Shown here piece after piece: positions 1-16,578 of a stretch of 16,578 nt of DNA. The stretch lies in NCBI GenBank assembly GCA_964244895.1, contig CAXTKV010000116.1, positions 1 to 16,578 of the forward strand, written 5' to 3'. A program made the position numbers and the translations under genes. The stretch's first letter is position 1. Each line of letters opens with the position of its first letter. The stretch comes from an uncultured Deinococcales bacterium (GTDB taxonomy: Bacteria; Deinococcota; Deinococci; Deinococcales; JAAFIG01). Under the pieces are notes generated by a model. The model did not search any database, was not told the DNA's origin, and saw only the letters and a list, made by a program, of their open reading frames with translations.

Positions 1-19
1 TGTACAAGCGTTTACTTGG

Positions 20-775
20 TTACTTGGTCGCGTCAAGGCGTTGAAAAACCCAAGGTCGTTCAATTGATCGCATCGGATTTCTCGAGATTCCGGGTGTTTT
101 TGGGTTTTCACGGCCTGAGTAATCGCGCTCTACCGGAAGCCACCACGACCATTCCTGCCCGCCAGAACGCGTCTTGAATTCGTACATCTTTGAAAACAAT
201 GGCCATTTCACCGCAGTGACACGACCGTAAATCAAATCCAGAGGTACTGGCCCGAAAACCCTCGAATCCTCGCTGCCACCCACAGAACGATTATCGCCCA
301 TCACAAAAACCGTGCCTGGTGGAACGATAAAATCGCCCTTTCGAGGTTCTGGTCTGAAATACCATTCGTCGGAGTTCGATAAACTTGATTCACTATCGAA
401 GTTATTAATTGCTTTCCAGTAAGCCACCGTATATGACTCATCTAACGCTTGACCGTTCAGGAAAATTTGCCCTTTGACCATTCGAATTCGATCACCTGCA
501 ATACCTATGATTCGTTTGATGAACCTCACTCCCGGCCTATAGCTTGGCGTACCCTCGGGAACCCACATCAGCACGATGCTACCGCGTAAGTACGTCGCTT
601 CTCGAGAAGTGGCGATACGTTCCCCCGCGAAGAGGTACGGTATACCAGCATTTCCGCGTAGTTGAACGACTCCAAACACATACGGATAAATGAATCCTAT
701 AACTGCCAAAGTAAGTAGGATATAGATGAAAACAAGCACTGGTGCAAGGCCAGAATCGCGTCTCATTCGGGTCAT
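20..775 (-). CDS. Signal peptidase I (S26) paralog, predicted catalytically impaired (box B Ser replaced by Ala)
   Basis: N-terminal TM segment (VLVFIYILLTLAVIGFIY), box D FIKRIIGIAGD, box E MGDNRSVGGSEDSRVFGP. Box B reads RGNAGIP instead of GxSMxP. Start placed at ATG 775 (alternatives 766 or the ORF-track 823). Confidence 0.85.
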   Translation of the reverse strand: MTRMRRDSGLAPVLVFIYILLTLAVIGFIYPYVFGVVQLRGNAGIPYLFAGERIATSREATYLRGSIVLMWVPEGTPSYRPGVRFIKRIIGIAGDRIRMVKGQIFLNGQALDESYTVAYWKAINNFDSESSLSNSDEWYFRPEPRKGDFIVPPGTVFVMGDNRSVGGSEDSRVFGPVPLDLIYGRVTAVKWPLFSKMYEFKTRSGGQEWSWWLPVERDYSGRENPKTPGISRNPMRSIERPWVFQRLDATK

Positions 776-794
776 ATGATTACCAGAATCAATT

Positions 795-1829
795 TCAGGG
801 TGTCTTTTGTGGTTGCTCAGCAAGTTGCTTGTTGAGCTTCACAAATGCTTCTGGACGGCTTAGAACACGCCAACGCATTTTCAACGTTGCACCCGTTGGG
901 TCTTCCAGTAACTTGCCGTTGTAATCACGCTCGCCAGTTAACGGAATATCCCAGGACAGTTTTTGTCCAGTGCTGGCTTTCGCTTGAACAGTTTTCACCG
1001 ATGCAAACGGTGGCCACCATACGAATGTTGCCCGACCCGAAAAATCATCCAGTTTGACGGGGCCGAACACGCGTGAGTCTTCACTGCCGCCTCTACTGCG
1101 GTTGTCACCCATCACAAAATACATGCCTTTTGGCACAGTGAATTCCTTTGCTTTGGTGTCATTCAGACGTTTACTCTCTGCATCCGGTAATTGGCTCCAA
1201 GAGAGGTAAGACCAATCGCTTGAAGATGCCAGGCCGGGTTCAGTATCCCAGTTGTCTATGGCTCTCCAGTAAGAGGTCGTGTGCGTCTCCTCGACTTTGA
1301 TGTCGTTGATGTACAACTGGCCTTTCTCGAGTCTCACCTTGTCGCCAGCTACGGCAACGATGCGTTTGATGAAATATGGCCTGTACTTGACATCTGGGAA
1401 AAAGATGGAAACCACTGGCAACGGCTTAGTGCCCGAGGGCGCGCCGTTCGGTGGCTTCAACACGACCAGATCGCCGCGCTGGAAGCTGCCGATGCCCAGT
1501 TTGTGCAACCAGGTTTCGTACTTGGGCACGAACACGCGTTCGTTGTTGAAGACGTTGGGCTGGTCGCTGTTGCCCTGAATCGCGACCGTGGTGAAGATGA
1601 AGGTCGTGACCACGACCGCGATGATCACGGCCTCACCGATGGGTCTGATCCATTCTTTCCAGAGGTAGTTCAGGATGTTCGATTTTGGTTTGGCGGGTGC
1701 AATCGGGGGCTCGCTCGAGAACACCGTCTCTGACGGGGTTGGCTCCAGGCCGTCGTGGACGGTATTGCCGATATCGGTCGCGTGGTTGGGCTCGAGCGGC
1801 AAGTGGCGCTCGTCAGTCGGTTGGCTCAT
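795..1829 (-). CDS. lepB: Signal peptidase I (S26 family)
   Basis: TM segment AVIIAVVVTTFIF, box B GNSDQP with Ser at 1566-1568, ERVFVPKY, RGDLVV, box D FIKRIVAVAGD (catalytic Lys), box E GDNRSRGGSEDSR. GGAG at 1834-1837 precedes the ATG. Confidence 0.95.
   Translation of the reverse strand: MSQPTDERHLPLEPNHATDIGNTVHDGLEPTPSETVFSSEPPIAPAKPKSNILNYLWKEWIRPIGEAVIIAVVVTTFIFTTVAIQGNSDQPNVFNNERVFVPKYETWLHKLGIGSFQRGDLVVLKPPNGAPSGTKPLPVVSIFFPDVKYRPYFIKRIVAVAGDKVRLEKGQLYINDIKVEETHTTSYWRAIDNWDTEPGLASSSDWSYLSWSQLPDAESKRLNDTKAKEFTVPKGMYFVMGDNRSRGGSEDSRVFGPVKLDDFSGRATFVWWPPFASVKTVQAKASTGQKLSWDIPLTGERDYNGKLLEDPTGATLKMRWRVLSRPEAFVKLNKQLAEQPQKTP
1716..1768. repeat. Degenerate family-A palindromic repeat inside the lepB coding region
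   Basis: cgagaacaccgtc-tct-gacggggtt...tggacggtattgc aligns without gaps to the intergenic copy at 14743-14795. Confidence 0.75.
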
Positions 1830-1916
1830 GTCACTCCGGTCAGGTCACGCATCGCGTGACGAAAAGCGAGAATTCGGAAACCGAGCCAAAAAACGCAGGC
1901 TCGAGCAGCGCTGAAT

Positions 1917-2279
1917 TCAGGCCGCGACCGGGGGCGCTCTGGGTTGTCTGGTGCGCGCAAAAACGGTGGGGACGATTACCAGAATTGCGATGGGAACGAG
2001 AAACTCGAGTACCGGACGCGGCAGCGCCAGGGTGAATTCGGGAATTTCACCGATGATGGTCGGCGTCGCGATCTGGACGCGGCGTTCGGGCAAGATCGCG
2101 CTCAGGGCGGTGTCAGCCGCGTCACAGGCGTTCCCCGTGCAGCTTTGCGCGACCACCACGGGCTGGTTGCGTTCCAACCACTGATGCGCCAGCGCTCCAC
2201 CGGACACGGACAGGATCACGAAGGCGACCAGTCGCGTGAACCATCTGGAGGGTTTGACGTGGCCCATCGCCCCGTTCAT
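1917..2279 (-). CDS. 120-aa leader ORF with signal peptide and C-terminal RAPP motif; putative translation-arrest peptide
   Basis: TATAGT 7 nt upstream of ATG 2279. The sequence has a basic n-region, hydrophobic h-region and ALA site (KPSRWFTRLVAFVILSVSGGALA-HQ), a second hydrophobic stretch (FLVPIAILVIVPTVFA) and ends RQPRAPPVAA*. Confidence 0.8.
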   Translation of the reverse strand: MNGAMGHVKPSRWFTRLVAFVILSVSGGALAHQWLERNQPVVVAQSCTGNACDAADTALSAILPERRVQIATPTIIGEIPEFTLALPRPVLEFLVPIAILVIVPTVFARTRQPRAPPVAA

Positions 2280-2286
2280 CGCGCCA

Positions 2287-2292
2287 ACTATA
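2287..2292 (-). promoter_or_regulatory. -10 box TATAGT of a probable leaderless promoter for the RAPP ORF
   Basis: Minus strand reads TATAGT-tggcgcg-ATG with no SD; same geometry as three other genes in the window. Confidence 0.65.
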
Positions 2293-2350
2293 CCGTCCGG
2301 TGCAGTGAGGAAGCTGTGCAAATCACATTCCCGAACGGGATATTCCAGCA

Positions 2351-2422
2351 GACTGCCGTCCCAGACGCAATCCGTGGAACGCGTGCTGGTTGCGAAGCCG
2401 CCGTCAGGCACGGTGTTCCTGA
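2351..2422. repeat. Degenerate family-A repeat downstream of the SARP regulator stop
   Basis: gccgtcccagacgc ... gccgtcaggcacggtgttcctg resembles the family consensus halves. Confidence 0.55.
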
Positions 2423-2427
2423 TTGAC

Positions 2428-5400
2428 CTACTGCGCCAGATGATCTTCTGGTGTCGCTGCCGCACCGATCTCTTTTTCGGTCAGCGCCAGAAAGCTCGCC
2501 CGCGCGAGCGGATCTTCGATGGCGTCCAGCAAACCCCGCGCGATCTCGAGGGCGCTCTGCCGCGCTTCGAGGGCTTCAGAGGAGCGACCGCAGGCGTCCA
2601 GGGACGCCGCCAGCGCGATCTGTATGCCCATCGTCTCGAGCTTCAGACCGAGCGCCGCACAGATTGAGCGGGCTTCCAGCAAGAGGGTCGCGGCCCGATC
2701 GTGATGGGATTCCAGGCGCGCCAGCGCAGCCAGTGCGCGCAGCGCAGTGATTCTGGATCGCGGTCGATCCTGCACGCTGGCGGCGAAGGCTTCCACGTCC
2801 GCCAGTGCCAGGTCTGAGTGCCCGGCTCGAGCCAGGGCTTCGGCTTCCAGCCAGCGCGGACTGAGCGCGAACCAGCCCGCGTAACCGGGCTCTCGGGCAT
2901 CCAGGGCCTGGCGCGCCAGGATCGCCGCCGCGGCCCAGTCGCCTTCCTGACTGGAAACCGCCGAGAGTTGCGCGTTCAGGAACGTCCTGACCGGCCCGGC
3001 CTGCGCGATCCGCGCGATGTTCGCCTCGCACAGGGCTCGGGCTTCCAGGAACACCGTGCGCGCCATCTCGAACTGCCCGAGGGCCGCGCGAGTGCGTCCT
3101 TGCGCGATCATGGCGTAAATTTCGGCCAGGGCGCTCTGGCGGGCGCGCGCCGTGCGCAGGGAGCGCTCCGCGAAGCCGAGCGCATCCGAGAACGCGCCGC
3201 GCTCCAGCAGGCACAGCGACAGCACGCGCTCCGCGAACCCCTGCCCGGCCAGCCAGCGGATCTCCAGACAGATTTCCAACGCGCCCCGAGCCTCGCGCAC
3301 GCCCAGGTCTGGGTCGCCCAGAAAGAGCGCGCAGTAGGCCATCATCACCAGCGCGTGCGCCTCGGAGACGCGGGTTTTTGAGGCGCGCGCCAGCTCGCGC
3401 GCTTCCTGCGCGTGGTTCCTGGAATCCGACCAGCGACCCAGGTTGAGTTCAATGTTGAAGACCGCCTCGAGCGCCTCGAGCGACCACTGCACCTGCCCGA
3501 GCGACCGCGACTGCTCGAGCGCCAGCGCCGCGTGTTCCAGGGCCGCTCGCAGGTTCCAGCGCTGGTTCTCGAGCCATGCCAGGCTGATGCGCGTCTCGAC
3601 GCCCGCCGCCGGATCGTCCGTTCTGGAAGCCGCCTCCAATGCGCGGTGGTACAAGTCCGCCGCCCTCGAGAGGTTCACCTCGACGTTGGTGGCGTGGTAC
3701 GCCAGCCGGTTGTAAGCCGTGGCCTGCACGCCGGAATCCTGTTGTTCCTCGCCGAAGGCCAGCAGGCGCTCGTAGGCGTGCCTGGAACGTTCGTGTTCGT
3801 TCAGGTAATCGAGCGCGTAGCCCAGGTTGGTGTACAGGCGTTGGCGGTCGGGCGGCGGCAGGCGTTCCAACAAACCCGCGTTGGACAGCAGCGCCGCCTG
3901 CGCGCGCTCGTAATGCTCGACCGCGTCCGACATGGCGTACAAGCGGAACGCCTCGTCGCCCGCCGAAAGGCTGTGCCGCACGATGGCTTCCGGCAGGGCC
4001 GCCAGCGTCGCGTGCCGCGCCAGCCTCGCGGCGGGCACGTTTCCCGAATGCCGCGCCTCGAGCGCCGCCAGCGCGCGCGCGTGCAAGACGACCCTGGCCG
4101 AACGCGGAATACCATCCAGGACGGCTTCCGCCAGCAGGTCGTGGGTGAAACGATCCAGGCGCATGACGCCCGCATCCTCGAGTTCCTCGCTGGCGTCCGC
4201 CAGCATCAACGCGTCCGCCTCGAGCATCTGCGCCGCCAGCGCCAACGAGAAGCCCTCGCCGGTGATGGCCGCCACGCGCGAGAGATCTCGGGCGGATTTT
4301 GAGAGCCGCTCGAGCCGCCGCCCGATCACCTGAGAAACTTTCTCCGATCGCGGCAATCCCTCCAACCGATCCAGGTTCCCGCCCCCCCGCAAGGTTTCCA
4401 GGATGAACAACGGGTTGCCGCCCGTGAAGCGCATCAGGTTCTGCGCCACGGCCTCGAGCCTGTCGGCACCGATCTGTGCGCCGATCTCTGGACTGATCTC
4501 CGGGCTGAGGCGCATCAGGTCGCGCACGCCGTCCACGCTCAAAGGCTCGAGTTCCACGAGCACCGCCCGACCCGCCTCGATCTGCTGTCGCACGCGCCGT
4601 TCGATCTCCGGCGGCAGTTCACCGCGCCGGAATCCCGCCACCACCACCAGCGGCCTGCCGCGCCGTTCCAGGGCGTGAACCGCTCCGTACGCGCCCATCT
4701 CGAAACTCTGCGAATCCCAGAGATGCAGATCGTCCAGCACGATGGTCGCGTGCTGCGCGAAGACTTTCAGACCCCAGGCCACGAACGCGTCGAACAAACG
4801 CAGGCGTTCATCGTTGGAGGTGATCGGCGGCGTCGGGTCGGCTTCGAGTTCCGGCACCAGCCGGGACAGTTCGCGCTGCGCCCAGTTGGGCACCTCCACC
4901 CGCCCGTCCGGTTGCGCCGCGTTGACCGTGCGGATGGCGCGCGCCACCAGCGCGAACGGCACGCCCGCGTCGGTCGGACGCCCGCGCAGCACGTCCCAGC
5001 GTCCGCGCTCCTGCGCGAAGGCCTGAATCAAGCGCGTCTTGCCGACGCCCGCCTCGCCGCTGACGAAAATCAACTTGCCCGCCCGCGCCGCCTGCCGCAT
5101 CCGCTCGAGTTCCGGTTCGCGCGCCACCAGCGGCGGTTCGTCCGGTCGGAGAGCCTCGCGCGGCGCGGGAATCGGCGCCTCTCGAGCCTCGGGAATCTGT
5201 GGTGCAGCCGATCCCGCCGCACCCGCCTCGAGCGCGGCGACCAGCGCGCTCGTCTGCGGCGAGGGTTCCACCCCTAACTCGCGGCGCAAGACCGTCTGGC
5301 AGGCGCGGTACGCCTCCAGTGCCGCACCCCGATTGCCCAATCTCAACTGCAAGCCGATCACCTGACGGTGCGCGACCTCGTTCAACGGTTCGAGCCGCAA

Positions 5401-5943
5401 GCGCCGCCGCGCGATCTCGAGCGCCCGCTCGGGCTCATCGCCGGATTCGTACAGTTCCAGCAAGCGTTCCAGCACCGCGTCGAAACGCTGCCGCAACAAC
5501 TCGCGCTGCGTCGCCAGCCAGTCCTCGAACTCCGGCGCGTCCGGCAGCGCGAAGGATTCCAGCAACTCCCCACGGTGCGCCCGAACGACCCCCTCGAGCT
5601 GCGCTGGGCTCATGCCCGAAACCCGTTCCAGCGCGCGCACGTCGATCCGCACGGTGTCGTCCCGCAAACCGATCGCGTGCCGTTCGATCAACACATGCGC
5701 CTCGCCGTCCAGCGCGTCCCGCAGGTACGTCAGGATGTTGCGCAGGTTGCCTCGCGCCTGGGTTTCCTCCAGTTCCGGCCAGAGCAAGGCCGTCAAGCGC
5801 GCGCGCGGCTGCATCCCGCCCTCCAGGGCCAGGAAAGCCAGCACCGCCAGCATCTTGCGCGTCCGGAAGTTGACCGCCCGCCCGTCCAGACGCACCTCGG
5901 GCGGGCCGAGGAACGACAGCTCGAGCGCGCCACCTTCGTTCAC
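2428..5943 (-). CDS. SARP-family transcriptional regulator: winged HTH + BTAD + AAA/STAND ATPase + TPR repeats
   Basis: N-terminal LSFLGPPEVRLDG...RKMLAVLAFLAL...LLWPE; BTAD LEPLNEVAHRQVI...ELGVEPSPQT; Walker A GEAGVGKT; Walker B LDDLH; GGNPLFILE; Ala-rich helical TPR-like C-terminal half. GTG start with upstream GAGGT. Confidence 0.93.
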   Translation of the reverse strand: MNEGGALELSFLGPPEVRLDGRAVNFRTRKMLAVLAFLALEGGMQPRARLTALLWPELEETQARGNLRNILTYLRDALDGEAHVLIERHAIGLRDDTVRIDVRALERVSGMSPAQLEGVVRAHRGELLESFALPDAPEFEDWLATQRELLRQRFDAVLERLLELYESGDEPERALEIARRRLRLEPLNEVAHRQVIGLQLRLGNRGAALEAYRACQTVLRRELGVEPSPQTSALVAALEAGAAGSAAPQIPEAREAPIPAPREALRPDEPPLVAREPELERMRQAARAGKLIFVSGEAGVGKTRLIQAFAQERGRWDVLRGRPTDAGVPFALVARAIRTVNAAQPDGRVEVPNWAQRELSRLVPELEADPTPPITSNDERLRLFDAFVAWGLKVFAQHATIVLDDLHLWDSQSFEMGAYGAVHALERRGRPLVVVAGFRRGELPPEIERRVRQQIEAGRAVLVELEPLSVDGVRDLMRLSPEISPEIGAQIGADRLEAVAQNLMRFTGGNPLFILETLRGGGNLDRLEGLPRSEKVSQVIGRRLERLSKSARDLSRVAAITGEGFSLALAAQMLEADALMLADASEELEDAGVMRLDRFTHDLLAEAVLDGIPRSARVVLHARALAALEARHSGNVPAARLARHATLAALPEAIVRHSLSAGDEAFRLYAMSDAVEHYERAQAALLSNAGLLERLPPPDRQRLYTNLGYALDYLNEHERSRHAYERLLAFGEEQQDSGVQATAYNRLAYHATNVEVNLSRAADLYHRALEAASRTDDPAAGVETRISLAWLENQRWNLRAALEHAALALEQSRSLGQVQWSLEALEAVFNIELNLGRWSDSRNHAQEARELARASKTRVSEAHALVMMAYCALFLGDPDLGVREARGALEICLEIRWLAGQGFAERVLSLCLLERGAFSDALGFAERSLRTARARQSALAEIYAMIAQGRTRAALGQFEMARTVFLEARALCEANIARIAQAGPVRTFLNAQLSAVSSQEGDWAAAAILARQALDAREPGYAGWFALSPRWLEAEALARAGHSDLALADVEAFAASVQDRPRSRITALRALAALARLESHHDRAATLLLEARSICAALGLKLETMGIQIALAASLDACGRSSEALEARQSALEIARGLLDAIEDPLARASFLALTEKEIGAAATPEDHLAQ

Positions 5944-5990
5944 TTCACGACCTCTGGGGGCAGTGTAATCCCGACGCGGGGCGGGTTGGT

Positions 5991-6026
5991 AGTCGGGAGG
6001 TCAGAGCTCAGGAATCAGAAGTCGGA
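5991..6026 (+). repeat. Degenerate heptamer tandem tract (xxTC[AG]G[AG])
   Basis: agtcggg-a-ggtcaga-gctcagg-aatcaga-agtcgga. Confidence 0.6.
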
Positions 6027-6034
6027 GGGAAAAC

Positions 6035-6100
6035 CGAGAAGACCGTCTGGGACACGTTTTTCTGATGGATCATTTTTGCGTCCAGGACGGTATTCTCGAG
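6035..6100. repeat. Family-A inverted repeat, 9 nt past the xylB stop
   Basis: cgagaagaccgtctgggac ... gtccaggacggtattctcgag forms an imperfect stem. Confidence 0.8.
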
Positions 6101-6109
6101 GCTTACGGC

Positions 6110-7561
6110 TCAGCTTCCGCCCCAACCCTTGACCCGAGGGTACAGGTCGCAAAAACGCGCGTAGGCGTCCTGAGCGGCCCCCAGGTTCACGCCAGGTTCC
6201 GCCGCGGGTACGGGCTTCGGCGCGAGCGACAGCGTGCCCTGAGCGCTCGAGAACGCGCCCGACGCGATGCCACCCAGCAAGGCCGCCCCCCGAGCCGAGG
6301 CGGACGCGACCTCCGAGGCCAGGAGTGGACGCTCGAGCGCATCCGCCAACAACTGCCGCCAGCGCGGATCGAGCGTGCCACCGCCCGCCAGACGCAACGC
6401 CGGAGCATCCGCGCCCGTCGCTAACAGCGCGTTCCAGCCGTCCTTCAACGAAAACGCCAGCCCCTCGAGCGCCGAGCGCATCAGGTGCGCGCGCGTGTGG
6501 TGCAAGCCCAACCCCGCCCACACGCCCCGCGCGTGCGGATCGAGGTGCGGCGTGCGCTCGCCCGTCAGGTACGGCAGGAACGTCAAACCCTCCGCGCCCA
6601 TCGGCACGCTGAAGGCTTCCTGGTACGCTTCCGTCCACGACAAACCCAGCACGCCCCGCACCCACTCGAGCGCCACCCCGGCGTTCTGCATGGCGGCCAT
6701 CGCGTACCACCGATCCGGCGCGACCGCCCGGTACAGGTGCGTGCGCGGGTTCACCTCCAGATGGGCTCGATCTCGAGGCGCGACGATCTGCGCCCCGGAA
6801 CCCACCGTCAGTTGCACCGTCCCTTCCTCGAGCAAACCCGAGCCCAGCATCGCGCACGGCGTGTCGCCGCCGCCCGCCGCGACCGGAACGCCCTCGGGCA
6901 ACCCCAGAAAAGACGCGGCCTGCCTGGAGAGCGTTCCCGCCACCGTCCCAGACGGCACCATCGGCGCGAGCAGGTCGGATCGAAGCCCCAGCCTGTCCAC
7001 CACGCCCCACGCCCAACCGTCCGCTTCCAGATCGTACAGCAGCGTGCCCGACGCGTCCGACGGTTCCACCGCGACCTGATCCGTCAGCTTCAGCCGCAGC
7101 CAATCCTTGGGCTGCAACGCGTATGTCGCCGCGTCGTACACGTCGGGTTCGTGGCGTTTGAGCCACAGCAAACTTGGCCCCGCCATGCCGACCGCCAGCG
7201 GATTGCCCAGTTTGCTCAACAGTTCCGGCCCGAGATTTCTGTACGCCTCGAGTTCACCGTGCGATCGTGCATCCGCCCACAGGATCGCATCCCGCAACGC
7301 TCGACCATCCGCACCGCACAGCACGACCCCGTGCATCTGACCGGACAGGCCAATGGCCGTGATTTCATGGGCTCGAGTCCCCACGGCCTGCCGTGTCGCA
7401 TCCCGCGCGGCGTTCCACCAATCGTTCGGATTCGTCTCTGCCCAACCCAGATGCGGCGCATTGACGGGATAAACGCTTGAAGCTTCACCGACGACCGCGC
7501 CGTCAAGCTCGAGCAGGAGCGCCTTGATTGAACCAGTTCCCAGATCGAGCCCGAGCAGCAC
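6110..7561 (-). CDS. xylB: Xylulokinase / FGGY-family carbohydrate kinase
   Basis: LGLDLGTGSIKA, GLSGQMHG, AILWADARS, PKDWLRLKLT, SDASGTLLYD, GGGDTPCA, FLPYLTGERTP, LAGGG motifs. Exact substrate not certain. Confidence 0.88.
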   Translation of the reverse strand: MLLGLDLGTGSIKALLLELDGAVVGEASSVYPVNAPHLGWAETNPNDWWNAARDATRQAVGTRAHEITAIGLSGQMHGVVLCGADGRALRDAILWADARSHGELEAYRNLGPELLSKLGNPLAVGMAGPSLLWLKRHEPDVYDAATYALQPKDWLRLKLTDQVAVEPSDASGTLLYDLEADGWAWGVVDRLGLRSDLLAPMVPSGTVAGTLSRQAASFLGLPEGVPVAAGGGDTPCAMLGSGLLEEGTVQLTVGSGAQIVAPRDRAHLEVNPRTHLYRAVAPDRWYAMAAMQNAGVALEWVRGVLGLSWTEAYQEAFSVPMGAEGLTFLPYLTGERTPHLDPHARGVWAGLGLHHTRAHLMRSALEGLAFSLKDGWNALLATGADAPALRLAGGGTLDPRWRQLLADALERPLLASEVASASARGAALLGGIASGAFSSAQGTLSLAPKPVPAAEPGVNLGAAQDAYARFCDLYPRVKGWGGS

Positions 7562-7568
7562 GGTCTAC

Positions 7569-7621
7569 CTCGAGAACACCGTCCAGCACGCGAGATTAAA
7601 TATGCGTGCTGGACGGTGTTC
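7569..7621. repeat. Family-A palindromic repeat (perfect 18-bp stem)
   Basis: GAACACCGTCCAGCACGC (7574-7591) / GCGTGCTGGACGGTGTTC (7604-7621), 12-nt loop, preceded by CTCGAG. Confidence 0.92.
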
Positions 7622-7623
7622 CT

Positions 7624-7761
7624 GCCCTCGTCCTCCCCTGCGAAGGAGGGGAGGTGGCTCGAGCATCAGCCTTTCCGATGCGAGAGACGGAGGGGTCTCG
7701 TACACCGACTCCTCCGTGATGGGCCAAGACCGGGCTGATGCAAACAGGGCAGGACGAGGGC
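7624..7761. repeat. Family-B nested-palindrome element (REPIN/MITE-like), copy 1
   Basis: 17-bp terminal inverted repeat with 1 mismatch (7624-7640 / 7745-7761), inner gcatcagc/gctgatgc stem, inner acggaggggtc/gactcctccgt stem, and a cctcccct/aggggagg hairpin. Confidence 0.8.
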
Positions 7762-7782
7762 GTGCGTCTCGAGACATCGCGT

Positions 7783-8613
7783 TCACGCCTTGCCACTCGC
7801 GCCCATCAACTGCAATCTTCTTCGGGCCTCATCGCGTACCTTCTCTTGGGCGAGCTTCAGGACGGTGTAGTGCCCGTAATCGCCGCCCATCGCCAGCGCC
7901 TCGCGGGAACCGTCGCACCAGGCCACGGACAGCGCGTGACCGATGTTGATCTTGACCACGCCCAACTTGACGGCCTCGCGCACGTCGTCGGGGTGAATAC
8001 CGCTGCCGCCGTGCAGCACGAGCGGCGCGTTCGAGCGTTTTTGGATATCCGCCAGCAATTCCAGGTTCAGCCTGGAACTGGCGTGGTGTTCGCTGCCCAC
8101 ACTCACCGCGATCATGTCCGCGCCCGCCTCGAGCATCATCGGGATTTCTTCGGGCTTGGTGAATTCCAACTCGTGCCCCTGGCCTTCGGAGCCGCCACCG
8201 AACGAACCCAGCTCGCCCTCGAGCGCCGCGCCCAACGCGTGTGCGGCCCGAGCGATCAGCGCGGTTTCCGCCAGCGCGTCCTGTAGGGTTCGCCCGTAAC
8301 CGTCGTACATCACGCTGGAATACCCGGCCTGCAAGCATTTCAGGTCGTATTCGAAGCCCGGCCCGTGATCGAGGTGCAAGAACACCGGCACGTCTGTTTG
8401 CGCCGCCAGCGACTTGACGATGCCCGCCATCTCGGGCAGCCCGGCGTGCGCCAGATCGCCGGGGTAGGTCTGCAGGATCACGGGGGCGCGTTCCAGCGTG
8501 GCGGCCTCGATGCAACCGCGCGCCATCTCGAGGTTGCAGACGTTGAAGGCGGGCATGGCGAAGCGCTCCGCGTGCGCGCGCCGCAGGAATTCGCGTGGGT
8601 TCTGTACCAGCAT
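7783..8613 (-). CDS. Class II fructose/tagatose-bisphosphate aldolase family protein
   Basis: PAFNVCNLE, FLHLDHG, GYSSVMYDG, EGELG, PLVLHGGSG, VVKINIG motifs. Confidence 0.92.
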   Translation of the reverse strand: MLVQNPREFLRRAHAERFAMPAFNVCNLEMARGCIEAATLERAPVILQTYPGDLAHAGLPEMAGIVKSLAAQTDVPVFLHLDHGPGFEYDLKCLQAGYSSVMYDGYGRTLQDALAETALIARAAHALGAALEGELGSFGGGSEGQGHELEFTKPEEIPMMLEAGADMIAVSVGSEHHASSRLNLELLADIQKRSNAPLVLHGGSGIHPDDVREAVKLGVVKINIGHALSVAWCDGSREALAMGGDYGHYTVLKLAQEKVRDEARRRLQLMGASGKA

Positions 8614-8619
8614 GGCTTC

Positions 8620-8625
8620 ACCCTA
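8620..8625 (-). promoter_or_regulatory. Probable leaderless -10 box (TAGGGT) for the aldolase
   Basis: TAGGGT-gaagcc-ATG on the minus strand. Confidence 0.5.
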
Positions 8626-8719
8626 CCAAGTCGGCTGATCTGGCCGCGCGTTTCTCGAGTGCGGCGGCGTTAAGATCGAGCCCTGCGACGTTCACAACAA
8701 CCATCTTCCCGGAGGAATC

Positions 8720-9580
8720 ATGTCGGAAGCCAACTACAAATCTGAACTGGTCGGCGTGTTCGGCCATCCGGTCGCGGAAAACCCGACCATCGTGATGCAG
8801 GAAGCGGCCTTCAAGGCGTTGGGATTGAACTGGCGTTACCTGAACATCGAGGTGCTGCCCGAAGATTTACGGGACGCCGTGATGGGGTTGCGCGCCATGA
8901 ATTTTGCCGGGATCAACTGCACGATTCCCCACAAGACGCGCGTGCTGGAATTCCTGGACGAGATCGCGCCCGACGCGAAACTGATGGGTGCGGTCAACAC
9001 CGTGCGGCGCGATGGAAAGCGTTTGATCGGCGAGAACACCGACGGCAAGGGCTTCATTCAAAGTTTGCGCGAGGACGCGAAGCTCGAGCCGATGGGTAAA
9101 CGCGTCGTGATCCTCGGGGCGGGCGGTGCGGCGCGCGCCATGACGGTCGAACTGGCCCTGAACGGTGCGGCGCACGTCACGGTCGTCAACCGCGATGCGG
9201 TGAAAGGCCGAGCGCTGGTCAAGTTGCTCCTCGAGAACACGCCCGTCCGGGCTGAGTTCGTCGAATGGAACACCGCTTACGCCGTGCCCGACGACGCGGA
9301 CGTGCTCGCCAACGCGACCTCCATCGGCTTGTACCCGAACGTGACCGACAAACCCGACCTGATCTACGACTCGATCCGCCCGAGCATGATCGTCTGCGAC
9401 GTGATCCCCAACCCGCCGCGCACGCCCTTTTTGAAGGAAGCCGAAGCCCGAGGTGCGCGCACCCTGGACGGCCTGGGCATGCTGGTCTACCAGGGCGCGA
9501 TCGGCTTCAAGATGTGGACCGGGCAGGACGCTAGCGTGCCCGTCATGCGCGCCGCCCTCGAGCGCGAGTTCGGGCTGTGA
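8720..9580 (+). CDS. aroE: Shikimate dehydrogenase (AroE/YdiB family)
   Basis: GVFGHPV, GINCTIPHK, GAVNTV, ENTDGKGF, ILGAGGAARA, NATSIG, DGLGMLVYQG; GGAGG SD at 8711-8715. The usual SxS substrate motif reads AENPT, so it may be a paralog with another substrate. Confidence 0.85.
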   Translation: MSEANYKSELVGVFGHPVAENPTIVMQEAAFKALGLNWRYLNIEVLPEDLRDAVMGLRAMNFAGINCTIPHKTRVLEFLDEIAPDAKLMGAVNTVRRDGKRLIGENTDGKGFIQSLREDAKLEPMGKRVVILGAGGAARAMTVELALNGAAHVTVVNRDAVKGRALVKLLLENTPVRAEFVEWNTAYAVPDDADVLANATSIGLYPNVTDKPDLIYDSIRPSMIVCDVIPNPPRTPFLKEAEARGARTLDGLGMLVYQGAIGFKMWTGQDASVPVMRAALEREFGL

Positions 9581-9595
9581 TGCTCGAGATCCGAG

Positions 9596-9655
9596 GAACA
9601 CAGTCCTGAACACAAATTCTTGAATCTCGAGAACGTCGTGCTGAACGGTGTTCTT
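9596..9655. repeat. Family-A repeat (three-half form) after the aroE stop
   Basis: gaacacagtcctgaacacaaattcttgaatctcgagaacgtcgtgctgaacggtgttctt; inverted match to 11037-11096. Confidence 0.85.
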
Positions 9656-9694
9656 AAAAACCCAGGAACGTATTCTCCGCACCCGACGACTTAT

Positions 9695-9717
9695 TCCTGA
9701 CTTCTGACTCTCCTGAC
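9695..9717 (-). repeat. Heptamer tract (TCCTGAC/TTCTGAC)
   Basis: tcctgac-ttctgac-tc-tcctgac just upstream of the 9735 SD. Confidence 0.55.
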
Positions 9718-9734
9718 CACCCCCGGAGGAACGC

Positions 9735-11000
9735 ATGGCGAAGAAAGCCCCGAAATCCCCACCGAGCCTCGAGACGCACCTCGATCAGGCGCTGAACGCC
9801 GGGGAAGGCATCCTGCACCTCGCGCCGACCTGGGTTCCCAGATCGTTCATGATGCCCGGCAGGCGCATGGGTCTGGCGGAACAGGACTTGTACGTGCTGG
9901 GCGCGAACCGGGGCGGCATCGACGAACGCTGGTTCGCCAGCACCACGCACGCGGAAAACGGCCCCGGAACGCCGGCGGACGAGGGCCTGAGTTACGTGGT
10001 CGCACCGGACGGCAACCGTTTCCTGCTGCTCGAGGCGATCGCCGCCAGGGGCGCGGCCCTGATCGGGCGCGCGATGTTCAAGAAGTGGGGCCGCTGGCCG
10101 CTGTACAGCAAGTATTTCGACAACATGGGCCCGATCCCGCACCATTTGCACCAGTTGAACAAGCACGCCAAACGCGTCGGCACGGAACACAAGCCGGAAG
10201 CGTATTACTTTCCGGCGCAGGTCAACGCGGTCACCAACAACTTCCCGTACACGTTTTTTGGTCTGACGCCGGACACGAAAAAGCAGGATGTGTTCGATTG
10301 CCTGGAACGCTGGAACCGGGGCGACAACGGCATTCTGGATCTTTCGACCGCCTCGCGGCTGAAACCGGGCACGGGATGGTTGATTCCGCCGGGCGTGCTG
10401 CACGCGCCCGGATCGTTGTGCACCTACGAAGTGCAGTGGGGTTCGGACGTGTTCGCCATGTACCAGAGCATGGTCGAAGGCCGCGCCGTCGGCTGGGATT
10501 TGCTGACCAAAGACGTACCCGCCGACAAGAAAAACGACCTGGATTACATCGTTTCCATGCTGGATTGGGACGCCAACATCAACCCCAACTTCAAGCGCGA
10601 CCATTACCTCGAGCCAATCGAGATCGGCAACACGGCCCGCGACGGTTACGTGGACAAATGGGTGATTTACGGCAAGATTCTGAATGAGGATCTGTTCAGC
10701 GCCAGAGAACTGACCGTCCTGCCCGGCATCGAAGTCACGATCTCCGACCCCGGCGCGAGCGGCGCGACCGTGATCCAGGGTCAGGGGGAGATCGGGCCTC
10801 ACGACGCGTCCACCGCGACGTTCGTGCGTTACGGCGAACTGACCCAGGACGAGTTTTTCATCACCGAAGAGCGCGCCCGCGCCGGCTGGACGGTGCACAA
10901 CACCGGGCACGAGCCGCTCGTGATCCTGCGCTACTTCGGCCCCGGCGTGAACGCGTCCATGCCCAACGCTGGCGATCACCGCAAGCGTTCTGGTCGATAG
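9735..11000 (+). CDS. Uncharacterised cupin-fold protein resembling class I phosphomannose isomerase
   Basis: GGAGG SD. Motifs IDERWFAS, KYFDNMGPIPHHLHQ, KPEAYYF, IPPGVLHAPG, YEVQWGSD parallel the ManA-type ExW, KxLD..QVHP, KPE, PAGTxHA, EIQQxSD series. Confidence 0.75.
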   Translation: MAKKAPKSPPSLETHLDQALNAGEGILHLAPTWVPRSFMMPGRRMGLAEQDLYVLGANRGGIDERWFASTTHAENGPGTPADEGLSYVVAPDGNRFLLLEAIAARGAALIGRAMFKKWGRWPLYSKYFDNMGPIPHHLHQLNKHAKRVGTEHKPEAYYFPAQVNAVTNNFPYTFFGLTPDTKKQDVFDCLERWNRGDNGILDLSTASRLKPGTGWLIPPGVLHAPGSLCTYEVQWGSDVFAMYQSMVEGRAVGWDLLTKDVPADKKNDLDYIVSMLDWDANINPNFKRDHYLEPIEIGNTARDGYVDKWVIYGKILNEDLFSARELTVLPGIEVTISDPGASGATVIQGQGEIGPHDASTATFVRYGELTQDEFFITEERARAGWTVHNTGHEPLVILRYFGPGVNASMPNAGDHRKRSGR

Positions 11001-11006
11001 GGGATC

Positions 11007-11034
11007 GTCAGAGGTCAGGGGTCAGAGCTTAGGG
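11007..11034 (+). repeat. Heptamer tandem tract
   Basis: gtcagag-gtcaggg-gtcagag-cttaggg. Confidence 0.75.
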
Positions 11035-11036
11035 GT

Positions 11037-11096
11037 GAACACCGTGCTGGACGGTGTTCTCGAGATTCAAGAATTTGCGTGCTGGACGGTGTTCTT
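11037..11096. repeat. Family-A repeat (three-half form)
   Basis: gaacaccgtgctggacggtgttctcgagattcaagaatttgcgtgctggacggtgttctt. Confidence 0.92.
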
Positions 11097-11103
11097 GAAG
11101 CTA

Positions 11104-11248
11104 GTCCCCCTGCGAAGTAGGGGAGGTGTCATCAGCCCGGTGTTGGCTGGTTCGAGACGGAAGGGTCTGTGTCGCGCAAGAACCCGACCCCTCCGTCTCG
11201 TACTCGAAAAGCTGACGCTCGAGCCACCGCCCGTCAACAGAGGAAGAC
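11104..11248. repeat. Family-B nested-palindrome element, copy 2 (inverted relative to copy 1)
   Basis: Inner stem cgagacggaagggtc (11153-11167) / gacccctccgtctcg (11186-11200). Its reverse complement aligns with 7630-7740 (ggtggctcgagc.tcagc...gagacggaggggtc...accgggctgatg). Confidence 0.8.
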
Positions 11249-11259
11249 GCTGCACTCGC

Positions 11260-11308
11260 CTCTGACCCCTGACTTTTACCTGTGACCCGTGACCTGTGAC
11301 CCGTGACT
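11260..11308 (-). repeat. Heptamer tandem tracts, inverted relative to 11007-11034
   Basis: ctctgac-ccctgac then (c)ctgtgac-ccgtgac-ctgtgac-ccgtgac. Confidence 0.8.
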
Positions 11309-11315
11309 CTCTGGA

Positions 11316-11321
11316 TATACT
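11316..11321 (+). promoter_or_regulatory. -10 box TATACT of a leaderless promoter
   Basis: TATACT-ctcgcgg-ATG(11329), no SD. Confidence 0.7.
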
Positions 11322-11328
11322 CTCGCGG

Positions 11329-12495
11329 ATGGCGAATCTCGAGGCGGCGGTGGCGTTCGTGCGGGCGAGGGCGGATCGGCCCGCGCTGGTGCGGCTGGCT
11401 GCGGCGCTCGGGGTGCGCGTGACGGCCTCGGAGTTGGAGGGTTTCACGGGCGGACAGTTGCTCGGTGGCGGCTGGCCCGCGTGGTGGTCGGGCGGTCAGG
11501 CGTCGCTGGATGCGACCTGCGAGCGCCTGAGCGTGCTGGAATCGCTCGGGGCGCTGGATGGCCTGGAGGCGGTGCGGGCGCTGGGGTATCTGGCGGCCAG
11601 TCAGGCTGCGGATGGGAGCTGGCAGGAACCCTCGCCGCTCGTGCGGGACGGCCCGGAGCATTTGCGGCCCGATCACCCGGATGCCAGTGCGCTGTTGACG
11701 GCGCACGGTGCGTTCTGGCTGGCGGTCGGTGGCGCGCACCCGGCGCGGGTCGAACAGGCCGCGCAGTTCCTCGGGTCGCTCGAGGAACCGCCGTTGCGCG
11801 CGCGCTGGTTGACGGCGGCGGCGCTGTACAGACTGGGCGAATCGACCGCCGCCGAAGGCGTTCTGAGTGGCGTGCGTTCCAACCGGATGCTCGAGATGTC
11901 TTCCGGCGATCTGGCGCACGCGTTGGGCGTGCTGCGCGTGGCGGGCGTGCCCGTCTCGCACCCGATGGTCACGAAGTTGCGGTCGCTGCTCGGTGCGGCC
12001 CAGCGCGAGGATGGCAGTTGGGCGGCGCGCCACGGCGCGGACGGTGATGCGCTCACCACCCTCCAGGCGATTCGCGCCCTGCGCTCGAGCGAACCGACCA
12101 GCATGCCACCGGAATTCGTCAGTTCGAACGGTGCGCGCGGCAAGCGCCCGCCGCGCCCGAACGTGCGCGCCCTGATCCTGCCCGTGCGCGATCTGGCGCT
12201 GGCTTTGAGCTTCTGGAAGGGTTTATTGGGTCGCGACCCCGCCTCACACGAGTCCGATCACGTGAGTTTCGCCCTGGATGGTCTGCGCCTGGTGTTTCGC
12301 CTGGAATCCGGCGCAGGCACCAACGCCGAACTGCTGCTCGAGATTCCGGACGACGACCTGAACGCCATGCTCGAGCGGGCGCGCACCCTCGGCGCGGTGG
12401 TCGTGCGCAACCGTTTCCTGGAAGGCAGTCTGCTCGGCGTGGTCTTCGATGATCCGCAGGGCGTGCGCTTCGAGCTGGTGCGGGTTTCAAACTAG
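11329..12495 (+). CDS. Prenyltransferase/squalene-cyclase QW-repeat domain fused to a C-terminal VOC (glyoxalase-like) domain
   Basis: Two QW-type motifs (YLAASQAADGSW, LLGAAQREDGSW), a Pro/Arg linker, then the VOC pattern LILPVRDLALALSFWKGLLG...LERARTLGA...VFDDPQGVRFELV. Confidence 0.75.
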   Translation: MANLEAAVAFVRARADRPALVRLAAALGVRVTASELEGFTGGQLLGGGWPAWWSGGQASLDATCERLSVLESLGALDGLEAVRALGYLAASQAADGSWQEPSPLVRDGPEHLRPDHPDASALLTAHGAFWLAVGGAHPARVEQAAQFLGSLEEPPLRARWLTAAALYRLGESTAAEGVLSGVRSNRMLEMSSGDLAHALGVLRVAGVPVSHPMVTKLRSLLGAAQREDGSWAARHGADGDALTTLQAIRALRSSEPTSMPPEFVSSNGARGKRPPRPNVRALILPVRDLALALSFWKGLLGRDPASHESDHVSFALDGLRLVFRLESGAGTNAELLLEIPDDDLNAMLERARTLGAVVVRNRFLEGSLLGVVFDDPQGVRFELVRVSN

Positions 12496-12558
12496 GAACG
12501 CCGTCTGGGACGGCGTTCCTGGATACTCAAAAGATGCGTCTGGGACGGTGTTCTCGAG
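12494..12558. repeat. Family-A repeat overlapping the stop codon of the upstream gene
   Basis: Perfect 12-bp stem aggaacgccgtc-tgg-gacggcgttcct (12494-12520) plus a third half gcgtctgggacggtgttctcgag. Confidence 0.9.
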
Positions 12559-12728
12559 GGTGCGCCTTTGAAATGATCGAGACGCGGTGGTTCTGCACAC
12601 TGACTCCTCCATCGTCGGCCCAAACCGTGCTGATGCCGCTTCCCCAAAACGCAGCGGAGGCCTGTCAACACCGAGAAACACGTTCCAGACGCGAACCATC
12701 CCGCCCGGTGGCGCGCCTGACGAACCGC

Positions 12729-12734
12729 TACAAT
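12729..12734 (+). promoter_or_regulatory. -10 box TACAAT of a leaderless recF promoter
   Basis: TACAAT-gcacca-GTG(12741). Confidence 0.7.
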
Positions 12735-12740
12735 GCACCA

Positions 12741-13796
12741 GTGATCCTGCGCGCCGTGCAACTGCTCAATTACCGCAACCTGGATTCGGGCAGGGTCAGC
12801 TTCTCTGCGGGTCTGACGGGTGTGGTCGGCGGCAACGGGCAGGGCAAGACGAACATCCAGGAAGCCATCTTTCTGGCCTTGACGGGCGTGCTGGACGTGT
12901 CCAGAATCGAGACCGCCATCAAGCTCGGCGAAAAAGAGGCGTTCATCGGCGTGGAACTCGAGCGAGAGGACGGCCTGACGAAGCTCGAGGTCGGGCTGGC
13001 TCCGGGCAAGAAACTGGCGAAGGTGGATGGCAACCGCGTGAGGGCCGCAGAACTCGCGCGGCACGGGGCTGCGGTCTGGATCAGGCCGGAGGATGCGGAA
13101 CTGGTTCACGGTTCACCGTCCAGACGCCGGGCTTTTCTGGACGGCCTCGTCTCGAGGATGTCGCCACGGTACGCGCAGGCGTTGGTGTTGTACGAGCGCA
13201 CGCTGGCGCAACGGAACGCGGTGCTGAAACACGCGTCCAGCGCCGAACCGGACGGGCTGGGCGTCTGGGATGTCAGGCTGGCGGAACTGGGTCAGGAGAT
13301 CATGAACCTGCGCCGCCGCGCGCTGAACCGCCTGGCGGGGCTGGCGCGGGACGCGCACGCGGGGCTGGCCGCCAACGGCAAGAACCTCGAGTTGACCCTG
13401 ACGGAAACCGCGCCGGTGGACGGTTTCCTCGAGACGCTGCAATCCAAACGCCGCGAGGAATTGAGCCGAGGCACGACCGCCATCGGCCCGCACCGGGACG
13501 ACATCAGCATCCGACTGGCGGATCTGGCTGCCGACGAGTACGCCTCGCGCGGCGAGGCCCGCACGATCGCGCTGGCTTTACGCAAGGCCGAATTCGATCT
13601 GTTCACCGAAAAATTCGGCGAACCGCCCGTGCTATTGGTGGACGATTTCACCGCCGAACTCGACCGCGACCGCCGCGCGCACCTGCTCGAACTGGTGGCT
13701 CGCGCACCGCAGGCCATCGTGACGGGCACGGAAGCGCCACCGGAAGCCAGAAGAATCCTCGAAATGCACGCCGGACGCGTTGCGGTTCCGGCGTGA
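12741..13796 (+). CDS. recF: DNA replication and repair protein RecF
   Basis: NYRNL, Walker A GGNGQGKTNIQEAI, GSPSRRRAFLD, QRNAVLK, GPHRDD, ASRGEARTIALALR, PVLLVDDFTAELD. Start set at GTG 12741. Confidence 0.97.
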   Translation: MILRAVQLLNYRNLDSGRVSFSAGLTGVVGGNGQGKTNIQEAIFLALTGVLDVSRIETAIKLGEKEAFIGVELEREDGLTKLEVGLAPGKKLAKVDGNRVRAAELARHGAAVWIRPEDAELVHGSPSRRRAFLDGLVSRMSPRYAQALVLYERTLAQRNAVLKHASSAEPDGLGVWDVRLAELGQEIMNLRRRALNRLAGLARDAHAGLAANGKNLELTLTETAPVDGFLETLQSKRREELSRGTTAIGPHRDDISIRLADLAADEYASRGEARTIALALRKAEFDLFTEKFGEPPVLLVDDFTAELDRDRRAHLLELVARAPQAIVTGTEAPPEARRILEMHAGRVAVPA

Positions 13797-13821
13797 AGGG
13801 TTGCGGCGTGAAAGAACCATC

Positions 13822-14742
13822 GTGACCCACCGATCCCGTCGCGGCGGCAAGGCCACCCGGCGCGTCTCGGACGTGCTCGAGACGGTCTTCTCGCGCAACA
13901 AGCTCGCGCGCGGCGCGCGCAAGGCCAGACCGCTGGTGGCCTGGGCGGAAGTCGTCGGGCCGCAACTGGCCCGCACCACCCGCGCTGTGCGCGTCCAGGA
14001 CGGCGTGATGGTCGTCGAAACCCAGGACGCGGTGGCCGCCAACTACCTGACGATGCAGCGCACGCGCTACCTGGATTTGCTGCGCACCGCGCTCGGATCG
14101 GAAGCCCCAGAAGATTTGCGCTTTCAGATGGGTGTCTTTGAAGCGCCCAAGCCGCCGCGCATCGAACGCCAACCGCCGCCGCTTTCGAGGGCCGAACGCG
14201 AACACGCCGAATCCCTCTCGCAGGACGCGTCCGAAGAACTCCGCCCGTTTGTGCAGGCCGCCGCCGAAGCGTTGATCCGTGTGCGCCACGAACGCGAACG
14301 CCGGGGCTTCAAACCCTGCGAGATCTGCGCCGCGCTGACCGACCGTCCCGGCCCCTGCACCTCGTGCCGCACGCTGATGAGTACGCCCGCCACGACGCAC
14401 CTGCGCTCGAGATTGATCCGCGATCCCAACCTGGCGATTCAGAACCCCGAAGATTTCGGCCTCAGCCCTGAAGGGCTCGAGTGCGCCCGATACCTGGCGA
14501 TTCAGTATTTAGAGGGGCAATTCGAGACGCTCTTGTTGCAGGTCATCAGGCCGCCCAAGACTCGCGCCCGACGCCCCAACCAGCCCGAACTCGAGGTCTC
14601 GGAGCACCGCATGATGCTCGAATCGTTGGCGCAGAAGTACCTGGCGCTCAAGCTCAAAAAGCCGCTCGAGGAGGTCGAACGCCGCGACCGTTCCGGTTTG
14701 CCCGAACGCGTCAAGAGCGTGCTCGAGATCAAGCCGGTTTAA
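13822..14742 (+). CDS. DciA/DUF721-domain protein with CxxC..CxxC Zn-ribbon and helical C-terminal extension
   Basis: AWAEVVGPQLARTTRAVRVQDGVMVVETQDAVAANYL matches DUF721; CEIC...CTSC; directly follows recF, a known gene pairing. Confidence 0.85.
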   Translation: MTHRSRRGGKATRRVSDVLETVFSRNKLARGARKARPLVAWAEVVGPQLARTTRAVRVQDGVMVVETQDAVAANYLTMQRTRYLDLLRTALGSEAPEDLRFQMGVFEAPKPPRIERQPPPLSRAEREHAESLSQDASEELRPFVQAAAEALIRVRHERERRGFKPCEICAALTDRPGPCTSCRTLMSTPATTHLRSRLIRDPNLAIQNPEDFGLSPEGLECARYLAIQYLEGQFETLLLQVIRPPKTRARRPNQPELEVSEHRMMLESLAQKYLALKLKKPLEEVERRDRSGLPERVKSVLEIKPV

Positions 14743-14795
14743 CGAGAACACCGTCCCAGACGGTGTTCTCGAGACTGCGCGTTGGACGGTGTTTC
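14743..14795. repeat. Family-A repeat immediately after the DUF721 stop
   Basis: Perfect 13-bp stem cgagaacaccgtc-cca-gacggtgttctcg (14743-14771) plus a third half gcgttggacggtgttt. Confidence 0.92.
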
Positions 14796-14862
14796 TGCGT
14801 TTAGAGCGCAACAAATCGTGTTCTCACCGAAATCTTCTCGTGAACGTGCTCGATGCGTCTCG

Positions 14863-14994
14863 AGGGGCGGGCACGGCCTGCCCGCAGGACGGTCTTTTGT
14901 GGGGGCAACCCTCGTGGTTGCCCTCGCCCTAAACGTCTACAGGTCTACTCCCCAGACCGAGAAATGTCCCGTAGGGGCGCGATTCATCGCGCCC
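14863..14994 (+). repeat. Three GTAG-family REP-like hairpins
   Basis: aggggcgggcacggcctgccc (14863-14883), gtgggggcaaccctcgtggttgccc (14899-14923), GTAGGGGCGCGATTCATCGCGCCC (14971-14994). Confidence 0.7.
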
Positions 14995-15059
14995 GCCGAC
15001 TCAGGCTGAACCGTCCCAGAGGCGATTGCGGTCTCGGAGTCGCTCGAGAGGCCGCCACG

Positions 15060-15089
15060 AAAAACGGCTCGAGTTTTCGCTCGAGCCGT
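15060..15089 (-). terminator. Probable intrinsic terminator of the pilT-like gene
   Basis: Minus strand ACGGCTCGAG-cgaaaa-CTCGAGCCGT followed by TTTT, 16 nt past the stop. Confidence 0.7.
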
Positions 15090-15105
15090 CGATACCAACC
15101 TGAAC

Positions 15106-16191
15106 TTAAACCCGCAGTTCCTCGAGCGCTCCGCGCGTCAGCATCAGCTTGAACTCGTGCGGGCTGGTCGCGGCCACGGTGGCTTCCTCGAGGGTGATCA
15201 GCCCGTCGCGGTACAGCTCGACCAGGTGCTGATCGAAGGTTTTCATGCCGCGAATGTTGTCTTCCATCATCGCGTCCTTGATCAGCGGGGTTTTGGTTTC
15301 GTCCTTGATGTAATCGCGAATCAGTGGTGTGTTGACCAGCGTCTCGAGCGCCAGCGCCCGCCCGATGCCGTCCGCGCGGGGCAGCAGGCGCTGCGAGAGA
15401 ATCCCGATCAGGCTTTCCGCGAACAGAATGCGGATCTGGTCGCGCTCGTGCGGCGGAAAGAAATCGATGATGCGGTTGACGGTGCGCACGGCGTCCTGGG
15501 TGTGCAGCGTGGACAGCACCAGGTGCCCGGTTTGCGCTGCGGTGATGGCGGCCTCGACGGTTTCCTTGTCGCGCATCTCGCCGATCATGATCACGTCGGG
15601 ATCCTGGCGCATGGCGTACTTGAGGGCCGTGCGGAAATCGCCGGTGTCGCTGCCGATCTCGCGCTGAACGACGATGCTGCGCTGGTTCTTGTGCAGAATT
15701 TCGATCGGGTCTTCGACGGTGATGATGTTGTACGCGAAGGCGCGGTTGATGTGGTCGATCATGCTGGCCAGCGTGGTCGATTTGCCGGAACCGGTCGGGC
15801 CGGTCGCCAGGATCAGTCCGCGTTCCTTGTTGGTGAAATCCTGGAGCAGTTCGGTCGGTAGCCCGAGTGCCTCGAAGCTCGGGATGGCGTCGCTGATGAC
15901 GCGCATGACGATGCCCACGCTGCCGCGCTGCCGGAAGACGTTGCAGCGGAAGCGGGCCACGCCGGGCACGCTGTAGGCGAAGTCGAGTTCGTTGCGGTAC
16001 TCGAACTCTTCCCACTGTTCGGGGTTCAGCAAGGTCTTGGCGATGGTTTTGGTCTCTTCGGGTGCCAGGTTGCGGTTGGCGAACGGCACGAGCTTGCCGT
16101 CCACGCGTCCGGTCGGCGGCGACCCGACTTGCAGGTGAACGTCCGAGGCGCGCCTCGAGACCATGGTTTTCAGAAGTTCGACGATGGTCAC
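15106..16191 (-). CDS. pilT: PilT/PilU-family type IV pilus retraction ATPase
   Basis: ASDVHL, RFRCNVFRQRG, Walker A GPTGSGKSTT, TVEDPIE, QREIG, RQDPDVIMIGEMRD, TGHLVLSTLHT, GMKTFDQHL. GTG start at 16191 after AGGGGG. The AIRNLIRE motif reads LIRDYIKD, so PilT2/PilU-like. Confidence 0.9.
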   Translation of the reverse strand: MTIVELLKTMVSRRASDVHLQVGSPPTGRVDGKLVPFANRNLAPEETKTIAKTLLNPEQWEEFEYRNELDFAYSVPGVARFRCNVFRQRGSVGIVMRVISDAIPSFEALGLPTELLQDFTNKERGLILATGPTGSGKSTTLASMIDHINRAFAYNIITVEDPIEILHKNQRSIVVQREIGSDTGDFRTALKYAMRQDPDVIMIGEMRDKETVEAAITAAQTGHLVLSTLHTQDAVRTVNRIIDFFPPHERDQIRILFAESLIGILSQRLLPRADGIGRALALETLVNTPLIRDYIKDETKTPLIKDAMMEDNIRGMKTFDQHLVELYRDGLITLEEATVAATSPHEFKLMLTRGALEELRV

Positions 16192-16304
16192 GGTTGATCC
16201 CCCTGCGAGCCTACGAAATGCGTACACAATGAGAGCGATTCGCGCCGTGCCCGACGGCATCCGGCGGCGTTCGTGGTTGCATCACCCACGCTGATCACCT
16301 CAAA

Positions 16305-16337
16305 AGCATAGTCCCGAAAGCGCTTTTGGGATGTCAA
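16305..16337 (-). promoter_or_regulatory. Candidate pilT promoter with a dyad operator in the spacer
   Basis: TTGACA (16332-16337), then TCCCAAAAGCGCTTTCGGGA dyad, then TATGCT (16305-16310); spacer 21 nt. Confidence 0.5.
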
Positions 16338-16419
16338 CTTTTCGCCCGACGCGCTGCCGGGTCGCATGGTGGCGTCGCCATCCGTCGGACGGGGTGGGTA
16401 GGCTCGAGTCTTTGTGACC

Positions 16420-16544
16420 CGAAAGACCGTCCAGGATAGAATTTCTCGATTCCGATTTGAGCTTCTCGCGCCTGAGACGATCTTTGTTGCATCGCAAAAT
16501 AGACGCACCACACCAAAAAGTCCTTCCGGGATGGCGTTCTCGAG
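16420..16544. repeat. Degenerate family-A halves
   Basis: cgaaagaccgtccagga (16420-16436) and ttccgggatggcgttctcgag (16524-16544). Confidence 0.5.
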
Positions 16545-16578
16545 GGAGGGTGAATCACCAACTCATATGAAATCGTCT

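Follow-up and report, generated by a model that had tools for sequence, protein, structure and literature searches.

A 120-aa open reading frame (ORF) encoded ahead of an atypical signal peptidase I gene in an uncultured Deinococcales bacterium is likely, judging from comparison with its relatives, a RAPP-type leader with a new target. The pairing of leader and peptidase is, on comparative grounds, real, conserved and specific. We consider it probable that the leader is a monitoring substrate, which would stall its own ribosome at a C-terminal Ala-Pro-Pro (APP) tail and turn on the Ser-Asp peptidase during the stall. Monitoring substrates have been described for targeting, translocation and insertion (SecA, SecDF, YidC).

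The leader ORF and its anatomy

The candidate ribosome-arrest leader is located at 1917..2279 on the reverse strand (read 2279-1917) of the window, by which we mean the whole analysed stretch of 16,578 nucleotides, and was delimited from sequence and homologue comparison. It terminates in QPRAPPVAA*. The start ATG has no 5' leader, with the -10-like box TATAGT (2287..2292, reverse strand) 7 nt ahead of it, and 87 nt separate the stop codon from the peptidase ATG on the same strand. The original prediction of a leaderless 120-aa ORF with a signal-like N-terminus and RAPP at 1929-1940, placed 87 nt before the peptidase, was thus borne out by the sequence in every one of these points.

Family searches gave no significant Pfam or NCBIfam match. 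MerC was rejected, since its match (E 0.049) was limited to the hydrophobic N-terminus, and the ESM Atlas returned only unnamed hypothetical clusters at 0.95, which are a lead at most. Full-length homologues with 72-79% identity kept PRAPP in nine of nine cases. A profile search of 1.84 billion representatives resulted in 17 matches, 16 of which were examined and found family-like; the remaining one is 778 aa long. One leader-family member (P0014) is labelled by NCBI as a cyanobacterial MAG (Pleurocapsa sp.) and probably stems from a mis-binned contig or a transfer. When the small ORFs of the source genome were scanned for N-terminal hydrophobicity, a -10 box and a terminal x[AG]PP, 5 matched; 2 of these have RAPP, namely the leader ORF and an ORF spanning an N gap. 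No comparable leader was seen by eye at the secA and yidC loci of the source genome.

The predicted Sec signal peptide comprises residues 1-31 (2187..2279, reverse strand), with putative cleavage between GGALA and HQ as judged by motif and hydrophobicity. Among 20 aligned family members S26 and A31 are invariant and G27, G28, A29 and L30 nearly so; the last signal Ala of the Thermaceae leaders aligns as well. All 27 in-frame leaders have, by motif, an N-terminal localisation signal with a hydrophobic core of 2.1-2.8 and an Ala-ending site. Within the family the invariant residues are the start Met, two at the signal end, and Ala-Pro-Pro, and no others. The leaders share only 18-34% identity with each other (about 20% typically, and about 20% between Thermaceae and the family), and leaders of other genera are 19-31% identical to that of the source genome. 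Structure prediction gave no confident fold for the middle part (pTM 0.22), which is weak evidence owing to a shallow alignment.

In contrast to this divergence in sequence, length is tightly kept. From the predicted cleavage site to the last Pro, the spacer measures 80-86 aa in 27 of 27 in-frame leaders (mean 83, SD 2.1), while the distance from the start to the motif varies more, from 105 to 117. The spacer exceeds the 30 aa between signal and motif that RAPP-type monitoring substrates require.

Two further elements of the original prediction are present at this locus and lineage-specific or exceptional beyond it. The Cys pair CTGNAC (Cys47-x4-Cys52, 2124..2141, reverse strand) has counterparts of the form Cx3-5C in a total of 11 out of 27 leaders, namely those of 7 Thermaceae, the source genus and one sister genus, always 59-64 residues ahead of the motif (11/11). 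With 16 leaders devoid of the pair, a metal-sensing Cys pair was rejected as a general feature. The second hydrophobic stretch (residues 90-108, 1956..2012, reverse strand) would sit in the ribosome tunnel at arrest, as estimated from its distance to Pro116. Its 19-residue hydrophobic peak reaches 2.5 in the source leader versus 0.5-1.9 in 26 others; a second transmembrane helix, strong in the source leader only, was likewise rejected as a general feature.

Upstream of the leader, the window holds a gene for a BTAD/AAA/TPR transcriptional activator of 1171 aa (2428-5943, reverse strand), which we place outside the leader-peptidase unit because upstream neighbours vary between genera. Farther away, genes named from their translations alone are sugar-kinase, class II aldolase, shikimate dehydrogenase-like and cupin-like genes (6110-11000) as well as recF, DUF721-like and pilT-like genes (12534-16260). 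As an uncounted impression, the hexamer CTCGAG is strikingly common in the window and in the family loci, intergenic hairpins included.

Linkage to an atypical signal peptidase

The downstream gene (795..1829, reverse strand, read 1829-795) encodes a signal peptidase I of 344 aa (Peptidase_S26/TIGR02227), supported by PF10502 (E 9e-40) and TIGR02227 (126 bits versus a cut-off of 47). Like type I signal peptidase LepB, it has the Ser/Lys dyad with Lys155, an intact GDNR box and a DSR box; it differs from LepB by Asp instead of Met after the catalytic Ser, so that it is of an atypical Ser88-Asp89 type. S88, D89 and K155 are invariant in 12 aligned orthologues. A solved SPase I reads GSSM at the same position, and the housekeeping genes of Deinococcus, Thermus and Meiothermus carry G-x-S-M-x-P, in contrast to G-x-S-D-x-P in the leader-linked peptidase. 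In E. coli the corresponding residue is Met91, which the accessible text of PMC2259416 assigns to the S1 and S2 subsites. An AlphaFold model of the peptidase (pLDDT 49) was too poor for use.

A pattern search detected the Ser-Asp motif in 25 out of 364 Deinococcota genomes: 17 of the uncultured Deinococcales family and 8 out of 68 Thermaceae, versus 0 out of 125 Deinococcaceae and no genome of three further families, with family names inferred from titled loci. In all five Thermaceae checked, the Ser-Asp gene is a second copy and a canonical Ser-Met copy without leader is located elsewhere. The target named in the original prediction, lepB, therefore holds as a signal peptidase I gene but is distinct from the usual lepB of this phylum. 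In the uncultured Deinococcales family, 9 genomes were seen to carry a Ser-Met paralogue that is more distant; none was found in the source genome (91% complete), whose only two PF10502 matches are 1829-795 and 775-20. When 64 proteins were placed in a tree, the Ser-Asp genes together with four divergent derivatives formed one branch (97/87). After removal of long branches and masking of the Asp/Met column, the Ser-Asp genes again grouped together, but only tentatively so (SH-aLRT 80).

The second S26 gene of the source genome lies in tandem behind the first (20..775, reverse strand; start ambiguous between ATG 775 and TTG 823). It is 37% identical to the first, aligns GNAGIP to GNSDQP and thus has Ala for the nucleophile Ser, while the Lys and GDNR boxes are intact. 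It forms a long branch inside the Ser-Asp clade, is absent downstream of the peptidase in three of three relatives with long flanks, and is probably an inactive duplicate by these sequence features. Other fast-evolving S26 copies from the Ser-Asp clade are L174, L177 and L180 (genomes G004, G012 and G007), with the motifs GSSDAP, GSGNLP and GISGMP. Two of them are located directly behind gyrB, L177 apparently is without the nucleophile Ser, and none of the three has a leader. In two genera of the family, g3 and g5, the peptidases (L004-L006, L013-L017) have an insertion with two conserved Cys (DDCSY ... ESPC); here the leader is without a Cys pair and the peptidase itself has one.

To avoid selecting for the leader, the family survey started from the peptidase side. 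The catalytic motif of the orthologue was found in 17 out of 19 genomes of the uncultured Deinococcales family, each time with the upstream ORF (17/17; one locus is cut by the contig end with its tail still visible). In an eighteenth genome leader and peptidase start lie at the contig end, and in the nineteenth (79% complete) neither leader nor peptidase was found. The leader profile A1 matched 18 of these 19 genomes and gave no credible match in 345 genomes outside the family, where two weak matches fell within long ORFs. Thermaceae leaders were missed by this profile and recovered from the peptidase side: all 8 Ser-Asp copies are preceded by a signal-bearing ORF ending in PRAPP, one of them frameshifted. 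Of 19 records with the same peptidase motif, 14 are titled as a 'Deinococcales bacterium' MAG, 4 as Meiothermus or Thermaceae and 1 as Deinococcota bacterium.

By a single rule, which demands a hydrophobic N-region followed after 70-125 residues by x[AG]PP, with this motif near a stop and the ORF upstream of the peptidase, leaders were recognized at 25 out of 28 Ser-Asp loci and at 0 out of 130 other signal peptidase loci; 13 loci were unparsed, 4 duplicates were dropped, and related genomes are not independent. The misses were L016 (contig end, tail RAFDALAPP), L174, the divergent Ser-Asp paralogue behind gyrB without leader, and L191 (G179), in which a frameshift in the leader region (about 1050-1414) separates the signal part from PRAPP with both ends kept, either by assembly error or in a decayed copy. 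One MAG with 6% contamination (G005) contains two distinct copies of leader plus peptidase start (L003 and L050), both behind an HTH regulator gene, which may reflect duplication or a strain mix. The comparative test proposed with the original prediction thus had a positive outcome: an upstream ORF that combines an N-terminal signal, a divergent middle and a C-terminal APP is conserved alongside one peptidase type in two families.

The tail motif and the intergenic RNA

The RAPP motif of the source leader (R114-P117) is encoded at 1929..1940 on the reverse strand. The expected stall would have the codon of Pro116 (1934-1932) in the P site and that of Pro117 (1931-1929) in the A site, a register taken from ApdA/ApdP as described in the accessible text of PMC10951233. 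Conservation of RAPP in orthologous ORFs, on which the original prediction depended, is complete for Ala-Pro-Pro (28/28 measured loci) and partial for Arg, which is retained in 17 loci and replaced in 11 by Leu (8), Thr (2) or Gln (1). The three APP positions use 4, 3 and 4 different codons across the loci, including all four Ala codons. Since APP is retained despite synonymous codon change, selection acts on the peptide.

In known RAPP arrest peptides Arg is required. In the lineage comprising g3 and g5, however, PRAPP is swapped for FDA[L/Q/T]APP, and this tail was found at 12 out of 12 g3, g5 and related metagenome loci. The non-Arg tails belong to a single supported branch of the peptidase tree, which unites g3 and g5, and the motif therefore probably changed once. 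FDAx-APP did not occur in 3,061 other ORFs of the source genome and, from its conservation, is a probable new motif of the arrest type that is free of Arg. In the same crude set of 3,061 long ORFs, RAPP was present 12 times versus 24 expected (O/E 0.50), with only 2 ORFs having it within the last 30 residues. RGPP likewise was rare (O/E 0.13), and LAPP, QAPP and TAPP showed no depletion in this crude gene set. Most RAPP-like sequences in ordinary proteins of E. coli and B. subtilis cause no efficient arrest according to the accessible text of PMC10987492.

TATAGT is likely the leaderless promoter of leader plus peptidase, as predicted from its sequence and position. A strict -10-like hexamer 5-10 nt before an in-frame start precedes 22 out of 28 leaders; the strict pattern missed the source locus and 5 Thermaceae loci. 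Our scan of the intergenic region at the source locus gave no sigma-70 promoter or terminator. In three g5 loci, a -10-like hexamer is found 14 nt ahead of the peptidase ATG and may be a promoter of its own. Canonical peptidases have a -10 box in 21 out of 66 cases versus 3 out of 28 for Ser-Asp peptidases, a comparison that depends on crude start picking.

The peptidase ATG is preceded by GGAG or GAGG in the measured loci. At the source locus, minimum-energy and centroid structures agree on a 5' arm, CCGGUC (1926..1931), covering the Pro117-Val118 codons, which is predicted to pair with the ribosome-binding region (1834..1841). There the 3' arm GACCGG (1841-1836) overlaps the Shine-Dalgarno sequence GGAG (1837-1834). 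This helix, like all these elements on the reverse strand, would close two inner hairpins, one of them just upstream of the ribosome-binding site (1844..1860). Hairpins resembling the latter were seen by eye in g2 and g3 loci.

Expected pairs at the source locus amounted to 5.1 versus 1.0 in synonymous recodings and 0.6 in shuffles, with 1 in 30 of either control set as high. On average over genera, pairing between the stall footprint and the ribosome-binding region exceeded that of recoded controls in the RAPP-bearing genera g1 (5.1 vs 1.0), g2 (8.0 vs 4.6) and g4 (3.9 vs 1.9, with a long helix), based on 27 loci with one long locus left out. It was weak in g3 and g5 and almost absent in five of the 27 loci. 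The overall folding z-score of the source region is -0.8, a simple duplex test placed the source locus within controls, and the pairing results vary with window size. Blocking the stall footprint cut the cost of opening the site by at least 2 kcal/mol in 6 out of 28 loci (L186 being measured at an off-frame motif) and by 1.2 here, and raised it in some. No consensus RNA structure across genera was obtained from 11 loci. An RNA switch is plausible for the source locus and putative for the family.

Mechanism, alternatives and relation to known arrest systems

In the proposed mechanism, a single leaderless mRNA would span leader and peptidase, because the -10 box is conserved and the peptidase has its own Shine-Dalgarno sequence. 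Translation of the leader would be arrested with Pro116 in the P site, by analogy with ApdA/ApdP, while its signal peptide is engaged by Sec and the spacer of 80-86 residues may serve as a ruler. The ribosome tunnel holds about 35-40 residues and the translocon is spanned by 20-25, and therefore the 83-residue spacer would place the cleavage site immediately beyond the membrane during arrest, presumably together with about 20 residues. Normal export and processing would then pull the chain and relieve the stall. If export or processing lags, the parked ribosome would keep the helix at the ribosome-binding site open and more peptidase would be made; this helix is predicted in the source locus and some relatives, not in all.

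A more specific version, which we regard as tentative and on balance doubtful, is a signal peptidase sensor. Here the stall would end only after the leader's own signal is cut, providing feedback on a dedicated peptidase with a variant active site; the ruler would set the cleavage site at the peptidase, and FDAx-APP would act as the Arg-free arrest motif. Such a true peptidase sensor is possible because arrest of VemP reportedly is cancelled after signal sequence cleavage. The spacer fits a peptidase sensor and a general Sec sensor alike, since the end of the hydrophobic core is fixed to the cleavage site.

Stalling could also act through another route. It is unlikely, to our assessment, that the leader controls the peptidase in the manner of CruR, via Rho-dependent termination or a ligand or redox signal sensed by the Cys pair, instead of by export and unmasking of the ribosome-binding site. 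The lack of the RNA switch at many loci would agree with this, as would an excess of C over G near the stall site, seen in most loci with RAPP (+20 points at the source locus), and the constant distance of the Cys pair from the motif in all 11 carriers. CruR combines CXXC, RAPP and Rho with a release independent of the signal peptide (accessible text of PMC9426467). On the other hand, the C excess stems in part from the Pro codons and is absent in g5, the Cys pair is missing in 16 out of 27 leaders and spaced Cx3-5C instead of CXXC, none of 16 leaders matched DUF2946 at E<=1, and the target is an enzyme of the export pathway rather than a metal gene.

Two alternatives dispense with present-day stalling at all or some loci. 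The ORF may encode a small protein that is exported and serves the atypical peptidase as a partner or dedicated substrate, co-transcribed for that reason, with APP having its role in the mature protein and no control by stalling, an explanation that is likewise unlikely in our view. The strict linkage to a single peptidase type whose pocket residue is altered, the unusually well conserved signal end in each family and the loss of Arg in one clade would be in accordance with it. A mature part conserved to only about 20%, with fixed length and no confident fold, conservation peaks at the signal and the last residues only, and the avoidance of RAPP elsewhere in the source genome speak against it. 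Very improbable, finally, is a once-regulatory leader now decaying or bypassed in g3 and g5, where the peptidase would have its own promoter. Loss of Arg and weak RNA pairing in these genera, the -10-like hexamer that precedes the peptidase at 3 loci of g5 and the frameshifted Thermaceae copy point in that direction; however, the g3/g5 tail is a new and strongly conserved motif, the g3/g5 spacer still measures 80-84, and the source locus retains RAPP.

The monitoring-substrate reading, which we prefer, closely resembles the ApdA/ApdP/RQH systems as described in the accessible parts of PMC7897499, PMC10987492 and PMC10951233. These share a small unannotated upstream ORF with an N-terminal signal, a variable spacer of more than 30 aa and a C-terminal RAPP a few codons before the stop, and precede a protein-export gene that often is a second copy (cf. 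secDF2 under ApdA/ApdP). QAPP, found at one leader locus here, is among the RQH motifs tested. The main text of the EMBO J paper (PMC12992588) names neither LAPP nor TAPP, and LAPP is likewise missing from that of PMC10987492. Unlike these systems, our leader is leaderless, targets signal peptidase I rather than secA, secDF or yidC, has FDA[L/T/Q]APP in one clade, and is alike at the motif as far as the comparison reaches. Its narrow spacer also differs from the mostly wide-ranging spacers of Sec-linked arrest peptides (PMC10987492, accessible text). Measured against the four search criteria of Fujiwara 2024 (PMC10987492, accessible text), the leader departs only in its target gene. As this target is Peptidase_S26/TIGR02227, the leader is outside the named RAPP families and at best works like them.

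VemP-secDF2 of Vibrio (accessible text of PMC11470409) likewise has a cleavable signal peptide on the arrested chain, and the reported cancellation of its arrest after signal sequence cleavage is a precedent for the stall release step. VemP differs in its arrest sequence and its longer spacer (median 133), and its target is SecDF instead of the peptidase by which it is cut. CruR/DUF2946 (PMC9426467, accessible text) resembles our family in its signal peptide and in a Cys pair at fixed distance from RAPP, found in 11 out of 27 leaders here. It has CXXC 45 residues before RAPP, in contrast to Cx3-5C at 59-64 residues and no DUF2946 match in 16 leaders, and the pair is dispensable across our leader family. 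Like CruR and the RAPP/RGPP upstream ORFs of Fujiwara 2025 (PMC12992588, accessible text), the leader has a target outside sec/yidC.

No report of an arrest peptide before a signal peptidase gene was found in a search beyond which most of the subscription literature lies. The main text of PMC7897499 mentions neither lepB nor Deinococcota (a signal peptidase is mentioned once in an unrelated context), and the same applies to the accessible text of PMC10987492, PMC12992588 and the LudP preprint (10.64898/2026.10.26.761930). Signal peptidase is absent from the 30 top RAPP downstream classes and from the accessible supplement text of PMC12992588, whose Appendix may list it among further gene groups. 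Since RAPP leaders precede many kinds of genes according to the accessible text of that paper, a leader before a signal peptidase is less surprising.

A cultured carrier exists in the strain titled Meiothermus granaticius NBRC 107808 (L053), whose leader is recorded only as a hypothetical protein (WP_119355878.1), and therefore the proposal is directly testable. For the last step of export, the removal of the signal peptide, we found no monitoring substrate. If the leader works as proposed, feedback logic would reach signal peptidase I, which is both essential and a target of antibiotics, and the leader would provide a natural reporter of peptidase activity. It would also offer a probable new Arg-less arrest motif and an unusual Ser-Asp peptidase for characterization.
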